Origin: a virus | Taxonomy: Duplodnaviria; Heunggongvirae; Uroviricota; Caudoviricetes | IMG/VR virus record: IMGVR_UViG_2778261121_000001 | Location: 1 to 55,913 of that record | Reading direction: 5' to 3' (one strand) | DNA: 55,913 nt | Part shown: piece by piece, positions 1-55,913 of the stretch | Layout: each line of letters begins with the position of its first letter | Numbering within the stretch: position 1 is the first letter of the stretch | Notes under the pieces: generated by a model | Database searches by the model: none | Seen by the model: the letters and a program-made list of their open reading frames with translations, nothing else | What the model was told of the DNA's origin: nothing | Translations under genes and position numbers: made by a program

Positions 1-110
1 CCATAACCTATTGATATTTAAGGGTATGATTGCAGGTATGGAAGGGGAGTAGTGGCGATCAACGGATTCTTATAGAAAAGAATCAAATTGTGACCGCCAT
101 TATCAATGTT

Positions 111-845
111 TTACATAGTTTTGTTTAGCAGAGAGAGAATTTCATCACTAATTTCACTCGCCTGTTTGATAGCCAATGCAGTTACCTCTTCTATGGTTGG
201 TGACTGTTGATGCTCATGTTTGGTTTCAGTTATGACAATGTGTTCTTCACCTGAATTTGCGCATAGTGCCGCATTGACGATAAGGTTTGAGTAAGAATTT
301 AGCAGAGCACTGTTGATGAACGCTTTCACGGTATTACTGTCTGCACCAAATACATCTTTTCTGACCGCTTCAGCCTCACAGCGAACCCCTGCAGCAACAT
401 CGTGAAGAACATGTATGGCCTTGGGGCTTGTTTGTTCACAGTACTCAATCATTATTGTCGAATTGTTCTGTTCAACAAACGATCTGATGCCTGACGATTC
501 ACCCATAGCATCGAAGGCAGCGTGACCCGCACTGGTAGAGATATCTTCATAGAGTTCTTCATCGCTATCTTTTTCTTCAGGTGTCGAGGTGTCTTCATCG
601 TCGTAATAGATATTGCCTTTAATCAGTGTTTTGGACACTTGATATAAACAATAAGAAACGAGATTTAAGCATTGGATTTTAGCTGTATTGTCCTTTGTCG
701 CCTCGCTCTTCAGTTCTTTCGCTTCTTCAGTAAGGCTGTTGATAAGACTTTGTATTTTTTCCAACGCGTTAGGCGCACACTCCGCGTTGTCCATAAAGAA
801 TTTATAACCAGTCCCAGGGATTTCTAAACTTTTCAACTTTTTCAT
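111..845 (-). CDS. hypothetical protein (244 aa), last gene of a three-gene operon
   Basis: ORF in track; no recognisable motifs; co-oriented with the two upstream ORFs. Confidence 0.45.
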   Translation of the reverse strand: MKKLKSLEIPGTGYKFFMDNAECAPNALEKIQSLINSLTEEAKELKSEATKDNTAKIQCLNLVSYCLYQVSKTLIKGNIYYDDEDTSTPEEKDSDEELYEDISTSAGHAAFDAMGESSGIRSFVEQNNSTIMIEYCEQTSPKAIHVLHDVAAGVRCEAEAVRKDVFGADSNTVKAFINSALLNSYSNLIVNAALCANSGEEHIVITETKHEHQQSPTIEEVTALAIKQASEISDEILSLLNKTM

Positions 846-890
846 TTCTTTGATAATCCTAAAAACAAACTACCAATGCTTTAATATCTG

Positions 891-1190
891 TTACCAGTTC
901 CAGCACTCAAGCCCTTCAACGACCGGTGCGCCACAATCGAAATGTACAGAGTCAAAACCTACATCAAGTACTTTCTGAATGTTAGCAATTGCGCCTTCGG
1001 ATATACCATATCGACGCAAGTTGTCTTTCCAGACATCATCCTGTAACCCGGCGTGGACAATACAACCGCCGTCAATTTGCGAAACCCAATCCAGCTCATT
1101 GCTTGCGATCATGAATCGGCGAGCATCTTCCTCTGATGTATGAGATGAACTGATCAATGCCACCTGGTAGGATTGAGTAATATTTAACAT
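891..1190 (-). CDS. hypothetical protein (99 aa)
   Basis: ORF in track; 7-nt overlap with the upstream ORF suggests translational coupling. Confidence 0.4.
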   Translation of the reverse strand: MLNITQSYQVALISSSHTSEEDARRFMIASNELDWVSQIDGGCIVHAGLQDDVWKDNLRRYGISEGAIANIQKVLDVGFDSVHFDCGAPVVEGLECWNW

Positions 1191-1432
1191 CCTCTCTCCC
1201 CGTTTGGAAACAACTCATTCGCCGTAGTGGATATAACCTCCCAATTAACGCCGACATCAGCGTTATGGCATTGTCTGATTTTTTGCATCACCTGTACGCA
1301 TTGTTCATCAGTGAGATCTGTCCTTACTTCAGCAATATCTTCTTTGTGCCACATAACCATGAGTAATGGTTCGTCTTCTGGATAGTTTTTCAGTTTCTCG
1401 ATGATTTCTTTTGCTGTTCCAAACATCTTCAT
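1184..1432 (-). CDS. hypothetical protein (82 aa)
   Basis: ORF with AGGA Shine-Dalgarno; preceded at 1437-1456 by the element-specific AAACAACTTGTTTTCTTAT motif. Confidence 0.45.
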   Translation of the reverse strand: MKMFGTAKEIIEKLKNYPEDEPLLMVMWHKEDIAEVRTDLTDEQCVQVMQKIRQCHNADVGVNWEVISTTANELFPNGERGC

Positions 1433-1436
1433 ATCC

Positions 1437-1456
1437 TAAACAACTTGTTTTCTTAT
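1437..1456 (-). promoter_or_regulatory. conserved 5'-leader motif TAAACAA-S-TTGTTTTCTTAT (instance 1)
   Basis: Near-identical copies at 15756-15775, 16484-16503, 26710-26729 and 38441-38460, each 5-45 nt upstream of a start codon. Confidence 0.5.
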
Positions 1457-1585
1457 GTGCTTTATTATCTCAAACAACAAAACACAGAAAACAAATTGTT
1501 TTAGGGTTTGTGCAAATCAGAAGGTATTGCGTCTATATGAAAATGCCCAGCGTATTGCTGGGCATTGTGAAGAATGGTTGTTTAG

Positions 1586-3619
1586 TTACTTAACTTGGTG
1601 GCCTGGTTTAGCACCAGCATCCGGGCTTAACAGGAAGATATCTTTCCCACCGGGGCCAGCAGCCATCACCATACCTTCGGAGATACCGAAGCGCATTTTA
1701 CGCGGAGCCAGGTTAGCCACCATAATGGTGTGACGACCAATCAGTGCCTGTGGGTCTGGATAAGCAGAACGGATGCCTGAGAAGACATTGCGTTTTTCAC
1801 CACCTAGATCCAGCGTCAGACGCAGCAGTTTGTCAGAACCTTCAACAAACTCTGCGTTTTCAATCAGCGCCACGCGCAGGTCAACTTTGGCGAAGTCGTC
1901 AAAGGTGATAGTTTCCTGAATCGGGTCGTCAGCCAGTGGGCCAGTTACCGGTGCGGCTGTGGCTTTCACTTCTTCTTTGGATGCTTCCACCAGTGCTTCA
2001 ACCTGCTTCATATCGATGCGGTTATACAGTGCCTTGAACGGATTCACTTTATGGCCCAGCAACGGTTGCTGGATGCCATCCCAGGTCAGTTCTGTATTCA
2101 GGAATGCTTCTGCACGTTCAGTCAGTTTCGGCAGTACCGGCTTCAGGTACGTCATCAGCACGCGGAACAGGTTAATGCCCATAGAGCAAATCGCCTGCAG
2201 ATCGGCATCGCGTCCTTCCTGCTTCGCCACCACCCACGGAGCCTGTTCATCGACATAGCGGTTAGCCAGGTCAGCCAATGCCATGATTTCACGGATAGCT
2301 TTACCAAATTCACGGCTTTCCCATGCTTCGCCAATCACTTCAGCGGCATCAGTAAAGGTTTTGTACAGTTGCGGGTCAGCCAGTTCGCTTGCCAGCACGC
2401 CGTCAAAACGCTTGTTGATAAAGCCTGCATTACGGGAGGCCAGGTTAACCACTTTGTTCACGATATCGGCATTCACGCGCTGAACGAAATCCTCCAGGTT
2501 GAGATCGATATCATCAATGCGCGAAGAGAGTTTCGCAGTGTAGTAGTAACGCAGGCTGTCAGCGTCAAAATGATTCAGCCAGGTGCTGGCTTTAATAAAG
2601 GTGCCGCGAGACTTGGACATCTTCGCGCCGTTCACCGTCACATAGCCGTGAACAAACAGGTTGGTCGGCTTGCGGAAGTTGCTGCCTTCCAGCATGGCAG
2701 GCCAGAACAGGCTGTGGAAGTAAACAATATCTTTACCGATGAAGTGGTACAGCTCGGCGGTGGAGTCTTTCTTCCAGTATTCATCGAAGCTGGTGGTATC
2801 GCCGCGCTTGTCGCACAGATTCTTGAAGGAACCCATGTAGCCAATCGGCGCGTCCAGCCAGACGTAGAAATATTTGCCCGGCGCGTTCGGAATTTCAAAA
2901 CCGAAGTAAGGCGCATCGCGGGAGATATCCCACTGTTGCAGGCCGGATTCAAACCACTCCTGCATTTTATTTGCCACCTGCTCCTGCAACGCACCGCTGC
3001 GGGTCCATGCCTGCAACATTTCGCTGAAAGAAGGCAGATCAAAGAAGAAGTGTTCGGAATCACGCATTACCGGGGTAGCGCCAGAAACCACCGATTTCGG
3101 CTCGATCAATTCAGTCGGGCTATATGTTGCGCCGCAGACTTCACAGTTATCGCCGTATTGATCTGGCGCTTTACATTTCGGGCAGGTGCCTTTTACAAAA
3201 CGATCCGGCAGGAACATGCCTTTTTCCGGGTCGTACAACTGAGAGATAGTGCGGTTTTTAATAAAACCGTTCTCTTTCAGGCGAGTATAGATAAGCTCAG
3301 ACAACTGACGGTTCTCTTCGCTGTGCGTCGAGTGATAGTTGTCATAGCTGATGTTAAAGCCTGCGAAATCAGTCTGGTGTTCCTGACTCATTTCGCCAAT
3401 CATCTGCTCCGGTGTGATACCAAGCTGCTGTGCTTTCAGCATGATCGGCGTACCGTGGGCATCGTCGGCACAGATGAAATTAACCTCGTGGCCGCGCATT
3501 CGCTGGTAACGAACCCAGACATCAGCCTGGATGTGCTCCAGCATATGGCCGAGGTGGATTGAGCCGTTAGCGTACGGCAGCGCGCACGTCACCAGAATTT
3601 TCTTCGCGACTTGGGTCAT
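1586..3619 (-). CDS. metG: methionine--tRNA ligase
   Basis: Translation from [29 protein letters not shown] to the C-terminus matches E. coli MetG almost residue for residue; start set at the MTQ methionine rather than the longer track ORF. Confidence 0.95.
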
Positions 3620-3776
3620 AGTAGGCATTACTTCTTTGTAGTGAAAAGGGGCTTGATAGTAACAAAATGGCCTTATGTCTGCCATGTGATAACAGCATTT
3701 CTCATAAATGATTAAATGTCGTAGCTGGAGTACACTACAAGGCGACAATTGCGCAAATTAAAATAAAGGAGACGGG

Positions 3777-4877
3777 ATGAGCGAGTCCAAATCGCCGGAT
3801 GCCCTGAGAGCAATGGTAGCCGGTACGCTGGCTAATTTTCAGCACCCAACCCTGAAACACAACCTGACTACGCTTAAAGCGTTACACCATGTTGCGTTGA
3901 TGGATGACACACTGCATGTCGAACTAATCATGCCTTTCGTGTGGAATAAGCCTTTTGAAGACCTGAAAGAGCAATGTAGTGGTGATCTGCTCCGTATCAC
4001 TGGCGCAAAGGCTATTGACTGGAAGCTGTCGTACAACATTGCCACGCTTAAGCGCGTCAAAAACCAACCAGGCATTAATGGCGTTAAGAATATTATCGCC
4101 GTAAGCTCAGGCAAGGGCGGTGTAGGCAAATCGTCCACAGCAGTAAACTTGGCACTGGCGTTGGCTGCTGAAGGTGCGAAAGTTGGTATTTTGGATGCCG
4201 ATATCTACGGGCCATCAATTCCAACCATGCTGGGCGCGGAAAACCAACGTCCAACCTCACCAGACGGTACTCACATGGCACCTATTATGTCTCATGGCCT
4301 GGCAACCAATTCTATTGGTTATCTGGTCACCGACGACAATGCGATGGTGTGGCGTGGACCGATGGCTAGCAAGGCGCTGATGCAGATGTTGCAGGAAACA
4401 CTGTGGCCTGATCTGGACTATCTCGTTCTCGATATGCCGCCGGGCACTGGTGATATTCAATTGACGCTGGCGCAGAACATTCCTGTAACGGGTGCTGTGG
4501 TGGTAACTACGCCGCAAGATATCGCGCTGATCGATGCGAAGAAAGGCATTGTGATGTTCGAAAAAGTCGAAGTGCCGGTACTGGGTATCGTCGAAAACAT
4601 GAGTGTGCATATTTGCAGTAACTGCGGTCATCACGAGCCAATTTTCGGCACCGGTGGCGCAGAGAAACTGGCCGAGAAATACAACACGCAGTTGTTAGGC
4701 CAAATGCCACTTCATATCTCACTTCGTGAAGATCTGGATAACGGAACACCAACCGTTATTAGTCGTCCAGATAGCGAATTTACGGCTATTTATCGTGACC
4801 TCGCAGATCGCGTTGCTGCCCAAATGTATTGGCAAGGTGAAGTAATACCTGGCGAAATCGCATTCCGCGCAGTGTGA
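3777..4877 (+). CDS. apbC: iron-sulfur cluster carrier ATPase ApbC/Mrp
   Basis: Walker A SSGKGGVGKSS plus CxxC near the C-terminus; strong similarity to E. coli Mrp; divergent from metG as in enterobacterial chromosomes. Confidence 0.93.
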   Translation: MSESKSPDALRAMVAGTLANFQHPTLKHNLTTLKALHHVALMDDTLHVELIMPFVWNKPFEDLKEQCSGDLLRITGAKAIDWKLSYNIATLKRVKNQPGINGVKNIIAVSSGKGGVGKSSTAVNLALALAAEGAKVGILDADIYGPSIPTMLGAENQRPTSPDGTHMAPIMSHGLATNSIGYLVTDDNAMVWRGPMASKALMQMLQETLWPDLDYLVLDMPPGTGDIQLTLAQNIPVTGAVVVTTPQDIALIDAKKGIVMFEKVEVPVLGIVENMSVHICSNCGHHEPIFGTGGAEKLAEKYNTQLLGQMPLHISLREDLDNGTPTVISRPDSEFTAIYRDLADRVAAQMYWQGEVIPGEIAFRAV

Positions 4878-4914
4878 TAAAAAGGCGGTGCATTGCACCG
4901 CCTAATCAGTTCTC

Positions 4915-5304
4915 CTACATCACGGGACAATCATCAAACTCGCCACTTCTTGCGTCGTTGATAATGTGAGTGATCACACCAAACACGGCATTGCTGCCCG
5001 TGCATCCATCGTCATCCTTTGGCAATGCTTCCTTCTTACCGGTTCTTAAATCCTCCAGATGCTGACGTGGGTACTTCCGGTATCTTTTTACGCGATATTC
5101 CCCATCCAGAGCGCATACAAGCAGAGAACCATCAACCGGGGTAAGTGAGGAATCGACCACCAGCAATGCACCCTGTAATATTCCCTCACGATGATGACTA
5201 TCAGCTGCCCTCATGAAGTAGGTCGCTGAAGGATGTCTAATTATCTGCTGATCAAGAGAAATACGGCTCTCAGCATAATCCGCCGCAGGAGAAGGGAAGC
5301 CCAT
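4915..5304 (-). CDS. UmuD'-like protein (pre-processed UmuD homolog, HumD-like)
   Basis: Begins GFPSPAADY, the position of the UmuD autocleavage product, and aligns with the UmuD C-terminal domain; LexA box immediately upstream. Confidence 0.7.
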   Translation of the reverse strand: MGFPSPAADYAESRISLDQQIIRHPSATYFMRAADSHHREGILQGALLVVDSSLTPVDGSLLVCALDGEYRVKRYRKYPRQHLEDLRTGKKEALPKDDDGCTGSNAVFGVITHIINDARSGEFDDCPVM

Positions 5305-5320
5305 AATACTCGCCTCTTAG

Positions 5321-5340
5321 TACTGTATACACATACAGTG
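5321..5340. promoter_or_regulatory. LexA (SOS) box
   Basis: TACTGTATACACATACAGTG fits CTGT-N8-ACAG, 17 nt upstream of the 4915..5304 start codon. Confidence 0.65.
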
Positions 5341-5528
5341 TATATTGAAGCTATATATTTTTGAACTCTATCTCTTAAAAAAGATGTTAATAAGATGCTA
5401 ACTATTGAAAGGCATAAATATATACAATTCAAACAAACGTTATTTTTAACAAATTTTTTCTTCCCATTGACTTTTTCGAACGCCTTGTCAGGTCTAAAGT
5501 GCGCAGAAGTCACTTTTTCCTTCCTGAG

Positions 5529-5537
5529 TTATCCACA
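5529..5537. promoter_or_regulatory. DnaA box (TTATCCACA)
   Basis: Perfect consensus 9-mer in an AT-rich ORF-free region; the same TTATCCACAGGC 12-mer recurs at 35078. Confidence 0.4.
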
Positions 5538-5635
5538 GGCTTATGCACTTGCATGAAAAATCTATTCACACTATCTTAATTCGCAAGACACTGATGTTGC
5601 AGTATTGAGGGTATGTTGGGTTAAAAATAGACATT

Positions 5636-5666
5636 AAAAAGCCCAGTTGACTAGGCTGGGCTTTTT
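5636..5666. terminator. bidirectional intrinsic terminator-like hairpin
   Basis: AAAAA-GCCCAG-loop-CTGGGC-TTTTT. Confidence 0.5.
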
Positions 5667-5966
5667 AAAAGGAAACAGAGTTTGCGGCTCTGTTCCTGAG
5701 CCATAAGTATCTGGCGACTGAATTAAGATTAACCGAATGTACTGGATTCATCAAGAAACGTTGAGTGGTCATACTAGGTAATAATGACCATTTACTAAAC
5801 ATCGTTGTTCTCAAAGAAGATTTAAGTCCAGGTTTTTGGTGACTCTAAAACCTTACCTTAACTCGAAATCGTGCCGTAAGTATCTGGCGACTACAGATAT
5901 TGCAACTGCAAAGGCAAGCCCAAAGGTATTTGCAGCTAGGCGCGATAAAACTAAGTGAGGCCTGTT

Positions 5967-6050
5967 ATGGTTAACTTACTGTTCAAAATCGTGCCGCCGA
6001 TGTTCGCGATTATCAAAGCGATCATTGAGTACGTAAACCAGCGTCCATAA
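5967..6050 (+). CDS. candidate small hydrophobic peptide (27 aa, MVNLLFKIVPPMFAIIKAIIEYVNQRP)
   Basis: ATG with GAGG 8 nt upstream; followed directly by a strong plus-strand terminator; below the ORF-track size cutoff. Confidence 0.25.
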   Translation: MVNLLFKIVPPMFAIIKAIIEYVNQRP

Positions 6051-6064
6051 CGCTAGTTGCTACA

Positions 6065-6096
6065 GGCCCCATCAAGAGCATGGGGCCTCTTTATCG
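6065..6096 (+). terminator. intrinsic terminator
   Basis: GGCCCCAT-loop-ATGGGGCC followed by a T-rich run. Confidence 0.55.
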
Positions 6097-6105
6097 TACT
6101 ATTGC

Positions 6106-6771
6106 TTATTTTTTACGGACTGAGTTGTTCACTGCTCTGGCAATTTTCTCCCGCAATTGCTGCGCTCCGTGGTACTGAACCGCAATATCCCGCAACTCGT
6201 TCACCAGTTCTCTAATCTGGTGATCTTTAAGCTCATTATTTGGGTGATGGGTAACAACTCTGGTTAATTCACCCTTGTCTTTTGCTCTTACGTATGCAGC
6301 TCTTGTGCATTCGACCCATGTATTACCGCCTACATTAACTTCGTAGATTAGGCTGGACTTATCTATCAATTCGGAACAAATACGGGCCGTGGTCTGGCAA
6401 CTAGAGCATTCGCAGTTATCGCGGAAACCGTGGTCTACTGGCTTCGGTTTCACATCATCAACTTTTTCTACCCTATTGGAATTTAAATACTTCGAAGCCT
6501 TGCTATGCCAATCGCTGGTTTTAGGATCTTGTCCATCCATCAAACGCCAGGCTTCAGCGATTAACTCATAACTAGTGACTGTAGCTTCCTGCGCATCACC
6601 AATAAGTCGTGTAATCTCTCTTTCAAGCCGACCGCCTAGCTCTGTTTTAGTGCAATGTTCTGACCAATCGCCAGCCTCAAGCAGCGCGAGAATGCTTAAA
6701 ATATCGTCCAATAGATCAGTGGTATTATCGACTTCCTTCTGAAACTCACCGGCTACTGATTTATGCATCAT
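6106..6771 (-). CDS. hypothetical protein (221 aa)
   Basis: ORF in track; first of a tightly packed run of minus-strand genes with overlapping stop/start codons. Confidence 0.5.
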   Translation of the reverse strand: MMHKSVAGEFQKEVDNTTDLLDDILSILALLEAGDWSEHCTKTELGGRLEREITRLIGDAQEATVTSYELIAEAWRLMDGQDPKTSDWHSKASKYLNSNRVEKVDDVKPKPVDHGFRDNCECSSCQTTARICSELIDKSSLIYEVNVGGNTWVECTRAAYVRAKDKGELTRVVTHHPNNELKDHQIRELVNELRDIAVQYHGAQQLREKIARAVNNSVRKK

Positions 6772-7421
6772 TCGTCATCCTCATCCGAGTCATCCTCATC
6801 ACAGGATGAGAGTAGTGGGTTAGTCATTCGCCCTACTTGAGTGGCGTAGCCACGCCGACAGAGATTGCGCAGCACACTGTATATTTCGAACATCTCGGTT
6901 CGTTCATCGCCAACATCAAGCTCAGATGCTATAGCGTGGCATTCAGTCGCGAGAGCCGATATTTTCTGAAATAACTCTGCATTATTCACTGTTCGACTCC
7001 TGCGGCGTTCTGGTAGTGGCATCCAGTGTGTGACATTGCTAATCAGACCATATTCATTAGTTTGAGGATGGTTGCCGTTATCGTCTCCGTATTTAAGACT
7101 CTCCATAAAGCCATAATGCCTATCACCATTAACGCTCACAAAGCCGTAATAAGCAGGTATAACGCCGATCTCACACGTAACCAGTAAAGGAAAACTAGTT
7201 CTCCAATTTAGCTCGCCAATTACAGGCATTCGCTCACTACAGCTTATCCAACCATCCTTAGATGCGGCTGTATTGGCATAGGCCTTACGGTGCTTCTGTA
7301 GCTCTGCTGCAATCGCTCTCACGACTTCAACTGGTGCCCTTGCAGCAAACTCAATGTTGGTGATCAGCTCATTAAGATATTTCTCGCTTGGGTAACATTT
7401 CTTATTGTTAACGGTGGTCAT
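6768..7421 (-). CDS. phage protein with a DUF551-like THWMPLPE motif and acidic C-tail
   Basis: ORF in track; motif recalled from phage DUF551 proteins, recognised by eye only. Confidence 0.45.
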   Translation of the reverse strand: MTTVNNKKCYPSEKYLNELITNIEFAARAPVEVVRAIAAELQKHRKAYANTAASKDGWISCSERMPVIGELNWRTSFPLLVTCEIGVIPAYYGFVSVNGDRHYGFMESLKYGDDNGNHPQTNEYGLISNVTHWMPLPERRRSRTVNNAELFQKISALATECHAIASELDVGDERTEMFEIYSVLRNLCRRGYATQVGRMTNPLLSSCDEDDSDEDDE

Positions 7422-7606
7422 TAGGCAGCTCTCTCAACAACAAGCAATTCGTCGTAGTCATAATCAGTTTCGGAACCATCCGTACCGAACAGAGTCACTT
7501 TGTCATCTTCCATCCAAAAAGATTTAACCGCACATTGTTGACCTTTAGATGTTATGAGCACATCACCAGGGATTACGTCTTCAGCGCGAACTTCTAGTGT
7601 TCTCAT
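7421..7606 (-). CDS. hypothetical protein (61 aa)
   Basis: ORF in track, stop/start overlap with neighbours. Confidence 0.4.
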   Translation of the reverse strand: MRTLEVRAEDVIPGDVLITSKGQQCAVKSFWMEDDKVTLFGTDGSETDYDYDELLVVERAA

Positions 7607-8133
7607 CGTGCTGACCCCTCTTTGGTTAAAATGCCTGCTGCAATGCTGTTTATGATGCTGTCAGTGCATGGAGTAGAAAGCTGGGCATCTCCAGCAATTT
7701 TCATGACCTCAACATCCGCATATCGAATACCGAGGTGTATCAGACCGGCTATACCTGACTTAAGTCGAACATTTTCCATAAACAGATCTTTTTCCCGCTG
7801 TTTAGCGGCTTCCAACTCCATCGACAATTTTTCCAACTGCTCTTTATGCTTCTTGTATTCCTGATACGCGTGCCAAGACTGACCTTTGCGCACACTATCA
7901 GTGATATCAGCAACCTGCTCTGGTGTTAGCGTGGTCAGTGGCTGTGCTGGAAAAATCATCACTTGCCCGGCATCCCAATCAAAACCAGCCTGAATTGACT
8001 GAACCTCAACTGATGGTGTTGAACCGATGCGACCAGGCGAATGAACAACGATCGTTACATCCATATCTCGACGATGGCTGTGGTTGTTGGACAAAATACG
8101 ATTCACCAACTCAGAAAATTTGGAAAATTTCAT
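7603..8133 (-). CDS. hypothetical protein (176 aa from the MKFSKF start)
   Basis: ATG at 8131-8133 with GAGGG Shine-Dalgarno and ATGA overlap with the upstream stop; the longer track ORF to 8262 would overlap the upstream gene. Confidence 0.45.
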
Positions 8134-8453
8134 GTTGATCCCTCTTTCTCTCCCCGGATAATTCTGTTGCACACATCCACACACTCGTCGCAGATGAAAA
8201 CGGCGTCCCCAGCAATTAACTTTTTGACGGCGTACTGGGATTTGTTGCAGAAGCTGCAACAAAGTGTTCGCCTGACTGATAAGGATGGAGCGCCAGATGT
8301 CAGCCGCTCCATATCGTTCTTGCGACGCAATATCACACGGCTGAACTCAACCAGTTTCTCCGGGGATATCTCCTCCTCCGTAGCGAGCGTCTCTAGTCGT
8401 TCGAGTATGTTGAAGGCTTTTTCCTGGGTAATAGCAGAATGCGATGTGGTCAT
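8130..8453 (-). CDS. small protein with a ClpX-type C4 zinc-binding domain
   Basis: [34 protein letters not shown] closely resembles the ClpX N-terminal zinc-binding domain; start set at the MTTSHS ATG with AAGGAG Shine-Dalgarno. Confidence 0.55.
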
Positions 8454-8454
8454 C

Positions 8455-9177
8455 TCACTCTCCTTTGATGCGAATGCCAGCGGCGCGGGAATCATTCCAT
8501 CGCTTTACTTCTTCACGAATTACGTCAATGCATTCTTTCGAATCCATTAGGTAATCTTCATCAAAAAGACGTTCCTGTTCGTTTTCTATCGCAACAATGA
8601 TTGCTTCAACTAACTTTTGTGCCTGAGAACCACTTTCTAACTCTGCTATGCGCTTACTTCCATCCGCGATTACTCCCTCGTAATATTCACGCTGCTCGTT
8701 GAGTTTTGATTTTGCGGCTTCCAACGCCGCAACCAATTCGTCTACAGTTCCGGCAGCTTGCAGTGCGTAATCGGTAATAGACATCTCATGATCAATTTCA
8801 GTACCGTTCTCATTAGTTGAGGTGATAGCAAAATAATCAGAGTCGATTTCGTTATCAGCTAAGTGGCGTAGCGTATCGGCAACAAGCTGACCGTTTTCGA
8901 TTAACAGCTTCCCTACCGTTAGCGCAATATCCTCGTTCTCCTGGTCGCGAGATTTGATGTATTGCTGGTTTCTTTCCCGTTCATCCAGTAGCGCCAGCAC
9001 GGTTTCTGGTCCGGCCAGAATTTTGAAGGCGTTGAGCGCATCAATATCAACACCGCTATCTTTAAGTTCCTGCTCGCTTATCAGATCATCATCAACTGGC
9101 AACATTAACAGGCGTTCCATTGCCGGAATTGCACGCTCTGCCGCCTCACGCAGTGCCTGATAGTTAATTTTGGTCAT
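8455..9177 (-). CDS. hypothetical acidic protein (240 aa)
   Basis: ORF in track. Confidence 0.5.
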
Positions 9178-9178
9178 A

Positions 9179-9478
9179 TCACATCACCCTGAATCCGTTG
9201 CATTTACGTAAAAAATCGCAGATATAGCCCTTCATTTTTTCGTGCCAATCTCGATCATTCCCATTGCACCAACCATCAGGTGGAGTCCAGTTTTCTATCA
9301 GAGCAGCCATTTTCTTTGCTTTTGCAGGAGTAGCTGTTGCGGTATCGCAGTAATGACGAGTGTCGATCAACGTATCCATACCATCGATATCAAGTACGCA
9401 AAACCATGTGTGATTCGGCATTTCAACAGATGGTATTTGTTGCCCACGTCGACGTTTATCAATAAGACATACAGTCAC
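9179..9478 (-). CDS. hypothetical protein (99 aa)
   Basis: ORF in track. Confidence 0.45.
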   Translation of the reverse strand: MTVCLIDKRRRGQQIPSVEMPNHTWFCVLDIDGMDTLIDTRHYCDTATATPAKAKKMAALIENWTPPDGWCNGNDRDWHEKMKGYICDFLRKCNGFRVM

Positions 9479-9981
9479 TGGTTGCCTCCTTCACGTAGCT
9501 CGGCGGCAAAAGCTACTGCGTGATCATGATGTTCAAGTGTGTATGCACACTCCGCAAACATCTCCACGCCCTGCGCACGTACTTCAGCCAGAAAAGCGTC
9601 GGTGGCTGGAGTTTCTATGCACTGCATTTCATGCAATGTCTGCATGTCCATAAAATCCCCGTCAGGCTCTGTGATAGTGGCGTTATATGCCGAGTAAATT
9701 TTTGACGCTTCATGTGCCAGTTCCGCAGCCTTAGATCGCAATGCCACATTCTCCGCCGCTAATGCGTCTCTCTGCGCCCGCAACTTCTCAATTTCGGCAG
9801 CCATGTAGTAACCAACCATAGCGAAAGTGGCGAAAGGGTAGTCAGAATCATCAGGAGATACGGAGGCCATTAGCAGACCATCGTGCATGTTCTGGCTTCC
9901 ATCAGTGATGGATACCGCATAAGAATCGCTGGTTTCCCGTTTATACAATACGACGACCGGGTTCTTGATTTTCTCTCTCAT
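9475..9981 (-). CDS. hypothetical protein (168 aa)
   Basis: ORF in track; overlapping stop/start. Confidence 0.45.
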   Translation of the reverse strand: MREKIKNPVVVLYKRETSDSYAVSITDGSQNMHDGLLMASVSPDDSDYPFATFAMVGYYMAAEIEKLRAQRDALAAENVALRSKAAELAHEASKIYSAYNATITEPDGDFMDMQTLHEMQCIETPATDAFLAEVRAQGVEMFAECAYTLEHHDHAVAFAAELREGGNQ

Positions 9982-10523
9982 TACGATGCCTCTAACTTAT
10001 CTAACTCTTTCAGCCCTTCACGTACCGCGTTCACAATGCGTTCCAGATACTGGTATTTCGGGTTTGGTACCGTTGGCCAGTCGGCATACCACGGATCATC
10101 ACCAAAGAGATTCAGCAGTTTGTTACCGACGCCGAAACAACAGCAGCTTTCTTTTACGTCATCGGCGTTTTCCGCCTCGTCCCACATTTCACGAGCCAGT
10201 ACGGCGTCGATTTCTCTCTCTCTTCGTAACTTTATGATTTCTGACTTCACGAAAAGCAGATTTGCATCGTTGTCATCGTCGACCGTGCTTCGCAGTTGAG
10301 AGTCGAAATAGCCGATTAGATACTCGTTGCTGACCCGCTTAATGAACGTCTGCACATCATCACCGCCCATAGCAAACCAAGCCGCAGTCCACGCTTTTCC
10401 GTAGCAGATGATGGTGATTCTTCCCTTACCAGGTTCGTAGTTTTCAATCATCACTCGAACCGGATCGAGGCGTTCCAGATCCGTCAGCACAAAGGAAAGA
10501 ACATCTATTTTTTCGACCTTCAT
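9981..10523 (-). CDS. hypothetical protein (180 aa from the MKVEK start)
   Basis: ATG at 10521-10523 with GGAGG Shine-Dalgarno and ATGA overlap with the upstream stop. Confidence 0.45.
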   Translation of the reverse strand: MKVEKIDVLSFVLTDLERLDPVRVMIENYEPGKGRITIICYGKAWTAAWFAMGGDDVQTFIKRVSNEYLIGYFDSQLRSTVDDDNDANLLFVKSEIIKLRREREIDAVLAREMWDEAENADDVKESCCCFGVGNKLLNLFGDDPWYADWPTVPNPKYQYLERIVNAVREGLKELDKLEAS

Positions 10524-11161
10524 GCAGCCTCCCACGCGCTCCAGATCAGCGATTTGTGTTTTTCATAACGTTTGATGTGTACCGGTTTCAGAAGCGCAAT
10601 ACCTTCAGTGACTTTCGCCATTGCGCTTAATAGCAACGGGTGTTCTATACCTATCCTCTCCATGTACTCGACAACATCAGCGTTGGCACCAATCTCTTTG
10701 CCGTGAAAGAGTACGTCCAGCATCAGTTCTTTCTCTGCGAGGTAGACAGCTGAAAACTCGGGATCGCGACTCACGATAGAAGAGGTATTGTCGAGCAGGT
10801 CAGCCAGCTTGATCATGCGCGTCTGCATGTCGAGATTTTGCTCCAGCTCCCGGACATTGATGATGAAACGCTGTATTCGATTGCCGTCTTCTGGCCTTGC
10901 AATGTTGGTCAGAGCCTGAACCATTTCAGCTACGCGCTCACCGAAGTGATCACGAACCATCTCTATGGTTACATGGGTGTCTTCGACCACATCATGCAGA
11001 AGCGCCGCGATTTGCATCTCCACGGTTCCGTCATGCAATGCAACAATCTCTCGGACAGCAACCGGGTGGTTGATGTAGTCTTCGCCGGTATATTTTCTTT
11101 TCTGACCAACGCCACCATGAGCGCCAGCGGCGAACATATGAGCTTCGGAAATACTAGACAT
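10520..11161 (-). CDS. HD-domain small alarmone hydrolase (SpoT/Mesh1-like)
   Basis: RelA/SpoT-type HD motifs (HDVVEDT and the N-terminal H...HP region); 213 aa with no synthetase domain. Confidence 0.6.
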   Translation of the reverse strand: MSSISEAHMFAAGAHGGVGQKRKYTGEDYINHPVAVREIVALHDGTVEMQIAALLHDVVEDTHVTIEMVRDHFGERVAEMVQALTNIARPEDGNRIQRFIINVRELEQNLDMQTRMIKLADLLDNTSSIVSRDPEFSAVYLAEKELMLDVLFHGKEIGANADVVEYMERIGIEHPLLLSAMAKVTEGIALLKPVHIKRYEKHKSLIWSAWEAA

Positions 11162-11280
11162 TCTTAACTCCGTTGTTTTCTAGTTGTGGTTATTTTCACA
11201 AATAAGAAAAGGTAGAAAACAATTTATTTAAGGCCACAACTTATGGCCTTTATTTATTCATGCCGAAGGATTTGTAGCGT

Positions 11281-11661
11281 CTAATTGCCGGATAAAATGG
11301 GGTGAGGTGCTTGCCAGTAGGCTCCACCGGTCCATGTGAACCCCATGCGAATAAGAGTGTTTATTGCGGCTTTGGTAGACTCCGATTCGACACTGGCTTT
11401 TCGAAACTCTTGAACCTCTTTCGCCAACTTGTATGTAATTGTGCAGGGGACGATTGCAGCCCAGCCTTTCTCATGACTGTTAATGACCATCTGGATGTGG
11501 CCATCCAGAATAGGTTGATTAGGCATGTTATTGAAAATGTCTGCCTGTTTTTGAATGTGAAGAAAAAGCCTTGCCAGCTCCATTTGCTCACTACGAGACA
11601 AGGGATTATCAAGAGGGCTTTTTGCAAAAGCGGCTATACGCTGTGCGTCAATGCCAAACAT
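11281..11661 (-). CDS. hypothetical protein (126 aa)
   Basis: ORF in track. Confidence 0.45.
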   Translation of the reverse strand: MFGIDAQRIAAFAKSPLDNPLSRSEQMELARLFLHIQKQADIFNNMPNQPILDGHIQMVINSHEKGWAAIVPCTITYKLAKEVQEFRKASVESESTKAAINTLIRMGFTWTGGAYWQAPHPILSGN

Positions 11662-12365
11662 CAGCGCACCTCACCATCTTTATGGCTGGACTTAACTTCC
11701 GCCATTAAATGTCTGACGTAATCGACAAGAGAGCCGCCTGGTGGAATCTGGCATTCCTCGACTAACTGGAAGTAGATATCCGCTGCATTACGTGTATTGC
11801 TACCTGTGCATATTTTTTCTTCACGAAGAGCATTACGTTCGTTGATCAAACGAACGCACTCGCCGTTACGCTGCTCCACAACGGCCTCAAGTTCTGCGAC
11901 GCGTTCACCTGGCGTCTTACCTTCTTTGCGTTGGATGGTAACGACGAAATCGCCAATTGCAGGGACGTTGTAATCCAGCTCAAGGTAGTTTTTGGCACCG
12001 CTGCGGACGAACTCACCCGCGAACATGGTAGCGAACATCGCAGAGGCCACTTCGCCGTTGAAAAGTGACTCCAGATCTAACGGAGTCCCAGCAGCAATAG
12101 CCTCTTTTGCTGTATCCATTGCATCCATGAACCGATCAAACTCACTAGCGCGCTTTTCCAGGTCTTTCCATTGCTCGCTCCAACGTTTGGCAACGAAGTC
12201 TATGAATGTTTTCGCGGATTCATCAAAATTCCCCTCAAACTTAACGATGCCTTTATCAATAATGATCTGGCCTACCGCATCCTCTGCATAACCTTTCAAT
12301 GTAAACTTGAAAGGAAAATCGGAATGGCCTGTGACGTTAAAATGCTCTAACTGGAGGTTGCTCAT
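11661..12365 (-). CDS. hypothetical protein (234 aa)
   Basis: ORF in track; start in the conserved GAAAAACACATG context. Confidence 0.5.
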   Translation of the reverse strand: MSNLQLEHFNVTGHSDFPFKFTLKGYAEDAVGQIIIDKGIVKFEGNFDESAKTFIDFVAKRWSEQWKDLEKRASEFDRFMDAMDTAKEAIAAGTPLDLESLFNGEVASAMFATMFAGEFVRSGAKNYLELDYNVPAIGDFVVTIQRKEGKTPGERVAELEAVVEQRNGECVRLINERNALREEKICTGSNTRNAADIYFQLVEECQIPPGGSLVDYVRHLMAEVKSSHKDGEVR

Positions 12366-12426
12366 GTGTTTTTCTCTTATCGTTTAGTTACTACATTCTT
12401 ACACAAATTAAGTAAGCATTTACCTA

Positions 12427-14112
12427 TCATTTAACGCGTTTGAAAACGTATACGCTGACTGTGATCCCGGTATCTTCAAACTCGTTGGTAAACGACTTCC
12501 CTTTGGCATAAACGTAATTATCCATCGTCATCCAGCTCAGGATTGGCGCAGTGCCCGGCAATACTGCTACAAGACGACCGCCGAGTTTCAGATGCCCCAG
12601 CGCAGCCAGCGTGTGCTCTCTATGACGACCAAGCGAGTACGGCGGGTTCATAACGATTTTGTCGAACTGATAACCTGCGTTGTCCTCAGACCACTTTATG
12701 AAGTCGCAGCAAATCGTGTTCGTATACCCTTTTCCACGCAGGATATCAGCGAAGAGAGGTGCGATTTCTATGCAGGTAACATCTTCCAGATCGGCGTTAA
12801 TATAGGCCAGAAGATCCCCACGTCCGGCTTGAGGCTCCAACAGCTTCTCACCAGGCTTCAATTCAGTGGCTCTTGCAACGTACTCAGCAATCAAGCGTGG
12901 GGTAGGGTAGAACTGGTGTGATTTTGTATCCGGTATTAAACCGGTAGCCACAATCGTATTTAGCGTATGGCCGATGTCATACGGGAACTGCCAGTGCTTT
13001 TTCTCCTGCACGCCGCCAATGAAGCTCAGTGTGCGCTCAAGCTCTTCCACCTGCGACTTCTGGAGAGCTGAATCAGAGAAGTACCATACGCCTTTGTCTT
13101 TGCTCAATCGCCCGTCACGAAGCGCAGTGCGAACCGGCACGGAGATCGTCTTCTGGATTAACCCGAACTGCTTTGGTGCCCGTGTTTTTGGCGCAGTTCG
13201 GCATGGCGCGGGAATTGCAGCAGGCATACTGTAAGCCAGCACCTCATTCAACTTCCAGGCCACGTCAGGATGTATTTCAAAGTGAACGTTGCCGTTCTTG
13301 AACATCTTCACGCGCATCAGATTTCCATCGACGTTCATCCAGTCACCGGTCTGGCAGTCGTTTGCCCGATACGCAGCTGATAGCACCTCAGCAGTGCGGT
13401 TGATGGTAATAAATTCTTTGTGCGCGAAGAAATGAAGCAAGACACGCAGATCGTCGATGTAGTCCTCTTTGCGATAGTTCACGCTAACGCTGTCCCGCCA
13501 GAAATCAGAAATGCAGTCAGCGATTATCAGACGCTCGCTGAAACCGTTTGTCTTATTTGTCTTGTGCGCAGGACTCAGCGCCTTAAACAAGCCATACACG
13601 CGCTCAGAGAGATATTTGTGCCTGTCATTCAGCAAATTAAGCATCGTGGGTATGACCGTTTCTGCTTTGAACTCCGGTACACCAACGAACTCTTTAACCT
13701 TCATCTGGTAGCCGGTTCTGTCAGTTTTGATGACTTCCTGTTTGCCCTCTATAAACTGCTCGCGCCACTCATCTCGACGGGAAGCTGGCATGATCAGCAA
13801 AACGTTAGTCATGTCCGTGACCTTCCTCCAGTACTCGGCCCAAATATTCTGTTTCACCCATTCCAGATCGACTTTATCCAACCAACCTCGATTTAAACGC
13901 GAGCGATCTTCATCTGGTCGATGGTTTAGTCTCAGCAGGCGATTAATCATGTTGTGGCGTTCGTCGCCATAAACGAAGTCGTGAACCTGATACATGAAGG
14001 CGATCTCTTTCTCGCACTCGGCCACAATTTCGTGGATGACGTTCATTTCCTGCCGATAGTCGATAGCAGTGTTTGAGTTGGCATCGTCGATGATGGAAAG
14101 GGCTGTATTCAT
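12427..14112 (-). CDS. DNA amino-methyltransferase (C-terminal NPPY domain) fused to a ~380-aa N-terminal domain of unknown function
   Basis: C-terminal FYPTP, LEPQAGRGDL (motif I) and NPPY (motif IV); N-terminal domain has no recognisable motif. Confidence 0.7.
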   Translation of the reverse strand: MNTALSIIDDANSNTAIDYRQEMNVIHEIVAECEKEIAFMYQVHDFVYGDERHNMINRLLRLNHRPDEDRSRLNRGWLDKVDLEWVKQNIWAEYWRKVTDMTNVLLIMPASRRDEWREQFIEGKQEVIKTDRTGYQMKVKEFVGVPEFKAETVIPTMLNLLNDRHKYLSERVYGLFKALSPAHKTNKTNGFSERLIIADCISDFWRDSVSVNYRKEDYIDDLRVLLHFFAHKEFITINRTAEVLSAAYRANDCQTGDWMNVDGNLMRVKMFKNGNVHFEIHPDVAWKLNEVLAYSMPAAIPAPCRTAPKTRAPKQFGLIQKTISVPVRTALRDGRLSKDKGVWYFSDSALQKSQVEELERTLSFIGGVQEKKHWQFPYDIGHTLNTIVATGLIPDTKSHQFYPTPRLIAEYVARATELKPGEKLLEPQAGRGDLLAYINADLEDVTCIEIAPLFADILRGKGYTNTICCDFIKWSEDNAGYQFDKIVMNPPYSLGRHREHTLAALGHLKLGGRLVAVLPGTAPILSWMTMDNYVYAKGKSFTNEFEDTGITVSVYVFKRVK

Positions 14113-14154
14113 AATTGCACCATTAAGAAGTGATTTGTTTAATGGTGCAATTAT
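14111..14154 (-). promoter_or_regulatory. perfect 16-bp inverted repeat sequestering the methyltransferase start codon
   Basis: ATAATTGCACCATTAA-N12-TTAATGGTGCAATTAT; the ATG at 14110-14112 lies at the base of the stem; no U-tract follows. Confidence 0.5.
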
Positions 14155-14215
14155 TTCAAAAATGAAAAGGTACTAAATAGAAATAAACAGGCAATCCTTC
14201 AAATAAAGGCATTGG

Positions 14216-14830
14216 CTAATCATACTTGGAGGTATTTATCACCAGAATTTTGTTTGTATAAATCTTCTTAATATCCCATGTGACATTACCGGAATACCAT
14301 TGACCGTTATATACTTGGTTTCCAGTTGCACCTGTCATTGTTACATAGACAGGTCTGTCGTAATCGGTTCGTCTATAGTTATATACTCCAACCATAGCAG
14401 GCATTACCGCACATGGATACCCCATATCTATTGTAAATTGAGGGTCAGAAATAGTGATAAGTTTCGCATCAAGGGGCATCATCTCACCGTGATACACCAT
14501 TGCGCCTGCGCTGTTATACATGGCAATGCCATAGCCAGAATGTGGTAACACCATATCAGAAAAAGCATAAACTGTTATTGTTCCGGGGCTACCATTTACC
14601 TGATGCAATCTGAGAGCATTGTATCCGTTACTATGCTCATGAATAAACATCATGTTCGCCTTATTACTGCTTTTTATGAAAAAAAAACATGATTTGTTTG
14701 ATGGGATTGATGTTTGAAAAACAGAACCTTTAGATGTAGACATTGTCCCTTTATTAATCAGATTTTGCGGAGTAAATTCTGGACTCATCCACAAACTTCC
14801 ATCTGATTGAGTAATTGACATCCCGAACAT
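14216..14830 (-). CDS. hypothetical protein (204 aa), AT-rich cassette gene 2
   Basis: ATG at 14828-14830 with GGGGA Shine-Dalgarno 2 nt after the upstream stop; visibly lower GC than its surroundings; contains a T9 tract. Confidence 0.4.
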   Translation of the reverse strand: MFGMSITQSDGSLWMSPEFTPQNLINKGTMSTSKGSVFQTSIPSNKSCFFFIKSSNKANMMFIHEHSNGYNALRLHQVNGSPGTITVYAFSDMVLPHSGYGIAMYNSAGAMVYHGEMMPLDAKLITISDPQFTIDMGYPCAVMPAMVGVYNYRRTDYDRPVYVTMTGATGNQVYNGQWYSGNVTWDIKKIYTNKILVINTSKYD

Positions 14831-14832
14831 AA

Positions 14833-15114
14833 TTATCCCCAGTATGTGTATATGTAAGAACCAAGCCCCGTATATAAATTTGACCAACTAACCGTATTTC
14901 CATTAATAGTAACATTTGGAACAGGTAAATTGATGTAGTTGTCGTTGTTAAGAGGCATTAATGACCACACGGCATGTAGTGATTTACCCGGTGGCGGATT
15001 AGAGTACGTCTTAGAGCCTGATGACGCCGTAAATCGATCAAGAAAAAAAATAGGTGTAAGGAAGCCAGTAACGTTAATTCCTTTATTGTTGTAAATCCCT
15101 GTACCGTATGCCAT
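14833..15114 (-). CDS. hypothetical protein (93 aa), AT-rich cassette gene 1
   Basis: ORF with AAGGATGA Shine-Dalgarno; AT-rich; contains a T8 tract. Confidence 0.4.
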   Translation of the reverse strand: MAYGTGIYNNKGINVTGFLTPIFFLDRFTASSGSKTYSNPPPGKSLHAVWSLMPLNNDNYINLPVPNVTINGNTVSWSNLYTGLGSYIYTYWG

Positions 15115-15168
15115 TTTTCATCCTTGTTTTTATCAACATAATATGGCCGATCATGCGGCCATATCAGA

Positions 15169-15738
15169 TCAATTAGAGCTTTGAAAGGCTTTGTGTGGTT
15201 GTGTTGCGAGGTTATGTCGATGGCTTAACTCACGCATCATGTCTTCAAGGCGACTCTTTGTGTCGTCGAGTTGGTCGGCCATTGCTCCCAAAAGCTGACG
15301 AACGGCCATCGGATCATCGCTGTTTAGTGATGGCATTTTATAACCCGCCTGAGAAGACATAAGATTGAACGCAGACATCAACATCGTTAGAGAGGATTTA
15401 AGCCCAGCAATTTCACGATCTTTGCTGGCAATAATCGCCTCACTCTTGTTAGTGTCATCAGTTCGTTGAGTCTCGCTCACCATATCCAAAGTCGCCTGCA
15501 ACTTATCAGCGCGCTCTTTTTCAGCAAGATAATGAACACCGAAATGATGTGCTAAAGCTACAACCTGAGTTGGCTCTTCAAAGGTGGACTCAAAATTAAG
15601 TGCTGTAACCACTCTCTCAAATATGGAAACGTCTTCTATTCCTCGAAGAATGGCTAACATTTTGACCAGTTCATTAGCATCCATTTCTTCGAATAAGGCG
15701 TTTTGTTCATCAGCTATCGCTTTGCATTTCTTGCACAT
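15169..15738 (-). CDS. hypothetical protein (189 aa)
   Basis: ORF in conserved start context; 5'-leader motif at 15756-15775. Confidence 0.5.
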   Translation of the reverse strand: MCKKCKAIADEQNALFEEMDANELVKMLAILRGIEDVSIFERVVTALNFESTFEEPTQVVALAHHFGVHYLAEKERADKLQATLDMVSETQRTDDTNKSEAIIASKDREIAGLKSSLTMLMSAFNLMSSQAGYKMPSLNSDDPMAVRQLLGAMADQLDDTKSRLEDMMRELSHRHNLATQPHKAFQSSN

Positions 15739-15877
15739 GTGTTTTTCCTAATGCTTAAACAAGTTGTTTTCTTATTGGCTTTATTGTGATGTGGCATAAA
15801 AGGGGAGCAAGCTAAACGTAAAGGTGCAAACTCTCTATTTCGGTCAACGAAACACAAGGGCCATTTGGCCCTTGTCA

Positions 15878-16036
15878 TTAACACGTTGCTTTACGGACTA
15901 GCGGATAAGCGAAGTAGATCGCCAGACCAATGAGGACGCCATCAGAAATGACAGACATCATCTTTCCCGTAAAATCCACCAACACCGCCATCACCAGAAG
16001 AGCAATGACGGTCACAAGCCGGAATCTCTCAAGCAT
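15878..16036 (-). CDS. candidate small membrane protein (52 aa)
   Basis: Translated by hand: MLERFRLVTVIALLVMAVLVDFTGKMMSVISDGVLIGLAIYFAYPLVRKATC; TAATG stop/start overlap with the TerB-like gene; below track cutoff. Confidence 0.35.
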   Translation of the reverse strand: MLERFRLVTVIALLVMAVLVDFTGKMMSVISDGVLIGLAIYFAYPLVRKATC

Positions 16037-16461
16037 TAGAGATAAGCATCCAGTGACAACTGAAGCGCCTGTGCGATCTTTTTCAGTGCCAGCTCTTCTT
16101 GTTCGCCAATACCGTCTTGGTCGGCAATATCAAGGCACAGACACAGTACATCTACTGCATCATTAGTCCCGGCCACATCAGCCAGCTCACGTAAAGCCTG
16201 GGCATTAGCGCGGCGCGGTGAGGCTTCGTATTGAGCACGGATATTGGCGCTCATTTGGGCAATCTCACCAGCAAACGGAGAAAACGCAGGCAGAGCTGCA
16301 ATTGTTTTCTCAAGAATGGAAATTTCCTTTGCGTCGCATGTGCCATCGGCATAGGAGATCATGTACGCGCCCCACACGGTGGCTTCAACCGCATCTCGGT
16401 TCTCCATTTTTTTGACCTCGATAACAGCTTTACGAGTTTTCTTTTTGAATAAACCTAACAT
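16036..16461 (-). CDS. TerB-like (tellurite-resistance TerB domain) protein
   Basis: 141 aa; resemblance to TerB judged by eye over the helical core and acidic C-terminal region; 5'-leader motif at 16484-16503. Confidence 0.5.
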   Translation of the reverse strand: MLGLFKKKTRKAVIEVKKMENRDAVEATVWGAYMISYADGTCDAKEISILEKTIAALPAFSPFAGEIAQMSANIRAQYEASPRRANAQALRELADVAGTNDAVDVLCLCLDIADQDGIGEQEELALKKIAQALQLSLDAYL

Positions 16462-16554
16462 GTGCTTTCCTTTTGTTATTTGTTAAAACAAGTTGTTTTC
16501 TAGTTACATGAATTGCTTACGAAAAGACGGTCAATGCATATGCACTAACAACCG

Positions 16555-16752
16555 TCAGAAATAACCAAGTACCGAACCGACTGGAAAAACAAAAATCCCA
16601 ACAACACGAGCCAAGGTCATACCAGCCTGAAACTGGAGATCACCAGAGCAAACGAGTTTTACAATGTTCGATACCCAACCGGCGGCCATGAGAGCTATGA
16701 AAGCCAGAATCGCCAGCCAAGTTTTTCCAAAGTGATTTGAAAACCAGTTCAT
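16555..16752 (-). CDS. small membrane protein (65 aa, two hydrophobic helices)
   Basis: ORF in track; stop/start overlap with the upstream ORF. Confidence 0.4.
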   Translation of the reverse strand: MNWFSNHFGKTWLAILAFIALMAAGWVSNIVKLVCSGDLQFQAGMTLARVVGIFVFPVGSVLGYF

Positions 16753-17000
16753 ACAACCGCCTTAGTCACAGCATGATCCTGAGTAACTGGATGAACTTGA
16801 GGTATCGCATCCACCGTCATCCCATCCAGAGTGACAGGACGCTCTACTGGAGTGGTGGTAATTGTCGTCGACGGAGGTGTGGTGATGGATGAACCCGGCA
16901 TCAAAAGGCTCTGGCCGGCTGGAACGGCTATCGTCGCCAGTGAAACTATAATGAGAACGTAGGCCATTGGTTTCAGCCTCTTTCTTTGAAAATTTTCCAT
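16749..17000 (-). CDS. membrane/secreted protein (83 aa, N-terminal hydrophobic segment, Pro/Thr-rich)
   Basis: ORF in track; embedded in a different frame within 16762..17256. Confidence 0.35.
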   Translation of the reverse strand: MENFQRKRLKPMAYVLIIVSLATIAVPAGQSLLMPGSSITTPPSTTITTTPVERPVTLDGMTVDAIPQVHPVTQDHAVTKAVV

Positions 17001-17256
17001 TCGAACTGTCCTTGTTGTTTTTCTCCTTCACTAAAGGCCGTGTACTTTTCGCTTCGCGTGAAGAACCAGAGGTAACAATCGCCCCCACGTTCGCAACAAC
17101 TGACGCTTGCTTATCTAAACGTTCATTCAGCAACCGAACGGCAGTCTCTAGTTCATCAAGACGTGACAGAACACGACCGCTAAATAATTCGGCCAAAATT
17201 TGACGTAGTGAACGAGGACGTTTAGTTGCAGAAGTGAAATAGGTTTGACGTGCCAT
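16762..17256 (-). CDS. hypothetical protein (164 aa; C-terminal half low-complexity and overlapping the 83-aa ORF)
   Basis: ORF in track; the N-terminal ~85 aa look genuine, the remainder may be overlap artefact. Confidence 0.35.
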   Translation of the reverse strand: MARQTYFTSATKRPRSLRQILAELFSGRVLSRLDELETAVRLLNERLDKQASVVANVGAIVTSGSSREAKSTRPLVKEKNNKDSSNGKFSKKEAETNGLRSHYSFTGDDSRSSRPEPFDAGFIHHHTSVDDNYHHSSRASCHSGWDDGGCDTSSSSSYSGSCCD

Positions 17257-17401
17257 GTGGACTCCATCCAGTGTCAGAAAGAGTTGCGGCTGGCGATTGC
17301 CAGCCGCCTTTCTCGTTCCATCCTGGAACTGTGTCTTACCGACACATTGTCATCCTGACGCCGATAAGATACATGATTTAAAATGATAGGTAAACACTTA
17401 C

Positions 17402-17995
17402 TTACTGCTTGTTGTAAACAAAACCAATATCTTTCTTGTGAGGCATATCTGCTGCGGAAAAAGCTGCGATCTTCGCGAGTCGATCACATATTTCATTTTC
17501 ACGATGCCCGGCGTGACCTTTAACCCACTTCCAGCGAATATTATGTCGACTTGCAGCCTCATCCAGACGCTTCCACAGATCAACATTCTTTACCGGTTTT
17601 TTGTCAGAAGTCACCCATCCATTGCGTTTCCACCATTTCATCCACTGTGTCATGCCGTTTTTCAGATACTGGCTATCAGAGTGCAAAATAACGTTGCATG
17701 GATATTTCAAACGCTCCAGCCCGATAAGTGCCCCCATCATCTCCATGCGGTTATTGGTGGTGCTATGAAAACCATCTGAGAACTCGCGTTCCTCACCACG
17801 ATACTGGAGAACTATACCGTAACCGCCCGGGCCACCCGGATTTTTAAGGCAAGAGCCATCACTGAAGATTTTCACGGTTTTAAGCTGGGGATTGAACTCT
17901 ACGACAGGCGTTGTGGAATTGGTGCGGGGAGAATTTTTGTTTTTGGCTTTTTTGCGAGTTTTTGCTTGCGATCGGGCTGGTGTCTTCGTCGTCAT
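17402..17995 (-). CDS. rnhA: ribonuclease HI
   Basis: High similarity to E. coli RnhA ([30 protein letters not shown]); start set at MTTKTP with AGGAG Shine-Dalgarno. Confidence 0.85.
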
Positions 17996-18580
17996 ATAAA
18001 CTCCTGAATCAAGCGCCGCGCCGATTTTTTTCCTCGCGCGTGCGCACACGCGTGCGTGTTAATAATTATTAAAATAAACAAATTACTTCCCAGAACAGGT
18101 TTTTATAAACCTGAACTGAACGAACGAAGTGAGTGAAGTTCACCTCGAACGAAGTGAGAGGTTGTCTTTTCAGGTAATACTCTCCCAGGGAGGTGAGTAT
18201 AAAAATCCCTCACCAACCTGGTCGTTTCATAACCTGAAAAGTCATGGTCTAAGTCTACTGCCAGCTTAGACTTGGGAAGTTATGGATGACAGCACCCCAG
18301 AACCGAGATCTTCCCACACTTTATGAAGGGGAGTACTGGATTCAACCTCTCGAAACACCCCAGACTCGACAATCATAAAGTGACCCTTGTCTCTGCTCAC
18401 TTTGGTTCCCCCTTCCCCGACACCTAAACGGCACCAGTTCTACGCTGGTAGTGAGCTTTTTTTAAACCTGACGCCAGTGACGCTTACCCCCACCCATCAG
18501 GTCGAGTCTCCAGTCTACGACTGGAAACTATCAGATCTTAGCACTTACAAATCATCTTATGAATAGTTTGTACTTATCTA

Positions 18581-18811
18581 TCATTGCGATTGATTATTTT
18601 CTCGACCATGTAGTTGAACATTCAAGGCAAACACCTCGTTGATCAACTCACCTAAAAGCTGTTCAACAAGTTCGCGATGCTCCCCAAGATGCAAGCACTT
18701 AATTGCCCATTCGTACAAGTTGAAAGCCTGCTCGCGATCTTTCATCATTTCACGGGCCTGGGCCAGAAAATCGCTCTCTACGAGCGCAACGACATTAGTC
18801 GGGTATGACAT
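18581..18811 (-). CDS. hypothetical protein (76 aa)
   Basis: ORF; start set at the ATG with AAGGA Shine-Dalgarno. Confidence 0.4.
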   Translation of the reverse strand: MSYPTNVVALVESDFLAQAREMMKDREQAFNLYEWAIKCLHLGEHRELVEQLLGELINEVFALNVQLHGRENNQSQ

Positions 18812-18996
18812 GTTAGTTTCCTTAAAGTGATTCATAAAATCGATTTTAAAGCGTCTGGGAAGGGGTTCTAGTGGATTCTGTAGTGATGTTCAGGTCTGGA
18901 GTCTCTGATACAAAACAGCCTGCTTCCGTATATTAATAATTAATATGTAGTTATTTATATATACAGAAGCAGGCTAATTACAGACGCCAGAACAAA

Positions 18997-19590
18997 CTAA
19001 GCAGCCTTCTTTGATGGTCTTTTTTTTCTGACCACATTCGCAGGATCATACCCTCCCAGACTTTTCATGACGTCCAAAGGGATCTTGCTTATAGAGTGCC
19101 CAGCGTCCTGACAGAATCCTCGAAAAACAACGAGCATACTGCCACCGGGGTTGATGTTTACTTCTACCTGACCAAAATTGACGTCAGGCTCGACAAACGC
19201 TACGCGGCCACCAGACAGAATAATCGTCTCATTCGCATACTCTGTTGCACGCTCATACCACTTTGTATCGAGGGATTGAGGAATTAGCATCACTGTTGTA
19301 ACTCCGCGAGCCTGCTCACGAATAGCCGCATCAATCCAGGGGGAGATTTTGGAGTAGGGTGGATTGAGGAAGGCAATTGTACCTGGCTGTCCCCATTCAG
19401 ATTTCAAAGCATCACGCTCAATGCCTATGAAATTAGGCAGCTTTGCGTTGTCCTTGTTGCAGGCAACGTCAACATCAAATGTCACTCCAAGATAACGTTG
19501 AATGGCAGAAAACAGCCAATCAGGTGTTCTCCAGAGGTCACGAAGAGAGTTGTCGCGCTTTCGCTGTTTGATTTTTTCGGCTGCAATCAT
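18997..19590 (-). CDS. phage Dam-type DNA N6-adenine methyltransferase
   Basis: 197 aa with NPPY motif; palindromic operator-like motif 10 nt upstream of the start. Confidence 0.75.
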   Translation of the reverse strand: MIAAEKIKQRKRDNSLRDLWRTPDWLFSAIQRYLGVTFDVDVACNKDNAKLPNFIGIERDALKSEWGQPGTIAFLNPPYSKISPWIDAAIREQARGVTTVMLIPQSLDTKWYERATEYANETIILSGGRVAFVEPDVNFGQVEVNINPGGSMLVVFRGFCQDAGHSISKIPLDVMKSLGGYDPANVVRKKRPSKKAA

Positions 19591-19654
19591 CTTCTTTCTC
19601 GATAGGTAAGTGATTACCTATTTTTGCATTTGATTTTATGTCTGGCAATCAAAT

Positions 19655-19733
19655 AAAACGCGCCAGAAATGCAAACGAGAAGCTCTCTGGCGCGTTTTTG
19701 TGGTGCTGGGTATGTGATTGGCTTACCCAGCAC
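19655..19733 (-). terminator. tandem terminator hairpins
   Basis: AACGCGCCAGA/TCTGGCGCGTT stem with U-tract, then a 10-bp GTGCTGGGTA/TACCCAGCAC stem, downstream of the 19774 stop. Confidence 0.5.
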
Positions 19734-19773
19734 TATAAAGCTCTCTATGGGCTTTATTTTCAGTAGGGGAACG

Positions 19774-20583
19774 TCATCCAATAGTGTACTCCGCGACAAA
19801 CTTCTTAACGATCGGTGATTCTTCGTTCAATGTTAGATTTCCACCGTCTCTAACGGCAATTCCTGTCGCTGGAAATACAGCCATCATTTGACCAGCCTGA
19901 GTTGACGCAGTGTTAAGCGGATACGGTTTTTCTGGATTGCTCATTAAAGCAATCTTAATACTATTACTTGTAGCCTTCTTTTCTGTGAGAAGGTGTCTCA
20001 TGGAAATTACCGTGTAAACACTAATATCTGGACCTCCGCTAAACCAATTAAGAAGGTTTAATATCTTATCCTTTGCTTTGACAGGCGCGTTCTCATAAGC
20101 ATCTAAAAAAATATCTTTCTCTAAACCCGCTTTATTGAAAAACGCATCATCTTTATCACTTAGAGTAAAACGAGGACCTCTTGCAGTACGCGCTTTTTTA
20201 TTTGTGTTGCTATCATTTGACTGTTGAACTTTTAATTCATCATTAATCTCAACACACCCTTCAACCTCGATGATCCCCAACTGTTCTGGTTCGTTTTCGG
20301 CAGCTTCACCACTTTCAGCGTTAATTACGTTTATAGGCTCATGCGCTAACTCCAACTCATTTAAAGCTGAGCTGAAATCACCTGCTTTTTCTTCATTGAA
20401 CAGTTCTTCGGCAACATCATCAGAACTCATGGCTACGCCAGCATCGAGGCCTAGAAGCAGATCGTCAATATCATCAGTATTTTCAACCTGTGCAGCTTTT
20501 TTTACCGGTTCATCAAGTGATTGCAACATAGCTGTCAGTTCGTCCAGATCATCATTTGTCATTACATTTTCAACCGAACTCAT
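19774..20583 (-). CDS. hypothetical acidic protein (269 aa)
   Basis: ORF in track. Confidence 0.5.
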   Translation of the reverse strand: MSSVENVMTNDDLDELTAMLQSLDEPVKKAAQVENTDDIDDLLLGLDAGVAMSSDDVAEELFNEEKAGDFSSALNELELAHEPINVINAESGEAAENEPEQLGIIEVEGCVEINDELKVQQSNDSNTNKKARTARGPRFTLSDKDDAFFNKAGLEKDIFLDAYENAPVKAKDKILNLLNWFSGGPDISVYTVISMRHLLTEKKATSNSIKIALMSNPEKPYPLNTASTQAGQMMAVFPATGIAVRDGGNLTLNEESPIVKKFVAEYTIG

Positions 20584-20741
20584 GTAAGTCTCCTTCTGTT
20601 TGGTTACATTTGCGTTTCGATGGCTACATTTTGACTAAACCTATCAGGCGGAAAAGTATTAAATACAGGCAGGAAATGATTGAAAGGCGACTGTTCTTTA
20701 AAAGAAAGCCTACTTTAAACTTTTTAAAGTAGGCTTTTGTT

Positions 20742-21299
20742 TTACACAATTTCAGAGGGTAATTTAAAAAATCCGTACTTATTACGTGCCTTAAAGAAGC
20801 ATTGCATCATTAAGTTTGTGTCATATAAGGCACTATGTGCTTTGGCATGATCGTATATAAAGCCAAGAGAGAAGGCCAACTCTTCAAGGCGGGGACGTTT
20901 ACCGTCTTCTGTGGCCCACAATCCAGATAACATAGTATCTATAACAGGAACGTCTGGCAGTCTTACTCCATACCCTGAAAACTCGTGTCGAATAAATGGT
21001 ATATCAAACGCTTCGCCGTTATGAGCAATCCACGCACTACATGCCACCATATAAGCGCCAATTTCGCTGGCATGATTTGACAACAAAGGTTCAGCTGCGA
21101 GCTGTTCCAATGAAATGCCATGAACGGCTTGAGCTTTCGGATCTATGTTTCTGCGAGGGTTAAAACGCATCTCCAGACTATCAATATGTCTCTGTGTCTC
21201 CAGTTCATAGCGGGTAATTGCGATTTCAATAATTTTATGACCAGCAAGGAAATCCAGTCCCGTAGACTCGATATCGATGCCTGCAACAATCGTTGTCAT
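20742..21299 (-). CDS. DnaQ-like 3'-5' exonuclease (DEDDh family)
   Basis: N-terminal GIDIESTG (Exo I) and C-terminal H-x4-D motifs. Confidence 0.7.
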   Translation of the reverse strand: MTTIVAGIDIESTGLDFLAGHKIIEIAITRYELETQRHIDSLEMRFNPRRNIDPKAQAVHGISLEQLAAEPLLSNHASEIGAYMVACSAWIAHNGEAFDIPFIRHEFSGYGVRLPDVPVIDTMLSGLWATEDGKRPRLEELAFSLGFIYDHAKAHSALYDTNLMMQCFFKARNKYGFFKLPSEIV

Positions 21300-21308
21300 C
21301 AGAACTCC

Positions 21309-21728
21309 TTACAACTTCTTAGCGCCCTTAAGTAGTGCGCTACGTACAAATTGAGCCGCTTTTTTCAAAGTTTCTTCACTGGTTTCACAGACAATCGGAT
21401 CTTTCCACTTACCTGACGCAGTGTTGAGAATATTGATTTGGTTGCTATCCAGACAAACAGAGATATAAAGCACCGTGCCACCAGCCAGCATCAAATGCAT
21501 AGGAAACAGAGGCTTTTTACTGTCTTCACTGAACTGAGACATGGCGATGTTAATGGCTTCACCTACTTGTGCGCCAACAAGCCCCTGCGCAGTTTCGAAT
21601 ATGGCACGAATAGCCAGACGAGCCTCTCGATCGGTCATAAGCGACCGGGAATGTTCGTCCGCTACACGAATCAAAGCCTCTGTTGTTTTCCGATCCAGTT
21701 CATCTTCAAGCAACATTTCACTAAACAT
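21309..21728 (-). CDS. hypothetical protein (139 aa)
   Basis: ORF in track. Confidence 0.45.
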   Translation of the reverse strand: MFSEMLLEDELDRKTTEALIRVADEHSRSLMTDREARLAIRAIFETAQGLVGAQVGEAINIAMSQFSEDSKKPLFPMHLMLAGGTVLYISVCLDSNQINILNTASGKWKDPIVCETSEETLKKAAQFVRSALLKGAKKL

Positions 21729-21789
21729 TTTTTATCCTTAACCCATTTTGAGAGTTTTATTGTCGCAATGTCGAAGAGGCGAACAATTT

Positions 21790-22434
21790 CTAATGAACGG
21801 TTACTCGGCCACAGAACCGGTTTTCTATCTTTTCTACCGCGTTATCGAGCATTCTCATTACTGATCTGGCTCTTGCTTCAACTGTGCGATACCGGTTGGA
21901 AACGACGAAGGTTTGCAGATCTCCCCTTTGCGGATGCAGGTGAATTTTTGTCAGTTCCCCGCACATCAACGCATCAATACGAGCGACATACAGACGGTCT
22001 AATGATGCTCGTTGTGACCGCAAGTAATCTCGCTCTGAGAGAGCGACCCCTGGGCGTAGGCCAGCAATGGCGTTAAAGTTTGAAATAGCAGTTTTGTGGC
22101 AAAACTTTTCGATATCGAGGGCTAACTCAATACATCGATCTTCATTGGTATGGCCGACCAAATCCAACGTGTAGGCCATAACATCAGCAGGTGTGCGATC
22201 GATAACAAAGCCTTCAACACCACGCGTAAGTAGCTCTATATGCTTTGCTATTTCCATTTGAATCTGAAGCCGCTCATATAGAGGCATAGACTCACCTACT
22301 CGAACACCGAGTCGGCTCATCAAACTTCCGACACCAGCATCCACGTAAGGGATTCCGTAATGTTTGTCGATATATTTTGCCAGGGTTGTTTTCCCACTGC
22401 CCTGAGCACCAGTGATCCCAATCCGGTAATCCAT
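21790..22434 (-). CDS. P-loop NTPase, probable nucleotide kinase
   Basis: Walker A GAQGSGKTT at the N-terminus; sits in the nucleotide-metabolism cluster. Confidence 0.55.
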   Translation of the reverse strand: MDYRIGITGAQGSGKTTLAKYIDKHYGIPYVDAGVGSLMSRLGVRVGESMPLYERLQIQMEIAKHIELLTRGVEGFVIDRTPADVMAYTLDLVGHTNEDRCIELALDIEKFCHKTAISNFNAIAGLRPGVALSERDYLRSQRASLDRLYVARIDALMCGELTKIHLHPQRGDLQTFVVSNRYRTVEARARSVMRMLDNAVEKIENRFCGRVTVH

Positions 22435-22910
22435 TACGACCTTCTGTATACGATCTGCGAAAAGCCAGGCTCTTCCTCGCTGGCTCGTTGGGTAAAAACT
22501 GTTTCAACAGGCACAAAGCCTAAATTACGCATCATGCTTGCCGGGAAGAATGCATCGGCGTTTGGCACATCAACGCCGATGTGGGAGAGCCAAATCTCTT
22601 CAACATGCGGCATGAATAGCGAGTAAATTTGTTCCCCGCCAATAACCCACACAGGCTCTGGTAATCGCAACACATCATCCACACCAGCAGGGTAGAATCC
22701 ATTTGGTACAAAGCCATGAGAGCGCGTCAAAACGAGGTTATGACGCTCTGGAAGAGGGCGTTTGAGACTTTCCATCGTTTTACGCCCCATAACGACAGTG
22801 GCGTTTTTGGTGAGTCTCTTAAATAGCTTCAGATCGGTAGAACAACGCCAGGGGAGTTCATTCGCTATGCCGATCTCATAGTTACGGCCAACAGCAGCGA
22901 TCATCTTCAT
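22434..22910 (-). CDS. dihydrofolate reductase
   Basis: Aligns with FolA across its length (IG..N.LPW, VMGR.T.ES, VIGG..IY). Confidence 0.8.
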   Translation of the reverse strand: MKMIAAVGRNYEIGIANELPWRCSTDLKLFKRLTKNATVVMGRKTMESLKRPLPERHNLVLTRSHGFVPNGFYPAGVDDVLRLPEPVWVIGGEQIYSLFMPHVEEIWLSHIGVDVPNADAFFPASMMRNLGFVPVETVFTQRASEEEPGFSQIVYRRS

Positions 22911-23368
22911 TTGCTCACCTCATAGATGACCGGTCGATGGTGAGAGTCAGCTAAAGCGGCACGGAGTCGAGGATCGTGCACCAGCGCAGCGATAAGCAGA
23001 TCGCCTTTATGCTCCGCTAATGTGCGCTTAATATGCTTCTCATAACTGGTGCCATTCGGTACAAGATGAAGCCAGTCATAATCAACGCCAAAATCTTTCA
23101 GCCATCGTTTAGTTGGCGCTTCAAGAGTTTCAGAGCGGCTACTGATAAGCACCACTTCAGCCCCTGAGCGAGCAAAACCACGCAACATACGGCTGGTGGG
23201 GAAAATGAGTTCATCACCGGCAATGAGCTGGCCTGCATCCGCGTCAGATACTGATTTACGATGGCTGGCATTTGCCAGCACACCTTCAATTTCGCATAAG
23301 ACATACATACCTCTTGCCATATCACACCGCCACTGGAACCTTGATCCACGGTAGAGGGTCATAGCCAA
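22907..23368 (-). CDS. hypothetical protein (153 aa)
   Basis: ORF in track between the DHFR and thymidylate synthase genes. Confidence 0.4.
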   Translation of the reverse strand: MAMTLYRGSRFQWRCDMARGMYVLCEIEGVLANASHRKSVSDADAGQLIAGDELIFPTSRMLRGFARSGAEVVLISSRSETLEAPTKRWLKDFGVDYDWLHLVPNGTSYEKHIKRTLAEHKGDLLIAALVHDPRLRAALADSHHRPVIYEVSK

Positions 23369-24425
23369 GAATTAAAACCTCGTCCCATTTGAAATCATCC
23401 AACTCTGACCATTCATGAGGGAAAATAACGACCGGATCTGAATGCTCTGGAGCCTGTCGTTTCATTAGCTCACACACACCTTCCATGTGGTTGTTGTACA
23501 AATGCACGTCAAAGCCAAAATGCACAAATGCACCGGCCATGTGACCCGTAATCTTCGCGAGAAAATGAGTGAGAATGCCATAGCCAGCAATATTGAATGG
23601 CATACCAACAAAAGTGTCTACGCTACGCTGTACGAGGCAGGAGTTGAGGATGCGTTTGGGGATTCCAAGTTCATCCAGTTCAGCTTCAGTAACACTGCCG
23701 TCCATATCCAGATCGTATAGCATCTTGGTGTAGATAGACTCGTAACCGAGGCGACTGTGTTGAAGACCAATGTCAGTTGCCATCGTTAAACGGGTTTCAA
23801 AATCCAGCTCACGACTCCACAAAGAGAAGACAAAGTGGCAAGGTGGCAGTTTCATATCCTCAAGCTCGCCTACGTTCCATGCGTTAAGCATGATGCGACG
23901 ATCGGTAGGGTTCGTGCGCAGTGTATCGACAATACGCTGTAGCTGATCGATTTCACGGGACAGCACTACGCGATCTTCACTGATACCCAGGTATCCCTCG
24001 ACTTTGTACCCGCGTTCACGGAAAGTATCGATCTTGCTCAGATATTCACTATGGCTCACGATTCGGGTATCTTCCCATCGACGCCACTGCTTACCGTAAA
24101 CCGGCCCCAAATCGCCATTCTCATCGGCCCATGCATCCCAAATCTTAACGCCGTTATCCTTGAGAAATTGGATGTTTCCCGTGCCTTTCAGATACCACTC
24201 AAGTTCGACAAGTAGTGGCTTAAGATTTACCGCCTTTCCAGAAATAAGCGGCACAGTCCCACCAGTAAGCATGTAGTAAGAGGGAACGTAGCAGGTGCTT
24301 AAAGTACCAGTGCCTGTGCGATCATCAGCCTGCACGCCGCTTTTAAGCACCGTCTCAATAACTTTTGCATACGATGCGTTTGTTACCTGACCGTTCGTAT
24401 GCTCTCGATTCAAAAGGAGTGACAC
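23322..24425 (-). CDS. thymidylate synthase family protein with two large insertions
   Basis: DRTGTGT, WADENGDLGPVYGKQWR and catalytic PPCH motifs conserved; 367 aa versus ~264 for ThyA; GTG start with GAGG Shine-Dalgarno. Confidence 0.85.
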   Translation of the reverse strand: MSLLLNREHTNGQVTNASYAKVIETVLKSGVQADDRTGTGTLSTCYVPSYYMLTGGTVPLISGKAVNLKPLLVELEWYLKGTGNIQFLKDNGVKIWDAWADENGDLGPVYGKQWRRWEDTRIVSHSEYLSKIDTFRERGYKVEGYLGISEDRVVLSREIDQLQRIVDTLRTNPTDRRIMLNAWNVGELEDMKLPPCHFVFSLWSRELDFETRLTMATDIGLQHSRLGYESIYTKMLYDLDMDGSVTEAELDELGIPKRILNSCLVQRSVDTFVGMPFNIAGYGILTHFLAKITGHMAGAFVHFGFDVHLYNNHMEGVCELMKRQAPEHSDPVVIFPHEWSELDDFKWDEVLILGYDPLPWIKVPVAV

Positions 24426-24595
24426 AAAAACCTCACAAAGATAAGTAATTACTTATTCATCGTGTGAGTTTACATTCATTGAGAGAACAAGACCAGACAG
24501 ATAAAAAAATGGTGGCCATAGGCCACCAAAACGAATAGTCATTCCAGAGTTTTATTACGCATGTTAAATATACACAGATAGATAACTACCTACAA

Positions 24596-25465
24596 TTATT
24601 TTTTGATCATTCCGTACATTGCTGAGGCTTTAGCTTGCTCAACAAAGGAGGATAAATCGACATCACTATAGGTTGGAGACTTCAGAATCTTTCCATCGGA
24701 AATTCGAAAACCGATCATCTTATCGGTACCATCAGCATGGCGAAATCCCAGGTCTGAAGAGTCGTATTTGCAGTTGGCCACAGCCTGGCGACGTTCCTCT
24801 ACATCAGCAGGCCATAATTTTGTCATGTTAGACCGATGAATTTCGCCAACCAGCTCGACTACATTGATACCGAGGAAATCAGCCAGTCGATAGGTCATCA
24901 TGCACGCCACATAGATTTTGTTCATGACACGGCGCAGTTCCTGAATCAGCTCAGAATCCTTAACAGTCTTGTTCTCAAGTTTATCTGCCAGCTCTTCGAG
25001 CATACATGACGCCTCACGAGCTTCCTGAAATGGCATTGCCATATCATCGAAAACAGTGTTACCGGGCACAAAAATTGTCTGCATAAAGCGATCAATGCTC
25101 TGTTCCTGCGTGTAATAGGTCATGCCGGTAGAAATACCACCTTTGATGGCGACCATCGTACCAACACCAACGTATAAAAAGTCGGCCATTGCATCCAGCA
25201 GTTGCTCAATATCCCCATTCATTGCGGCTGGAATACCTTCCACTACAGCTTCTTCATGAATCAGGCTTGCACGGAGACGAAGCAGCTCTGGTGTCGGCAT
25301 AACGCGTCTCGGATGCTGGAAGAGTTCATGAAACTGATCGACCATCTTGTAAATACTTTCAGTAGCTACACCATGACCTTCATGCAACTCATATGGTTCT
25401 GGCTTAAATCCAATGAGACGATCGGTGGCAAGTTTCAGGTGGTCAGTCAGTTTGGTAAAGTTCAT
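24596..25465 (-). CDS. hypothetical protein, possibly a tandem MazG-like NTP pyrophosphohydrolase
   Basis: Weak by-eye resemblance to EExxE/D-containing all-alpha NTP-PPase repeats. Confidence 0.35.
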   Translation of the reverse strand: MNFTKLTDHLKLATDRLIGFKPEPYELHEGHGVATESIYKMVDQFHELFQHPRRVMPTPELLRLRASLIHEEAVVEGIPAAMNGDIEQLLDAMADFLYVGVGTMVAIKGGISTGMTYYTQEQSIDRFMQTIFVPGNTVFDDMAMPFQEAREASCMLEELADKLENKTVKDSELIQELRRVMNKIYVACMMTYRLADFLGINVVELVGEIHRSNMTKLWPADVEERRQAVANCKYDSSDLGFRHADGTDKMIGFRISDGKILKSPTYSDVDLSSFVEQAKASAMYGMIKK

Positions 25466-25542
25466 GCTAGTTTTGTTCCTTCTTAATTCTTGTGATCCAT
25501 TGTGGCCCAGCGTTGCCAGGCCACATAATGCTTTGTATCGGT

Positions 25543-26685
25543 TTACAGGTCTGCAAACTGGCTTAGAGAAGCCTTATCCACGGTAGAATCGATCTGACCT
25601 ACCAGATATGTGCTTTGCTCTGCCTCTTGTGGTGCAATTTGCAGTGTGTCGGTTAACAACCACTTGTTCATCCAGACCAGCGGATCTGTGGTAACTTCTG
25701 GAAATAAAGCCTTCAGGCCAAGACGATTCATAGCCAGATTGGTGCGGTATTTTACATAGGTCTTCAGAATATCCGCGTTTAAACCAATCATCGAACCGTC
25801 TTTGAAGAGATAGTCTGCCCAGTTCATTTCTTGTTCGGCGACTGATTTCATGGTGTCGTAAATGACGTTTTCTTCATCAGCAGCAATCTCTTTCCACAAT
25901 AAGCCTTCGCGACCGGTACGCATGAAGCGGATCATGCGTTCAGTTCCTTCGCAATGCAGAGCTTCATCACGGGCAATAAAGCGCATAATTTTGGTGTTAC
26001 CCTCAAGCAACTTCCGTTCGCCAAAGGCAAACGTACATGCAAAACTTACATAGAAACGGATCGCCTCAAGCGCATTAATGGACACCAACGTGCGGAAAAG
26101 CTGACGGTGCAAAGGGTATGGCTCCCAGCCATATTCATTTACGTACAGACGTTCAAACTCTTTCTCACCTAACGACTGGCGCTCGCAGGTCATCCCATAA
26201 AGCCTGTCATATTCAGCAGAGATACTGATCGCTCGGTTGATGATTTCTTCATCCGTAACAATACCGTCAAAAACAATACTCGGATCGTCCACCATGCCAC
26301 GAATAATGTGGGTGTAGCTGCGGCTATGGATAGTCTCAGAGAAAGACCATGTTTCAACCCACGTTTCCAGTTCAGGAATAGAGATAAGCGGCAGAAGCGT
26401 TGCATTTGGGCTACGTCCCTGAACTGAATCGAGTAACGTTTGATAACGGAGATTGCTCAGAAAAATGTGACGTTCGTGGTCCCGCAGCTTCGTGTTGAAG
26501 TCGATACGATCACTCGAAATATCAACTTCTTCCGGCCGCCAGAAGAAAGACAATTGACGTTCAATCAACTTTTCAAAATCACGGTATTTTTGCTGATCGT
26601 AACGTGCCACGTTGACAGATTGTCCGAGGAACATAGGCTCTTTGGTTGCATCATTAGCACCCAAACGGAACGTTGAATATGACAT
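25543..26685 (-). CDS. nrdB: ribonucleotide reductase class Ia beta subunit
   Basis: 380 aa; resemblance to NrdB recognised by eye; conserved start context and 5'-leader motif. Confidence 0.85.
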
Positions 26686-26785
26686 GTGTTTTTCCTTTTT
26701 TGATGTGTTTAAACAAGTTGTTATCTTATGTGTTTAAACAAGGCTTACAAATCAAAGATAAGGTGGGGATATACCCCACCATATG

Positions 26786-29101
26786 TCAGATTTTGCAGGC
26801 TCCGTCGCACTCATCTTCTGGCTCGACGGCTACAGCTTGCGTAAGTGGATTCTGCGCTTCGTCGTCATCACGCTTTCCTGCACCATCTCTGGTGTTGTGG
26901 TAGTAAAGCGTTTTAACTCCCATCTTGTAGGCGAGAAGCAAATCTGACAGTAGCGTCATCATTGGGACTTTATCGCCTTCAAAGCGAGAAGGGTCATAGT
27001 TGGTATTGGCTGAAATAGCCTGGTCAAAGAACTTCTGGATGATCGCCACCTTTGTCAGATAGCCGCGGTTGTCCGGCATATCCCACAGGTATTCATACTG
27101 TTCCTTCAGTTTTTCAAACTCAGGCACGACCATCTTAACGATGCCGTCCTTAGAAGATTTCACCGACACCGGTCCACGAGGCGGTTCGATGCCGTTGGTG
27201 GAATTAGTGATCTGGCTGGAAGTCTCGCATGGCATTTGTGCCGTCAGTGTGGAGTTGCGAAGGCCGTATTTTGCAATACGTTCACGCAGTTCTTCCCACG
27301 GCATCTTTAACTCAAAGTTGGTTTCGCCACTTTCGTCTAATGAAGAACGGTAATGGTCGATCGGCAACTGACCAATTGCGTACTTGGTCTGCTCAAACCA
27401 GTCACACTCACCTTTTGCTTCAGCAAGTCGGCAGCTGGCATCAAGAAGGTAATACTGGATAGCTTCGAACGTTTCATGCACCAGTTTATTGCCAGCGGTA
27501 TCAGAATAATGAACGCCATTCTTTGCCAGGTAATAAGCAAAGTTGGTTACACCAATTCCCAAGCTACGACGAGCTTTGGCAGGCACTTCGGCTGCCTCCA
27601 TCGGATAGTCTTGATAATCCAGTAACGAATCCAGTGCAGCAACGGCATAGAACGCCACCTCTTTAAGAGACTCCAGTGAACGGATGGCTCCGAGGTTAAA
27701 AGCGGATAAAGTGCATAGCGCGATCTCACCGTTCGGGTCGTCGGTAAATGCCAGTGGACGAGTGGGTAGAGTGATCTCCATGCACAGGTTTGACTGGCGA
27801 ACAGGTGCAAGAGCAGGAATGAAAGCGCCATGCTCGTTAATATGATCGACGTTCGCAATATAAATTCGGCCCGTGGACGCTCGTTCCTGCATCAGAGATG
27901 AGAACAGCTCAATGGCAGGTACTGACTTCTTGCGAATTGAATCATCGGCTTCGTATTTATGGTACAGCTTTTCAAACAGCTCCTGGTCTGTGAAGAAGGC
28001 TTCGTACATATCAGGCACATCATGCGGGCTGAACAGAGTGATGTTCTCGCTTCTGACGAGTCGACGGTACATTAGACGGTTACTCATGACGCCGTAATCA
28101 AGATGGCGAACGCGGTTTTCATCAATACCACGGTTATTTTTCACCACCAGCAGACTTTCAACTTCAAGATGCCAGATCGGGTAAAACGCTGTTGCTGCGC
28201 CACCACGAACACCACCTTGCGAACAAGATTTAACAGCCGTCTGGAAATGCTTCAGGAATGGAATAACTCCAGTATGGGTGGCTTCACCATTGCGGATCTC
28301 GCTGCCCAGCGCACGGATACGGCCAAAACCAATACCAATTCCAGCACGACGTGAAACGTAGTCGATAATTGCGGCTGAAGCTGCACTAATCCCTTTCAGA
28401 CTATCGCCAGACTCAATCAGCACACAACTGGAGAACTGACGGGTTGGAGTACGGACGCCGGCCATGATTGGTGTGGGCAGAGACAGTTTGAACGTACTTG
28501 TAACGTCATAGAAACCTTTGACCATCTCCATACGTGTTTTGCCAGCGCAGTCGTCTTCCCAATTCTGGAACAGACACATGCCTACCAGCATATAGATATG
28601 TTGCGGCCCCTCATGAATCTCACCAGTAACACGGTTTTGAACGAGGTATTTGCTTTGCAACTGCACCGTAGCTGCATAGCCAAAAAGATCGTCACGTTTC
28701 GGCTTAATGTAATTGCCGAGTTCTTCGATCTCTTCAAACGAATAATGTGTCAGCAAATCCTTGTCATAAACGCCCTTGTTAACGTTCTTGACAATATGTT
28801 GGTAGAAGTTCGGATAGTCGTAACGACCGAAGGCATCTTTGCGGATTTTAAAAATGTTCAGGCGGGCAGCCACCTGTGAGTAATTTGGTGCTTCTGGTGA
28901 GATCAAATCAGCGGCAGATTTAACCAAAGCCTCATGCAACTGGCTGGTGGTAATCCCATCAAAAATGCTGGCCGCAGCTCCCATTGCTACAGCGGATGCG
29001 CTTACACCACGAATGCCTTCTACGCCATACATTACGACGCGGTTGTATTTTTCTTCGGATAACGGCTCTGTTTGGCCGTTACGTTTTACGATGCTTATCA
29101 T
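26786..29101 (-). CDS. nrdA: ribonucleotide reductase class Ia alpha subunit
   Basis: 771 aa aligning with E. coli NrdA through the active site and C-terminal CxxC tail. Confidence 0.9.
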   Translation of the reverse strand: MISIVKRNGQTEPLSEEKYNRVVMYGVEGIRGVSASAVAMGAAASIFDGITTSQLHEALVKSAADLISPEAPNYSQVAARLNIFKIRKDAFGRYDYPNFYQHIVKNVNKGVYDKDLLTHYSFEEIEELGNYIKPKRDDLFGYAATVQLQSKYLVQNRVTGEIHEGPQHIYMLVGMCLFQNWEDDCAGKTRMEMVKGFYDVTSTFKLSLPTPIMAGVRTPTRQFSSCVLIESGDSLKGISAASAAIIDYVSRRAGIGIGFGRIRALGSEIRNGEATHTGVIPFLKHFQTAVKSCSQGGVRGGAATAFYPIWHLEVESLLVVKNNRGIDENRVRHLDYGVMSNRLMYRRLVRSENITLFSPHDVPDMYEAFFTDQELFEKLYHKYEADDSIRKKSVPAIELFSSLMQERASTGRIYIANVDHINEHGAFIPALAPVRQSNLCMEITLPTRPLAFTDDPNGEIALCTLSAFNLGAIRSLESLKEVAFYAVAALDSLLDYQDYPMEAAEVPAKARRSLGIGVTNFAYYLAKNGVHYSDTAGNKLVHETFEAIQYYLLDASCRLAEAKGECDWFEQTKYAIGQLPIDHYRSSLDESGETNFELKMPWEELRERIAKYGLRNSTLTAQMPCETSSQITNSTNGIEPPRGPVSVKSSKDGIVKMVVPEFEKLKEQYEYLWDMPDNRGYLTKVAIIQKFFDQAISANTNYDPSRFEGDKVPMMTLLSDLLLAYKMGVKTLYYHNTRDGAGKRDDDEAQNPLTQAVAVEPEDECDGACKI

Positions 29102-29118
29102 GTATCACCAAATAAAGA

Positions 29119-29140
29119 GGGCCACTAAATATAGTGGCCC
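29119..29140 (-). promoter_or_regulatory. hairpin in the nrdA 5' leader
   Basis: GGGCCACT-loop-AGTGGCCC followed on the minus strand by UCUUUAUUU; lies between the operator-like motif and the nrdA start. Confidence 0.4.
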
Positions 29141-29174
29141 ATGTTAATAGATAAGCACTTACCTATCAATGAAA

Positions 29175-29744
29175 TCAAATGAGAGACTTAAGAACATCGC
29201 GCACCTGGCGGAACTGATCTGTTTGCATACCGGTATGGATGGCAGCCACCGCATCAGCCAAATGTTCGTTTTTGTTCACGAGAACATCCTGTCCAGATTG
29301 CTTACGACGCAGCCACGGTGCTTTAGGGTGTTTTTTCGTAGCCCACTGGATAATCTCTTCTTTCGATGTAGTAAGTTTATTGCCGACAAAATGCTTGATT
29401 TCGTTTGGAGTAACCTGGATCAATGGCTTATCCACACACGCAAGTACACCGATACAAATACCGTAAGACGTCTGCGAACGAGAGTTTTGGCTCCCAACCG
29501 GTAGCTCACAAAAAACCATATTTGCCTTATCAATGATTGGCTTCGCAACACGCCATATTTCACTGGCGCGGCGCAGATCGTCACTGTTCACACGAACGGT
29601 CTTTTTGTTACTCCCCGCTTTAGTCTCAACAAGAGTAAGGCCGTGAATCTCAAGTTCGTCCGTCTCAAGGTCTAAAGTGCCCACAGCAAGCCCAAAGTTG
29701 CTCATTGAGGGATCAACACCAACTACGCTGATTTTTTTACTCAT
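29175..29744 (-). CDS. RuvC-like Holliday junction resolvase (putative)
   Basis: 189 aa; N-terminal VVGVDPS resembles the RNase H-fold resolvase start; placed in the recombination cluster. Confidence 0.5.
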   Translation of the reverse strand: MSKKISVVGVDPSMSNFGLAVGTLDLETDELEIHGLTLVETKAGSNKKTVRVNSDDLRRASEIWRVAKPIIDKANMVFCELPVGSQNSRSQTSYGICIGVLACVDKPLIQVTPNEIKHFVGNKLTTSKEEIIQWATKKHPKAPWLRRKQSGQDVLVNKNEHLADAVAAIHTGMQTDQFRQVRDVLKSLI

Positions 29745-29753
29745 ATAGTCTCC

Positions 29754-30497
29754 TTACCATGTTCCCCATATAGGGTTTTCCAATAATCTCGCCTCCAACG
29801 AATTGGCTACTATTGCCGTTTGCAACGTTGGTTGGGGATAGTTTGCAAAGTCTGAATACTCATTTTCCTGCGTGACACGTTTATCTGCGGCATGTTTAAC
29901 ACCACTTGCTATGAAATGACGCATGATGCCCAATAGCCTCCGACTGTCTGCACTATCGTTTGCTAAAACATGAGGGAGCTGAAGTTCGATTTCTACCATT
30001 TCTCCATACTTACCAACAAACTGTAGTTTGTCCGCACTGTACTTTTTATCCCTCCTTTGGATAAGGAAACCAGTAAAAGCATCACCTGGCGATGCCAAAC
30101 TATCCACCCGCTTATTGGCAAGTCGAATAAGGTTCGTGAAAGCCATACAGTGATGCGCACCCATTCCCCCAAAGAACCCTTCGCTATTAATGTTAAGATC
30201 TTCAGTTTCATGGGATGCAATAAACCCAGGCCCGACGTTGGGAAGATATCCCCCCTCAACAAAAGGATTAATCAGGATCGGCGCAATACATCCAGGTGGT
30301 AGTGATTTCAAACTTTGCATCAATGGCGTCTCGGATATTAGACCAAGCAACGCGGCGAATTGTACTCCGTCAATATTGTTGCTTCCCCACAGAATACGTG
30401 GAGCCGCACCATTGGAAGTATGCCCATTGATCAGTTTTATCGACTGCATCACTGCAAATACCTGCAAAAACTGCGAGCGGCTTAATTTAAACGACAT
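29754..30497 (-). CDS. hypothetical protein (247 aa)
   Basis: ORF in track between the resolvase-like and SbcC-like genes. Confidence 0.45.
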   Translation of the reverse strand: MSFKLSRSQFLQVFAVMQSIKLINGHTSNGAAPRILWGSNNIDGVQFAALLGLISETPLMQSLKSLPPGCIAPILINPFVEGGYLPNVGPGFIASHETEDLNINSEGFFGGMGAHHCMAFTNLIRLANKRVDSLASPGDAFTGFLIQRRDKKYSADKLQFVGKYGEMVEIELQLPHVLANDSADSRRLLGIMRHFIASGVKHAADKRVTQENEYSDFANYPQPTLQTAIVANSLEARLLENPIWGTW

Positions 30498-32403
30498 AGC
30501 TGCGCCCCTCTTTAACTTCCAGCGTAATAGTTTCCCGGAACCATGACTTCATCTCTTTATGGGAGATAATCAGCACAGTACCTCGCTCGCGAGCTTTGGA
30601 CTCCAGAATACCCATGAGGCGTTCAAGACCGGCTGTATCGAGTGCATCGTCAATTTCGTCGCCGATAAACAAATCGATGTTTTTACTCGCCCGGTTACTA
30701 ACCAGATCCTGCAATGCCAAAGAACACGCAATGCGAACCTTCCGCTTCTCACCACCAGAGAGGGTCTGGAACGACTTACTTGAACCTTTCTTCTGCACAC
30801 TAATGTTGAATTTGTCGCGATACTCACCTTTTTTAGTGACATCCATCGTCGACCACTCAGCAGTAATATTCCCGTCAGACAACGTATTGAGATACTCGGC
30901 AGTGCGTGTATTCAGGAAAGGCGTAACAGACGTCAAAATATGAGAACGCACCCCGGCAGGAGAGTAGACCTGACGAGCTTTTTCCAATAGCAACGTTTGT
31001 TCCTGAATAGCCTTCAACTCATCTTTTAAGGACTTGAAGGTAGACTTACTGGATACCAAGTTATCTTCGTGTCTGGCGATAAGAGCAATAAACGGATTAA
31101 TCTCTTTTGATATACGATCGACCTCAGTACGAGCACGAGTCACAAGAGACTCAATAGCAACAACCTCCTTCTCACGATGACGCAAAGATGAGAGTTGTTT
31201 CGTAAGCTCTTCAATCCGGGCAATGATAGCCGTTACATCAGGTGTCGTTTTAACAAGGGCAGACTCAATGCTTAACGCTTTCTCAAGATTCGTTTTGTGT
31301 TTAGCCATTGCCTCTGCAAGTGTCTTCGCCTGACCAATTTCCTGACGTGCTTGTTCAATGAAACTCTCCTTCACCGTTGATAGATCTTCTTCGCAGTAGG
31401 CTTTGCCACAAGTAGGGCATGGTGATCCCACTTTAGTACCAACCTCTTCTGCTTTGGTCTTAAAATTACGCGCGCGGTTCATTGCATCAGCCTGACTATT
31501 TTCTGTAGCTTTGATGCTTGCCCGAATATCAGTTATCGCACCACGAACTTTGAGCAACTTGGCGTCATGTTCTTCTTTTGAGGCTAACTTTTTGCGCTCA
31601 CTTTCGATTGCCTTCTCGGTATCACGTATCTGTTCGGGAAGAGTGCGGATCTCAAGTTCAACTTCCGTTAACTCAACTTCGGCACTGGCCAGCCCAGCCA
31701 GGGCATCGTCATAACGTTTAGAACGCTCTTGCTCCCATGATTCAGAGGAGGCTTTCGCTGACTCAATTTCTGACTGTGTTGCCTCAATGGTCGAGATTGT
31801 CGACTCCAATTTGGTTTTAACCACATCCATACGTGCGGCAGCTGCATTAGCTCGCTCACGAGCAATAGCGTAGGCGCGTGTCAGTCTGTCAACGCCAGCG
31901 GCTTCTTCTACGATGGTTTTGAGGTTTTTGTCGGACATTCCAGGTAAATCTGGCATAGCTTCTTGGCTCGCATAGATGGAAGCCATGAAAACCTCTTTAG
32001 ATGCACCGATCAGACGCTCGACGAACTCCTGCGTCAGCGCATCTTTGCCTTTCGTCATATCGCCATCTTCACCACGAACGATAAGACGATTTTTGAACTC
32101 TTTGTGTTTACGGTGACGAATGATTGCGTATCTCTTGCCTTCATCCTCGATGGTTACTGCAACACGACAGTTCTTTTCATGGTCGGTAGACAACACATCG
32201 TCACCCTTCACACCATGAGCTGTTTCGCCATAAAGACACCACATCAGGCTATTCATTAGCGTTGACTTTCCAGAGCCATTACTTGATGCGGAACTATCAT
32301 CACTATTAACACCCTGAATAAGCACTAAACCACGCTGATCTAACTCGACCTCCGCGCTGGCGATAGCCATAAAATTCTCAACCTGGAGCTTTAAAAACTT
32401 CAT
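30487..32403 (-). CDS. SbcC/Rad50-like ATPase (phage gp46-like)
   Basis: N-terminal P-loop GSGKST, central CPTC zinc hook, C-terminal LSGGEKRK signature and DE Walker B. Confidence 0.8.
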   Translation of the reverse strand: MKFLKLQVENFMAIASAEVELDQRGLVLIQGVNSDDSSASSNGSGKSTLMNSLMWCLYGETAHGVKGDDVLSTDHEKNCRVAVTIEDEGKRYAIIRHRKHKEFKNRLIVRGEDGDMTKGKDALTQEFVERLIGASKEVFMASIYASQEAMPDLPGMSDKNLKTIVEEAAGVDRLTRAYAIARERANAAAARMDVVKTKLESTISTIEATQSEIESAKASSESWEQERSKRYDDALAGLASAEVELTEVELEIRTLPEQIRDTEKAIESERKKLASKEEHDAKLLKVRGAITDIRASIKATENSQADAMNRARNFKTKAEEVGTKVGSPCPTCGKAYCEEDLSTVKESFIEQARQEIGQAKTLAEAMAKHKTNLEKALSIESALVKTTPDVTAIIARIEELTKQLSSLRHREKEVVAIESLVTRARTEVDRISKEINPFIALIARHEDNLVSSKSTFKSLKDELKAIQEQTLLLEKARQVYSPAGVRSHILTSVTPFLNTRTAEYLNTLSDGNITAEWSTMDVTKKGEYRDKFNISVQKKGSSKSFQTLSGGEKRKVRIACSLALQDLVSNRASKNIDLFIGDEIDDALDTAGLERLMGILESKARERGTVLIISHKEMKSWFRETITLEVKEGRSYVV

Positions 32404-32678
32404 ATAACACCTCTGATACCGTGTGTTAGCTTTTGGCCTTCTTTCAATCTGAACTCCGTATGCGCCGGGAAGGATCTGCGCCTCAATACGCCTTTTCTTG
32501 TTAACCTTCCAAGATAAAACGCTACGGGATTTCCTTGTGGCGGGTAGGGCTTGTGAAACATCACCGTCTGGCCTCGTTCAAGTCTTTTCATCGTGATGGC
32601 AAAGTCTCGAAAGCTCCCATAACGACTTTGCTTCACACAGCCTCCGAACTCTCCGCTTCGGTGAGGATTTCCTGACAC
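32400..32678 (-). CDS. possible small basic protein (92 aa, GTG start)
   Basis: ORF fills the 229-bp gap between the sbcD- and sbcC-like genes with stop/start overlap; start uncertain. Confidence 0.25.
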   Translation of the reverse strand: MSGNPHRSGEFGGCVKQSRYGSFRDFAITMKRLERGQTVMFHKPYPPQGNPVAFYLGRLTRKGVLRRRSFPAHTEFRLKEGQKLTHGIRGVI

Positions 32679-33718
32679 AAAATATCCAATTTGCTCAGAT
32701 CAAATCCGCCGTCAGTATCGTGGACAATCTTGCAATAAGCAGATACCGACTCTCCCAGGCTATCGATTTTGCTGGTTTCAGTTGTGCTGGCTGTCCCTTC
32801 CATCATTGATGACTTACGGATGAAGTTGCACACGACACCTTTTGCACCCATTGTTTTGAGGATGTTCTGGTACTTAATGCCTTCTTCATCGTTCTCAATT
32901 ACGGCGCGGAAACGCACGTAGTTGCCGCGAATTTGGTCATCAGCAACATCATCTTCCAGGTTAATGAATTTAGGCGCACTGGTTTCGTAGTGACTGAAAC
33001 TGCCGTCCGGGTTTACGATCATGTAGCCAGCCAGAGATCCAACATCTCCCCAATTTTGATGAGTCAGTGCACCGACACTGATAACTCCAGGAATGACCTC
33101 TTTGTGGTTGTGGTAATGCCCACTAAGCACGAGACGAAAGCCGATATCCTTTAACTCCTGCGCATCGATACCGACGTCAGGCATTGTTGGAATGGCTTTG
33201 TTAATGGATGTATGGATAACAACGTCATGATTATCACCTTCTACGCTCTTACGTAATGCTTTCAGATCGCTGATAAGCTCCGCATGATTGTTACGCCAGC
33301 TAATCAGGTGGACAGTCACATCACCAATTTTTATTGAGTGTGGGCGATTGCCACATACGATTACCACGCCGATAGAACTCAGCGATGCTGCTGCGTTGGC
33401 GCTATATACTGAATCGTTGGTTTCAAGATCGTGATTACCGGCCAGCATTACTACTGTCAGATCAAGCTCGTTGATAATCCACTTGTACGTTTCAGTTACG
33501 TAATGCAAAACAGAAGGGGACACAGTTCCTCGGACGTGAAATGTATCACCGGCAACCAACATGTACTTACAACCGGCCTTCTTCATGGCGATGGCTGCTT
33601 CTTTCGTTGCTTCCAACTGTATTTCAAGTCTGGAGTTAAGCCCCTCAGCGTTCGTCGTGGAGAACGCATCCCATTTGTGGTAGTGGCAGTCAGAAATGAC
33701 GCCGTATGGCAAAGTCAT
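32633..33718 (-). CDS. SbcD/Mre11-like nuclease (phage gp47-like)
   Basis: Calcineurin-like phosphoesterase motifs (DCHYH, GDTFH, GNHD). Confidence 0.8.
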   Translation of the reverse strand: MTLPYGVISDCHYHKWDAFSTTNAEGLNSRLEIQLEATKEAAIAMKKAGCKYMLVAGDTFHVRGTVSPSVLHYVTETYKWIINELDLTVVMLAGNHDLETNDSVYSANAAASLSSIGVVIVCGNRPHSIKIGDVTVHLISWRNNHAELISDLKALRKSVEGDNHDVVIHTSINKAIPTMPDVGIDAQELKDIGFRLVLSGHYHNHKEVIPGVISVGALTHQNWGDVGSLAGYMIVNPDGSFSHYETSAPKFINLEDDVADDQIRGNYVRFRAVIENDEEGIKYQNILKTMGAKGVVCNFIRKSSMMEGTASTTETSKIDSLGESVSAYCKIVHDTDGGFDLSKLDILCQEILTEAESSEAV

Positions 33719-33972
33719 GTGTTTTTCCTTTGTGGTTATTTTGATACAAATTCTAAGAGCAATGAGGAGGTAAACAACTATGCATAACGGTATGTTAGGA
33801 ATGAAACGAGCGCCTTAATATACAAAATTTATAAGTAAGTATATACCTATTTATCGTGGCGCAACTTTGCTTGTCTGTATGACTAAAAATAAGACTGGAT
33901 CACTGTAGAACGCTATGAGAGCTATTTTGAGGGGGCGTAGATTCTATCTACGCCAATATACGATCTGGAGGG

Positions 33973-34617
33973 TTACAGCGCGTCAGTGGGCTTTTTACGC
34001 GCTGCATTTATGCTTATGACGCCAGCTTTAGGACGTGGATCGACAAGGTTCAGTTCTTCTTCGCTATGGTATTCAAGGTCGAACTCACGTTTTACATGTC
34101 TGATGTAGATTGCAGTGAGCAGGCTATCTTTGGTCAGGAAGTGTCCGTAGGATTTGCGGATCACTTCTTCAACCTTCTCGATTTTCTCACCACCCATGCA
34201 GAGGTGATTAAACCGGCTGTGTTTCCGCAACATCTCGTCAACTGGGCCTGAGTAAACCTTGTCTACTTTCCCAAAACGAATGATTTTTCCTGTATCTGCG
34301 GATACAAGGCAAATCAGTTTGTCTGGTGATAAACGATCTCGCCACGTTACTCCTGAACGGAGTGTGTTGAAGTAGGGCGCATCCAATCCGATGATCGGTT
34401 TACGAAATGCGAGCAATGGAACGTACCTGATACAACTATTCAAATGAAAGTTCACACCAGCCTTATCAAGTTTAATTCTGGTTTCGTAGATCGGGCACTT
34501 CGCCGCTATACCGCAGATATCACAAAGTAACTTCTGCTTATTCAGGTTGGAATTTGATTCGATAGTGTAGGAGCCGTCCTCAAGACGACGAACCCAGCGC
34601 GTGCGTTTTAGATCCAT
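33973..34617 (-). CDS. hypothetical protein (214 aa) adjacent to the origin
   Basis: ORF in track. Confidence 0.45.
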   Translation of the reverse strand: MDLKRTRWVRRLEDGSYTIESNSNLNKQKLLCDICGIAAKCPIYETRIKLDKAGVNFHLNSCIRYVPLLAFRKPIIGLDAPYFNTLRSGVTWRDRLSPDKLICLVSADTGKIIRFGKVDKVYSGPVDEMLRKHSRFNHLCMGGEKIEKVEEVIRKSYGHFLTKDSLLTAIYIRHVKREFDLEYHSEEELNLVDPRPKAGVISINAARKKPTDAL

Positions 34618-34718
34618 AATCGTTTTTTCAGTAGTTATTGGCCGATGCTACGATAACTCATTAGGCATACCTTAATCTGCATTTGCCTGTTTTACTTATC
34701 CCAGTTATCCACTGGATA

Positions 34719-34776
34719 GATCCAAATAAGAGATCCCAAGTAAGATCAAATAGAAGATCCAAAGAGATCCCCGATC
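34719..34776. promoter_or_regulatory. cluster of six GATC sites
   Basis: GATC at 34719, 34732, 34744, 34756, 34766 and 34773 within 58 bp. Confidence 0.5.
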
Positions 34777-34817
34777 GCCTCTAGCCGTTGCGGTTACTGG
34801 TCTGAAAGGGTGTTGCC

Positions 34818-34920
34818 ATCCACTATGGAGAGCAAAGAAACCTCTGTAGAGAGCTGAATAACCGCTATGAAGAGTAAAACAACCACTCTGGAGAGCTGTA
34901 TATATCCACTGTAGAGAGTA
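34818..34920. repeat. iteron array A (5 copies, ~21-bp period)
   Basis: Repeats of (A/T)NCCACTRTRGAGAGC at 34818, 34839, 34860, 34881 and 34905. Confidence 0.7.
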
Positions 34921-35077
34921 GAGCACATTGTCTTTTATGGATAACTTAATGACTTAATTCTTCATTAACATACTGATATACATAGATATATTTTAAACTC
35001 TACTCTTAGTCATGATTCTTATGTCCTTAAATATCCACAGAAGAGTAGAGTTACCTGTTCTTGAAATCCTCTGATTT

Positions 35078-35086
35078 TTATCCACA
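35078..35086. promoter_or_regulatory. DnaA box (TTATCCACA) in the AT-rich spacer between iteron arrays
   Basis: Perfect consensus 9-mer with AT-rich DNA and GATC sites on either side. Confidence 0.5.
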
Positions 35087-35198
35087 GGCCCGATCCAGTA
35101 ATTCAGATCACAAAGAGAACCAAAGAGACCCATAAAGACCCAATAAGATCCCCGCCCACCTCAAACCGTTGCGCCATCTGCCTTCAGACATGATCGAT

Positions 35199-35320
35199 AT
35201 CCACTATAGAGAGCGAATAATCCACTATAGGGAGCAAAGCAACCACTATAGAGAGGAGAAAAACCACTATAGACGGTAGGATAACCGCTGTGATGAGTGC
35301 TACTATCCACTGTAATCAGC
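35199..35320. repeat. iteron array B (6 copies, ~21-bp period)
   Basis: ATCCACTATAGAGAGC-type repeats at 35199, 35220, 35241, 35263, 35284 and 35305, directly upstream of repA. Confidence 0.7.
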
Positions 35321-35360
35321 AAAGGCCACCAAAGCCGTCGAATAACAAGAGACATTTGGA

Positions 35361-36416
35361 ATGAGCGAAAACGGCAATAAAAACATAGCGATCGTTGAAG
35401 CATTTTCAGAAACAGATAAAAAGACAGGCGAAGTTGTTACGTTGGTTCCTAACACTAATAACACTGTTCAGCCTGTTGCTTTGATGCGTCTGGGCCTCTT
35501 CGTTCCGACGCTGAAATCGACATCCAGAGGAAGAAAGGGGCAAATGGTCTCTATGGATGCCTCTGCTGAACTCAAACAGCTGTCTCTGGCAAAAGCCGAA
35601 GGGTACGAAGACATAAGGATCTCTGGCCTTCGGCTTGATATGGATAACGACTTTAAAACGTGGGTGGGAATAATCCACGCGTTTGCCAAACACAAGGTCG
35701 TTGGCGATACTGTCACGTTGCCGTTCGTTGAGTTTGTAAGGCTGTGTGGCATTCCGACCGCCAGGTCATCAGCGAAGTTACGCAAACGCCTGGACAGTTC
35801 GCTAAGCCGTATTGCCACAAATACCATCTCGTTCCGTAGCAAAGGCTCTGATGAGTTTTACGTAACGCATCTTGTGCAAACGGCAAAATATAGTGTCAAG
35901 CACGATACGGTCGAACTGAAAGCAGATCCCAAGATTTTCGAACTCTACCAGTTCGACAAAAAGGTTCTTCTGCAACTCCGGGCTATAAACGAACTCTCAA
36001 GAAAAGAATCCGCTCAGGCGCTTTATACTTTTATTGAAAGTTTGCCGCCTGATCCGGCACCAATATCACTAGCCCGTTTACGCGCCAGACTTAATCTGAC
36101 AAGTCGCACTATTACTCAGAATGCGACGGTAAGAAAGGCTATGGAACAGCTGCGAGAGATAGGATATCTCGATTACACGGAAGTTAAGCGCGGAAACTCG
36201 GTCTACTTCGTCATCCACTATAGGCGGCCAAAGTTACGCCAGGCACAAATATCAACAAAAATCGATAATGATGAGACGGAATATAGCCTCCCAGATGAGA
36301 ATCAAGATGACATTATCGACGTTGTGCCTGACGAAAAAGAAGGCAAAATGGTCATGTTGAGTAAAGAAGAACTGGCGCTTCTCGAAGAGTTGCGCAAGGC
36401 AAAGACTCGCAAATAG
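35361..36416 (+). CDS. repA: plasmid replication initiator (RepA-like, iteron-binding)
   Basis: 351-aa plus-strand ORF flanked by iteron arrays on both sides; family assigned from this P1-type arrangement, not from a sequence motif. Confidence 0.7.
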
Positions 36417-36417
36417 C

Positions 36418-36900
36418 CCAACCACTGTAGTTAGTAGTAAGGCTCACTATCCACTGTAGTGAGCCTTACTTATATCTGTAATTCGCTATCCACTATAGTG
36501 AGTATCGTTATCTGTTGATAACCACTGTAGGCAGTAGAATGCAAATACTGAATCAAATGTTAGTGATCACTAACACTGATGAAACAAGGGCTGCGAGGTT
36601 AGTGGTCACTGGGTATCTTGGAAAATTTACTGTCTATAGTGGTTGTTGTCGCCCTCATCTTTGAGCGTATCCACTGTGGCGAGTGGATATCCACTGAAAA
36701 CAGCAAAGGCTTACTCACCATAGTGGATACCCGCTGGACATCTCACTCCAATACTCACCATAGTGGTTGTTTGATGCGAATGAAAGGCTGTCTACTCGCT
36801 ACAGTGGTTAGCAGATATGTAGGAAGAGAGGACTGCAGACCACAGTGGATAATGAGCTGATACGAATGCGGTGAGCTGGCTACTCACCGCAGTGGTTGGT
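36418..36900. repeat. downstream iteron array (about 11 copies, both orientations)
   Basis: CCACTGTAG/CCACTATAG cores and their reverse complements between the repA stop and the next gene. Confidence 0.7.
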
Positions 36901-36904
36901 GCTA

Positions 36905-37117
36905 TTAGTGTATTTTCTTTAACAGACCCCAAAGTGTTCCGGCTTTTGTAGTCAGTTTTCCTGTTTCTGGATCGTACATACGCCATTCACGCCGCTGGTG
37001 GACGATATACCCATCTTCACGCTCCAGACGCTCAAGAACGCCAGGCTGCTTGAAACCCTTAGCACGCCAGTATCCGCTTGTTTTCTCGATTTCCAGACCT
37101 GCTAGTGTTAATGCCAT
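36905..37117 (-). CDS. hypothetical protein (70 aa)
   Basis: ORF; TAATG overlap with the upstream gene. Confidence 0.4.
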   Translation of the reverse strand: MALTLAGLEIEKTSGYWRAKGFKQPGVLERLEREDGYIVHQRREWRMYDPETGKLTTKAGTLWGLLKKIH

Positions 37118-37452
37118 TATCCAACCTCCTTGCAGTCATCGAAAAGGTAGCTTTGCTGAGAAGCGTGAACGCCATAGAAGCCCTTGTATTTGTTGTATAC
37201 GAAGTGGTCTTCTCCGACGCCGGTTAATTTGCCATTACGGTTTGTGAGATATGGGGATGACAATACTCGATCGTCACGCACAACATAGAACTGGTCGCCG
37301 CTGTCTACGACCATCGCTCCATATGGTGCTTTTATGACGTCGGTAAGAGCGCCATTCTTAACGTCGGCTACAGACATTTCACACTGATAAACAGTGGTGT
37401 CGGCCACAACGATCGAAGAAAGGAACAACAGCGCGAATGGGATGGCCTTCAT
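37117..37452 (-). CDS. secreted protein (111 aa, cleavable signal peptide, two Cys)
   Basis: N-terminal MKAIPFALLFLSSIVVA signal-like segment. Confidence 0.5.
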   Translation of the reverse strand: MKAIPFALLFLSSIVVADTTVYQCEMSVADVKNGALTDVIKAPYGAMVVDSGDQFYVVRDDRVLSSPYLTNRNGKLTGVGEDHFVYNKYKGFYGVHASQQSYLFDDCKEVG

Positions 37453-37628
37453 GCTGCCACCTCTTTGATTACATCAAATGCTGAATTAAATACGAGCACG
37501 ATAGCCAAAGCGTTTATGACTACGTCGTTCACCGGGGAAAAGACTTTACGAATGACACCAGTGAAAATGCAGTCGATGACAAAAGCTATTGACACGATGA
37601 GCAACAAGTATTCAATAAAAATCTTCAT
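37449..37628 (-). CDS. candidate small membrane protein (59 aa)
   Basis: Hand-translated hydrophobic ORF with ATGA overlap to the downstream gene; no clear Shine-Dalgarno. Confidence 0.3.
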   Translation of the reverse strand: MKIFIEYLLLIVSIAFVIDCIFTGVIRKVFSPVNDVVINALAIVLVFNSAFDVIKEVAA

Positions 37629-37667
37629 GATAGGTAGATACTAACTTATATAAATTTTACTGTAAAC

Positions 37668-37943
37668 TCACTCAAAAGTGCTGATGCTTAGAATACGCTC
37701 AAGATGTGCGGCATCTTCATCACTGATTTGTTGAGTCTCTTCTACATACCAACAGTTGCCGTTATGCCAACAAACACCATCATCATCAACCATCACTGAA
37801 TCAGCGTCATGACCTGTATATTCAACGAGAATACGCTGGATCAGCGCGTCAATTTCTTCGTCGTTAAGGCCATCGGCTTTGACGATAAAAAGCGGAAATG
37901 CGTCATAGACAGTGCTGGTAACGATTCGAACTAAAACTCTCAT
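37668..37943 (-). CDS. hypothetical acidic protein (91 aa)
   Basis: ORF in conserved start context. Confidence 0.45.
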   Translation of the reverse strand: MRVLVRIVTSTVYDAFPLFIVKADGLNDEEIDALIQRILVEYTGHDADSVMVDDDGVCWHNGNCWYVEETQQISDEDAAHLERILSISTFE

Positions 37944-37998
37944 GTGTTTTTCCTTTTGTGGTTAGTGTTTACTTATTTTGTTAGTTATGAATAGGCGA

Positions 37999-38424
37999 TC
38001 AATCGTCTTGTTTAGGGAAAAACTGTTCAATAACTCTGTCAACGGCTGTGTCTATATGGAGTAGATGCCACACAACCATATCTTTGCTCCCCATGCCTTG
38101 TGTGAATATCACGTCATACTTACGCCATGCGCAGTGGAACCAATATGCTGAGTTATCAATTGGTAAATCCTCTCCCGCCTCTTTGAAGTATTTCAGCAGC
38201 ATTGCTTGCTCTGCCGTTGGCGTTGGACCTATTTCCTGAGCGTACATACGGATGAATCGCTGCCAGTCTGTCTCGTCGGGGGTTGGATCTGGTGGGGTCA
38301 TTTCTGCGATAGCGTTTCGTAGCTGATGCGCCCAATCAGGTTCAGGAAAGCCTTTTGCTACTTCATCATCAATAACATCCAGAGCCACGTTTGCGGCATC
38401 GTAGAGTTTCTTAATAGCTGTCAT
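37999..38424 (-). CDS. hypothetical protein (141 aa)
   Basis: ORF; 5'-leader motif at 38441-38460. Confidence 0.45.
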   Translation of the reverse strand: MTAIKKLYDAANVALDVIDDEVAKGFPEPDWAHQLRNAIAEMTPPDPTPDETDWQRFIRMYAQEIGPTPTAEQAMLLKYFKEAGEDLPIDNSAYWFHCAWRKYDVIFTQGMGSKDMVVWHLLHIDTAVDRVIEQFFPKQDD

Positions 38425-38474
38425 GTTTTCTTATCCTTTTAAACAAATTGTTTTCTTAATAAGATAATTGCGAT

Positions 38475-38498
38475 AAAAAAGGCGTCCAACTGGACGCC
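38475..38498 (-). terminator. intrinsic terminator downstream of the SPFH gene
   Basis: GGCGTCCA-GT-TGGACGCC followed by UUUUUU on the minus strand. Confidence 0.6.
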
Positions 38499-38516
38499 TG
38501 ATCTTCTTAAGTAGAG

Positions 38517-39347
38517 TTATTTCACTGTAATGAAAGGAGTGTTAGCGCCTTGAGTCATGTACTGCGGTAACTGACCATTCCATTTATTGATGGCTTCCAG
38601 TTCCATAACGTTCGGGTTTTGACGCAGAGCTTCACCGCGCAGACGAATGGCATCTGCTTCTGCCTGCGCACGAGCACGGATAGCATCAGCTTCACCATTA
38701 GCCTGTTCACGCAGCATATTCGCCTCAGCTTTACGTTGTTCTACTTCCTGCTGACGTTGCAGAGTACGCTGGTTAGCCGTTACTTTGGCGTTGATAGATT
38801 CTATGACGGTTTTTGGGTAATCAGGCTTTCCAACCCATGACAGGCTCAGTACCTCAATACCAACCGGAGACATCTCTTTCTGAATATCTTTCAGTGCGTT
38901 GTCCAGCAATTGTGCCTTACCACCGTCGATAAATGAGTCAGTGGTCATACGGCTGGCCAAACGGTTTAGAGAGTCGGCAATTTTCTGACGCAGATCTGAT
39001 TCGGTGATATCGTCTACGCCTTTGCGATAGGTCTGGAACACCGTCGTTACCTTGTCACGATTAACCAGATACGCAACGCCAATTTTGTGACCAATAGCAG
39101 TACCGTCACTCATCTGGAATGTGAACGGCTCGTCGTAGGTCTTCATTTGTTTGAAGGTCGGGAATACGTAAAGTTCGGTGTTAAGACCTGTCCATTGGCG
39201 ACCAACGCCAACCACTTCACCAATCCCTTTGTCTTCACCTAATTTGTTTACTTTGATGCCAACGTATCCAGGCTCCACGCGATCGCAGCCAGTAAGACCC
39301 ATTGTGCAAATAGCCGCCAGAGCAACTGCAAGTAAACCTTTCTTCAT
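38517..39347 (-). CDS. SPFH/band-7 (prohibitin/HflKC-like) lipoprotein
   Basis: Lipobox LTGC after a signal peptide; Ala/Glu/Arg/Gln-rich coiled-coil C-terminus; SPFH assignment by eye from the overall lipoprotein/coiled-coil layout. Confidence 0.6.
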   Translation of the reverse strand: MKKGLLAVALAAICTMGLTGCDRVEPGYVGIKVNKLGEDKGIGEVVGVGRQWTGLNTELYVFPTFKQMKTYDEPFTFQMSDGTAIGHKIGVAYLVNRDKVTTVFQTYRKGVDDITESDLRQKIADSLNRLASRMTTDSFIDGGKAQLLDNALKDIQKEMSPVGIEVLSLSWVGKPDYPKTVIESINAKVTANQRTLQRQQEVEQRKAEANMLREQANGEADAIRARAQAEADAIRLRGEALRQNPNVMELEAINKWNGQLPQYMTQGANTPFITVK

Positions 39348-39350
39348 TAC

Positions 39351-39551
39351 TTATTTCCCCTTTGCTTTGATTAATGAGTTAATAAACTTACGACCAGCAA
39401 TAAGACCGATTACAGGAGCACCAAAACCAACGATAACTCCAAACATGACTGCTAAATCACTCTTGGTAGAAATCAGCGACGGAACCAGTAAACCGTAGAT
39501 GAGAGCCACTGAAAGGCCTGTGGTTACTGCCAATAGATAGATTTTGATCAT
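39351..39551 (-). CDS. small two-helix membrane protein (66 aa), partner of the SPFH protein
   Basis: ORF in conserved start context, 3 nt upstream of the SPFH gene. Confidence 0.5.
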   Translation of the reverse strand: MIKIYLLAVTTGLSVALIYGLLVPSLISTKSDLAVMFGVIVGFGAPVIGLIAGRKFINSLIKAKGK

Positions 39552-39581
39552 GTGTTTTCCTATGTGGTTGTTATGTGAAAA

Positions 39582-39609
39582 TGATAAGTAAGCACTTATA
39601 TATTTTCAA
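39582..39609 (-). promoter_or_regulatory. sigma70-like promoter TTGAAA-N17-TATCAT overlapped by the palindromic operator-like motif
   Basis: -35 at 39604-39609 and -10 at 39582-39587 on the minus strand; TAAGTGCTTACTTA lies in the spacer. Confidence 0.45.
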
Positions 39610-39614
39610 GAGAT

Positions 39615-39637
39615 AAAAAAGGCGTCCTGTGGACGCC
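39615..39637 (-). terminator. intrinsic terminator downstream of the recA-like gene
   Basis: GGCGTCC-ACA-GGACGCC followed by UUUUUU on the minus strand. Confidence 0.6.
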
Positions 39638-39643
39638 TTGTGT

Positions 39644-41983
39644 TTACTCTTCTACTGACTCGGTGGGATTGTCTTTTGATCTCCGGTCGTCGATTGCCTG
39701 TAAAGCCGCAATGATTTCAGCTAGTGGCTTCTCCCGATACATCTCGACGATCTGTGATTTGGTGTATTTCTTGTCACCAATTTCTACTCGACCGCTGGCG
39801 TTCTTTGGCAGGTATCCTTCTTCCAGCATGTACTCGACGAGCGATTCGATAACGTCGAGGCCACGAGTAGGATCGAAGTAGAATTTCCAGGTGCATTTGC
39901 CATACGGTGGTGCAACTTTGTTTTTGATGCATTCTGCGCCTACGTCCTGGCCGATCTTCTCTTTACCATCCTTCATCACCGATGCACCAAGACGGATACG
40001 TACAGAAGCGTAGAACTTCGGTGAATCTCCACCTGGCGACGTAGTAGGGTCGCCAAACATTACACCGATTTTTGTGCGAACCTGATTCAAGAAGATGATG
40101 CAGGCGTTGTATTTGCGTGCCCACAAAGCCAGAGTAGGGAAGTTCGCACTCGTCGCACGAGCCAGTGCCGTATTGTCGTTCATGTTTAGCTGATCTTTGT
40201 CTTTGGCTGTGCCTTCAGCCATCTTTTCGAACTTCTCGGCTTTGGAGTTCGGAACCATAGACGCAAGAGAGTCAGCCACGATACAGATAGGTGCTGATTC
40301 GGGGATAAGCTCTTCATCACGAACCAATTTAAGTATTGTGCCGATCAACTCTACAGAGTCTTCGAAGGTATCTGGCTGCTTGTACACCCACTGACCGTCA
40401 TCCTCATCTGCGTTCAGGCCATTGGCTACAGCCAGGCCAACGTCAAAACTGTTTTCATGATCGAGGAATACCGCCAGACCATCTTGTTTTTGAGCGGAGA
40501 TCATCGCTGCTGTTGCAAGGAATGTGTTGTGGCTGATAATCCCGTTAGACCAGAAAGAGTGTGTTTCCGGCATCGCTACGTCGAACGTTGGTGCTTCACC
40601 TTCCTCAATAGCCACGACTTCGTCGTAGAACAAGTTAGAGCCAATTACCGCTGCCAGTTGTGCAAACAGATGCTCGTTAAAACGATTCTTTCTGCCAATG
40701 AAGGAGACATAGATTTCTCGCAGTTTGTCTATTCCGACACGATCGCCGCGGCCAATAACGTGGTCTACCAGAGCGTAGTCTTCACGGGTGGTCTTGGTGA
40801 GCGACTCGTAGAGTGATTTCACTAAGCCGCTGATGTGCGGAACATAGCCTGAGTAAGTGCGGTCAAAACCAATGTCCCGTTTGGTTGCCACTGATAAACG
40901 TGCCGGAGATTCGAAACCAATCGTTGACAGAAAAAGGTCGTAATTAGAGCCACTGAATGACAGCCGGTAATATGTATTTTCATAACCCGCGACGTGTTTT
41001 TCAGAGATAGTTGACGTAATCCCCAGATTCAGGAGCATGAGGCGAATTTGCTGTAGCAGCAGCCCACTCGCGCTCACAACCTCAATGCAGCGACCATCAT
41101 TGACGTGGCATTCCAGCTCAAAGTAGCCGCGAAGGAATGCAATTTGAGCCTCGCTATTGGCGCGACGCACACTCAACGGAACCTGCTTGCCAGCAGCTTT
41201 CTCATACTCCAGACCATATTCTTTAAAAAGCAGCGAACGCACCTCTTTGCTAAACAGCACATGGTCTTCCGAGCCGTTATGTTTTCTCGTAACTGGCATC
41301 TTGTCTGATACCAGCGAAATGAGGCGGTAGTACTCATCCTTGATGAAAGGATCTGTGTTAGAAAAATTCACTGAATTTTCAGAGGCCACGTATCCGTCAG
41401 CAATTAAATAGCCCATCAGTTTTGCGATATTGGCATCCAGGTGCTGATCGCCGAATTGATGTGTGCCAACCATTGAAGGAATCGTGTCGCCTACACTGAT
41501 TTTTTCAGCATGTCGCCAGACGACATTACCTAAGTCGTCAACCACACGGATTGGGTGACGGAACGTAGCCTCGATATAACCGCCTGATGCCAGCTTAATA
41601 CGCTTGAATTTGCGATGGTTGTTCCATGTCAGGTGTGAGGTCTTCTCTATCACGCCATTTTCATTGATGAGTCCAACGTTATGCTCTACATCGCGAGTAG
41701 TGCATGTCGCTTTGTACCCTTCAATCTCAAACAACTCTTTCACTGTTACCATTCCACGCTCCGTCAGCAGCATGGTGTCTGCGGTAACACATTTCCCCGC
41801 ACTTGGAGGACCGAATACTTCGACGATACGACCACATGGGAAGCCGCCATCGTAACGACCGGAAATAGCTTTGTTTAACGGAGGAAAGCCTGTGTCAATC
41901 CAATGAGTTACTTTCTGAATTTCGTCGTTGCTACCGATTTTCTTTTTCAGAGCAAGTGCCAGTGCGGATTTTCCTTTTGCCAT
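39644..41983 (-). CDS. RecA-like recombinase interrupted by an intein
   Basis: Exteins (64 + 293 aa) give a RecA-sized protein with Walker A GPPSAGK|TFLAT split by the intein. Confidence 0.8.
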   Translation of the reverse strand: MAKGKSALALALKKKIGSNDEIQKVTHWIDTGFPPLNKAISGRYDGGFPCGRIVEVFGPPSAGKCVTADTMLLTERGMVTVKELFEIEGYKATCTTRDVEHNVGLINENGVIEKTSHLTWNNHRKFKRIKLASGGYIEATFRHPIRVVDDLGNVVWRHAEKISVGDTIPSMVGTHQFGDQHLDANIAKLMGYLIADGYVASENSVNFSNTDPFIKDEYYRLISLVSDKMPVTRKHNGSEDHVLFSKEVRSLLFKEYGLEYEKAAGKQVPLSVRRANSEAQIAFLRGYFELECHVNDGRCIEVVSASGLLLQQIRLMLLNLGITSTISEKHVAGYENTYYRLSFSGSNYDLFLSTIGFESPARLSVATKRDIGFDRTYSGYVPHISGLVKSLYESLTKTTREDYALVDHVIGRGDRVGIDKLREIYVSFIGRKNRFNEHLFAQLAAVIGSNLFYDEVVAIEEGEAPTFDVAMPETHSFWSNGIISHNTFLATAAMISAQKQDGLAVFLDHENSFDVGLAVANGLNADEDDGQWVYKQPDTFEDSVELIGTILKLVRDEELIPESAPICIVADSLASMVPNSKAEKFEKMAEGTAKDKDQLNMNDNTALARATSANFPTLALWARKYNACIIFLNQVRTKIGVMFGDPTTSPGGDSPKFYASVRIRLGASVMKDGKEKIGQDVGAECIKNKVAPPYGKCTWKFYFDPTRGLDVIESLVEYMLEEGYLPKNASGRVEIGDKKYTKSQIVEMYREKPLAEIIAALQAIDDRRSKDNPTESVEE
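40526..41791 (-). mobile_element. intein with LAGLIDADG homing-endonuclease domain (422 aa)
   Basis: Starts with Cys after GPPSAGK, ends with HN before Thr; LAGLIDADG-like blocks (LMGYLIADGYV, FLRGYFELECHV). Confidence 0.7.
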
Positions 41984-41985
41984 GA

Positions 41986-42258
41986 TCAGGCTCCTTTTGT
42001 TTCGTTGATTCGTTTTAAAGCGGCGGATTCATCGAATACAATCGCATCGTGGTTAAGGAGTCTGGATACACGAGCGAGGATTTTTACGACCTGCTCGCTG
42101 ACTAATCCAAACTCGCGATCTGTCGCTTTCATTCCGGCAGTGCCTAGAATTGACGGCAGTGCGATGACAGCGTACTCACCGTGATAAAAGACAATCTCTT
42201 TTGCCAGTTGGGTAGGGGTGGTGGTAGCGCCATTAATAATCGATTTAAGCATTAGCAA
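41986..42258 (-). CDS. hypothetical protein (90 aa)
   Basis: ORF in track between the FEN and recA-like genes. Confidence 0.4.
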   Translation of the reverse strand: MLMLKSIINGATTTPTQLAKEIVFYHGEYAVIALPSILGTAGMKATDREFGLVSEQVVKILARVSRLLNHDAIVFDESAALKRINETKGA

Positions 42259-43247
42259 TACCTTTCGAATGGAAGAACAAACACTTCAAGGTCTTCAAGG
42301 AACGAACGGAAATTCAGCTCGTAGCACAGTTGCTCGAATGCTTTCACGTCACGATTGCCTTTGATTGTTTCGATTTCGGTAGGCGGAAACTTCGTCTCAA
42401 TCAGGTTCATTAGCGTGATGTTTCTCTTGAACGCTTCGAGCATTCGACAGCCTGTTTTCTCGTTGAAGGCATTCTTCGCTAGTTTGTTGAAGGCGGTCTT
42501 ATGACGCCCTTTATTAACCACGATTGAGCCGTCGTTGATGCCGCGTACCATCGTTGCGACACTTCCCCATTCATGCAGCAGCTCTTTCGCACCGCCAGCA
42601 CCAATGCCTCCAACACCGCTAATGTTGTCCGAGTTATCGCCTTGTAATGCTTTTGCTTCCAAAAATGCGCGAGGCGTGGCGAATCCTGTCAGCTCCGCAA
42701 ATTGCTCAAAATTAACCTGCTTGTTTTTGGCGTCTTCACGCAGGCTTACCCAGCTTACGTTTTCGCGAACTAACTGAAGCCAGTCGCTATCGCCTGTTAA
42801 CAGATAGATGTGTTCAACGATTGGCTGCGGTGCAATACTGGATACCAGCAGCCCGGCCAGATCATCCGCTTCTGCATCTTTTGCAATGAGTTGGGTAACT
42901 CCAAGCGCGGTCATCATTTTGAGGATGTATGGCTTCTGGATAGCAAAGCCTTCCTTCATCTTTTTTATATCAGGGTCGTTGTCGCGATTTGCCTTGTAAT
43001 CCGGGTAAAAGTCGCGACGCTTGTCACTAAATCCATCCCAAAGAATCATAGGTCGGGCATGGAGGATGGAGGCATAACGACGAACGTTCTTAACGAAGCC
43101 GAAAGCAGCCTGTACTTCCATTTCGCCGTTATACAATTTGTCAGATTTTTGGTGGTAATAACCCAGGCTATTGCCATCTACGAAGAGATAATTCACCGGT
43201 ACATTCCTTCCAAAAAGTAAGGCGTCCGTAGACGCCTTACTGGTCAC
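42252..43247 (-). CDS. 5'-3' exonuclease / flap endonuclease
   Basis: N-terminal YLFVDGNSLGYY start typical of the Pol I 5'-exo/FEN family; helix-hairpin-helix GIGAGGAKEL; GTG start lies inside the upstream hairpin. Confidence 0.7.
   Translation of the reverse strand: MTSKASTDALLFGRNVPVNYLFVDGNSLGYYHQKSDKLYNGEMEVQAAFGFVKNVRRYASILHARPMILWDGFSDKRRDFYPDYKANRDNDPDIKKMKEGFAIQKPYILKMMTALGVTQLIAKDAEADDLAGLLVSSIAPQPIVEHIYLLTGDSDWLQLVRENVSWVSLREDAKNKQVNFEQFAELTGFATPRAFLEAKALQGDNSDNISGVGGIGAGGAKELLHEWGSVATMVRGINDGSIVVNKGRHKTAFNKLAKNAFNEKTGCRMLEAFKRNITLMNLIETKFPPTEIETIKGNRDVKAFEQLCYELNFRSFLEDLEVFVLPFERYC
43212..43240 (-). terminator. terminator-like hairpin downstream of the SSB gene
   Basis: GTAAGGCGTC-TACG-GACGCCTTAC followed by UUUUU on the minus strand. 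Confidence 0.5.
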
Positions 43248-43256
43248 GTAATGGGA

Positions 43257-44285
43257 TTACAGAGAGTCCAGTTCTCTCAGCAGGTCATCAATACCTTCAT
43301 CTTCCGTCGCAGATGCGGTTGCTACAGATGTCGCTGCGACTGCTTCAGACTCTTTGACTGATACGGTAACGGCAGCGGAACTTGCCTCTGGTTTAAATTC
43401 AGTTTCAACGGCACGGAGGATTTCTTCATCAACCAGACTGGTTGGTTCAGAAGCCGGTGTGTGTGCGGTTGCTACAGCCGTCGCTCCTTCTGTATGACCA
43501 GTGACAGAGCCAAATCCAGGCAGTGCCGCGGCCGATGTTTTCGCGGTAGAGGAAATTGCTGGTGCCGATGCAGAGGCAGTTGGTGCTGCGATGCCAATCA
43601 GACGACCCATAGTGCGAACTGTCGAGAGAAGACGAGTTTCATCAGCCTGATTTGCGTATGCGATCAGATCATGCTGGGTATTCCAGAATTTATCTTCGAT
43701 ATCGCCTTTGTAGACTTTACGCTTAGGCGAGACGTCATATTTGGTATCGCGACCAGAGCCAGTACGTTTAATCAGGAAAGCGTAGCCTTCCTCTTTGCTC
43801 AGTGGATTACCGATATCATCAGCGATGTCTTCGGTGATTGCTTTGCAGATATCATCGAATACAGTGGAAGGCAGTTCGATTAACTGGCATTTCTCTGCAT
43901 CGGCGAAATCCTCACGAGCTGAAAGAATGCCGTTGACCAGGTAGCGAGGAGTGGCACGCATTTGACCGATGCGTTCTTCCATTGCTTTGTTACCCTTGTG
44001 ACGAGCGCGACCTTCCATCACCATTTCGCATAGCTGACAAGCGCGACCGTGAGTATGTTGCTCACAAATATAAGCGTTGGTTGCTTCTTTACCTTCCTCG
44101 TTCTGATACTTAACGTAGTGCATACCGAAAGTCTGGAAGAACTTACCGTTTGGGTCGTCTTTATTCGGGAAGATGCGGATATAGTTGACGCCGTCTTTTA
44201 AGCGAGTCAGATCAACGTTGTTACCACGTTTGGCAGCAATGTCTTCACGAGTTTTGTTAAGCAAATCAAGTAATGTCTTAGACAT
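43257..44285 (-). CDS. single-stranded DNA-binding protein (T4 gp32-like, putative)
   Basis: Cys/His cluster CEQHTHGRACQLC and acidic C-terminal tail ending DDLLRELDSL. Confidence 0.5.
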   Translation of the reverse strand: MSKTLLDLLNKTREDIAAKRGNNVDLTRLKDGVNYIRIFPNKDDPNGKFFQTFGMHYVKYQNEEGKEATNAYICEQHTHGRACQLCEMVMEGRARHKGNKAMEERIGQMRATPRYLVNGILSAREDFADAEKCQLIELPSTVFDDICKAITEDIADDIGNPLSKEEGYAFLIKRTGSGRDTKYDVSPKRKVYKGDIEDKFWNTQHDLIAYANQADETRLLSTVRTMGRLIGIAAPTASASAPAISSTAKTSAAALPGFGSVTGHTEGATAVATAHTPASEPTSLVDEEILRAVETEFKPEASSAAVTVSVKESEAVAATSVATASATEDEGIDDLLRELDSL

Positions 44286-44402
44286 GTGTTTCTCCTTGTT
44301 GTGATTTGGCCGATGGCGCTATGCGCGTTGGGCTTTCGTTCATTCGTGGCTCTTTCGAACTGTTAAATAATAGATCAGTACTTACTTATTATCTATCAAA
44401 AA

Positions 44403-44834
44403 TCAACGGGGAGTAATAAAGCGTTCAGAGCCTAATCGCTCTAATTCAACGATGGCCATCTTTGACGCCTGAACGATCATGTCTCGGCGATGCGAAAAGG
44501 CGGCGACAGCATGTTTGTATATGTCTGCGATGTGCCGTGCTTCATCCAACTTCTGCCGTTTAGACAGATACTGTGGGTTTGTTTTAACCTTAGCGTCCAG
44601 TACAGACTCGTTGAACTTAATGCCGTTCATACTCAAGTTCTTACGCTCTGTGTCGTATAGCTTTGCTTCAACAGCTTCAAGGTTAAGTTTTGCCTCTGCG
44701 ACACTTCTTTCTGCATGAGCGAGTTTTGAGCCATACTCCATTAAAAGGCGGGGTTGTCTACGCCAGACTTCCTCCAGATTGTCTCGGTCAAACTCGAGAT
44801 CAGACATTATTTTCTCGTAAATATCGGTGATCAT
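44403..44834 (-). CDS. hypothetical protein (143 aa)
   Basis: ORF in track. Confidence 0.45.
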   Translation of the reverse strand: MITDIYEKIMSDLEFDRDNLEEVWRRQPRLLMEYGSKLAHAERSVAEAKLNLEAVEAKLYDTERKNLSMNGIKFNESVLDAKVKTNPQYLSKRQKLDEARHIADIYKHAVAAFSHRRDMIVQASKMAIVELERLGSERFITPR

Positions 44835-44959
44835 GTGCTTTCCCTTTTACTTATCATTTTATATTGATTATATCATTGTGATGATAAGGCAAGGAGTTCG
44901 AGGATAGGGGATATGAGGGGATAAGGGAAAACATGGCCATAGAGGCCATGTTTATTGGA

Positions 44960-46129
44960 TCACGTCTTAATAGTTTCTGCTACGTCGGCTAATATAGCTT
45001 CTAGTCGTTCTCCCTCTTCAGGTCTGAAGTAAAGAATGTTGGGGTTAAACCCGTAAAAGACAGTAACGTCAAGGTCTGGAAGATACTCCTTCCTGCCGAC
45101 CAAATCGGATGGCTTGTTTTTGTTGTTAAACAATGAAGTTGCCCGGCTGCCACACGTCAGCACATAGGTCGGACGCACCAGATTGATCTCTTCACGCATA
45201 AAGTCGGTGAACTGGCCGATCTCGTCTTTGGTGTAGTCTTTTTCTTTGTCTTTAACCTTCTTGCAAACGCCTGTGACATAGAGATCGCCCATGCGTAAAT
45301 CTCCAGCCGTCAATAGCTTGGCCTTAAAATCGTCGTATCCGTTCTCCATAAAGTAACCGGTTCGAGCATCATTGCCGTTCGCATTGTCCAGAATGATCAT
45401 GATTTTCGGCTTAATACCAATGCTGGGGCGGATTAGTTCATCACCTAAGCCCATTTCAGCCGCCATCCGTGTCATGAGCACGTTAATCTCAGCCGAACGT
45501 TTGGGGTTCATCTCAAACGGACGTGAGGCTTTAACTGCGTCTATGACAAGATTTCCCATCAATTCAGCCTGGTCGCGTAGGCGCTCTGGATCAGTTGCTG
45601 GCAGACTACCTGGCTCGATGGATGCAAACGCCCCTACTTTTTGCAGCGATTCGCGCACTCGACTATTACAGGCACGTTTCTCGACAGCTTCTTCGAATTG
45701 CGCAAGTGACTCGAATTTGCCACCAACCTTTTCTCGCGCTCTCATGATGGCCTGGCAGCCATTCTCAGAACACCCCTTCACAGCAGAGAAGGGCGCATAC
45801 AGCACCTGGCTGCCATCTTCAAGCGTGCGGATCTCGATTCGGTTAGATGACACGTTAACGTCTGGTGGCAATACGCGAATACCATAGGTCAGCGCATCTT
45901 TAACCAGCCCCTGGTGTTTATCTTCGCCAAGAATAGTGAGAGCAGCAGCGAAAAACTCTGCGGGATAATGAGTTTTCAACCACATAGATTGATAACTGAT
46001 CAAGGAGTAAGCAACAGAGTGTGATTTGTTAAAGGCGTATCCACCGAACTTTTCAAAGGCGTCCCATATTTCCTGGGCTTTCTCAGGGCTAAGACCTTCC
46101 TGCTCGGAAATAACTTTTGCAATTTTCAT
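44960..46129 (-). CDS. DNA polymerase III alpha (DnaE) C-terminal fragment
   Basis: Begins MKIAKVI...FEKFGGYAFNKSHS, aligning with the DnaE fingers region; own ATG in the conserved GGGAAAACACATG context. Confidence 0.75.
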   Translation of the reverse strand: MKIAKVISEQEGLSPEKAQEIWDAFEKFGGYAFNKSHSVAYSLISYQSMWLKTHYPAEFFAAALTILGEDKHQGLVKDALTYGIRVLPPDVNVSSNRIEIRTLEDGSQVLYAPFSAVKGCSENGCQAIMRAREKVGGKFESLAQFEEAVEKRACNSRVRESLQKVGAFASIEPGSLPATDPERLRDQAELMGNLVIDAVKASRPFEMNPKRSAEINVLMTRMAAEMGLGDELIRPSIGIKPKIMIILDNANGNDARTGYFMENGYDDFKAKLLTAGDLRMGDLYVTGVCKKVKDKEKDYTKDEIGQFTDFMREEINLVRPTYVLTCGSRATSLFNNKNKPSDLVGRKEYLPDLDVTVFYGFNPNILYFRPEEGERLEAILADVAETIKT

Positions 46130-46149
46130 GTGTTTTCCCGTTGCTAGCT

Positions 46150-46851
46150 TCAAATGCTTGCTTTTTTTAAGATATTTGCGATTTGAGTGTTAGATATGCC
46201 GAATTTTTCTCGCAACTTTTCGTAGGTTGCGCCAGCTTTGCGCAAGGCGACCACTTCAGCTCTTGCTTCGTCATCCAGCTTTTTGGATGCCCTTGAGGCA
46301 ACGATCGGCCCACCAATACGTGCCCATTTCTTCCCGGTGACGATATGGTGAATATAAAGCTCAGTTAAACCATATTCGGCCGCGAGGTCTTTGTTCAGAG
46401 CACCCTCTGACTTTTTAATGCGAATAGCAATGACGACTTCGTTGGTTAGCTTGGCGTTGTAGCGCCTCTCACCAAACTCAACGGTATCGTGTGCAATGGC
46501 GTCAGCCATGTTGTCGACTTGAGTGCCATACGCGAGATTGAAGGGCGCATTGTTTGATGGTTTACCGTCAAGATGACGAATAAGTAAGCCTTCTGGTCGT
46601 TCTCCGTGGAATGCAGTTGCTACCAGATAATGAACTGTGCGGTCGTATTTGACGCCGTTGACGCTTAGTTTCACGCCAAGATGTCCAAAATCATTGATTA
46701 CGCGAGGTTTTAGGATTTGCCCCTTCTTCACCCATTCGCCCCCTTTGGGGGCTGTTTGTATAACATCTAATGAGCGAATGCGTCCTAAACTGGATGCTTC
46801 GTAATAACCTTCAAATTCAGGAATAGATTTCCAAACTTCTTCCACCGTCAA
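46150..46851 (-). CDS. HNH homing endonuclease inserted within dnaE
   Basis: 233-aa ORF in a different frame from both dnaE halves, overlapping the upstream stop and ending 18 nt before the downstream ATG; family assigned from the split-gene context, no HNH or NUMOD motif checked. Confidence 0.6.
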   Translation of the reverse strand: MTVEEVWKSIPEFEGYYEASSLGRIRSLDVIQTAPKGGEWVKKGQILKPRVINDFGHLGVKLSVNGVKYDRTVHYLVATAFHGERPEGLLIRHLDGKPSNNAPFNLAYGTQVDNMADAIAHDTVEFGERRYNAKLTNEVVIAIRIKKSEGALNKDLAAEYGLTELYIHHIVTGKKWARIGGPIVASRASKKLDDEARAEVVALRKAGATYEKLREKFGISNTQIANILKKASI

Positions 46852-49211
46852 ACTCCAAAATCAACAATATCAGCGTTGTCACTCATCGCTTCGTCATAGG
46901 TCCTGCGTTTGCCGTCAGAGCACAGCAGCATGGCCTTTTTGTGGACTTCTACTGTGCTTCCGTCTTCAAGTGACAGTGTCACCCAGCCTGCTTGTGCTCG
47001 TTCTACAAAATCGCTGCCGATCGCTTTCATCTTTTCCATGTTCTTCTTACCGATGGCGGAACGCAGAGCATCAGCCTCCGCCATAGAGAATCCAGCGAGC
47101 ACACGAGAGCTTTTCATAATTTGCTCTTGATAGAGCAAAACGCCGTTAGTTTCTTTGGTTGTTTCCTCAAGACGAGGATGAATTGAATGTGGAGCCATAA
47201 AACCTTTGGCGACAGAAACATAGTCATCCAACATGCCTGACTGAATTGGCCCCGGCCGGAAGAGCGCAGTTGTAGCAACAACCGTTTTAAAGCTCATTGG
47301 CTCAATTCCACCACCTAAATCTTTAAGCAGCTTGCGCATTGGGCCTGATTCAAGCTGGAAAACACCTTGAGTGTACCCAGCAGCAAAACCATCCAGCACC
47401 TTGCGATCCTCAAGAGAAATGGCATCAAGATTGATATCTTCACCTGTGTTCTCTTTTATGTAGCGTTTTGCACTATCGAGCAAATCGAGAGTTGCCAGGC
47501 CAAGCACGTCTAGCTTAATTAGGCCCATAGCCTCGCAGTAACGCTTGTCAAATGCGATACAACGCGCGTCACCACGGCGTTCAACCGGTGTACGTTCTGT
47601 CAGAGGAACACCTGCTACGATCATCCCTGCCGCATGTCTACCAAAGCCACGCATAAGGCTTTGTAACTTGCAGGCTGCATTGAATGCATCAGGATATTTT
47701 GTTGCGTATTTGTCGAGACTTGCCAGTTGTTCGCGCAGCTCTTCCAATGGAAGGCTATCATCCTCGACGTTCTTCAGTTCTTTTGATACCGCCATATCTG
47801 CGGACTCCACACCATAAATACGAGCGGTGTCACGTAGTGCAGAGGCTGCGCCCAGGTAGGTGAAGTTCGGAATGCCTGCAACGTAATCTTCGCCGTAGCG
47901 TTCATTCAGATACTCGATCACCTCATGGCGACGTGCCTGGCTGAAGTCCAAGTCCGCATCTGGCAAGTCGAGACGCTCAGGGTTGATGAAACGCTCAAAC
48001 AGAAGACCGTGACGGATTGGGTCGACGTTGGTTATGCCTATGCACCACGCCACCAGAGAACCGGCAGAGGAACCACGACCAGGCCCGACAGGAATGCCAG
48101 TTTCACGGCTGTGATTCATCAGATCGCGTACCATCAGGAAGTAACCACAAAATCCCAGGCGAGTCAGCGTGTCCATTTCGTACTTAAGCCGTTCAACATA
48201 AATCCTGTTCTCAGAAGCCGGTGGTGTGTAGCCAAACTCTTTTGTGGTAAGACGTTTACGCAGCCCAGCAACGGCCAGTTTCATCAGCGTTGCAGGCTCG
48301 TCGTCTGCCATCTTTGGCAGTGCTGGTGGCAATTCATGCCAGCGCCATGTGCAGGCATCGATAATGGTATCCTGCGTTGTTGAGGCCATTGCAGCTGTTA
48401 CCGGCACATCCATGCGAACGGAGAAGGCTTTAAGAGCCTCAAGGAGATGGCGGCGACCATTGACGGCGTTATCTCGCTGGTGGGGGATACGCAGACGATG
48501 CGGCTGGTCGATTTTGATGTTGTTCGTAACCATGTGCGCAATGTCTTTAATGTCTGCATCGTCGATCGATTCGTAATAAGCGGGATAGAACGCTACTGGC
48601 TCTATTTTCAGTGCTCTGGCGACTTTCATCGCCCGGACGTTAATCTGGTCGTAGAATGGTGTAGGGTGCGGATAAACCACACTATAGAAGTTGTCTTTTC
48701 CACCTGCTGTAATCAGTGAGCTTATGATTTTTGCAAAATCGTTGCGTTGGAACACGCTACCGATGTCGGAAGTGAGCAGGATGATGTTGCCTTTGGCATA
48801 TGTAGAAACCAACTGTTCGAGCGAGAGACGCGGTACAAAGTAGAACTGTTCTCGTGTGTTGGCCACCGTCATTAGTTCGCAGATGTCGCGATATCCTTGC
48901 TCATTTTTAATTAGAGCGGTAAACGAGTAGTTACGTCCTCGCTCTAATGATTCCATACATCCCTTAGACTCTTTAGCAAGTTTAGCCCGGTACTCGTATG
49001 TGGGATCATCAACGATATTTAGTTTCACACCACAAATAACCGCCATGTCGTCACCAGCGGCACGTTGTAGTGGAATAACACTCGCAATATTCATGCTATC
49101 TGCTGAAATTACAGCGGTGTAGCCAGCTTCTCTGGCAATCTTCACCGCGTTTTCCGCTTTTAAAGCCGACTCCCCAAGTGAGAAGTCAGTTCGAACCATC
49201 AGTGCCTTCAT
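46848..49211 (-). CDS. DNA polymerase III alpha (DnaE) N-terminal fragment (PHP and polymerase core)
   Basis: 787 aa aligning with the DnaE N-terminal two thirds; conserved start context. Confidence 0.85.
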   Translation of the reverse strand: MKALMVRTDFSLGESALKAENAVKIAREAGYTAVISADSMNIASVIPLQRAAGDDMAVICGVKLNIVDDPTYEYRAKLAKESKGCMESLERGRNYSFTALIKNEQGYRDICELMTVANTREQFYFVPRLSLEQLVSTYAKGNIILLTSDIGSVFQRNDFAKIISSLITAGGKDNFYSVVYPHPTPFYDQINVRAMKVARALKIEPVAFYPAYYESIDDADIKDIAHMVTNNIKIDQPHRLRIPHQRDNAVNGRRHLLEALKAFSVRMDVPVTAAMASTTQDTIIDACTWRWHELPPALPKMADDEPATLMKLAVAGLRKRLTTKEFGYTPPASENRIYVERLKYEMDTLTRLGFCGYFLMVRDLMNHSRETGIPVGPGRGSSAGSLVAWCIGITNVDPIRHGLLFERFINPERLDLPDADLDFSQARRHEVIEYLNERYGEDYVAGIPNFTYLGAASALRDTARIYGVESADMAVSKELKNVEDDSLPLEELREQLASLDKYATKYPDAFNAACKLQSLMRGFGRHAAGMIVAGVPLTERTPVERRGDARCIAFDKRYCEAMGLIKLDVLGLATLDLLDSAKRYIKENTGEDINLDAISLEDRKVLDGFAAGYTQGVFQLESGPMRKLLKDLGGGIEPMSFKTVVATTALFRPGPIQSGMLDDYVSVAKGFMAPHSIHPRLEETTKETNGVLLYQEQIMKSSRVLAGFSMAEADALRSAIGKKNMEKMKAIGSDFVERAQAGWVTLSLEDGSTVEVHKKAMLLCSDGKRRTYDEAMSDNADIVDFGV

Positions 49212-49389
49212 GTGTTTTTACCTTTCTGGTTTTTTTGATTTTGTCATTGGGGAAGCCTACGAACTTCCCATGCATCGAAATCGCAACTTCTTTTGCTGAT
49301 TGGTGACAATCGGGCTTGTCTGGACACACCAGACAAGCCTTACCAGTTTCAGAAGCAGCGATAAGAGAGCCGAAACATCCTTTACGCAC
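49186..49389 (-). CDS. possible small Cys-rich protein (67 aa)
   Basis: ORF in track overlapping the dnaE start by 26 nt; contains C-x-x-C-x5-C-H. Confidence 0.25.
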   Translation of the reverse strand: MRKGCFGSLIAASETGKACLVCPDKPDCHQSAKEVAISMHGKFVGFPNDKIKKTRKVKTHEGTDGSN

Positions 49390-49391
49390 GA

Positions 49392-50627
49392 TTAACCAAA
49401 TATTTTTTGAACAACTTCACGAGCTGCTTGTGCAGAAGCTGAAGGGAGTTTGTTAATGAAAGAACGCTCAATACCTGTCACAAAGTCGCCTCTCATCATT
49501 CCAATCTTGGCCGACAACAAAAGCTCACGAGGCCCAATCGGTTGGCTGATGTTGTGTTCTTCGTATCCATCGCGAACGATACCGGCAAACTTAACCATCT
49601 TTTCAGCGTATTCATCCACGATGCCAGCATTTATCAACATGTTGATCTCTGCCTCTTTGCTCATGTATTTCACATTCGAAACGATGCCAAAACGCGAAAA
49701 GTTCGCGGCGTTCTGGATGTTTGTACCCTGGTACAAGCCGGTTTCATCACCAGATCCGTTCGTGTTGCCAGTGCCAATGAAAGCAAACCGTTCATGCGGA
49801 GTAATGCGACGCCATTCTGGAGTCGCCTCTTTGATGACCAACGCTTCACCTTCCAGCACTGGCTGATACACGCCAAGAATTTGTGGAAACGCAAAGTCGT
49901 ATTCATCCGCGAGGTAAACCCAGCCATGCTTCATTGCGAGCGCAAGCAAGCCAGGTTCGAAATACGTAGAGCCATCACGCGCCAGAATTTGCCCCGTAAC
50001 ATGTGCCTCTTCCATTGATGCTGTATGTTGGGCACGGATCAACGGACGATTGAGCAAAGCACATAGCTGTGTAGGCAATGACGATTTGCCTGTTCCTGCA
50101 TGACCCCACAAATAGCCAGGTATGCCAAGTTCAAGCATCATGAAAATATCTTTGATCAGTTCGAAGTTGCCATATACGTAGCCTTTCTTCACTTCGGGAA
50201 CGAACTCTGGATACGGCGTATTGACGTTGACGCTAACCATGAGCGGCGTCCCACGTTTTGTTCCGAGTTCTTCCACCGTTACGTTTAGCAGTTCGTGAGC
50301 TGCGACCAGATCTGTCTTGTACTCAACTGTGCCTGTGTAGCCAGGGCTACTGGTCAAGCCAGAAGATTTGGCCATTTCGCTTTTTTGCTCGGCACGTTTA
50401 GCTTGAATTGCATCAAGTGCCTTTTTCGATAGCGTTGGCTCATCTGGAAACTGCGTTGTGTACATTTTCAGTACGGTGTCAGGATCGGCATCTTTTACTG
50501 ACTCAGGAATGCCCTCGCAATTACCATTGGCTACATGGGACTTAAAATAGTGAAATGATTTGCCGCACCACTTGCAAACAAGGTAATCAGAATGATTTTT
50601 TTCATTTTGCAGTGCAGTAGTCGTCAT
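49392..50627 (-). CDS. AAA+ ATPase (MoxR/CobS-like) with N-terminal zinc ribbon
   Basis: Walker A GHAGTGKS, Walker B YLADEYD, N-terminal CKWCGK...C. Confidence 0.7.
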   Translation of the reverse strand: MTTTALQNEKNHSDYLVCKWCGKSFHYFKSHVANGNCEGIPESVKDADPDTVLKMYTTQFPDEPTLSKKALDAIQAKRAEQKSEMAKSSGLTSSPGYTGTVEYKTDLVAAHELLNVTVEELGTKRGTPLMVSVNVNTPYPEFVPEVKKGYVYGNFELIKDIFMMLELGIPGYLWGHAGTGKSSLPTQLCALLNRPLIRAQHTASMEEAHVTGQILARDGSTYFEPGLLALAMKHGWVYLADEYDFAFPQILGVYQPVLEGEALVIKEATPEWRRITPHERFAFIGTGNTNGSGDETGLYQGTNIQNAANFSRFGIVSNVKYMSKEAEINMLINAGIVDEYAEKMVKFAGIVRDGYEEHNISQPIGPRELLLSAKIGMMRGDFVTGIERSFINKLPSASAQAAREVVQKIFG

Positions 50628-50722
50628 GCGTTTTTCCTTTGTTCTCTAATGAGCGTTCAACTTCTTATATAAATATACCATTAACTATCGTAAGTGGTTA
50701 CTTATCATTAAGGCTGTTTTAT

Positions 50723-52831
50723 TCAATTCAAAATGATACGAGATAGTTCAGTAACTACAGATGAACCAAGACTATCAACGCTCGTTACCAGGGCATGATT
50801 TGAGTAAAATCTCTCCGGTGCGTCAGTCATGATGCCAATTGCCATCAAATCAATGTCAGTCTGCGTTTCAATTTGCTTCGCAACCGAACGCAAATGAGCG
50901 TCAAAACCTCTCCCAACAGCCCACGGCGCGCCATCGCTCAGAACAAGCATGATCTTCCTGTCCTCCAAGCGACCGGAAAATAACGATGCAAGGCTGGCTA
51001 TGCTTTCACCATCCACGTTATTAAGAAGTGGGAATGTGTAGCCTACGCACCCCATACGTGAGCGAACTTCGCGAGAATTTACCTTTTCATTCCAATTTTT
51101 GATGATAGGTAGCATTAAAGATTCAAAGCGAGAGAACTCATACTTGACAGCCTTAAGTTCTCCTGCCGCCATATGACTACCAAATGTAGTGAAGCCGGTG
51201 ATAATGTTGGGAACATTTATTCGATCAAGGGCATCGGCGATGGTATATGCACTTGCAAGAGCCAATTGTATCGTTATACCACTCATTGAACCTGATAAAT
51301 CAATCACTTGTTGAACACAGGCGTTAACGGCTTTAGATTCTTCTTTTTTACGAAACACGCGATCATCATTCATTGCTAATCTGTAGATACTAGAACCATG
51401 AATGCGCCCCCGACGCTGGCCCGGTATAAACTGAACTCTGTTTCTGCTTGCTATTGCACGTTCCAGGTCTTTTGCTAGCGTCGACGAAACACCTGACGAA
51501 AGATGCTTTTCAATATATTTGTCGAAGAGCTGGTTGCCTTCAGGAACGATGCGATAGCGGCTGATTGGATATCCTCCTAAATCAATATCGGAGAATGTTT
51601 TAATAAGCCGTTTGATATGGGCTTCTGCCTGATCAATCGAGCCGATGAAGTCGTATGAGCGATTGTATGGCCTGTATTCGCTTTTCGAGCTTTCTGTTAA
51701 CTCGCTTTTAATCGTTTCGGATAGAGCATCTTCTGTCATGCCTCCGACTTCATCTTCTATGCTATCCAGCTCCTCTAAAGCCTCTTCCAGACTCATTTTT
51801 GACGGAGTTGGAATATCTGAAGAGCCGTCTTCTGTCGTTTTTCTTTTTTCGTGGTCAGCGGTTAATGATTCTGACGCCGCGTTATCAGAAGCACCAGAAT
51901 CTGATACCTCTTTATCATTTTCTGTATCATCGAATATTGTTTCTGATGATTCAGAATTATCTGAATCATCACTGTCGTTATTATCATGTTTGTGCTTACT
52001 ATGTGATTCTGATTTGATAGATTTGTGATTATCTAACGCTGAGGGTGTCTCATGATCTTCGTTATCTTCATTATTTTCTCCAGAGGCATCCGTCTGGTCA
52101 GCGTCTGAAGGATCGGAAGTTTTTCCCGGAGCTGACTCCTTACCTTTGCTTTCACTTTCAGTGTCTTTGAGGATCTTAGCTATGGTCGCAGCCACCTTTA
52201 CACAATCCTCGGTGCAAGACATGTTACGCACGGCCACATCGATACCATGTTCTTTTAATAATGAAATTGGTTTCTCAATGACAGGCCAATATTCATCCAT
52301 GAAATCTACGAACGGTGCTTGGCCATCCCAGGCTCTTACAACCGGACAGAGAAAGAAGTTTAGAAAAAGCGCGCGCTGATCTTTGCCACAATAAGCAATA
52401 GCCTCTGAAGCCTTTGGTTTAAAGACTTTTTCGATTATAAGGCGCTGAGTTGCCATCAGATTACGTCTTGTTCCGTTAAAGACCTGACCCATTTTTCGCT
52501 CGATGAACACGTCTTCTAAGGCATTCCATAGCGACCAGGAAGGAACGCGTCCTTTTTCTCTCATTTTGTTGGACACACGAATATCGGTAAACAAAATGTG
52601 AGCAACCTCATGATCGAGAAATCCGCGCACAGCATTCATCAATGCCGGTGTTGCGTTATCCGGGATTGATGGGATGTTTACGAGAATTGGCTCTCCATCA
52701 TCGTTATAGCGTACATAAGCGTCGTCCCCTCGTTCTGCAACAGGGATGTTTTTACCTGAAAGGAGAGCGACTACTCGTTTTACACTGTCACGGAAGTCCT
52801 GAACCTCTTTGATGGAACGTTTTTTAGACAT
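50723..52831 (-). CDS. von Willebrand factor A protein with long acidic Ser/Asp-rich linker (CobT-like)
   Basis: C-terminal MIDAS motif DLSGSMSG; central acidic low-complexity region. Confidence 0.65.
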   Translation of the reverse strand: MSKKRSIKEVQDFRDSVKRVVALLSGKNIPVAERGDDAYVRYNDDGEPILVNIPSIPDNATPALMNAVRGFLDHEVAHILFTDIRVSNKMREKGRVPSWSLWNALEDVFIERKMGQVFNGTRRNLMATQRLIIEKVFKPKASEAIAYCGKDQRALFLNFFLCPVVRAWDGQAPFVDFMDEYWPVIEKPISLLKEHGIDVAVRNMSCTEDCVKVAATIAKILKDTESESKGKESAPGKTSDPSDADQTDASGENNEDNEDHETPSALDNHKSIKSESHSKHKHDNNDSDDSDNSESSETIFDDTENDKEVSDSGASDNAASESLTADHEKRKTTEDGSSDIPTPSKMSLEEALEELDSIEDEVGGMTEDALSETIKSELTESSKSEYRPYNRSYDFIGSIDQAEAHIKRLIKTFSDIDLGGYPISRYRIVPEGNQLFDKYIEKHLSSGVSSTLAKDLERAIASRNRVQFIPGQRRGRIHGSSIYRLAMNDDRVFRKKEESKAVNACVQQVIDLSGSMSGITIQLALASAYTIADALDRINVPNIITGFTTFGSHMAAGELKAVKYEFSRFESLMLPIIKNWNEKVNSREVRSRMGCVGYTFPLLNNVDGESIASLASLFSGRLEDRKIMLVLSDGAPWAVGRGFDAHLRSVAKQIETQTDIDLMAIGIMTDAPERFYSNHALVTSVDSLGSSVVTELSRIILN

Positions 52832-52929
52832 GGCTAATCCTTTGTTATGAAAACAAATTATTTACTAGTGTGTTTAATGTAGCACTGCGCGAACAGGGAA
52901 CTAAGCCATTCGCGCAGGGAGAAGAGGGG

Positions 52930-53142
52930 TTAACAGATTCTGACGGCTAAAGACCCGGAGCCGGTATTGAGAAGCGTGAAGCGTTTGTTGTTAAGTTCGA
53001 ATATAAAGCCAGTTGTGTCATTCACACCAACCTGAATCTGCTCATTCGGTAGATCGGTGAGGATGTCAGCTACACACTCATCAGCTAATTTCTGTACGTG
53101 TCCGATCTCAAGAGCGATTAGGCTGGAAATAGTGGTTTTCAT
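52930..53142 (-). CDS. hypothetical small protein (70 aa), divergent from the HTH regulator
   Basis: ORF in track; position suggests a Cro/Coi-like role. Confidence 0.4.
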   Translation of the reverse strand: MKTTISSLIALEIGHVQKLADECVADILTDLPNEQIQVGVNDTTGFIFELNNKRFTLLNTGSGSLAVRIC

Positions 53143-53393
53143 TCAATCAATCCATTCTAACTTATACTATGGTAAGGAATACTACTAAAATTTGTATCAA
53201 TACTGAATACATCTATATCAGATGCAAGTTAATTTTCTTACCTATTTGGGGCTAGTTTTTCTCCATGCATGGACCTTTGCTCGGTCTTACAAGTGCCTGC
53301 CGAAAAAAATGATAATAGCTTTACAACCCTAACCTTTGATGTAATATCGGTAAGCACTTACCAGAGAGAATTAAACGCGCAAAGGTTGTAACA

Positions 53394-53780
53394 ATGTCTG
53401 ACAACAAGATTGAATTTATAGAAAGTCGCTATGCTGCTTTTATCGCAGGGCTGATTGAATCCTCACCTATGAGTCAGGCACAAATAGCCCGACTTATTGG
53501 TTATAAAAATGCCAACAACCTTTCTTTAATTAAAAGTGGCAAAATTCCTTTGCCTATCGATAAGGTTCGTCCGTTGGCGCTGGCGCTGGGTATTGAGCCA
53601 AGTCGTCTTATGATGATGGTGCTGGAAGAACGCCAACCTGAACTCGCAGCATTTTTATACAAAGAAGGCACCGCTCCTCTTAACGAGGACGAAAAACAGG
53701 TTCTTGCTGCATATAACGAGCGATTCGGTAAAGAGAAAGGCGCATCACAAAAGGTTGTTGAGGCCATAAAGTCTCTATGA
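53394..53780 (+). CDS. helix-turn-helix (XRE-family) transcriptional regulator, candidate repressor
   Basis: HTH MSQAQIARLIGYKNANNLSLIKSG; GGTAAGCACTTACC palindrome at 53349-53362 upstream. Confidence 0.65.
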   Translation: MSDNKIEFIESRYAAFIAGLIESSPMSQAQIARLIGYKNANNLSLIKSGKIPLPIDKVRPLALALGIEPSRLMMMVLEERQPELAAFLYKEGTAPLNEDEKQVLAAYNERFGKEKGASQKVVEAIKSL

Positions 53781-54878
53781 AAAATTTACACGAATAAGCT
53801 CTGTTGATAGACGATCTCCCTTGAATTTGTGGTCAATTTCGTCTAAATCCGGTTGCTCTACGATTGATGCGATGTACGTCGAGAAACTTTCTAAGGCGTC
53901 TCGCATCTCGTCCATATAATCGTGTCGGTCGTAGACCCGATCTATCCCCTCAAGACTGTGGTTCATGATTTTGCGTGATACCTCCTGGCTTATGCCTAAT
54001 GCTGGGAAGTAACTACGCGCAGTACGGCGCAAATCTCGGGGTGTAAATGGCTCAAGCTCCATCAGTTCTGGTCGTTCCAGAATACGACGTAATGCCTGGG
54101 CTATTGCCACTTTAGACATAGGAAGGTCTTTCCCGATTTTTTTATTCGAAGGCACGAGCCACTGGCTGCCTTTACCGTATTCGAACAACTCTTCAATACA
54201 TGTGCGCATTAATGTGCTTAAAGGCAGCGAATGCTCACGGGCAGATTTGTTCCTCTTGCCTTGATTCCAAACCCCACGCTTAAGATTGAACTCACTTTTT
54301 TTAGCCCGCAGTACTTCGTCAGGTCGTCTTGCGGATACAAGACACAGCCTGGCCGCCCATTTTGTACCAGCGCACACATTGAAGTAGTCCCATATATTCC
54401 AGAACACCCATACCTCTGCGTCGGTCAGCTTCCGCTCGCGAGGTGTTGGCTTTGCGCCACCGGCAACTTTGTTTAGTGACATATCATTTAACGGTGACAC
54501 ATCGATCATCCCCTGGAAGGCACACCAGCTAAGGAACTGCTTCATCAGAGAGAAAACGCGGCGGCCCATAACAATTTTGCCATCCAGTATTAGAGGGTTG
54601 ACCAGTTGGTTCACCATGAACCTATTAATGTCACTTACTTTTACATCGGCAATGTGCGGCAAAACATGTATCAAAATACAATGAACAGCGATCTCTGGCC
54701 GACGTCTTGTTATCAGCAAAGATAAGCGAGTGAATAACATGAATGCGTCCGAGAATCTCATGTCATTGCTGACCTGGGAGATCATAACGGCCTGCATTTG
54801 AGATGCTCTTTCGAGATACTCAATCGCCTCTTTTGAGGTGTTCTCCGCAGCGCGTGCTCTGTCAAAGCTATTTTTCAT
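53775..54878 (-). CDS. tyrosine site-specific recombinase (integrase/Cre-like)
   Basis: C-terminal catalytic signature R...HSLR...Y (PRDLRRT, NHSLEG, YDRHDY). Confidence 0.8.
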   Translation of the reverse strand: MKNSFDRARAAENTSKEAIEYLERASQMQAVMISQVSNDMRFSDAFMLFTRLSLLITRRRPEIAVHCILIHVLPHIADVKVSDINRFMVNQLVNPLILDGKIVMGRRVFSLMKQFLSWCAFQGMIDVSPLNDMSLNKVAGGAKPTPRERKLTDAEVWVFWNIWDYFNVCAGTKWAARLCLVSARRPDEVLRAKKSEFNLKRGVWNQGKRNKSAREHSLPLSTLMRTCIEELFEYGKGSQWLVPSNKKIGKDLPMSKVAIAQALRRILERPELMELEPFTPRDLRRTARSYFPALGISQEVSRKIMNHSLEGIDRVYDRHDYMDEMRDALESFSTYIASIVEQPDLDEIDHKFKGDRLSTELIRVNFS

Positions 54879-54976
54879 ATGACAATCACCGAGTTACGCC
54901 GATGCACTGTATAAGTAAACAGTATATTAGGCATAGATTCTTATAGGATCAAGAGTCAAAGTAACTCATTTTTAGT

Positions 54977-55009
54977 AATGATTCCATACATAGTAGGTAT
55001 GGAATCATT
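54977..55009. other. candidate recombinase target site: 13-bp perfect inverted repeats around a 7-bp spacer
   Basis: AATGATTCCATAC-ATAGTAG-GTATGGAATCATT, 99 bp upstream of the recombinase start. Confidence 0.5.
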
Positions 55010-55061
55010 TAGACGTTGTTTTTTGAATTTTAAGGGAAACAGGAGTGAGTGTTTGGTGGGA

Positions 55062-55087
55062 ATAAAAAACGGCTCCTGTGAGCCGTT
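55062..55087 (-). terminator. intrinsic terminator downstream of the glutaredoxin gene
   Basis: AACGGCTC-ACAGG-AGCCGTT followed by UUUUUAUU on the minus strand. Confidence 0.45.
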
Positions 55088-55091
55088 AAAA

Positions 55092-55337
55092 TCAGAGGGT
55101 GCTGACATGTGCGGCCAGCTCTGTGTATCCGCCAATCGGTTGACCATCGATCAGCACTTGGGGGATAGTCTCTACCGGTTTACCAACAATTTCACTTAGT
55201 TTTTCCTTGTCGATACCGGCAGTGGTGATGTCGATGTACTCATAATCACCGTAGCCATGTCCCTTTAGTTGCTTCGCCAGCTCGACCGCACGTTTGCAGT
55301 ATGAGCAGTTATCTCGTCCGTAGATAGTGATCGTCAT
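55092..55337 (-). CDS. glutaredoxin (Grx1/NrdC-like)
   Basis: CSYC active site; C-terminus GKPVETIPQVLIDGQPIGGYTELAAHV closely matches E. coli GrxA; start set at MTITIYG with GAGGT Shine-Dalgarno. Confidence 0.75.
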   Translation of the reverse strand: MTITIYGRDNCSYCKRAVELAKQLKGHGYGDYEYIDITTAGIDKEKLSEIVGKPVETIPQVLIDGQPIGGYTELAAHVSTL

Positions 55338-55511
55338 TGTTACCTCGTAGAATTGATATGTAACTTTACTTACAAAGAAGATAGGTATGTGCATACCTAT
55401 CTTTGCAGTCTGCATTATAAAGCTATTAAAGCCTCGATCAATCTATTAATTAAGGCATTGTTTGGTTAACATTAGCCTAATATTTTATAGTTAGTAGAGT
55501 GAAATACATAC

Positions 55512-55913
55512 ATGCCTTTTTTAATTTTCATTATTATACTACTGCTCACCGTCATTTTTTGGGATTGGGTTGTTTTAAATGGTCAAACTGTTGGAACATT
55601 GGCTACAGCATTTGCTTTTATAGCAACAGCATGGAATGCCTACGAAGCGAGAAAAAGTGCAAAAGCAGCTTTTTCAGCCCTTCAATTAACAACAGAATCA
55701 TTGTTCGAAATGCGAAAGAGTGCATTTAAACAATGGTTTGATTCCTTATTAAATCAACATGATGAGTTATGTCTTCTTGCAAAACAAATTATCGATAAAC
55801 ACAAAATTAATTTAAACAGCGATGAGTTACATAGACTATATTACCCATTGGTAAAACAGCATGAGGTAATACAGTATGTTAAGCATATTATTAATATATT
55901 TGAGTATGTGGAT
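55512..55913 (+). CDS. partial gene for a two-helix membrane protein (5' end only, runs off the window)
   Basis: Open frame of 134 codons with no stop, checked codon by codon; N-terminal MPFLIFIIILLLTVIFWDWVVL and TVGTLATAFAFIATAW hydrophobic segments; strongly AT-rich. Confidence 0.4.
   Translation, partial: MPFLIFIIILLLTVIFWDWVVLNGQTVGTLATAFAFIATAWNAYEARKSAKAAFSALQLTTESLFEMRKSAFKQWFDSLLNQHDELCLLAKQIIDKHKINLNSDELHRLYYPLVKQHEVIQYVKHIINIFEYVD

Follow-up and report, generated by a model that had tools for sequence, protein, structure and literature searches.

A low-GC gene pair in an E. coli phage-plasmid as a likely two-gene receptor-binding module

Between a methyltransferase gene and a group of early genes, the window (the whole 55,913-nucleotide stretch of DNA that was analysed) carries an AT-rich cassette of two adjacent genes containing long coding T tracts, and the question is what such a cassette does for the element that carries it. 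A preliminary description had regarded the genes as unknown and had suggested slipped-strand on/off switching, with phage exclusion as a possible function. The observations set out below favour a different reading, on which the cassette is likely to be a horizontally acquired two-gene tail-tip receptor-binding module of an E. coli phage-plasmid; the 204-aa product is the probable receptor-binding protein (RBP) and the 93-aa product its probable small partner. The pair is probably not a switchable exclusion cassette. This reading is drawn from homology, fold, synteny in other phages, a single-copy complementary distribution and the lack of secretion signals.

The gene pair and the limits of the insert

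The presence of two adjacent genes of 93 and 204 aa was borne out, both open reading frames being on the minus strand:

14833..15114, minus strand: small gene (93 aa), ATG at 15114, stop TAA at 14835-14833
14216..14830, minus strand: large gene (204 aa), ATG at 14830, stop ending at 14216

The genes share a strand and differ in frame, and the small-gene stop is 2 nt from the large-gene ATG. Because of this short distance, translation of the two genes is probably coupled. Both reading frames are intact in almost all copies examined (34/37 and 33/37), the exceptions being truncated where a contig stops, along with a single in-frame deletion. The neighbourhood is a leftward block of early/accessory genes encoding RNase H, TerB, the methyltransferase and an Ea22-like protein.

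That the GC content falls below that of the neighbours was confirmed on computation. It is 38.4% for positions 14216-15114 and 46.0% for the whole window, which places the cassette in the lowest 1% of 899-bp windows (sd 2.9%), and the minimum-GC 899-bp stretch of the entire window is 14091-14989. Both cassette genes have a GC3 of 0.36, against 0.59 for the neighbouring methyltransferase gene.

The ends of the cassette were sought by alignment with related elements and by folding the flanking repeats, with folding energies computed for the transcribed strand:

~14194..15185, no strand assigned: DNA foreign relative to SSU5 and pJN2-26, approximate extent from the alignment of both junctions
15141..15164, minus strand: right hairpin, arms 15141-15149/15156-15164 of 9 nt, 100% complementary, -18.8 kcal/mol, z -4.05
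14111..14154, minus strand: left hairpin, arms 14111-14126/14139-14154 of 16 nt, 100% complementary, -20.6 kcal/mol, z -6.1

In Salmonella phage SSU5 and Klebsiella pJN2-26, the methyltransferase gene is followed directly by a homologue of the 189-aa gene with no cassette between them, and the megablast match to SSU5 stops at window position 14127. These alignments, together with the foreign composition, support the earlier view of an insert between the methyltransferase and early genes. The foreign segment substitutes for the GC-rich terminator of SSU5 and pJN2-26.

The preliminary description also had inverted repeats flanking the cassette. Both repeats exist as perfect hairpins, but they are not cassette termini; they share no sequence and are separate local structures rather than the ends of one element, and the left hairpin, judged by the alignment of its region with the cassette-free SSU5 and pJN2-26, is backbone DNA. 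It lies in the leader of the DUF4942 methyltransferase gene, its 3' arm holding an SD-like GGTG and the first two bases of the ATG. The right hairpin lies at the right edge of the insert, downstream of the 189-aa gene, whose stop is at 15169, and upstream of the small-gene start, where it overlaps a promoter-like site (15167-15138) and occupies the place of the GGGGGCTTTCGCCCCC terminator found in SSU5 and pJN2-26; it is probably a terminator or an operator. The cassette has no flanking direct repeat and no adjacent recombinase gene, and so does not have the form of an IS- or MITE-like mobile cassette with terminal inverted repeats. An Rfam scan of the cassette region gave no match.

Homopolymer tracts and tract-length variants

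The two coding tracts are present as described:

15043..15050, minus strand: T8 tract (A8 on the plus strand), codons 22-24 of the small gene, within P-I-F-F-L-D
14679..14687, minus strand: T9 tract (A9 on the plus strand), codons 48-51 of the large gene, within C-F-F-F

The window contains only three tracts of at least 8 nt, and two of these fall inside the 899-bp cassette, where ~0.05 would be expected for that size. This clustering favours a phase-variable cassette, in which slipped-strand changes in T8 and T9 would turn the genes on and off, possibly for phage exclusion. The same explanation gains from the nucleotide-level conservation of T8 across all close copies (PTXU06 also has it, by coincidence), from T8-to-T7 frameshift alleles (P0039, P0040) that Logan and NCBI assemblies show in three allelic backgrounds, and from a T9-to-T7 change in two contigs (L037 and L039). 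However, the tracts encode conserved Phe runs, T8 the motif P-I/V-F-F-L-D and T9 the motif C-F-F-F, and JenP1, the Stx phages and tonn have the same Phe-motif residues encoded by interrupted runs of no more than 7 nt. In 19 of 22 close copies two synonymous substitutions interrupt T9, and a second set gave a similar result (33/35 broken, 2/35 uninterrupted); the usual sequence of relatives at this site is C TTTTT C TTC, and the uninterrupted form occurs only in the window, Cyrano and a few contigs. A length-tolerant pattern scan of metagenome and IMG/VR contigs found T8, in frame, in 36 of 36.

The tract-length variants in the Logan and NCBI assemblies are without exception deletions. Two of the contigs concerned have other indels outside homopolymers, and four lack an extra A that is present in close allelic relatives, a pattern that looks like homopolymer undercalling. 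As all of the variants are deletions and some of the contigs carry other indels, sequencing error is inseparable here from real slippage. With T9 mostly interrupted, T8 uniformly in frame in the contigs scanned and the runs of homologues interrupted, slipped-strand switching does not appear to be a conserved feature of the cassette. Neither product has a PADLOC match or a secretion signal, and the phase-variable exclusion cassette is given a very slim chance of being correct.

A slim chance may be allowed to a narrower proposal, that T8 is a genuine slippage hotspot that turns a receptor-binding module off, and perhaps on again, during long replication in the plasmid state. The T7 alleles in three backgrounds and one apparently frame-restored allele (P0030) are compatible with it. 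If this were true, a single lineage would release particles with and without terminal receptor-binding proteins; i.e., a phage-plasmid would vary its host range by heritable phase variation. Apparent pseudogenes in PLSDB records that list only two hypothetical proteins were rejected as further examples of disruption: the 93-aa reading frame is intact there and the extra base is in the 5' leader.

Protein families and related modules in other phages

Profile comparison removed the description of the genes as unknown. The 93-aa protein belongs to PHROG 557 (E 6e-29, residues 1-93 against 1-92/100) and the 204-aa protein to PHROG 425 (E 2e-72, residues 1-204 against 3-224/224), and the two are homologous to the receptor-specificity pair of small siphoviruses; the pairs of JLBYU41 (FhuA-type) and of SSU5 match the same two PHROGs. 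The small protein is a single beta-sandwich. The large protein is all-beta, with two sandwich domains and a hypervariable segment at residues 146-193, and its fold corresponds to that of a demonstrated, solved RBP of the receptor-specificity locus, with a weak profile cross-match to the LptD-RBP family PHROG 1265 over the same region. When the profiles of both families were compared with all PDB sequences no homologue was found, and hhalign aligned only a 14-column YG..YN..G motif between the small and large families. When both proteins were scanned against Pfam, NCBIfam and PADLOC, the sole outcome was a sub-threshold DUF6453 match.

The PHROG and RefSeq product names, and the position of the pair near lom in Stx phages, would suggest membrane proteins that act in lysogenic conversion, as Lom does. 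Neither protein, however, has a signal peptide, a lipobox or a TM/hydrophobic segment; the highest 19-residue KD values are 0.94 and 1.1, compared with 1.6-1.8 for the true lipoproteins of these loci, and the fold is that of a soluble beta-sandwich corresponding to the solved RBP. There is therefore no support for the database names ‘outer membrane protein’ and ‘membrane associated protein’, and a membrane role, which is scarcely credible, is already contradicted by the sequences themselves. The present assignment corrects these misleading names, and also ‘moron’. There is likewise no signal for the phage exclusion suggested earlier, as a PADLOC-DB search that covered both proteins and the 189-aa protein upstream returned no match, and a signal peptide and lipobox are lacking.

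Synteny elsewhere connects the pair with the tail tip. In T1-like, Dhillonvirus and Nonagvirus siphoviruses, gene J, which encodes the central tail fibre, is closely followed by a module of this type. In tonn and PTXU06 the genes for a lipoprotein, the small protein and the large protein are found beside J, JenP1 gp22/gp21 adjoin J, and in the Stx phages ArgO145 and Sp5 the pair comes after a 422-aa protein with a Phage_Tail_Tip domain. The small and large genes share a strand in each case, and the gap from small to large is 2 nt in the window, 2 nt in JenP1, 5 nt in ArgO145, 2 nt in tonn and 1 nt in PTXU06. A single gene split by a frameshift, or read by programmed frameshifting, was considered and rejected, since homologues from five phage groups have two reading frames with differing spacers and each PHROG covers one whole protein.

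The nearest relatives beyond phage-plasmids are gp21-gp22 of the Nonagvirus phages JenP1, JenP2 and BRET, with 78-79% nucleotide identity, 83% and 76% amino acid identity and, as in the cassette, low GC (38.5%). These phages are the likely donor pool. JenP1 is a virulent 60-kb siphovirus in which the pair comes directly after J on the opposite strand. The pair of short-tailed Stx phages (Sp5 ORF72/ORF73 = ECs1234/ECs1235; 933W; ArgO145 gp53/gp52) has 61% and 63% amino acid identity, and 58% in the variable segment, but belongs to a podovirus, where it lies on the late-gene strand and is followed by lom. Sp5 ORF72 (92 aa) and ORF73 (205 aa) have been deleted in frame, and the nine genes that Sp5 requires for plaque formation or lysogeny on K-12 include neither of them (PMC5155283). 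That podovirus, at least, can therefore do without the module, an observation that counts against a receptor-binding role for the cassette.

The BtuB-type locus of Warwickvirus and Hanrivervirus (tonn gp65-67; FritzSarasin Bas04 bas04_0023-0025; KarlJaspers Bas06; JK16) contains the same two families, in the same small-then-large order and as tightly coupled. Full-length identity to the tonn-type proteins is 50% (small) and 40% (large), and the Phe-run motifs are common to both. It differs in that its pair adjoins J after a Cor-like lipoprotein, whereas the window pair is ~60 kb from J and has no lipoprotein. The LptD-binding RBPs of Oekolampad, RTP and OzMSK (PHROG 1265; PDB 9rpt; Rtp45 lipoprotein) are one chain of 311-320 aa in place of 93 + 204 aa. 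Their sequences show no significant similarity to the pair (hhalign probability 2.5%), and from the match in size (297 against ~315 aa) the pair may be a split version of such a single-chain LptD-type RBP. A further likeness is to T5 pb5 (oad)/Llp, a dedicated RBP that sits non-covalently on the central fibre tip and is encoded apart from the other tail genes (arrangement summarised in PMC8594841), although pb5 is an unrelated protein of ~640 aa with an adjacent SE lipoprotein.

Distribution in the SSU5 family and the candidate receptor

The same phage-plasmid family has a second form of the module. SSU5_023/SSU5_024/Cor of SSU5 match the same two PHROGs (E 8e-22 and 1e-49), with one module per genome, but the pair is only 30% and 27% identical to that of the window and is part of the tail operon, where the genes for the tail fibre adhesin and the holin flank it. 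The SSU5 Cor is genuine (NCBIfam equivalog E 6e-22), and this companion points to FhuA for the SSU5 module. In Cyrano, which is 98% identical to the window, the tail fibre gene is followed directly by the holin gene, and the whole genome contains neither a Cor nor a second copy of the module. Its J gene occupies 17.7-22.4 kb and the pair 81.9-82.8 kb, ~60 kb away; the window itself holds no tail genes, and the position beside a tail-tip gene that is usual for a PHROG 557 + 425 module is not seen here. Such a place, among early/accessory genes, is odd for a late structural function and counts against a receptor-binding role. A cognate superinfection-exclusion lipoprotein is also missing, which weighs in the same direction: no Cor-like reading frame lies beside the pair, and three SE proteins tested had no homologue anywhere in the Cyrano-equivalent genome. 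JenP1 is also without an adjacent SE lipoprotein.

Among PLSDB plasmids, 246 have one allele or the other, and the two are mutually exclusive; the window-type allele is found in 119 (E. coli, Shigella) and the SSU5 type, or a 75%-identical variant, in ~126. The possibility raised at the outset, that these are conserved core genes of related phage-plasmids, is thus true in part: SSU5 types do hold a distant homologous pair, but at another locus and never together with the window version. The cassette is the sole copy of the module in the E. coli/Shigella branch, and would stand in for SSU5_023/SSU5_024/Cor of the SSU5 tail operon.

Whether a plasmid has a module at all co-varies with the extreme C-terminus of its J. 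The end of Cyrano J is formed by a Phage_Tail_Tip domain (E 1e-41), and its C-terminus is 38% identical to that of JenP1 J and 44% to that of IsaakIselin J. About 265 plasmids are at least 80% identical to the last 189 residues of J, close to the 246 with a module, and sampled J matches below 80% mostly align only to about residue 157. No module match was found in the Yersinia SSU5-likes, just 2 of the Klebsiella records had one, as did 6 of the 58 Salmonella records, and the Yersinia, Klebsiella and Salmonella records sampled have a J without the terminal similarity. Co-variation of the J C-terminus with the module allele was also considered and was rejected: SSU5-type plasmids have a J tip ~90% (90.5%) identical to that of Cyrano, with a very different allele. 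The C-terminus of SSU5 J is apparently 80-95% identical to Cyrano's, two phage records at 80-90% not being individually confirmed as SSU5. So similar a J tip paired with so different an allele indicates that matching of J tip and module is loose, a point that speaks against the receptor-binding role.

It is unlikely, if conceivable, that the cassette is a dispensable accessory pair (a moron) carried by recombination, with no part in adsorption here, or an auxiliary extender of host range on some hosts. The viability of the Sp5 deletions on K-12 (PMC5155283) is as this would predict, as are the location far from the tail operon and the disrupted alleles in public assemblies, which besides the T7 frameshifts include an in-frame loss of 8 aa and a truncated variant of 160 aa. 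Against this, nearly all copies have both reading frames intact, each genome has one module in a distribution complementary to the SSU5-type tail-operon module, and the amino acid motifs of the pair are conserved over four phage groups.

The complementary distribution also argues for a structural role rather than for interference, a very unlikely alternative in which RBP-like proteins made by the resident plasmid-prophage would disrupt tail-tip assembly when a T1-like or Nonagvirus phage superinfects, or would, after lysis, cover the receptor of nearby cells. An early/accessory block beside methyltransferase and TerB-like genes, 83% and 76% identity to proteins of the virulent coliphage JenP1 and the missing partner SE lipoprotein would all suit such a decoy, but cytoplasmic proteins could not reach a receptor before lysis, and we know of no precedent for a decoy function by an RBP-like pair.

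If the pair is a receptor-binding module, both proteins would be made in the cytoplasm, presumably during lytic growth, and would then be incorporated into the virion and docked on J. The variable C-terminal part of the large protein may bind an E. coli outer-membrane protein, and this binding would commit the phage to irreversible adsorption.

The identity of that outer-membrane protein was approached through the tonn-type locus, which is present in FritzSarasin (Bas04), KarlJaspers (Bas06) and JK16; all three are BtuB-dependent (PMC8594841 supplement; preprint 10.64898/2026.04.02.716166 supplement). Alleles of the locus downstream of gpJ are reported to track the receptor without exception (PMC8594841; preprint 10.64898/2026.04.02.716166), and for the BtuB-type allele the RBP role comes from correlation and AlphaFold3 models, not biochemistry (preprint 10.64898/2026.04.02.716166). 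At the DNA level, the tonn locus shares 96.8% identity with the Bas04 locus and 99.7% with the JK16 locus. The preprint assigns proteins to the BtuB-RBP family of Drexlerviridae-like phages at >30% identity and >99% coverage to validated members, and the window protein is 40.5% identical to that of tonn over 204/204 residues and 44% identical to that of PTXU06. BtuB is thus the best family-level guess for the receptor. Identity to the BtuB-validated allele (tonn) is, however, 50% over residues 1-145 and 8% over residues 146-193, so the receptor may differ; because the variable segment departs in this way from BtuB-validated alleles, another outer-membrane protein is quite possible, and the divergence counts to that extent against the receptor-binding reading. 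Literature searches gave no receptor for Cyrano, PhiR41_1, JenP1 or the E. coli SSU5-like phages.

These observations imply that a receptor-specificity module of small siphoviruses travels among virulent siphoviruses, Stx podoviruses and phage-plasmids, and that a place away from the tail operon still allows it to function or, at the least, to be maintained. Tools that predict receptors only from the region downstream of gpJ should allow for such unlinked modules. Genes for a terminal receptor-binding function would offer a direct handle on host range, i.e., on which strains can be infected or lysogenised and which receptor mutations block infection. The E. coli SSU5-like phage-plasmids are common, and their relatives are known to carry resistance genes (PMC9600943); PLSDB plasmids of human, livestock and environmental origin contain more than 100 near-identical copies of the cassette.

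The low-GC gene pair and its surroundings

Nucleotide comparison of window positions 13000-16500 gave 98-99.5% identity to Escherichia phage Cyrano, phage CMS-2020a and many non-mobilizable E. coli and Shigella plasmids of ~110 kb, and the match to Salmonella phage SSU5 and its Klebsiella and Enterobacter relatives was limited to the methyltransferase part. On the basis of these sequence matches, the window is identified as a piece of an E. coli phage-plasmid of the SSU5 family. It holds the replication/early half of the element, with the tail genes outside. The following features were examined:

14111-14154, minus strand: left hairpin, perfect 16-bp arms, -20.6 kcal/mol, z -6.1
14830 (ATG) to 14216 (stop), minus strand: large gene, 204 aa, from ORF reading
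15114 (ATG) to 14835-14833 (stop), minus strand: small gene, 93 aa, from ORF reading
15141-15164, minus strand: right palindrome, at the insert edge and immediately 5' of the small gene

The two ORFs are separated by 2 nt and lie in different frames. The low GC content ascribed to them in the preliminary description was borne out: the cassette has 38.4% GC against 46.0% for the window, placing it within the lowest 1% of same-size windows, and GC3 is 0.36 in the pair versus 0.59 in the adjoining methyltransferase gene. The module has 38.5% GC in phage JenP1 and ~42% in Stx and T1-like phages; its AT-richness is inherent to it and is a sign of its foreign origin. The proposed insertion beside the methyltransferase gene was also upheld. 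In SSU5 and pJN2-26 the homologue of the 189-aa gene comes directly after the methyltransferase gene, and junction alignment identified ~14194-15185 as additional DNA relative to both, replacing their GC-rich terminator.

Both inverted repeats said to flank the cassette are present and form stable folds on the transcript strand, but they are not cassette termini, since the left one lies in backbone common to SSU5 and pJN2-26 (where its second arm is less complementary), the right one lies at the insert edge, and their sequences are unrelated. The DUF4942 DNA methyltransferase gene starts at 14112, and the 3' arm of the left hairpin takes in the first two bases of its ATG as well as an SD-like GGTG; the hairpin may occlude translation of this gene, or may be an operator. 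A sigma-70-like site (CTGATA-18-TATTAT, 15138-15167, minus strand) straddles the right palindrome, which could serve the 189-aa gene as terminator or the pair as operator. The A5 run at 15127-15131 is A6 in most relatives. Also on the minus strand (15878-16461) are genes for a TerB-family protein (141 aa) and a DUF3927 protein (52 aa), annotated as P1 TciA/TciB-like in Cyrano; SSU5 has an Ant anti-repressor gene at the corresponding place.

Homopolymer tracts

The coding T8 and T9 tracts, which had been proposed to allow slipped-strand on/off switching, do exist (A8 at 15043-15050 and A9 at 14679-14687 on the plus strand) and are two of the three homopolymers of at least 8 nt in the 55.9 kb; the third is a plus-strand T8 at 19020-19027. 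There is no support for programmed switching as a conserved feature, however, because the tracts encode conserved motifs (P-I-F-F-L-D at T8, C-F-F-F at T9) that are kept in all homologues, mostly via interrupted runs, and T9 is interrupted in most relatives: the site reads C TTTTT C TTC in 19 of 22 close copies and is uninterrupted in 2 of 35 of a second set. A pattern scan of metagenome and IMG/VR contigs that tolerated tract lengths of 5-11 nt found T8 in 36 of 36, with ORFs intact wherever the contig allowed.

Two 51-aa database products (P0039 and P0040) are exact T8-to-T7 frameshifts. Among contigs encoding frameshift products, T7 occurs in three allelic backgrounds and T9-to-T7 in two contigs. 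Every tract-length change seen was a deletion, two T7/T9-variant contigs have further indels outside homopolymers, and four variant contigs (19-21-mismatch background) lack the extra leader A found in close allelic relatives; for these reasons, systematic homopolymer undercalling is as likely a source of the T7 alleles as biology. Rare slippage at the tracts may occur. Other database variants include P0030, in which a T8-to-T7 frameshift is restored 16 codons later, P0028 (DNA record L064), a small protein that has lost 8 aa in frame, and P0014, a 160-aa large-protein variant from a 114-kb contig that diverges after GYGI.

Homologous pairs and receptor specificity

The genes are indeed adjacent, but they are not unknown, as had been thought: the small protein belongs to PHROG 557 (E 6e-29) and the large protein to PHROG 425 (E 2e-72). 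The suggested search for the pair in other elements (tblastn) found it in four settings, tightly coupled and always in the order small then large. In Nonagvirus JenP1, JenP2 and BRET (nucleotides 78-79% identical, proteins 76% and 83%) it sits directly after the gene for J, the central tail fibre protein, on the opposite strand. In short-tailed Stx phages such as 933W, Sp5 and ArgO145 (63% and 61% aa identity) it follows a 422-aa Phage_Tail_Tip-domain protein and precedes lom. In T1-like Warwickvirus and Hanrivervirus (50% and 40% aa identity) it adjoins J and is preceded by a lipoprotein with an LTGC lipobox, and the same trio occurs in Dhillonvirus PTXU06.

In small siphoviruses, a hypervariable locus downstream of gpJ, which encodes a superinfection-exclusion factor and one or two accessory proteins in addition to a receptor-binding protein (RBP), tracks the terminal receptor (FhuA, BtuB, LptD or YncD) with no exception (Maffei et al. 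2021, PMC8594841; 2026 preprint, 10.64898/2026.04.02.716166). The locus type of the T1-like phage tonn was found in BASEL phages FritzSarasin (Bas04) and KarlJaspers (Bas06) and in JK16, all three BtuB-dependent (PMC8594841; 10.64898/2026.04.02.716166). FhuA-dependent JLBYU41 has a 101 + 212-aa pair of the same PHROGs 557/425 plus the exclusion lipoprotein Cor. YncD-dependent IsaakIselin combines a 101 + 217-aa pair from other PHROGs with a secreted protein, and LptD phages have one RBP of 311-320 aa (PHROG 1265) plus a lipoprotein. The putative RBP role of the BtuB-type allele itself rests on correlation and AlphaFold3 models (10.64898/2026.04.02.716166). Over residues 146-193, the large protein shares 85% identity with JenP1, 58% with the Stx phages and 8% with the BtuB-validated tonn type. 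BtuB as the receptor of the window module is a guess at family level.

The AlphaFold model of the 204-aa protein is confident and all-beta (pLDDT 92.3, pTM 0.87). Profile cross-hits matched its residues 40-156 to positions 158-287 of 332 in PHROG 1265, and hhalign placed its GYGIAMYNSAG motif at residue 210 of the OzMSK RBP; by this offset, the single-chain RBP has ~110 extra N-terminal residues, about the size of the small protein. No signal peptide, lipobox or hydrophobic stretch is present in either protein, which sets the two apart from the real exclusion proteins found at these loci. The names that databases give them, 'outer membrane protein' and 'membrane associated protein', are unsupported. 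The motif [YF]-G-x-x-x-[YWF]-[ND]-x-x-G recurs: the small protein has it at its N-terminus, the large one at its own N-terminus and mid-sequence (GYGIAMYNSAG), and FhuA-, YncD- and LptD-type locus proteins have it as well, a hint that a single repeated beta-hairpin/sandwich unit underlies them all. One domain of the 204-aa model can also be superposed on some ~95-aa phage proteins from BFVD.

Distribution in the SSU5 family and probable role of the pair

SSU5 carries a pair between its tail fibre adhesin and holin genes: SSU5_023 (84 aa, PHROG 557) and SSU5_024 (PHROG 425), 30% and 27% identical to the 93- and 204-aa proteins, alongside a bona fide Cor (NCBIfam equivalog, E 6e-22). The region homologous to the 204-aa family starts at SSU5 12611, immediately past the SSU5_023 stop; the annotated SSU5_024 start (12653) is probably 42 nt too far downstream, the gene then spanning 12611-13219 of the SSU5 record (L049). 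In Cyrano the holin gene directly follows the tail fibre gene, and a tblastn search of the whole Cyrano-equivalent genome with all module and exclusion proteins returned the window pair only, and no Cor.

In PLSDB, a module is present in ~246 plasmids. It is the window-type allele (at least 80% identity) in 119, which come exclusively from E. coli, Shigella or E. marmotae, the SSU5 allele (at least 99% identity) in 51, from Enterobacter, Salmonella and Citrobacter, and a 75%-identical variant of the SSU5 allele in 73 E. coli plasmids. The searches with the window and SSU5 alleles yield almost identical record sets, so these alleles are complementary. CP099126.1, NZ_CP146383.1 and CP058914.1 have two matching places each and may have both. 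At 80% identity or more, the C-terminal 189 residues of Cyrano J are present in ~265 plasmids, and sampled matches below 80% mostly end near residue 157 of this query. Yersinia pMT1-type plasmids (including those of Yersinia pestis) gave no PHROG 425/557 module match in PLSDB, and nearly all Klebsiella and most Salmonella (pHCM2-like) SSU5-like plasmids there also lack the module; in sampled records of these module-less plasmids, J has no similarity over the last ~32 residues. NZ_CP047004, NZ_CP032183 and NC_008120 were cross-checked individually, the remaining J-tip/module argument being genus-level counts.

As each genome has a single module, located at either of two alternative loci and accompanied by a particular J tip, and the fold is that of a solved RBP, the pair fits best as a module for receptor binding at the tail tip that underwent non-orthologous replacement in the E. 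coli lineage. Against this, it lies ~60 kb from J, amid early and accessory genes, and has no exclusion partner. The Sp5 homologues, ORF72 (92 aa) and ORF73 (205 aa), also count against a receptor-binding module: each was removed by an in-frame deletion, and the nine Sp5 genes required for plaque formation or lysogeny on K-12 include neither (PMC5155283). The cassette is real and is explained as a host-recognition module of a type already known from phages, in an unusual location, its mechanism not being new, and it is useful for host-range prediction in a widespread phage-plasmid lineage.

Also in the window (49392-52831, minus strand) are genes for a CobS-like ATPase (AAA_5) and for CobT (CobT and CobT_C VWA domains, E 7e-82), on the same element as a module whose nearest validated relatives target the cobalamin receptor BtuB. 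CobST pairs are frequent in phages, and the association is therefore probably a coincidence.

Follow-up and report, generated by a model that had tools for sequence, protein, structure and literature searches.

The tciA-tciB gene pair and its backbone neighbours in an SSU5-like E. coli phage-plasmid

When a TerB-family gene lies among small membrane-protein genes on a phage-plasmid, do these genes form one unit, and what would that unit do for the phage or its host? We address this question for five genes in a 55,913-nucleotide stretch of viral DNA (IMG/VR record IMGVR_UViG_2778261121_000001; the whole stretch is hereafter called the window), which is an SSU5-like E. coli phage-plasmid. A preliminary description had taken the five genes as a single TerB-centred cluster with a role in membrane-associated stress and defence. 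Its overall observation is borne out—the genes, the overlap, the coupling, and the upstream motif are all present in the sequence, and inspection of the open reading frames of the window places all five genes on the minus strand with their positions unchanged. Public annotation already records the TerB gene as 'TerB family' and its 52-aa partner as 'DUF3927', and the annotation of phage Cyrano labels its own copies P1 TciA-like and TciB-like. The questions pursued here are how the five genes group, which of their frames are translated, and when and how the TerB gene and its partner are likely to act.

Two neighbouring units

The features of the interval and its flanks, numbered by their positions in the window, are as follows.

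15169..15738, minus strand: p189, 189 aa, flanking backbone gene with a match to PHROG 5508
15754..15773, minus strand: second copy of the palindrome, 15 nt before the ATG of p189
15854..15875, minus strand: GC-rich terminator-like hairpin, starting 3 nt after the tciB stop; 9 pairs, 6-8 of them G-C, then GTTTCGTT
15878..16036, minus strand: tciB, 52 aa, two-transmembrane hairpin peptide, DUF3927
16036..16461, minus strand: tciA, 141 aa, soluble, TerB family
16483..16503, minus strand: palindrome ctaGAAAACAACTTGTTTTAA, ending 21 nt before the tciA ATG
16555..16752, minus strand: p65, 65 aa, backbone two-transmembrane membrane protein
16749..17000, minus strand: p83, 83 aa, embedded in the +1 frame of p164
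16762..17256, minus strand: p164, 164 aa, backbone open reading frame
17286..17307, minus strand: GC-rich hairpin between rnhA and p164; 9 pairs, 8 of them G-C

This layout suggests two separate neighbouring units: a tciA-tciB cassette (16503-15854), with the palindrome and a ribosome binding site at its 5' end and a hairpin at its 3' end, and a putative backbone operon of p164, p83, and p65. In sister SSU5-like elements the slot occupied here by tciAB holds tciAB, a Rha/Ant antirepressor gene, or nothing, and the 164-, 83-, and 65-aa genes are kept in all of them whichever content the slot has; tciAB, in turn, is found without these three genes in P1, lambdoid, N4-like, and jumbo phages. The single TerB-centred cluster of five genes therefore does not stand, since only the DUF3927 gene is constantly paired with the TerB gene and the other three are SSU5-family backbone. 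By comparison of these elements, tciAB is shown to be a swappable cassette in the SSU5-like phage-plasmid. The downstream flank of the slot is p189, which lies outside the TerB unit and is present in all relatives whatever the slot contains; about 80 nt upstream of p189 are likewise conserved whether the slot carries tciAB, Ant, or nothing at all. We are highly confident of the anatomy and identity of both units.

Hydropathy gives two transmembrane segments for TciB, two for p65, one for p83, and none for p164 or TciA. Of the four small membrane-protein genes first described, TciB, the two-helix p65, and p83, with its one transmembrane segment and Pro/Thr linker, are thus upheld, and p164 is instead a soluble open reading frame. 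p65 is conserved in all clades and matches PHROG 6006. As a holin it was rejected: the Pfam profile Phage_holin_4_1 scores it at 14.6 bits (E 0.036), below the cut-off of 22.2, and it has a hydrophobic end (...GSVLGYF) with no charged hydrophilic C-terminal tail.

The motif upstream of tciA is real and non-random: AAAACAACTTGTTTTAA has 8 matches in the window with at most three mismatches against 0.31 expected, a count that none of 100 shuffles reached. The palindrome is kept upstream of tciA in Klebsiella relatives and in 36 of 36 SSU5-like viral contigs, and the tciAB loci of other phage types are without it; from this distribution it is best assigned to the SSU5-type backbone and not to tciAB. 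In the Cyrano genome about 11 co-oriented genes are preceded by it, and it is plausible from the sequence that the genes so marked form a regulon of the element, as the preliminary description had placed tciA. In the LF82 lysogen RNA-seq data, which cover lysogen samples only and none that was induced, the motif-bearing Cyrano genes have no shared expression pattern. A role as a -35 or MotA-box-like promoter element was rejected because the start codons are just 13-25 nt away. Upstream of the copy at 15754..15773 there is a conserved sigma-70-like -35/-10 pair, which was read by eye and is not reported by the consensus scan; before tciA no clear sigma-70 promoter was found. Given the latter, and because one RNA-seq condition raises CYRAN_83 to CYRAN_87 jointly, tciAB may be co-transcribed with its neighbours rather than form an independent unit. 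Judging by position and sequence, the hairpin at 15854..15875 closes the tciAB unit—a similar hairpin follows tciB in Klebsiella—and the one at 17286..17307 is likely the upstream boundary of the p164/p83/p65 unit.

A TerB-fold protein coupled to a DUF3927 peptide

The assignment of TciA to the TerB family, which had been made from the sequence by eye, was confirmed by profile search. TciA scores 29.3 bits against Pfam TerB (PF05099) over residues 33-136, above the gathering cut-off of 24.4, and matches PHROG 632, 'tellurite resistance', at E 2.8e-62. A profile built from nine TciA homologues reaches the solved TerB structure 2JXU at E 2.6e-13, aligning residues 15-137 to 21-145, and 2OU3 at E 6.6e-4. 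The family profile is required here; a single-sequence search of the PDB with TciA gave chance EF-hand-like matches only and did not reach 2JXU. The AlphaFold2 model of TciA has six helices at a pLDDT of 91, and its top Foldseek match is 2H5N (probability 1.0, TM-score 0.53-0.60), which we take to be TerB-like. By profile and model, TciA is a soluble six-helix protein of the TerB fold.

Conservation of TciA is extreme. Its two acidic 'aDG...E' motifs are conserved, with D39, G40, and E46 of one and G117 and E122 of the other invariant in homologues down to 35% identity; R22 and D23 are also invariant, and D116 is nearly so in close relatives. The N-terminus is basic and hydrophobic (MLGLFKKKTRK). 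The dN/dS of tciA is 0.03-0.06 with dS saturated, which points to extreme constraint. Among relatives TciA is 90% identical and its neighbours 40-50%, a difference for which recent horizontal transfer was considered and rejected because the synonymous sites of tciA are saturated (pS about 0.7).

As for the partner gene, TciB scores 47.4 bits against Pfam DUF3927 (cut-off 25, E 1.9e-12) and also matches PHROG 1470, 'TciB-like', with a dN/dS of about 0.24. The translational coupling of tciA to a 52-aa membrane peptide, seen at the outset, holds, as the tciA stop and the tciB start share base 16036 (ctcTAATGctt) in a one-base TAATG overlap, and tciB has a weak Shine-Dalgarno sequence of its own. 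This arrangement is general—in 80 of 80 related viral contigs a DUF3927 open reading frame overlaps the tciA stop by 1 or 4 nt (TAATG or ATGA), and the pair also occurs in P1, P7, lambdoid, N4-like, jumbo, and Pseudomonas phages. A sole fused TerB-DUF3927 protein, P0082, was seen; it could reflect a 1-nt sequencing error. TciB would be made by translational coupling to TciA, so the two are probably present in amounts of about 1:1, and the coupling of the genes suggests a physical TciA-TciB interaction.

The closest known system is tciA-tciB(-tciC) of P1 (AF234172). TciA is 141 aa long in both phages and 83-85% identical (85% over residues 1-123), the DUF3927 peptide is 52-54 aa with a start that overlaps the tciA stop, and neither gene belongs to the structural or replication core; the tci region of P1-like phage-plasmids is also variable and often lost. 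With a close TciA orthologue and an overlapping DUF3927 gene, the pair described here is, by sequence, a P1-type tciAB module. There are, however, differences. TciB is only 38% identical to that of P1. The P1 genes lie in the ban operon, between tRNA genes and under C1 control according to the GenBank annotation, whereas the pair here sits behind an SSU5-type palindrome, between backbone genes of a DNA-metabolism block. P1 has tciC; here the hairpin comes 3 nt past the tciB stop and the next open reading frame is the backbone gene p189. The 'moron' tciA-tciB pairs of lambdoid phages (CharmingMan and JLK-2012 among them) are similar in that TciA is 86% identical and the coupled pair is an accessory cassette in a variable slot; unlike the pair here, they lie between Q and the lysis cassette, often beside tRNA genes, are driven by the late pR'-Q system, and lack the SSU5-type palindrome. 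The TerB protein of terZABCDE operons (K. pneumoniae TerB, 2JXU; PF05099) shares with TciA a full-length profile alignment, an all-helical fold, and the two 'aDG...E' motifs, but here there is no terZ, terA, terC, terD, or terE alongside, and the partner of TciA is a 52-aa hairpin peptide, not the multi-pass TerC.

Overlapping frames in the backbone unit

The embedded open reading frame is real: p83 (17000-16749) lies in the +1 frame of p164 (17256-16762). It has an ATG preceded at 8 nt by an AAGGA Shine-Dalgarno sequence, and its stop overlaps the p65 start (ATGA, kept as GTGA in Klebsiella), through which p83, with one transmembrane segment, would be translationally coupled to p65, with two. 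The p83 protein, which includes the peptide PVTLDGMTVDAIPQVHPVTQDHAVTK, matches PHROG 15659. Behind a basic N-terminus it has one transmembrane segment and then a Pro/Thr linker that is variable, and LDGMxxDxIP is conserved at its C-terminus. p164 matches PHROG 10411 and falls into two halves: an N-terminal half of about 85 aa that is helical, charged, and under purifying selection (dN/dS 0.2-0.5), and a Ser/His/Cys-rich, low-complexity C-terminal half that overlaps p83, with the tail peptide SCHSGWDDGGCD....

Which frame is translated in the overlap? The coding signature belongs to p83, with a dN/dS of 0.3-0.8 in the p83 frame against 1.06-2.3 in the p164 frame and with variable sites distributed 36/27/48 over the three p83 codon positions; from these signals p83 is probably a genuine overlapping gene, absent from RefSeq and phage records. 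On this evidence one could hold that p83 is the only real gene in the overlap, p164 having some 85 real codons and, behind them, a read-through tail under no selection, with no dual coding. The Ser/His-rich low complexity of the tail fits such a reading, as do recombinants that break exactly at the p83 start and rare natural variants that truncate the tail or shift it into the frame of p83 (in rare variants a 1-nt deletion at the T4 run, 16906-16903, fuses both frames); from these variants, the tail may be dispensable. However, all 39 distinct sequences, drawn from five clades, keep the p164 frame open as far as one shared position, 13 nt ahead of the p83 stop, and the probability of such openness given the p83 protein is 0.02-0.19 per clade. 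Synonymous divergence of p83 is also depressed, at a pS of about 0.5 compared with 0.73-0.88 for p65 and p189 and 0.59-0.77 for the N-terminal half of p164, and some islands are fully identical in nucleotides, with a conserved peptide encoded in each frame (NGLR with PMAY, SGWD with LDGM). We therefore regard translation of p83 alone as a real but doubtful possibility, and, because the p164 frame stays open in every sequence despite p83 carrying the coding signature, dual coding—translation of both overlapping frames—is likely.

Two other accounts of the overlap were rejected. Programmed frameshifting from p164 into p83 does not fit a gene with its own ATG and Shine-Dalgarno sequence, and a canonical slippery site in the appropriate frame was not found. 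The Rz/Rz1 spanins offer an obvious likeness, in that the gene of a small, Pro-rich envelope protein is nested entirely within a longer gene of the same strand, in its +1 frame; p164, however, has no N-terminal transmembrane or hydrophobic segment, p83 has no Cys and hence no lipobox, and the holin, endolysin, Rz, and Rz1 of the family are located elsewhere (CYRAN_22 to CYRAN_25). The p164/p83/p65 genes are not the lysis cassette. A tblastn search with p83 and the N-terminal half of p164 returned the same 12 SSU5-like phage records only, and thus no independent occurrence from which the older of the two frames could be told.

Timing and possible functions of tciAB

Expression was compared with published lysogen RNA-seq data of phage Cyrano, which is 95% identical to this element. 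In overnight LB cultures (PMC9928086, S1 table) CYRAN_85 has a value of 7.0 and CYRAN_86 of 5.0, with a background of 9.8 and the repressor at 96; these values are near the detection floor and come from lysogen samples only. In this close relative, at least near that floor, tciAB is apparently silent in lysogens. The pair is also present in strictly virulent phages, and together with the strong purifying selection this makes a lytic role likelier than tellurite resistance or host defence; tciAB would then act during lytic growth and not in the lysogen. Such timing also agrees with the annotated C1 control of the ban operon that carries the P1 genes, and with the place of the lambdoid pairs between Q and the lysis genes. 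A CRISPRi screen of P1 scored tciA, tciB, and tciC as non-essential, and whatever phenotype they have is thus conditional.

As to mechanism, TerB is reported to be membrane-associated and a partner of TerC. TciB and the N-terminus of TciA would tether TciA to the inner membrane on its cytoplasmic side, and tciAB would most likely condition that membrane by stabilizing its energization or its divalent-cation balance. The infected cell would thereby resist premature depolarization from holin mistiming, abortive infection, pore-forming colicins, or superinfection. We put this specific membrane-protection mechanism forward tentatively, as less likely to be right than wrong in its particulars.

Other functions for these proteins were weighed against this proposal. 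One is the idea that the five genes form a TerB-centred membrane stress or defence cluster protecting the lysogen, by lysogenic conversion to phage, colicin, or tellurite resistance. It has precedents: ter operons that contain terB are reported to confer resistance to tellurite, pore-forming colicins, and phages, and TerB domains are reported in the Shango and Bunzi defence systems; in addition, the five genes are co-oriented and adjacent, and the joint rise of CYRAN_83-87 fits a common unit. However, the sister elements that keep p164, p83, and p65 without tciAB, and the other phages with the reverse, speak against such a cluster, and virulent carriers of tciAB have no lysogen to protect. PADLOC-DB v2, which includes TerB-domain systems, returned no match for TciA, TciB, p65, p83, or p164 at E values up to 0.1, and an NCBIfam scan of all six proteins gave nothing useful. 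Lysogen expression is at or below background, and the genes are not among the listed morons. Furthermore, terC, terD, terE, and terZ are annotated neither within 5 kb on either side in a 99.4% identical plasmid nor in the complete Cyrano genome. The defence or stress role for the host, as first described, is thus not supported, and we consider it very unlikely.

A function in lytic growth could also be directed at the host cell cycle, with TciAB as an early inhibitor of division or growth like Kil, DicB, or Icd. We find this quite unlikely; no connection of the TerB fold with FtsZ or the divisome is known to us. In its favour, P1 tciABC follows a dicF-like region within the early ban operon, and a P1 transcriptome preprint groups tciABC with icd and kilA, by annotation only. 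Y. pestis and E. coli cells form filaments owing to the terZAB segment of ter operons, but this effect was mapped to terZAB jointly and lethality to terZA, neither to terB alone (PMC4633105). A further possibility, unlikely in our view, is that TciAB tunes the handling of divalent metals (Mn, Zn, Ca) with or on TerC-family proteins for the benefit of metal-dependent phage enzymes, TciB replacing TerC or bridging to it. The invariant acidic 'aDG...E' pairs of TciA would suit such a role, the element encodes many metal-dependent enzymes of DNA metabolism (RNR, SbcCD, nucleases), a TerC-TerB complex and roles of TerC in Zn and Mn resistance are reported, and one Vibrio N4-like phage has terC immediately upstream of terB, with no tciB. 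Metal binding by TerB domains is a prediction, however, the terC-terB adjacency occurs in a single phage, and in the other contexts that were examined tciAB has no metal-related gene linked to it. Taking the evidence together, we lean slightly towards the whole explanation given here, namely a swappable tciAB cassette that acts in lytic growth, next to a separate backbone operon with likely dual coding.

The unit worth noting is therefore two genes and not five—a mobile cassette shared by very different phages, virulent ones included. A broader and rather unlikely extension of the membrane-protection proposal is that phages widely use TciA-TciB as a counter-measure, keeping the inner membrane energized and blocking depolarizing abortive infection, pore-forming colicins, or premature holin triggering, possibly with TerC-family or TerB-like membrane partners of the host; if true, it would explain why a 'non-essential' TciA is held at a dN/dS of about 0.03-0.06 across temperate, phage-plasmid, N4-like, and jumbo phages. 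For the SSU5-like family itself, whose phage-plasmids are common in clinical settings, p164/p83 presents a clear-cut candidate for dual coding on one strand, and the palindrome before about a dozen genes offers a handle on the SSU5-like regulatory circuit.

A TerB gene and its DUF3927 partner

All five ORFs named in the preliminary description are present:

17256-16762, minus strand: p164, a 164-aa ORF
17000-16749, minus strand: p83, an 83-aa ORF embedded in p164
16752-16555, minus strand: p65, a 65-aa ORF
16461-16036, minus strand: tciA, a 141-aa TerB ORF
16036-15878, minus strand: tciB, a 52-aa DUF3927 ORF

The TerB assignment holds in an HMM search (Pfam TerB, 29.3 bits against a threshold of 24.4), and the 141-aa product matches PHROG 632 (E 2.8e-62) and shares 85% identity with phage P1 TciA across residues 1-123 (83% overall). 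The TAATG coupling is likewise real—the tciA stop and the ATG of the 52-aa ORF have base 16036 in common—and the 52-aa product matches Pfam DUF3927 (E 1.9e-12) and PHROG 1470, "TciB-like". The two genes are the already-known tciAB, annotated in near-identical records; in Cyrano, a 95% identical SSU5-like phage, its authors named the copies "P1 TciA-like" and "P1 TciB-like".

A TciA family profile of nine homologues (lowest identity 35%) gives a full-length match to the K. pneumoniae TerB structure 2JXU (E 2.6e-13). The confident AlphaFold model (pLDDT 91) has six helices; its top PDB match is 2H5N (probability 1.0, TM-score 0.53-0.60). Both "aDG...E" motifs are invariant in the homologue alignment, and the conserved N-terminus, M-F/L-G-x-F-K-K-K-x-R-K, looks like a basic/hydrophobic membrane-binding peptide. 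Purifying selection on tciA is very strong (dN/dS 0.03-0.06, with saturated synonymous sites); the tciB value is ~0.24.

Each of the 80 closest viral contigs has a DUF3927 ORF that overlaps the tciA stop (by 1 or 4 nt), and further examples of the pair come from P1, P7, lambdoid phages, an N4-like Salmonella phage, jumbo Erwinia phages and, without annotation, a Pseudomonas phage; tciB is the sole constant partner of tciA. In Pseudomonas phage Nican01 the TerB gene is directly followed by a 60-aa ORF (L018 1935-2117) that is not annotated, starts with GTG, has two TM segments and shows the TciB-like pattern LIDS...S..ADGFL...WPLIKK. In the N4-like Vibrio phage vB_VpaP-MS02 (L020 378-1926), a gene for a TerC-family membrane protein lies immediately upstream of the TerB homologue, and this terC-terB locus has no DUF3927/tciB gene; in this arrangement TerC may take the place of TciB as the membrane partner. 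Phage tRNA genes (Asn, Thr, Gly, Arg, Ile) recur at ~2.5 kb or less from the pair in P1, P7, lambdoid and jumbo phages (L014, L016, L017, L019, plus 19 of 44 non-SSU5 viral contigs, L055-L100); no tRNA genes were found in the window.

Limits of the unit and its setting

The 5 kb around tciAB are 99.4% identical to ~110-kb non-mobilisable E. coli plasmids; identity to the SSU5-like phages PhiR41_1, CMS-2020a and Cyrano is 95-96%. The window accordingly belongs to an SSU5-like phage-plasmid. The full Cyrano annotation puts the locus within a long co-oriented DNA-metabolism block (including DNA polymerase III alpha subunit, RecA, RNR, ThyX, Dam and RNase H), distant from the holin/endolysin/Rz/Rz1 cassette.

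What had been read as one five-gene TerB cluster is a pair set in a backbone. Between p65 and p189 (15738-15169, minus strand), the E. coli and Klebsiella relatives carry tciAB; SSU5, S. Typhi, Enterobacter and another E. coli element have a Rha/Ant antirepressor gene there instead, and in two Citrobacter plasmids nothing fills the slot. Every sister SSU5-like element has p164, p83, p65 and p189; in turn, none of these backbone genes is present in 44 of the 80 viral contigs that carry tciAB. The observation stands and its interpretation holds in part: the TerB-DUF3927 pairing does, the larger unit does not. Nor are there four small membrane proteins but three, since hydropathy gives no TM segment for the 164-aa protein (52-aa, two; 65-aa, two; 83-aa, one; TerB protein, none). 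Sequence and a hairpin scan delimit the unit:

tciAB, minus strand: palindrome and RBS at the 5' limit, GC-rich hairpin 3 nt past tciB at the 3' limit

The motif reported upstream of tciA is a genuine palindrome, at 16483-16503:

window 1437-1504, 15754-15770, 16483-16499, 26708-26724, 38438-38454, and also the Cyrano genome (L101-L103): palindrome AAAACAAnTTGTTTT, usually after ...ATAAG

The window has 8 near-matches against 0.31 expected, a count that no shuffle reached. The palindrome precedes tciA in 36/36 SSU5-like contigs and is absent at tciAB in every non-SSU5 context among the 80 viral contigs; it is a backbone feature. Overall the palindrome lies 13-45 nt upstream of a co-oriented start codon, and the 12 exact-core copies in Cyrano lie 20-45 nt upstream; the diverse genes behind the Cyrano copies include those for terminase small subunit, parA, helicase, RNR beta, tciA, p189 and several hypotheticals. 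The p189 copy closely follows a conserved -35/-10-like pair (read by eye), which points to an operator or a 5'-UTR element under a putative regulator. Palindrome-bearing genes have no shared expression pattern in LF82 lysogen RNA-seq (PMC9928086, S1 table).

In the same data, CYRAN_83 to CYRAN_87 (p164, p65, tciA, tciB, p189; window 17256-15169) rise jointly to log2 ~4.5-6 in condition B1 and then drop back, with neighbours CYRAN_82 and CYRAN_88 unchanged, which suggests possible co-transcription across the cassette. A 44-aa ORF between dam methylase and rnhA (~18266-18400, minus strand) is homologous to CYRAN_81, whose value of 117 is ~12-fold above the prophage background of 9.8; it is either a small gene expressed in lysogeny or an RNA. 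Downstream of p189 lie two further backbone ORFs of 223 and 93 aa (14216-15114, minus strand), the latter labelled "putative outer membrane protein" in Cyrano.

The p164/p83 overlap

The proposed embedding is confirmed: a set of 39 distinct sequences covering five clades keeps both frames open throughout, and the two stops are in each case 13 nt apart. The p83 frame has a dN/dS of 0.3-0.8, variable sites of 36/27/48 by codon position, conservative changes between clades in its hydrophobic segment, its own Shine-Dalgarno sequence, and a stop overlapping the p65 start in all clades; p83 is very probably a real gene. For p164, dN/dS is 1.06-2.3 in the overlap versus 0.2-0.5 in the N-terminal half. 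Even so, with the p83 protein and the codon usage of the element taken as given, the probability of frame 0 remaining open over this length is only 0.02-0.19 per clade; pS in p83 is depressed (~0.5 versus 0.73-0.88 in p65 and p189), and islands of complete nucleotide identity occur where conserved peptides are encoded in both frames. We consider dual coding likely.

Though its frame carries the coding signature, p83 is absent from RefSeq/PGAP, SSU5 and Cyrano annotations; it is found at 16749-17000 (minus strand) and in L001, L002, L004 and L006-L013. The p65 homologue of Klebsiella phage pJN2-26 (L003 3515-3327, GTG start overlapping the p83 stop) is likewise unannotated. Some rare natural variants truncate frames; in rare 168-aa variants, p164 residues 1-117 are fused to the p83 C-half by loss of one T:

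16903-16906, minus strand: T4 run, fusion site (proteins P0132, P0135, P0138, P0128, P0133; fusion and recombinant variants)

Other variants are recombinants whose breakpoints coincide precisely with the p83 start; the conserved island at this point may therefore mark the edge of a module. By tblastn with p83 and the p164 N-half, the p164/p83/p65 trio is confined to SSU5-like elements. In profile searches, hydropathy and Cyrano gene order, p164/p83 lack the defining features of spanins and p65 those of a holin.

Timing and possible role of tciAB

In P1, tciABC lies within the C1-repressed ban operon; in lambdoid phages, tciAB sits between Q and the lysis genes; virulent phages carry the pair; and in LF82 lysogens Cyrano tciA and tciB reach only 7.0 and 5.0 (element background 9.8, repressor 96). 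Together these point to lytic-phase timing, and a lytic-phase role is likely. One rival reading, protection of the lysogen, is improbable: the same low RNA values speak against it, and the pair is not on the list of morons. No PADLOC defence-system similarity was found for tciAB. P1 tciA, tciB and tciC were non-essential in a CRISPRi screen, and the tciABC region varies among P1-like phage-plasmids.

The ter operon literature associates terZAB with filamentation (PMC4633105), and TciAB might, less probably, be a division inhibitor. Parts of that literature also associate TerB with the inner membrane and with TerC, and describe pore-forming colicin and phage resistance conferred by the operon. 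Another less favoured candidate is metal handling through TerC-like proteins. Our preferred proposal is that TciB, perhaps with the TciA N-terminus, would hold the TerB-fold protein at the inner membrane, on its cytoplasmic side, in lytic growth, where it would help stabilise the membrane or cation balance and so spare the infected cell premature depolarisation. We put forward this mechanism of tethering and protection tentatively, as a possible but rather doubtful one.

For these elements, the analysis sets the correct limits of the tciAB unit, shows how strongly it is constrained and makes a role in the lytic phase likely; it also argues for p83 as an overlapping gene that annotation has missed, and describes a family-wide palindrome.

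Follow-up and report, generated by a model that had tools for sequence, protein, structure and literature searches.

The window, that is, the whole stretch of 55,913 nucleotides that was analysed, is an SSU5/pHCM2-like phage-plasmid, which is 98% identical to the phage-plasmids CMS-2020a, PhiR41_1, and Cyrano and 86–92% identical to SSU5, pHCM2, and Klebsiella relatives. Between its RNase HI gene and an 84-aa gene lies a gap (18050–18580) in which, as the initial annotation had stated, no open reading frame (ORF) of at least 60 aa is present; the longest ORF lying wholly within it encodes 59 aa (18387–18566, plus strand). The functional unit is narrower than this gap and corresponds to a conserved core at ~18083–18529. 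The strand, which had been left unassigned, is the minus strand, as for the flanking genes. We designate the predicted product of the core the type A RNA. The features of the locus are as follows:

17402–17995, or 17402–18049 with a GTG start, minus strand: RNase HI gene, one flank of the gap
18083–18529, minus strand: predicted noncoding RNA (ncRNA) of type A, ~445 nt, based on conservation, covariation, folding z-score, and Cyrano RNA-seq
18535–18543, minus strand: predicted extended −10 element, TGcTAAGAT (consensus TGnTAnnAT)
18558–18563, minus strand: predicted −35 hexamer, TTCATA here and TTTACN in relatives, conserved in position in all clades
18581–18835, minus strand: 84-aa gene, the other flank of the gap

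The core, compared over 18090–18490, is 84–99% identical across six genera, with the flanking coding sequences at ~75–80%, and a Cronobacter clade of the core is ~58–69% identical. In the conservation profile, the edges of the core are sharp and identical in every lineage, and the interval is the best-conserved stretch of its neighbourhood; positions 18040–18085 are poorly conserved, and the A/T-rich stretch 18060–18088 is the least conserved part. The type A RNA is carried by SSU5-type phage-plasmids of E. coli, Salmonella, and Klebsiella, among them pHCM2 of S. Typhi, and was found on 687 PLSDB plasmids and in 232 of 5,426 complete E. coli genomes. It occurs together with IncFIB, rep_cluster_488, and rep_cluster_763, so the RNA type is independent of the RepA replicon type. 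Two further degenerate patterns and nhmmer, run over all fetched loci, retrieved no third clade. Searches of public collections with the invariant 20–22-nt motif returned matches outside the family in three contexts: (i) an overlap of putative sigma-factor and anti-sigma-factor genes in Acidobacteria (our reading of the sequence); (ii) an A/T-rich Woesearchaeota contig; and (iii) a GC-rich phage, within a 442-aa ORF, on visual inspection similar to a replisome organiser. Because the number of independent matches fits chance for 19–21 specified bases, we judged them unrelated.

No ORF of at least 12 aa is common to all 18 aligned sequences, and the only annotated ORF is broken by 1–2-nt indels. 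Judged from these alignments, the region does not code for protein. It also holds no hydrophobic peptide, so that the toxin ORF of a type I toxin–antitoxin (hok/sok-like) system is missing. The core is transcribed in Cyrano, a 97%-identical element, where it contains a 44-aa ORF call, CYRAN_81, which we consider spurious and which serves as a probe in the published RNA-seq (PMC9928086, Table 1 and S1 Table, from data set GSE154648, per-ORF values that carry neither strand nor RNA ends). CYRAN_81 reaches log2 fpkm values of 6.8–10.35 in five conditions, CYRAN_80 3.1–5.8, and RNase H (CYRAN_82) 2.6–5.0; in LB, CYRAN_81 stands at 12-fold the prophage background, and its level peaks inside macrophages (PMC9928086). 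The core thus exceeds both neighbouring genes 10- to 40-fold in lysogens (PMC9928086), and the RNA ranks among the transcripts with the highest levels in the dormant element. According to these published data, the transcript at the core is not accounted for by the neighbouring mRNAs.

The RNA has its own predicted sigma-70 promoter, which is conserved in position. The T, A, and AT of the −10 hexamer are invariant in 11 representatives including the Cronobacter clade; the Klebsiella forms have TAGAAT as the −10 element and lack the TG. The −35 and −10 elements are separated in all clades by a 17-nt spacer of variable sequence. A generic promoter scan did not call this minus-strand promoter, and it detected no plus-strand promoter-like site in 18050–18580. 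From the predicted promoter, the 5′ end would be A18529 or G18528, and we provisionally place the 3′ end where the conserved block GUUCUGGGAAGUAA stops. In the main clade, no canonical intrinsic terminator precedes RNase H, which leaves room for a long leader or for a product of processing. The end of the Cronobacter-clade core (ACCCAUUCUGGGU followed by AUUAUUU) scored as terminator-like.

The minus strand of the core folds at −166.9 kcal/mol (z = −4.4), a value that none of 100 dinucleotide shuffles equalled. RNAalifold of 18 non-redundant sequences yielded 101 pairs in ~16 helices, 31 of which pairs show double compensatory changes, compared with 1–4 pairs in slid-partner controls. The paired cells amount to 99.1%, versus 92.3 ± 0.3% in shuffles and 33–49% in slid partners, and none of 500 shuffles matched the observed pairing and covariation values. 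The covariation is drawn from essentially one deep split, between the main clade and a clade with 4 aligned sequences, together with within-clade variants, and hence represents few events. The helices hold 241 G-U cells and 1 A-C cell, which points to the minus strand as the RNA strand; this strand also has the lower consensus energy, −105.5 kcal/mol versus −69.6 kcal/mol for the plus strand. The predicted ~16-helix fold is maintained by compensatory substitutions. Its elements, from the 5′ end, are as follows:

18505–18529, minus strand: P1, the 5′-terminal hairpin, which changes in sequence in nearly every lineage with pairing kept (arm variants GCTTCCGGA/TCCGGAAGC, GCTGGCAGA/TCTGCCAGC, and ATTTCGAC/GTCGAAAT)
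18466–18502, minus strand: P2, a hairpin whose G-rich 5′ arm GAUGGGUGG is invariant; 13 pairs, 100% paired, 3 pairs with double changes, G-U pairs invariant on the minus strand
18396–18455, minus strand: P3, a multibranch domain with closing stem CUCACU/AGUGAG (3 of 6 closing pairs covary), sub-hairpins P3a and P3b, and an invariant ACCAGCG..GAAC loop
18317–18382, minus strand: P4 domain (helices 7–9), stem CACUUUAUG/CAUAAAGUG with inner P4a; the apical loop carries the invariant AGAGGUUG, complementary to 18157–18164
18273–18316, minus strand: P5, hairpin UGGGAAG/CUUCCCA with inner P5a; 100% paired, 4 pairs with double changes
18247–18271, minus strand: P6, hairpin AAGTCTA...TAGACTT; double changes in 5 of its 10 pairs, covariation in 6 of 7 consecutive pairs
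18185–18246, minus strand: P7 and P8 (helices 13–14), P8 being the AGGTGAG...CTCACC hairpin
18143–18161, minus strand: P9, stem CCUC/GAGG with the 11-nt loop UCACUUCGUUC (copy 2 of the GAACGAAGTGAG repeat), all loop positions but one conserved in both clades
18112–18142, minus strand: P10, stem UGAACU/AGUUCA with the same UCAC..UUCGUUC loop (copy 1 of the GAACGAAGTGAG repeat)
18089–18120, minus strand: 3′ hairpin, the apical stem of which varies with compensation; after it come the invariant GUUCUGGGAAGUAA and a U-rich tract

In the Cronobacter clade, the P10 stem is replaced by GAAACC/GGUUUC (3 of 6 pairs with double changes) with the loop motif retained; the two copies of the GAACGAAGTGAG repeat form identical 11-nt loops on covarying stems. 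The 3′ hairpin exists in 14 sequence variants and is lost in only one of them under RNAfold. An alternative to P7 is a longer hairpin (18232–18241 with 18166–18175), which is the form in the minimum free energy fold, and both stay paired in both clades. Likewise, P9 and the pairing AGAGGUUG/CAACCUCU are mutually exclusive and each conserved, and a cross-pairing of P3 with P8 is conserved as well. With several mutually exclusive pairings each conserved, the fold listed above is not the sole possible one. A resemblance of the P6 loop to a CRISPR repeat, noticed by eye only, was discarded as the repeat hairpin is absent.

The repeats and hairpins from which the locus was first recognised are all present and fall within these elements. 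The direct repeat CGAACGAAGTGAG occurs in exact copies at 18121–18133 and 18146–18158 (by our estimate, ~0.002 exact 13-nt repeats are expected by chance in 530 bp), and CACCCCAGA occurs at 18293 and 18356, one copy being in P5; this 9-mer repeat alone is at chance level, yet both copies are conserved hairpin arms. AGGTGAG/CTCACC is the apical stem of helix P8 (18185–18221) and AAGTCTA/TAGACTT is helix P6, and both covary in relatives. Direct repeats 25 bp apart, many inverted repeats, and an A/T-rich flank could suggest a site that acts as DNA without any RNA function, such as an iteron origin, a pac/cos site, or a partition site. We regard such a site as very improbable, because compensatory changes preserve pairing rather than sequence, because the 241 G-U pairs of one strand are mismatches on the other, because the interval is transcribed in the published RNA-seq, and because the terminase and par genes are far off. 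Iteron-type origins have at least three repeat copies; here there are only two, the A/T-rich stretch is the least conserved part, and no switch in strand composition accompanies it. The earlier suggestion of a lytic origin loses ground on the same repeats, since both copies are the loops of covarying RNA hairpins. That of a packaging site has no support: within the circular element, the terminase genes are ~30 kb distant (~79 kb in the linear Cyrano record, OV696614.1, which begins at the terminase genes). The TAAGTA palindrome, considered as a repeated operator, is not enriched in the window.

The gene downstream of the RNA varies. In one locus (L009), betT stands in place of RNase H with the RNA unchanged, and in the Cronobacter clade a hypothetical gene takes this place with the RNA kept; the predicted RNA is thus conserved in position and sequence whether or not RNase H follows it. 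In 30 Klebsiella plasmids, the same slot holds a sequence-unrelated structured RNA of ~430 nt, which we designate type B. It has a similar promoter layout and 5′ hairpin, 140 predicted pairs of which 14 covary, and a canonical terminator at its end; in two loci (L281 and L282), the gene downstream of it is on the opposite strand. No homology between types A and B was detected by nhmmer or by a covariance model of the 5′ domain only, and the type B loci have no Rfam match. The adjacent 76-aa protein belongs to no Pfam family and to a PHROG without assigned function, and its 29 homologue clusters all come from this phage-plasmid group. Its model consists of three helices (pLDDT 79). As a candidate Rop-like or RNA-binding partner, it gave no sequence or fold match in the PDB.

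These arrangements bear on whether the RNA is a cis-acting leader or attenuator, that is, the 5′ part of an mRNA for RNase HI and early genes whose alternative folds gate transcription or translation, giving mostly a short product in lysogens and read-through in lytic growth. The RNA shares the strand and orientation of the operon, with the RNase H start 90 nt downstream; its level falls 14- to 40-fold from the core to RNase H; the main clade has no canonical terminator; and the mutually exclusive helices (P7 or the long hairpin; P9 or AGAGGUUG/CAACCUCU) are each conserved, all of which a leader would explain. A leader would not be expected to stay unchanged above betT or to be kept above a different gene in the Cronobacter clade, nor to precede a gene on the opposite strand, as the type B RNA does in the two loci above. 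The Cronobacter-clade and type B RNAs stop at terminator hairpins well short of the next gene, and known attenuators manage with far less than ~445 nt, 16 helices, and near-invariant loops. We thus consider a leader unlikely.

The RNase HI gene next door also raises the question of an RNA-primed (R-loop) origin comparable to ColE1 RNA II or T4 oriF/oriG, in which the transcript would hybridise to its template near the 3′ end and the phage RNase HI would trim the primer for lytic or high-copy replication. The element encodes a T4-like UvsW, a UvsX-like RecA, UvsY, a gp32-like SSB, primase, helicase, and Pol III alpha; the size and degree of folding are RNA II-like (the ColE1 side being general knowledge); the RNA contains the G-rich tracts GGGUGGGGG and GGGGAAGGGGG; an A/T-rich stretch (18060–18088) follows the 3′ end; and Cyrano is present at 5.5 copies per chromosome. 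However, that A/T-rich stretch is the least conserved part, the cumulative GC skew runs monotonically through the site with no inflection, and the element already has RepA (CYRAN_63 in Cyrano). Neither an antisense promoter, an RNA I analogue, nor an Rfam RNAI match was found, the RNA persists where the RNase H gene is gone, and the Cronobacter-clade and type B RNAs end at terminator-like hairpins. The RNA is, moreover, abundant in non-induced lysogens. An R-loop origin, and with it the lytic origin initially proposed, is accordingly improbable.

The two RNA types are also what would be seen if the locus encoded an immunity or specificity RNA comparable to P1/P7 c4, P4 CI, and N15 CA, which would keep a lytic or antirepressor function switched off and of which types A and B would be heterospecific alleles. 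Expression in lysogens is on a par with putative repressors, in SSU5 an Ant-like gene lies ~2.5 kb downstream, and discrete, sequence-unrelated types occupy one slot, each strongly conserved within its type. Against this, the RNA is five to six times larger than the c4, CI, and CA RNAs; it matches no Rfam family (c4 included, if Rfam has a model of it); no complement beyond chance exists in the operon or the 108-kb genome; and whole helices and loops are conserved across genera, unlike in antisense regulators. We give an immunity RNA of this kind little credence.

Taken together, the reading we prefer, with a probability of roughly 0.55, is that a ~445-nt structured ncRNA of SSU5/pHCM2-type phage-plasmids is encoded here by a stand-alone gene. 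A structured ncRNA was among the options of the initial annotation, and it is this option that is backed by the covariation, the position-conserved promoter, the lack of a conserved ORF, and the published RNA-seq peak. Checks proposed with it gave the following results: related elements keep the helices by compensatory changes, the published Cyrano RNA-seq shows an isolated peak over the interval, and a covariance-model scan with Rfam 15 returned no family match. That scan, the scope of which includes RNAI, ROOL, GOLLD, 6S, tmRNA, and CsrB as far as Rfam 15 holds them, found no match anywhere in the window at gathering thresholds and only junk at E ≤ 10, the best match scoring 21 bits versus a gathering score of 56. 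A full-text literature search found no RNA or origin reported at this locus. As Rfam, the searchable literature, and PGAP list nothing for the region, the RNA would constitute a new family.

According to this stand-alone RNA reading, the RNA would end before RNase H by termination or processing and would act in trans when folded, as a protein-binding or scaffold RNA or in another RNP rather than as a simple antisense RNA. Action in trans is probable; the mechanism is inferred. Loops as well as stems are near-invariant between genera, the loop motif has no further copy or complement in the window, and across the 108-kb Cyrano genome no complementary stretch exceeds 13 nt, a length expected by chance. 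The near-invariant loops, the absence of a target beyond chance, and an RNA type that does not track the RepA replicon argue for a trans-acting RNP over an antisense RNA. Recognition may proceed through the sequence-invariant single-stranded elements, chiefly the twin loops UCACUUCGUUC and the loop AGAGGUUG, and the RNA may serve the dormant (plasmid) state or the interaction of the phage-plasmid with its host.

The presence of another, unrelated RNA in this slot suggests a function common to the whole group. We tentatively go one step further, to a possibility that we consider less likely than not: the slot between phrog_5343 and RNase H may house a new class of large structured RNAs, represented by types A and B, with a mechanism undescribed for phage-plasmids, for example, a self-assembling or multimeric RNA, a ribozyme, or a decoy for a conserved host or defence factor. 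In that case, types A and B would either be exchangeable solutions or represent specificity alleles, and the P3/P8 cross-pairing and the twin invariant loops would be parts of the mechanism.

SSU5/pHCM2-type phage-plasmids are common in clinical Enterobacteriaceae, and the family is known to carry resistance genes. This RNA could account for self-regulation or host manipulation by these elements. New RNAs of ~445 nt that covary strongly are seldom found in hosts studied this well; annotation pipelines leave the interval blank or call the spurious 44-aa ORF. Because genetic systems and RNA-seq data already exist, the RNA is directly testable.

Compared with known systems, the RNA resembles ColE1/pMB1 RNA II in being a long (~0.45–0.55 kb), heavily folded plasmid transcript from a constitutive sigma-70 promoter, with plausible alternative folds and RNase H activity at hand (here encoded next door). 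It differs in that it shows no sequence or Rfam similarity to RNA II and is accompanied by no RNA I or opposing promoter, the element has RepA, the RNA stays in elements without RNase H, and related forms end terminator-like; the adjacent 76-aa helical protein has no significant match to any solved fold, Rop included. With P1/P7 c4, P4 CI, and N15 CA it shares being an ncRNA of a plasmid prophage in lysogeny whose gene lies within a same-orientation operon. By contrast, those RNAs are 70–80 nt, processed, and pair with repeats of their own operon, whereas this one is ~445 nt with no complementary target found.

Type III toxin–antitoxin (ToxI) loci likewise combine a promoter, a repeat-containing RNA, attenuation, and a ribonuclease gene, with the RNA far above the downstream mRNA. 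This locus has two 13-nt repeats 25 nt apart rather than a tandem array of 34–45-nt units, and the downstream RNase HI is not ToxN-like, varies, and is dispensable for retention of the RNA. CsrB/RsmZ-type RNAs are similarly abundant and regulated and present one short motif repeatedly in hairpin loops; here only two copies exist, the motif is UCACUUCGUUC instead of GGA, and GGA is not enriched (~7 in 440 nt by our count). Finally, ROOL and GOLLD differ from this RNA, which has no Rfam match even at E ≤ 10, has a host range of Enterobacteriaceae phage-plasmids, and is not located beside tRNA genes. Together with OLE and raiA, they nonetheless resemble it in being hundreds of nucleotides long with many helices, conserved loops, and no assigned function. 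ROOL/GOLLD-type "ornate" ncRNAs share its association with phages and mobile elements, and the conserved P3–P8 cross-pairing might reflect multimerisation.

The interval 18050–18580 contains no ORF of 60 or more amino acids, as the initial annotation had stated, and we assign a probability of about 0.9 to its being the gene of an expressed structured noncoding RNA. The product is a ~445-nt minus-strand RNA (core ~18083–18529; type A) that is promoter-driven, noncoding, structurally constrained, and abundantly expressed. The initial suggestion of a structured RNA agrees with the covariation, the promoter layout, the lack of a shared ORF, and a published expression peak.

Alignment of 3.5 kb around the site from nine relatives, with identity calculated in 50-nt bins, revealed that the flanking coding sequences are ~75–80% identical, whereas identity reaches 84–99% at 18090–18490 (99% at 18140–18190) and falls to 53–60% at the edges (18040–18090 and 18490–18590). 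The boundaries of the conserved block are the same in every lineage, which argues for selection on the block itself rather than a recent recombination patch. A second, deep clade (the Cronobacter clade), comprising a plasmid of Cronobacter sp. JZ38 along with several contigs from IMG/VR and metagenomes, has only ~58–69% identity.

No ORF of at least 12 amino acids is common to all sequences, and none of the peptides from ORFs of the interval is hydrophobic. CYRAN_81, a 44-residue ORF annotated inside the core in the phage-plasmid Cyrano (OV696614.1; 97% identical to the window at the site), is broken by 1- and 2-nt indels in the Klebsiella and Salmonella forms and is missing from the Cronobacter clade. 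A tRNA search found none, and Rfam at gathering thresholds gave no family anywhere in the window. The covariance-model scan, which the initial annotation had named as a check, returned no Rfam family in the region even at E ≤ 10; every membership test that could be run against known RNA families failed. The PGAP annotation is blank over the interval (E. coli genome records listed), and full-text literature searches found no paper on it.

The minus-strand promoter has the same layout in every clade, in which a −35 hexamer and a −10 hexamer are separated by a 17-nt spacer of free sequence. The promoter and 3′-end features are as follows:

18563–18558, minus strand: −35 hexamer, TTCATA in the window and TTTACN in the clades
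18540–18535, minus strand: −10 hexamer, TAAGAT in the window and TAnnAT, mostly preceded by TG, in the clades
18089–18120, minus strand: 3′ hairpin, followed by invariant GUUCUGGGAAGUAA to ~18083, the end of the conserved block

The 5′ hairpin begins 6–7 nt past the −10 hexamer, and its sequence varies by lineage with the pairing always kept; from this layout, the RNA would start at A18529 or G18528. A TAAGTA-based palindrome lies just upstream of or overlapping the −35 hexamer in both RNA types (type B is described below; window 18570–18576; comparison loci L005 ~2035–2050 and L277 ~2724–2745). Its sequence is GGTAAGTACTTACC in pHCM2 and ATAAGTAAttaTTTACTTAT in the type-B plasmids; the window has a degenerate form and shows no enrichment of the palindrome elsewhere. 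The palindrome may be a regulator site. At the other end, no canonical terminator follows the conserved block in the main clade. In the Cronobacter clade, the equivalent 3′ hairpin plus AUUAUUU scored as terminator-like, and a strong bidirectional terminator lies 150 nt beyond it. GC-rich overlapping palindromes, GTGCGCAC / CACGCGTG, followed by seven A in the RNA sense, occupy 18035–18056 of the window, past the 3′ end of the RNA and ahead of the RNase HI start codon (17995). Main-clade sequences conserve these palindromes, which are also partly kept in an Enterobacter hormaechei plasmid where betT replaces RNase H; they form no canonical terminator on either strand.

Structure conservation across relatives was borne out, with pairing kept by compensatory changes in 18 sequences. 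RNAalifold on these 18 non-redundant sequences, taken as the minus strand, gave a consensus of 101 pairs in 17 helices. At 31 of the 101 pairs, at least one sequence has both sides changed with pairing kept; most of these double changes trace to a single split between the two clades, so independent covariation events are few. Compensated variation also occurs inside the main clade in the 5′ hairpin, the 3′ hairpin, and several stems. Standard pairs fill 99.1% of cells, compared with 92.3 ± 0.3% after column shuffling (none of 500 shuffles was as high), and sliding the partners by 1–3 columns left 33–49% paired and 1–4 double-change pairs, compared with 31 unslid. On these alignments, ~40% divergence with 1% broken cells would be difficult to reach in the absence of constraint. 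Across the helices, 241 cells are G-U and one is A-C, and reading the same pairs on the plus strand gives 256 mismatched cells. In the consensus folds, the minus strand has 101 pairs at −105.5 kcal/mol and the plus strand 75 pairs at −69.6; the corresponding single-sequence minimum free energies are −166.9 (z = −4.4) and −139.3 (z = −3.8). Because the structure was predicted on the strand that it favors, these values support the minus strand and do not prove it; they agree with the promoter and gene orientation in suggesting a minus-strand RNA. A pure DNA site is contradicted by both the strand-specific G-U pairs and the covariation, and is highly improbable.

The repeats and hairpins of the initial annotation were recovered: the exact 13-nt CGAACGAAGTGAG occurs at 18121 and 18146, CACCCCAGA occurs at 18293 and 18356, and both named hairpins were found. 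On the RNA, the repeat GAACGAAGTGAG is an 11-nt loop, UCACUUCGUUC, displayed twice on the adjacent hairpins P9 and P10, and the two CACCCCAGA copies are arms of the inner hairpins P4a and P5a. P10 pairs as UGAACU/AGUUCA in the main clade and as GAAACC/GGUUUC in the Cronobacter clade, with the loop motif retained, a pattern that would be expected for sequence-specific loop recognition. The invariant loop AGAGGUUG (18343–18350) is complementary to the invariant CAACCUCU (18157–18164), which doubles as one arm of P9, and a longer hairpin competes with P7. P3 (18396–18455) and P8 (18185–18221) have common arm sequences within each deep clade (CUCAC/GUGAG versus CCUG/GCAGG), so that P3–P8 cross-pairing is also conserved; this likeness could reflect an alternative fold, a dimer interface, or internal repeat homogenization. 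In this comparison of two deep clades, the conserved competing pairings may represent alternative folds, tertiary contacts, or intermolecular pairing. Separately, a 20–24-nt motif, (C)CTCGAACGNAGTGAGAGGTTGT, is exact in three unrelated contexts: the linker of a replisome-organizer-like ORF of a GC-rich phage, amid CTCACTGA repeats (L030 6300–6330; L021, L057, L229), a sigma/anti-sigma gene overlap in Acidobacteria, and a Woesearchaeota contig (further loci: L094, L224, L251, L264, L265; L096, L236). These matches were judged coincidental.

RNA-seq of the Cyrano carrier E. coli LF82, re-analyzed in PMC9928086 (strandedness and transcript ends are not stated there), places CYRAN_81 among the lysogen-expressed genes, at 12× the prophage background.

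Expression of CYRAN_81 (log2 fpkm, two replicates; PMC9928086)
LB overnight: 6.8 / 6.9
B1: 9.3 / 9.0
B6: 6.9 / 6.9
Macrophage 1 h: 9.0 / 8.2
Macrophage 6 h: 10.35 / 10.3

In the same five conditions, the upstream gene reads 3.1–5.8 and RNase H 2.6–5.0; the interval is thus an isolated peak, 10–40× both neighbors, and its transcript is among the most abundant of the element (PMC9928086). RNA-seq coverage had been named as a check, and this peak bears on it. Expression in lysogens points to a role of the RNA in the dormant state or in host interaction. Just outside the window, the hypothetical gene CYRAN_43 (Cyrano 40268–40822) adjoins the integrase and repressor genes; its level in lysogens, 723× the prophage background, far exceeds that of any other gene of the element (PMC9928086, Table 1).

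The 801 bases around the site are 97–98% identical to the E. coli phage-plasmids CMS-2020a, PhiR41_1, and Cyrano, and 86–92% identical to Salmonella phage SSU5 and Klebsiella relatives. The noncoding interval alone matches 687 PLSDB plasmids (677 non-mobilizable), of which the fetched examples are ~100–125 kb and come from Klebsiella, Escherichia, Enterobacter, Salmonella (including pHCM2 of S. Typhi), Citrobacter, Cronobacter, and others. The RNA gene is widespread in clinically relevant phage-plasmids. Its type is independent of replicon type, since type A occurs with IncFIB, rep_cluster_488, and rep_cluster_763. The neighbors are the same genes across examples and all on one strand (the window minus strand): a Dam-type methylase gene and a 76–84-residue gene (phrog_5343) upstream, and RNase HI downstream in most. 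The RNase HI ORF (17402–18049, minus strand) has its Pfam RNase_H match at residues 58–196 of the GTG-start ORF; ahead of this domain lies a basic N-terminal extension, ~40 residues long when counted from the ATG at 17995.

This orientation, the lower RNA level over rnhA, and the competing helices would all fit a leader or attenuator of rnhA, which is nevertheless unlikely, as the RNA is kept where rnhA is missing. In E. hormaechei p1_020038 (L009, ~1–1500), the choline transporter gene betT stands in place of RNase H and the genes behind it with the RNA intact; the breakpoint falls near the start of RNase H, so a cargo insertion point immediately follows the RNA gene on its downstream side. 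In the Cronobacter clade, the RNA is followed by a different small gene. In a Buttiauxella gaviniae contig (L092, ~4837–5164), the copy matches the window over no more than the ~320 nt of the core farthest from the promoter; the promoter and the first quarter of the RNA are therefore missing, and this copy probably represents a decayed element.

More distant Klebsiella SSU5-like plasmids (pCAV1099-111, AR_0096 unnamed3, and others; 30 PLSDB records) have the same gene order, a phrog_5343 protein ~50% identical to that of the window, and a 570–650-bp gap in which neither nhmmer nor a covariance model of the 5′ domain detected similarity to the window RNA, and Rfam gave no match. The gap has the same layout: a TAAGTA-type palindrome, a −35 TTTACT, a 17-nt spacer, a −10 TATGAT or TATCAT, and an RNA that opens with a compensating 5′ hairpin. 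This type-B RNA (L276 2766–3197 in K. oxytoca pCAV1099-111, also L277 and L279–L282; unannotated in the records) is ~430 nt long, has 140 predicted pairs of which 14 covary in six sequences, and ends in a canonical terminator, UUCGGCC...GGCCGAA plus seven U. Therefore, RNA genes of at least 2 unrelated sequence forms occupy this slot. In two type-B plasmids, the RNA is followed by a gene other than RNase H, on the opposite strand; the type-B RNase H 5′ untranslated region carries three tandem AGCGAAAC repeats (L276 ~3255–3290).

An RNA-primed replication origin is an attractive alternative, given the adjoining RNase HI gene and the T4-like genes for replication and recombination in the element. 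It is improbable in view of the missing antisense partner, the RepA that the element encodes, the terminators that related forms carry, a poorly conserved A/T stretch, flat GC skew, and expression in uninduced cells. Little probability likewise falls to an immunity RNA of the c4/CI type, which lysogenic expression and the discrete types would suit and which the size and the lack of targets oppose.

On balance, we lean slightly toward a stand-alone noncoding RNA gene whose RNA acts in trans. A discrete trans-acting product would account for 4 observations: (i) the RNA outlasts replacement of the downstream gene; (ii) related forms end in terminators; (iii) the loops and stems are near-invariant across host genera; and (iv) the element holds no complementary target of the RNA. 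Near-invariant loops and stems are typical of RNAs that bind protein or adopt a defined three-dimensional shape, unlike antisense regulators. The specific mode, a trans-acting ribonucleoprotein, is a tentative proposal, and the function of this phage-plasmid RNA is directly testable. The feature is real and represents a new family within a known general kind of RNA. In its working, it is closest to ROOL and GOLLD, large structured mobile-element RNAs whose function is open, with protein-binding small RNAs as the alternative likeness, and it is a member of neither.

Follow-up and report, generated by a model that had tools for sequence, protein, structure and literature searches.

The gene block at 21790-29101 of the window (the whole stretch of DNA analysed, 55,913 nucleotides) is an ordinary, already annotated dTTP-supply module carried by an E. 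coli phage-plasmid of the SSU5/pHCM2 type. As the deoxynucleotide-supply module of this element, it very probably makes canonical precursors, above all dTTP. An earlier note on this DNA had raised the possibility that its enlarged thymidylate synthase (TS), together with a neighbouring kinase, had altered specificity or took part in DNA base hypermodification; the hypermodification idea is not supported by the evidence described below.

The block and the element that carries it

Over the window, identity to Escherichia phage Cyrano (pLF82), a phage-plasmid of the SSU5/pHCM2 type, was 99%. Across the whole 7.3 kb of the block, DNA identity was 99.1% to Cyrano and 77% to SSU5, the gene order nrdA-nrdB-mazG-thyA-HAD-dfrA-kinase was identical in both, and no difference of substance was seen inside the block. 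The same order was found in a Klebsiella phage-plasmid, and 680 PLSDB plasmid records carry the thyA half. The block sits within the replication and recombination gene region of the element, with all of its genes on the minus strand. Each of the genes named previously (kinase, DHFR, ThyA, MazG-like, NrdBA) was recovered, and the features are as follows:

21790..22434, minus strand: P-loop nucleoside/nucleotide kinase, 214 aa (PF13521 AAA_28)
22434..22910, minus strand: dihydrofolate reductase (DHFR) of DfrA51 type, 158 aa (PF00186, trim_DfrA51)
22907..23320, minus strand: HAD/PNKP-phosphatase-like protein, 137 aa (phrog_5387)
23322..24425, minus strand: thymidylate synthase of ThyA type, 367 aa, GTG start, GAGG ribosome-binding site (PF00303, TIGR03284)
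23958..24059, minus strand: ThyA insert 1, residues 123-156
23649..23810, minus strand: ThyA insert 2, residues 206-259
23838..23840, minus strand: codon of the catalytic Cys196 (E. coli C146), motif PPCHF
24510..24528, minus strand: terminator-like hairpin, GC-rich and with a T-run behind it, located between mazG and thyA
24596..25465, minus strand: MazG-like all-alpha NTP pyrophosphohydrolase, 289 aa (PF01503, phrog_671)
25543..26685, minus strand: class Ia ribonucleotide reductase small subunit NrdB, 380 aa (PF00268, phrog_86)
26786..29101, minus strand: class Ia ribonucleotide reductase large subunit NrdA, 771 aa, with ATP-cone (PF02867, PF00317, PF03477)

The hairpin divides nrdB-mazG from a translationally coupled thyA-HAD-dfrA-kinase unit, of which the kinase is the last gene. 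Within this unit the HAD-like gene starts 1 nt past the ThyA stop, the HAD-like stop and the DHFR start overlap in ATGA, as do the DHFR stop and the kinase start in TAATG. The description of the block as a T4-like precursor-synthesis block proved apt, as DHFR, TS and NrdAB are clustered in the manner of T4-type phages, where the frd-td-nrdA-nrdB genes of the Tevenvirinae phage MX01 likewise bring together DHFR, TS and a class Ia ribonucleotide reductase (RNR). The T4 dNMP kinase is not known to belong to the frd-td-nrdA-nrdB cluster.

Active site of the thymidylate synthase and the question of modified bases

The block's ThyA scored 263.5 bits against PF00303 (cutoff 24.3; E=2.3e-78) and 219 bits against TIGR03284 (cutoff 108), and 45% of all 264 positions aligned with E. 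coli ThyA were identical. The catalytic cysteine is indeed kept, as had been noted, in the form of Cys196 within PPCHF. Residues C196, R36, R176, R177, R267, Y110, E74 and D270 correspond to E. coli C146, R21, R126', R127', R166, Y94, E58 and D169, of which R21, R126', R127' and R166 form the phosphate-binding Arg quartet of the E. coli enzyme. The uracil-specificity residues N278 and H197 match E. coli N177 and H147, whose roles in TS pyrimidine specificity have been described (PMC8670742). Equally conserved are the cofactor-orienting residues W96, W99, L193, F277 and V365 (E. coli W80, W83, L143, F176 and V262), the counterparts of E. coli Q165, S167, H207 and Y209, and a free C-terminus ending in PVAV, whose last residue closes the active site. 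Across practically all complete homologues, insert-bearing or not, a 12-residue TS signature was unchanged, the sole exception being Q165M in five of them.

Judged by this conserved active site, ThyA would be a dUMP-methylating, dTMP-making enzyme. Since the equivalents of N177 and H147 are both retained, its substrate is predicted not to be dCMP; a dCMP hydroxymethylase or dCMP methyltransferase would have Asp in place of Asn177, where ThyA has Asn278, and these candidates were rejected. The suggestion of altered specificity finds no support, given the presence of the dUMP-enzyme residues Asn278 and His197 and the retention of all reductive methyl-transfer residues. As every catalytic and cofactor residue checked is that of a normal dTMP enzyme, ThyA gives no pointer to exotic DNA bases.

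A rival reading would make the enlarged ThyA a dUMP/dCMP hydroxymethylase, or an altered pyrimidine-C5 transferase, that together with the kinase, the MazG-like and the HAD-like proteins replaces thymine as in SPO1, M6 and ViI. There is a superficial likeness to the SPO1 scheme, which combines a homologue of TS with an NTP pyrophosphatase, a nucleotide kinase and a phosphatase-like protein (PMC8989533), and the two experimentally established dUMP hydroxymethylases, SPO1 gp29 and M6 gp58, are likewise about 100 aa longer than a standard ThyA (351 and 383 aa). These enzymes share with the block's ThyA the TS fold and the conserved Cys, Asn177, R166, S167, D169 and Y94. They differ from it, however, in a common signature (W80 absent, W83 changed to Y or F, L143D, H147N, Q165N, F176A), and their extra length lies in a long C-terminal extension that leaves no TS C-terminus, not in internal inserts. 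At every one of these diagnostic positions ThyA has the TS residue, together with a TS C-terminus, and a hydroxymethylase of the gp29/gp58 type was rejected. Overall identity to these proteins is about 21% (BLASTP against M6 gp58: 21% over 156 residues).

The genes around thyA speak against the same reading. Translational coupling joins thyA to a DHFR that is functional and for which a hydroxymethylase would have no use; this counts against hypermodification because only oxidation of the folate, which occurs in true TS chemistry, calls for a DHFR. In the HAD-like protein the catalytic Asp is missing. [quoted passage not shown] The 99% identical Cyrano genome has no annotated gene of the aGPT-Pplase, glycosyltransferase, PLP, radical-SAM or TET/JBP kinds, nor one for dCMP deaminase, dTMPase or 5-HMUDK, further companions of thymine exclusion or hypermodification, and a Pfam scan of 18 nearby ORFs found no base-modification genes. 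Replacement of thymine by this block is considered extremely improbable. The literature searched yielded no nucleoside analysis of the virion DNA of an SSU5-like phage. By its sequence the enlarged TS is a canonical enzyme, which removes a tempting but unfounded lead to a new DNA hypermodification.

Two inserts of a phage-borne subfamily

ThyA exceeds E. coli ThyA by 103 residues. The earlier attribution of some 100 extra residues to two internal insertions holds for 85 of them; the remainder comes from a 15-residue N-terminal extension and 3 residues of small indels. Insert 1 comprises 34 aa (residues 123-156) and insert 2 (residues 206-259) contributes 51 net extra residues. In an AF2 model of high overall confidence (pLDDT 91.5) both inserts folded confidently, and the core superposed on E. 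coli TS with a TM score of 0.94 normalised to the target, whereas normalisation to the query gave just 0.68 against solved TS. In this model, insert 1 enlarges the small hairpin between E. coli residues 102 and 106 to a beta-meander that includes two short helices, and insert 2 places a three-helix element in a beta-hairpin, at the turn formed by E. coli residues 154-159. Neither insert has a counterpart among solved TS structures.

Both inserts were present together in 51 of 117 full-length TS homologues, jumbo phages included. Other insert-bearing TS genes lie on phage contigs, adjoining a canonical thymidylate kinase and RNR, and also occur in Seoulvirus and phiKZ-like jumbo phages. The long TS proteins of Pseudomonas phage 201phi2-1 (B3FJL1), Seoulvirus SPFM21 and Erwinia phage Yoloswag carry inserts at the same two sites as ThyA and share with it the motifs DT+xV...GY in insert 1 and S/TxE..ER and LD..IP+R.L in insert 2; they resemble it structurally (TM 0.77-0.87 normalised to the query), although identity is only 24-38%. 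Some jumbo-phage enzymes are larger still (457-471 aa), and their neighbouring genes are not homologous to those of the block. T4-type Td (286 aa), in contrast, is not enlarged at either insert site of ThyA; its additional residues fall at three different sites. The insert-bearing TS is a widespread phage-borne subfamily and a minor structural variant.

The inserts are surface additions at loops that lie far from the catalytic residues in sequence, and would most likely form a composite subdomain that serves stability or protein-protein contacts, with the chemistry unchanged. That the co-occurring inserts of this otherwise canonical subfamily combine into one composite subdomain on the surface, with a separate function, is suggested only tentatively. 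This subdomain may help to assemble a dNTP-synthesising complex by docking DHFR, the kinase, RNR or the Glu-variant HAD-like protein, or it may instead serve to evade a host factor that targets TS. No experimental data on this ThyA or its close relatives were found in the literature.

Accompanying enzymes and the proposed pathway

NrdA matched PF02867 (E=2e-131), with PF00317 and PF03477 also over their cutoffs (ATP-cone, all-alpha and barrel domains), and NrdB matched PF00268 (E=4.5e-46) and phrog_86 (E=1e-144). The large subunit with ATP-cone and barrel and the ferritin-like small subunit place NrdAB in class Ia.

The MazG-like hydrolase, previously proposed as a possibility, was corroborated by matches to PF01503 (35.6 bits, cutoff 21.3) and phrog_671 (E=1e-47). 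Its acidic metal-binding helix motifs HEEAVVE and DIEQLLDAMAD align to DR2231 of Deinococcus, the closest solved relative, in a weak match (E ~1e-3) split around an internal insert of about 80 aa; this insert and a C-terminal extension are additional to DR2231. Goncalves et al. in 2011 reportedly described DR2231 as a dUTPase. The MazG-like protein is probably a pyrophosphatase of dUTP (or another non-canonical dNTP) that would supply dUMP.

A seventh gene of the block, the HAD-like ORF at 22907-23320 between ThyA and DHFR, was absent from the earlier note. Its product matched phrog_5387 (E=5e-90) and scored 22.8 bits against PF25109, under the cutoff of 27.6. When aligned to Pnkp1 (4xrp), its CEIEGVL falls opposite CDLDGTL, so that E-x-[E/D]-x-V (in this protein E-I-E-G-V) stands where the catalytic D-x-D-x-T is expected, and all 14 homologues compared, the most distant at 42% identity, have Glu at the nucleophile position. 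An active HAD-superfamily PNKP phosphatase was rejected on the replacement of the motif I nucleophilic Asp by Glu and the PF25109 score. The protein is probably a conserved accessory protein encoded between thyA and dfrA.

DHFR matched PF00186 (E=2.9e-34) and the NCBIfam exception model trim_DfrA51 at 334.1 bits (cutoff 322). Its SSU5 orthologue, the DfrA51 reference protein, proved functional and trimethoprim-insensitive when it was expressed (PMC12217456), and the block bears dfrA51, a clinically tracked trimethoprim-resistance allele. Conceivably, the main benefit for which the block is retained lies in the plasmid state, where it would act on the host through DfrA51 trimethoprim tolerance and extra dNTP supply, and not in lytic replication. 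Expression of SSU5 dfrA51 in E. coli raised the trimethoprim MIC 64- to 128-fold (PMC12217456), and the element is a stable multicopy plasmid with about 5.5 copies per cell in LF82. However, an earlier study found an SSU5-clade DHFR to have no resistance effect (PMC7725336), and the block, which lies within the replication and recombination region, is shared with strictly lytic jumbo phages. We regard a primarily host-directed role as improbable.

The kinase exceeded threshold for a single Pfam family, PF13521 AAA_28 (38 bits, cutoff 27), and has conserved GAQGSGKTT and DRTPxD motifs and LID-like R139 and R142. The best matches of its AF2 model (pLDDT 87) were deoxynucleoside kinases, thymidylate kinases and the ribosylnicotinamide kinase (RNK) domain of NadR, which it fits about equally well (TM 0.55-0.65). 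It did not match the thymidylate kinase family PF02223; the NMP-kinase fold, P-loop, DR-type motif and LID arginines are present. By hhalign, the stretch from the P-loop through the DR...AY motif aligned with a phage thymidylate kinase, and in its family of 2488 representatives 44 of 45 sampled members matched a PHROG carrying the putative label 'thymidylate kinase'. From these motifs and the model it is probably a dTMP/dNMP kinase. It may instead act outside dTTP synthesis, as a NadR/AAA_28-type kinase of ribosylnicotinamide or another small molecule, or as a salvage kinase of deoxynucleosides, that merely shares the thyA operon: AAA_28 is of NadR/Ttd14 type, NadR ranked third in the fold search, and all NCBIfam kinase equivalogs scored far under their cutoffs. 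Yet its translational coupling to dfrA51 and thyA, the alignment of DRTPxD...AY with the thymidylate kinase DR motif and the PHROG labels of its relatives, putative as they are, argue the other way, and we consider such an unrelated activity possible though rather unlikely.

With dTMP/dNMP phosphorylation as the preferred role of the kinase, the following pathway can be proposed. NrdAB would reduce ribonucleoside diphosphates, and the MazG-like enzyme may convert dUTP to dUMP. The enlarged ThyA, going by its fully conserved active site, would turn dUMP and methylene-tetrahydrofolate into dTMP and dihydrofolate, the latter being recycled by DfrA51, an activity demonstrated in the orthologue. 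The AAA_28 kinase would then phosphorylate dTMP or other dNMPs, and host Ndk would carry out the last step. Such a block would explain how SSU5-type phage-plasmids can provide more dTTP to a Pol III-type replisome of their own. Its significance goes little beyond a tidy annotation. In the Cyrano record, ThyA is mislabelled 'ThyX' and the kinase 'ABC transporter ATP-binding protein'.

Gene content, layout and spread of the block

ORF listing and family scans placed seven co-oriented genes across 21790-29101, all on the minus strand:

26786-29101, minus strand: NrdA with ATP-cone, 771 aa
25543-26685, minus strand: NrdB, 380 aa
24596-25465, minus strand: MazG-like all-alpha NTP pyrophosphohydrolase, 289 aa
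23322-24425, minus strand: thymidylate synthase (ThyA), 367 aa
22907-23320, minus strand: HAD/PNKP-phosphatase-like protein, 137 aa
22434-22910, minus strand: dihydrofolate reductase (DHFR), 158 aa
21790-22434, minus strand: P-loop kinase of the Pfam family AAA_28, 214 aa

With these ORFs and family matches in place, the earlier note was right about the genes it listed, the HAD-like gene being the one that it overlooked, and its interpretation as a precursor-synthesis block holds for the co-oriented NrdAB, MazG-like, ThyA, DHFR and kinase genes. The thyA, HAD-like, dfrA and kinase genes are translationally coupled, with the junctions TGA-n-ATG, ATGA and TAATG. Moreover, three terminator-like GC-rich hairpins, each followed by a T-run, were detected:

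29119-29140, minus strand: hairpin before nrdA
26762-26780, minus strand: hairpin in the nrdA/nrdB gap
24510-24528, minus strand: hairpin in the gap between the MazG-like gene and thyA

Their positions suggest three putative transcription units, namely nrdA, nrdB-mazG and thyA-HAD-dfrA-kinase.

Over its 7.3 kb, the region shares 99.1% identity with Escherichia phage Cyrano (plasmid pLF82 of E. coli LF82), an inducible SSU5-like siphovirus that persists as a plasmid, with about 5.5 copies in each cell (PMC9928086). Identity is 98% with three further phage-plasmid records of E. coli and 77% with Salmonella phage SSU5. The same gene order was found in one Klebsiella phage-plasmid. The half running from thyA to the kinase had matches in 680 plasmids of PLSDB, the majority being non-mobilizable replicons (100-115 kb) carried by Klebsiella, Escherichia, Enterobacter, Salmonella and Citrobacter; the element is thus widespread, and the block in it is already known and regularly annotated. 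In the Cyrano record (OV696614.1) the ThyA-type enzyme is labeled "ThyX Thymidylate synthase" and the kinase "ABC transporter ATP-binding protein", labels with which the family matches disagree.

The DHFR scored 334 bits with the NCBIfam DfrA51 model (cutoff 322). This trimethoprim-resistance allele was first described from phage-plasmid SSU5, whose orthologue was shown to be functional (PMC12217456); in an earlier study, a DHFR of the SSU5 clade conferred no resistance (PMC7725336).

Inserts in the thymidylate synthase

A phmmer search against PDB sequences broke the match between the 367-aa enzyme and E. coli ThyA into three pieces, exposing two inserts. MAFFT alignment, with 119 identities across all 264 E. 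coli ThyA positions (45%), located the extra length as follows (residues of the phage enzyme):

Residues 2-16: N-terminal extension
Residues 123-156: insert 1, 34 aa, between E. coli residues 102 and 106
Residues 206-259: insert 2, 51 net extra residues, at the hairpin turn at E. coli 154-159

The remainder consists of three residues in small indels. The two internal insertions proposed previously are thus present, and they share the excess of about 100 aa with the N-terminal extension and these indel residues. Conservation of the catalytic Cys, also proposed, was borne out by the alignment with E. coli ThyA, in which no residue checked had changed: R21, E58, W80, W83, Y94, R126', R127', L143, C146, H147, Q165, R166, S167, D169, F176, N177, H207, Y209 and V262 are all kept (E. 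coli numbering). The C-terminus (...PVAV) is also ThyA-like.

In the AlphaFold2 model (pLDDT 91.5, built on a 23-sequence alignment), insert 1 forms a beta-meander plus two short helices, and insert 2 consists of three helices. Foldseek matches in the PDB were all to ordinary thymidylate synthases, with a TM score of 0.94 when normalised by the target and 0.68 by the query, and the inserts are therefore absent from every solved thymidylate synthase; neither sequence nor fold search of the PDB yielded a structure bearing them. The best predicted viral structures were long thymidylate synthases of jumbo phages (query-normalised TM 0.87 for A0A1C3NFC4, 0.82 for 201phi2-1 and 0.77 for Yoloswag), around which the genes had no homology to this block beyond the synthase itself.

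We surveyed the 117 full-length proteins among the top 120 homologues, counting an insert as present at 15 aa or more. The inserts strongly co-occur, 51 proteins having both, 60 neither and 6 only one, and a 12-residue active-site signature is kept in all complete homologues except for Q165M in five. Insert-bearing enzymes are found in SSU5-like elements of many Enterobacterales and also in more distant phages such as Seoulvirus SPFM21 (38% identity); another lies in a metagenomic phage contig, near a canonical thymidylate kinase and a ribonucleotide reductase. Co-occurrence, conserved signature and viral structural relatives thus make the inserts a real, conserved and homologous trait of a subfamily of phage-borne thymidylate synthases.

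Intron, intein and known domain were each rejected as explanations of the inserts: Rfam at gathering thresholds gave no match over the whole window, hence no intron was found, the insert peptides alone gave only chance matches and no domain in Pfam at E≤10, and both inserts keep the reading frame, are conserved and have high model confidence. They are not those of T4 Td either, as the extra residues of T4-type Td sit at other sites. Our literature search found nothing on an enlarged thymidylate synthase or DNA modification in SSU5 or pHCM2, a related phage-plasmid. As judged from its sequence, the enzyme is a member of an insert-bearing phage subfamily with unchanged catalytic residues, and the inserts may serve stability or protein contacts.

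Substrate specificity and modified bases

The enlarged synthase and the dedicated kinase had been taken to raise the possibility of altered specificity or DNA hypermodification. Positions 177 and 147 (Asn and His) distinguish uracil- from cytosine-specific enzymes (PMC8670742), and dCMP specificity was rejected because Asn177 is kept. For dUMP hydroxymethylation, we aligned the query and E. coli ThyA with M6 gp58 (351 aa) and SPO1 gp29 (383 aa), the two dUMP hydroxymethylases established by experiment, whose roles have been described (PMC8989533). Both are likewise about 100 aa longer than ThyA; unlike the query, however, they owe their length to a long C-terminal extension that replaces the synthase C-terminus, and internal inserts are missing. 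W80 is absent from both, and they carry Y/F83, D143, N147, N165 and A176, whereas the query has the synthase residue at every one of these positions, and its identity to M6 gp58 is only 21% over a partial alignment. On residue signature and location of the extra length, the reading as a dUMP hydroxymethylase was rejected.

From the established chemistry of thymidylate synthase, a DHFR is required only if the folate cofactor is oxidised to dihydrofolate, as in thymidylate synthesis but not hydroxymethylation; the coupling of thyA to the DHFR gene likewise counts against the hydroxymethylase reading. The whole Cyrano annotation contains no aGPT-Pplase, glycosyltransferase, PLP or radical-SAM enzyme, TET/JBP or dCMP deaminase, and no such modification genes were found among 18 window ORFs scanned against Pfam.

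The kinase has a GAQGSGKTT motif, an invariant DRTPxD and LID-like arginines. With a pLDDT of 87, its model resembles deoxynucleoside kinases, thymidylate kinases and the kinase domain of NadR (TM 0.55-0.65), and in hhalign the segment from the P-loop to DR...AY aligns with a phage thymidylate kinase. A profile search recovered 2488 representatives of this stand-alone AAA_28 family at E≤1e-3 and 860 at E≤1e-10; all 45 relatives sampled were AAA_28, and 44 matched a PHROG labeled thymidylate kinase. The labels of the family are all generic or untested ("AAA family ATPase", PHROG "thymidylate kinase"). Identity with the 5-hmU DNA kinase of M6 was rejected because the alignment is confined to the P-loop. 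A dTMP or dNMP kinase would be the most economical reading of motifs and model. Nucleotide kinases are also encoded by phages whose DNA is canonical (T5 and T7, for example), and the presence of a dedicated kinase is thus no sign of base modification. Residue signature, extension site, kinase alignment, Cyrano annotation and DHFR coupling all leave altered specificity or hypermodification unsupported, and what novelty remains lies in a thymidylate synthase of modestly variant structure and a few uncharacterised accessory proteins.

Accessory proteins and other genes of the window

The closest match of the MazG-like protein is DR2231, which has been reported as a dUTPase; by analogy, a role in dUMP supply would fit. 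The phage protein, roughly double DR2231 in size, matches it in two parts that flank an internal insert of some 80 aa, and it is extended by about 70 aa at the C-terminus, so that the enzyme neighboring ThyA is "enlarged" too. In the HAD-like protein (22907-23320, minus strand), encoded by the coupled gene between thyA and dfrA51, E-x-[E/D]-x-V replaces the D-x-D-x-T of HAD phosphatases, and 14 homologues, down to 42% identity, all have this Glu in the place of the nucleophile. The protein is unlikely to be a conventional phosphatase, and the family seems to be confined to SSU5-like elements.

Elsewhere in the window, the gene for Pol III alpha (DnaE; 44960-49211, minus strand) is interrupted: one ORF (46848-49211) encodes an N-terminal part of 787 aa and another (44960-46153) a C-terminal part of 397 aa, with a free-standing HNH_3/NUMOD4 homing-endonuclease ORF (46150-46851) between them, whereas in Cyrano DnaE is a single ORF of 1168 aa. 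A 779-aa RecA homologue (39644-41983, minus strand) contains an intein with a LAGLIDADG endonuclease domain. Finally, a full-length methionyl-tRNA synthetase with a tRNA-binding domain (1586-3748, minus strand), annotated in Cyrano too, lies in a locally GC-richer stretch.
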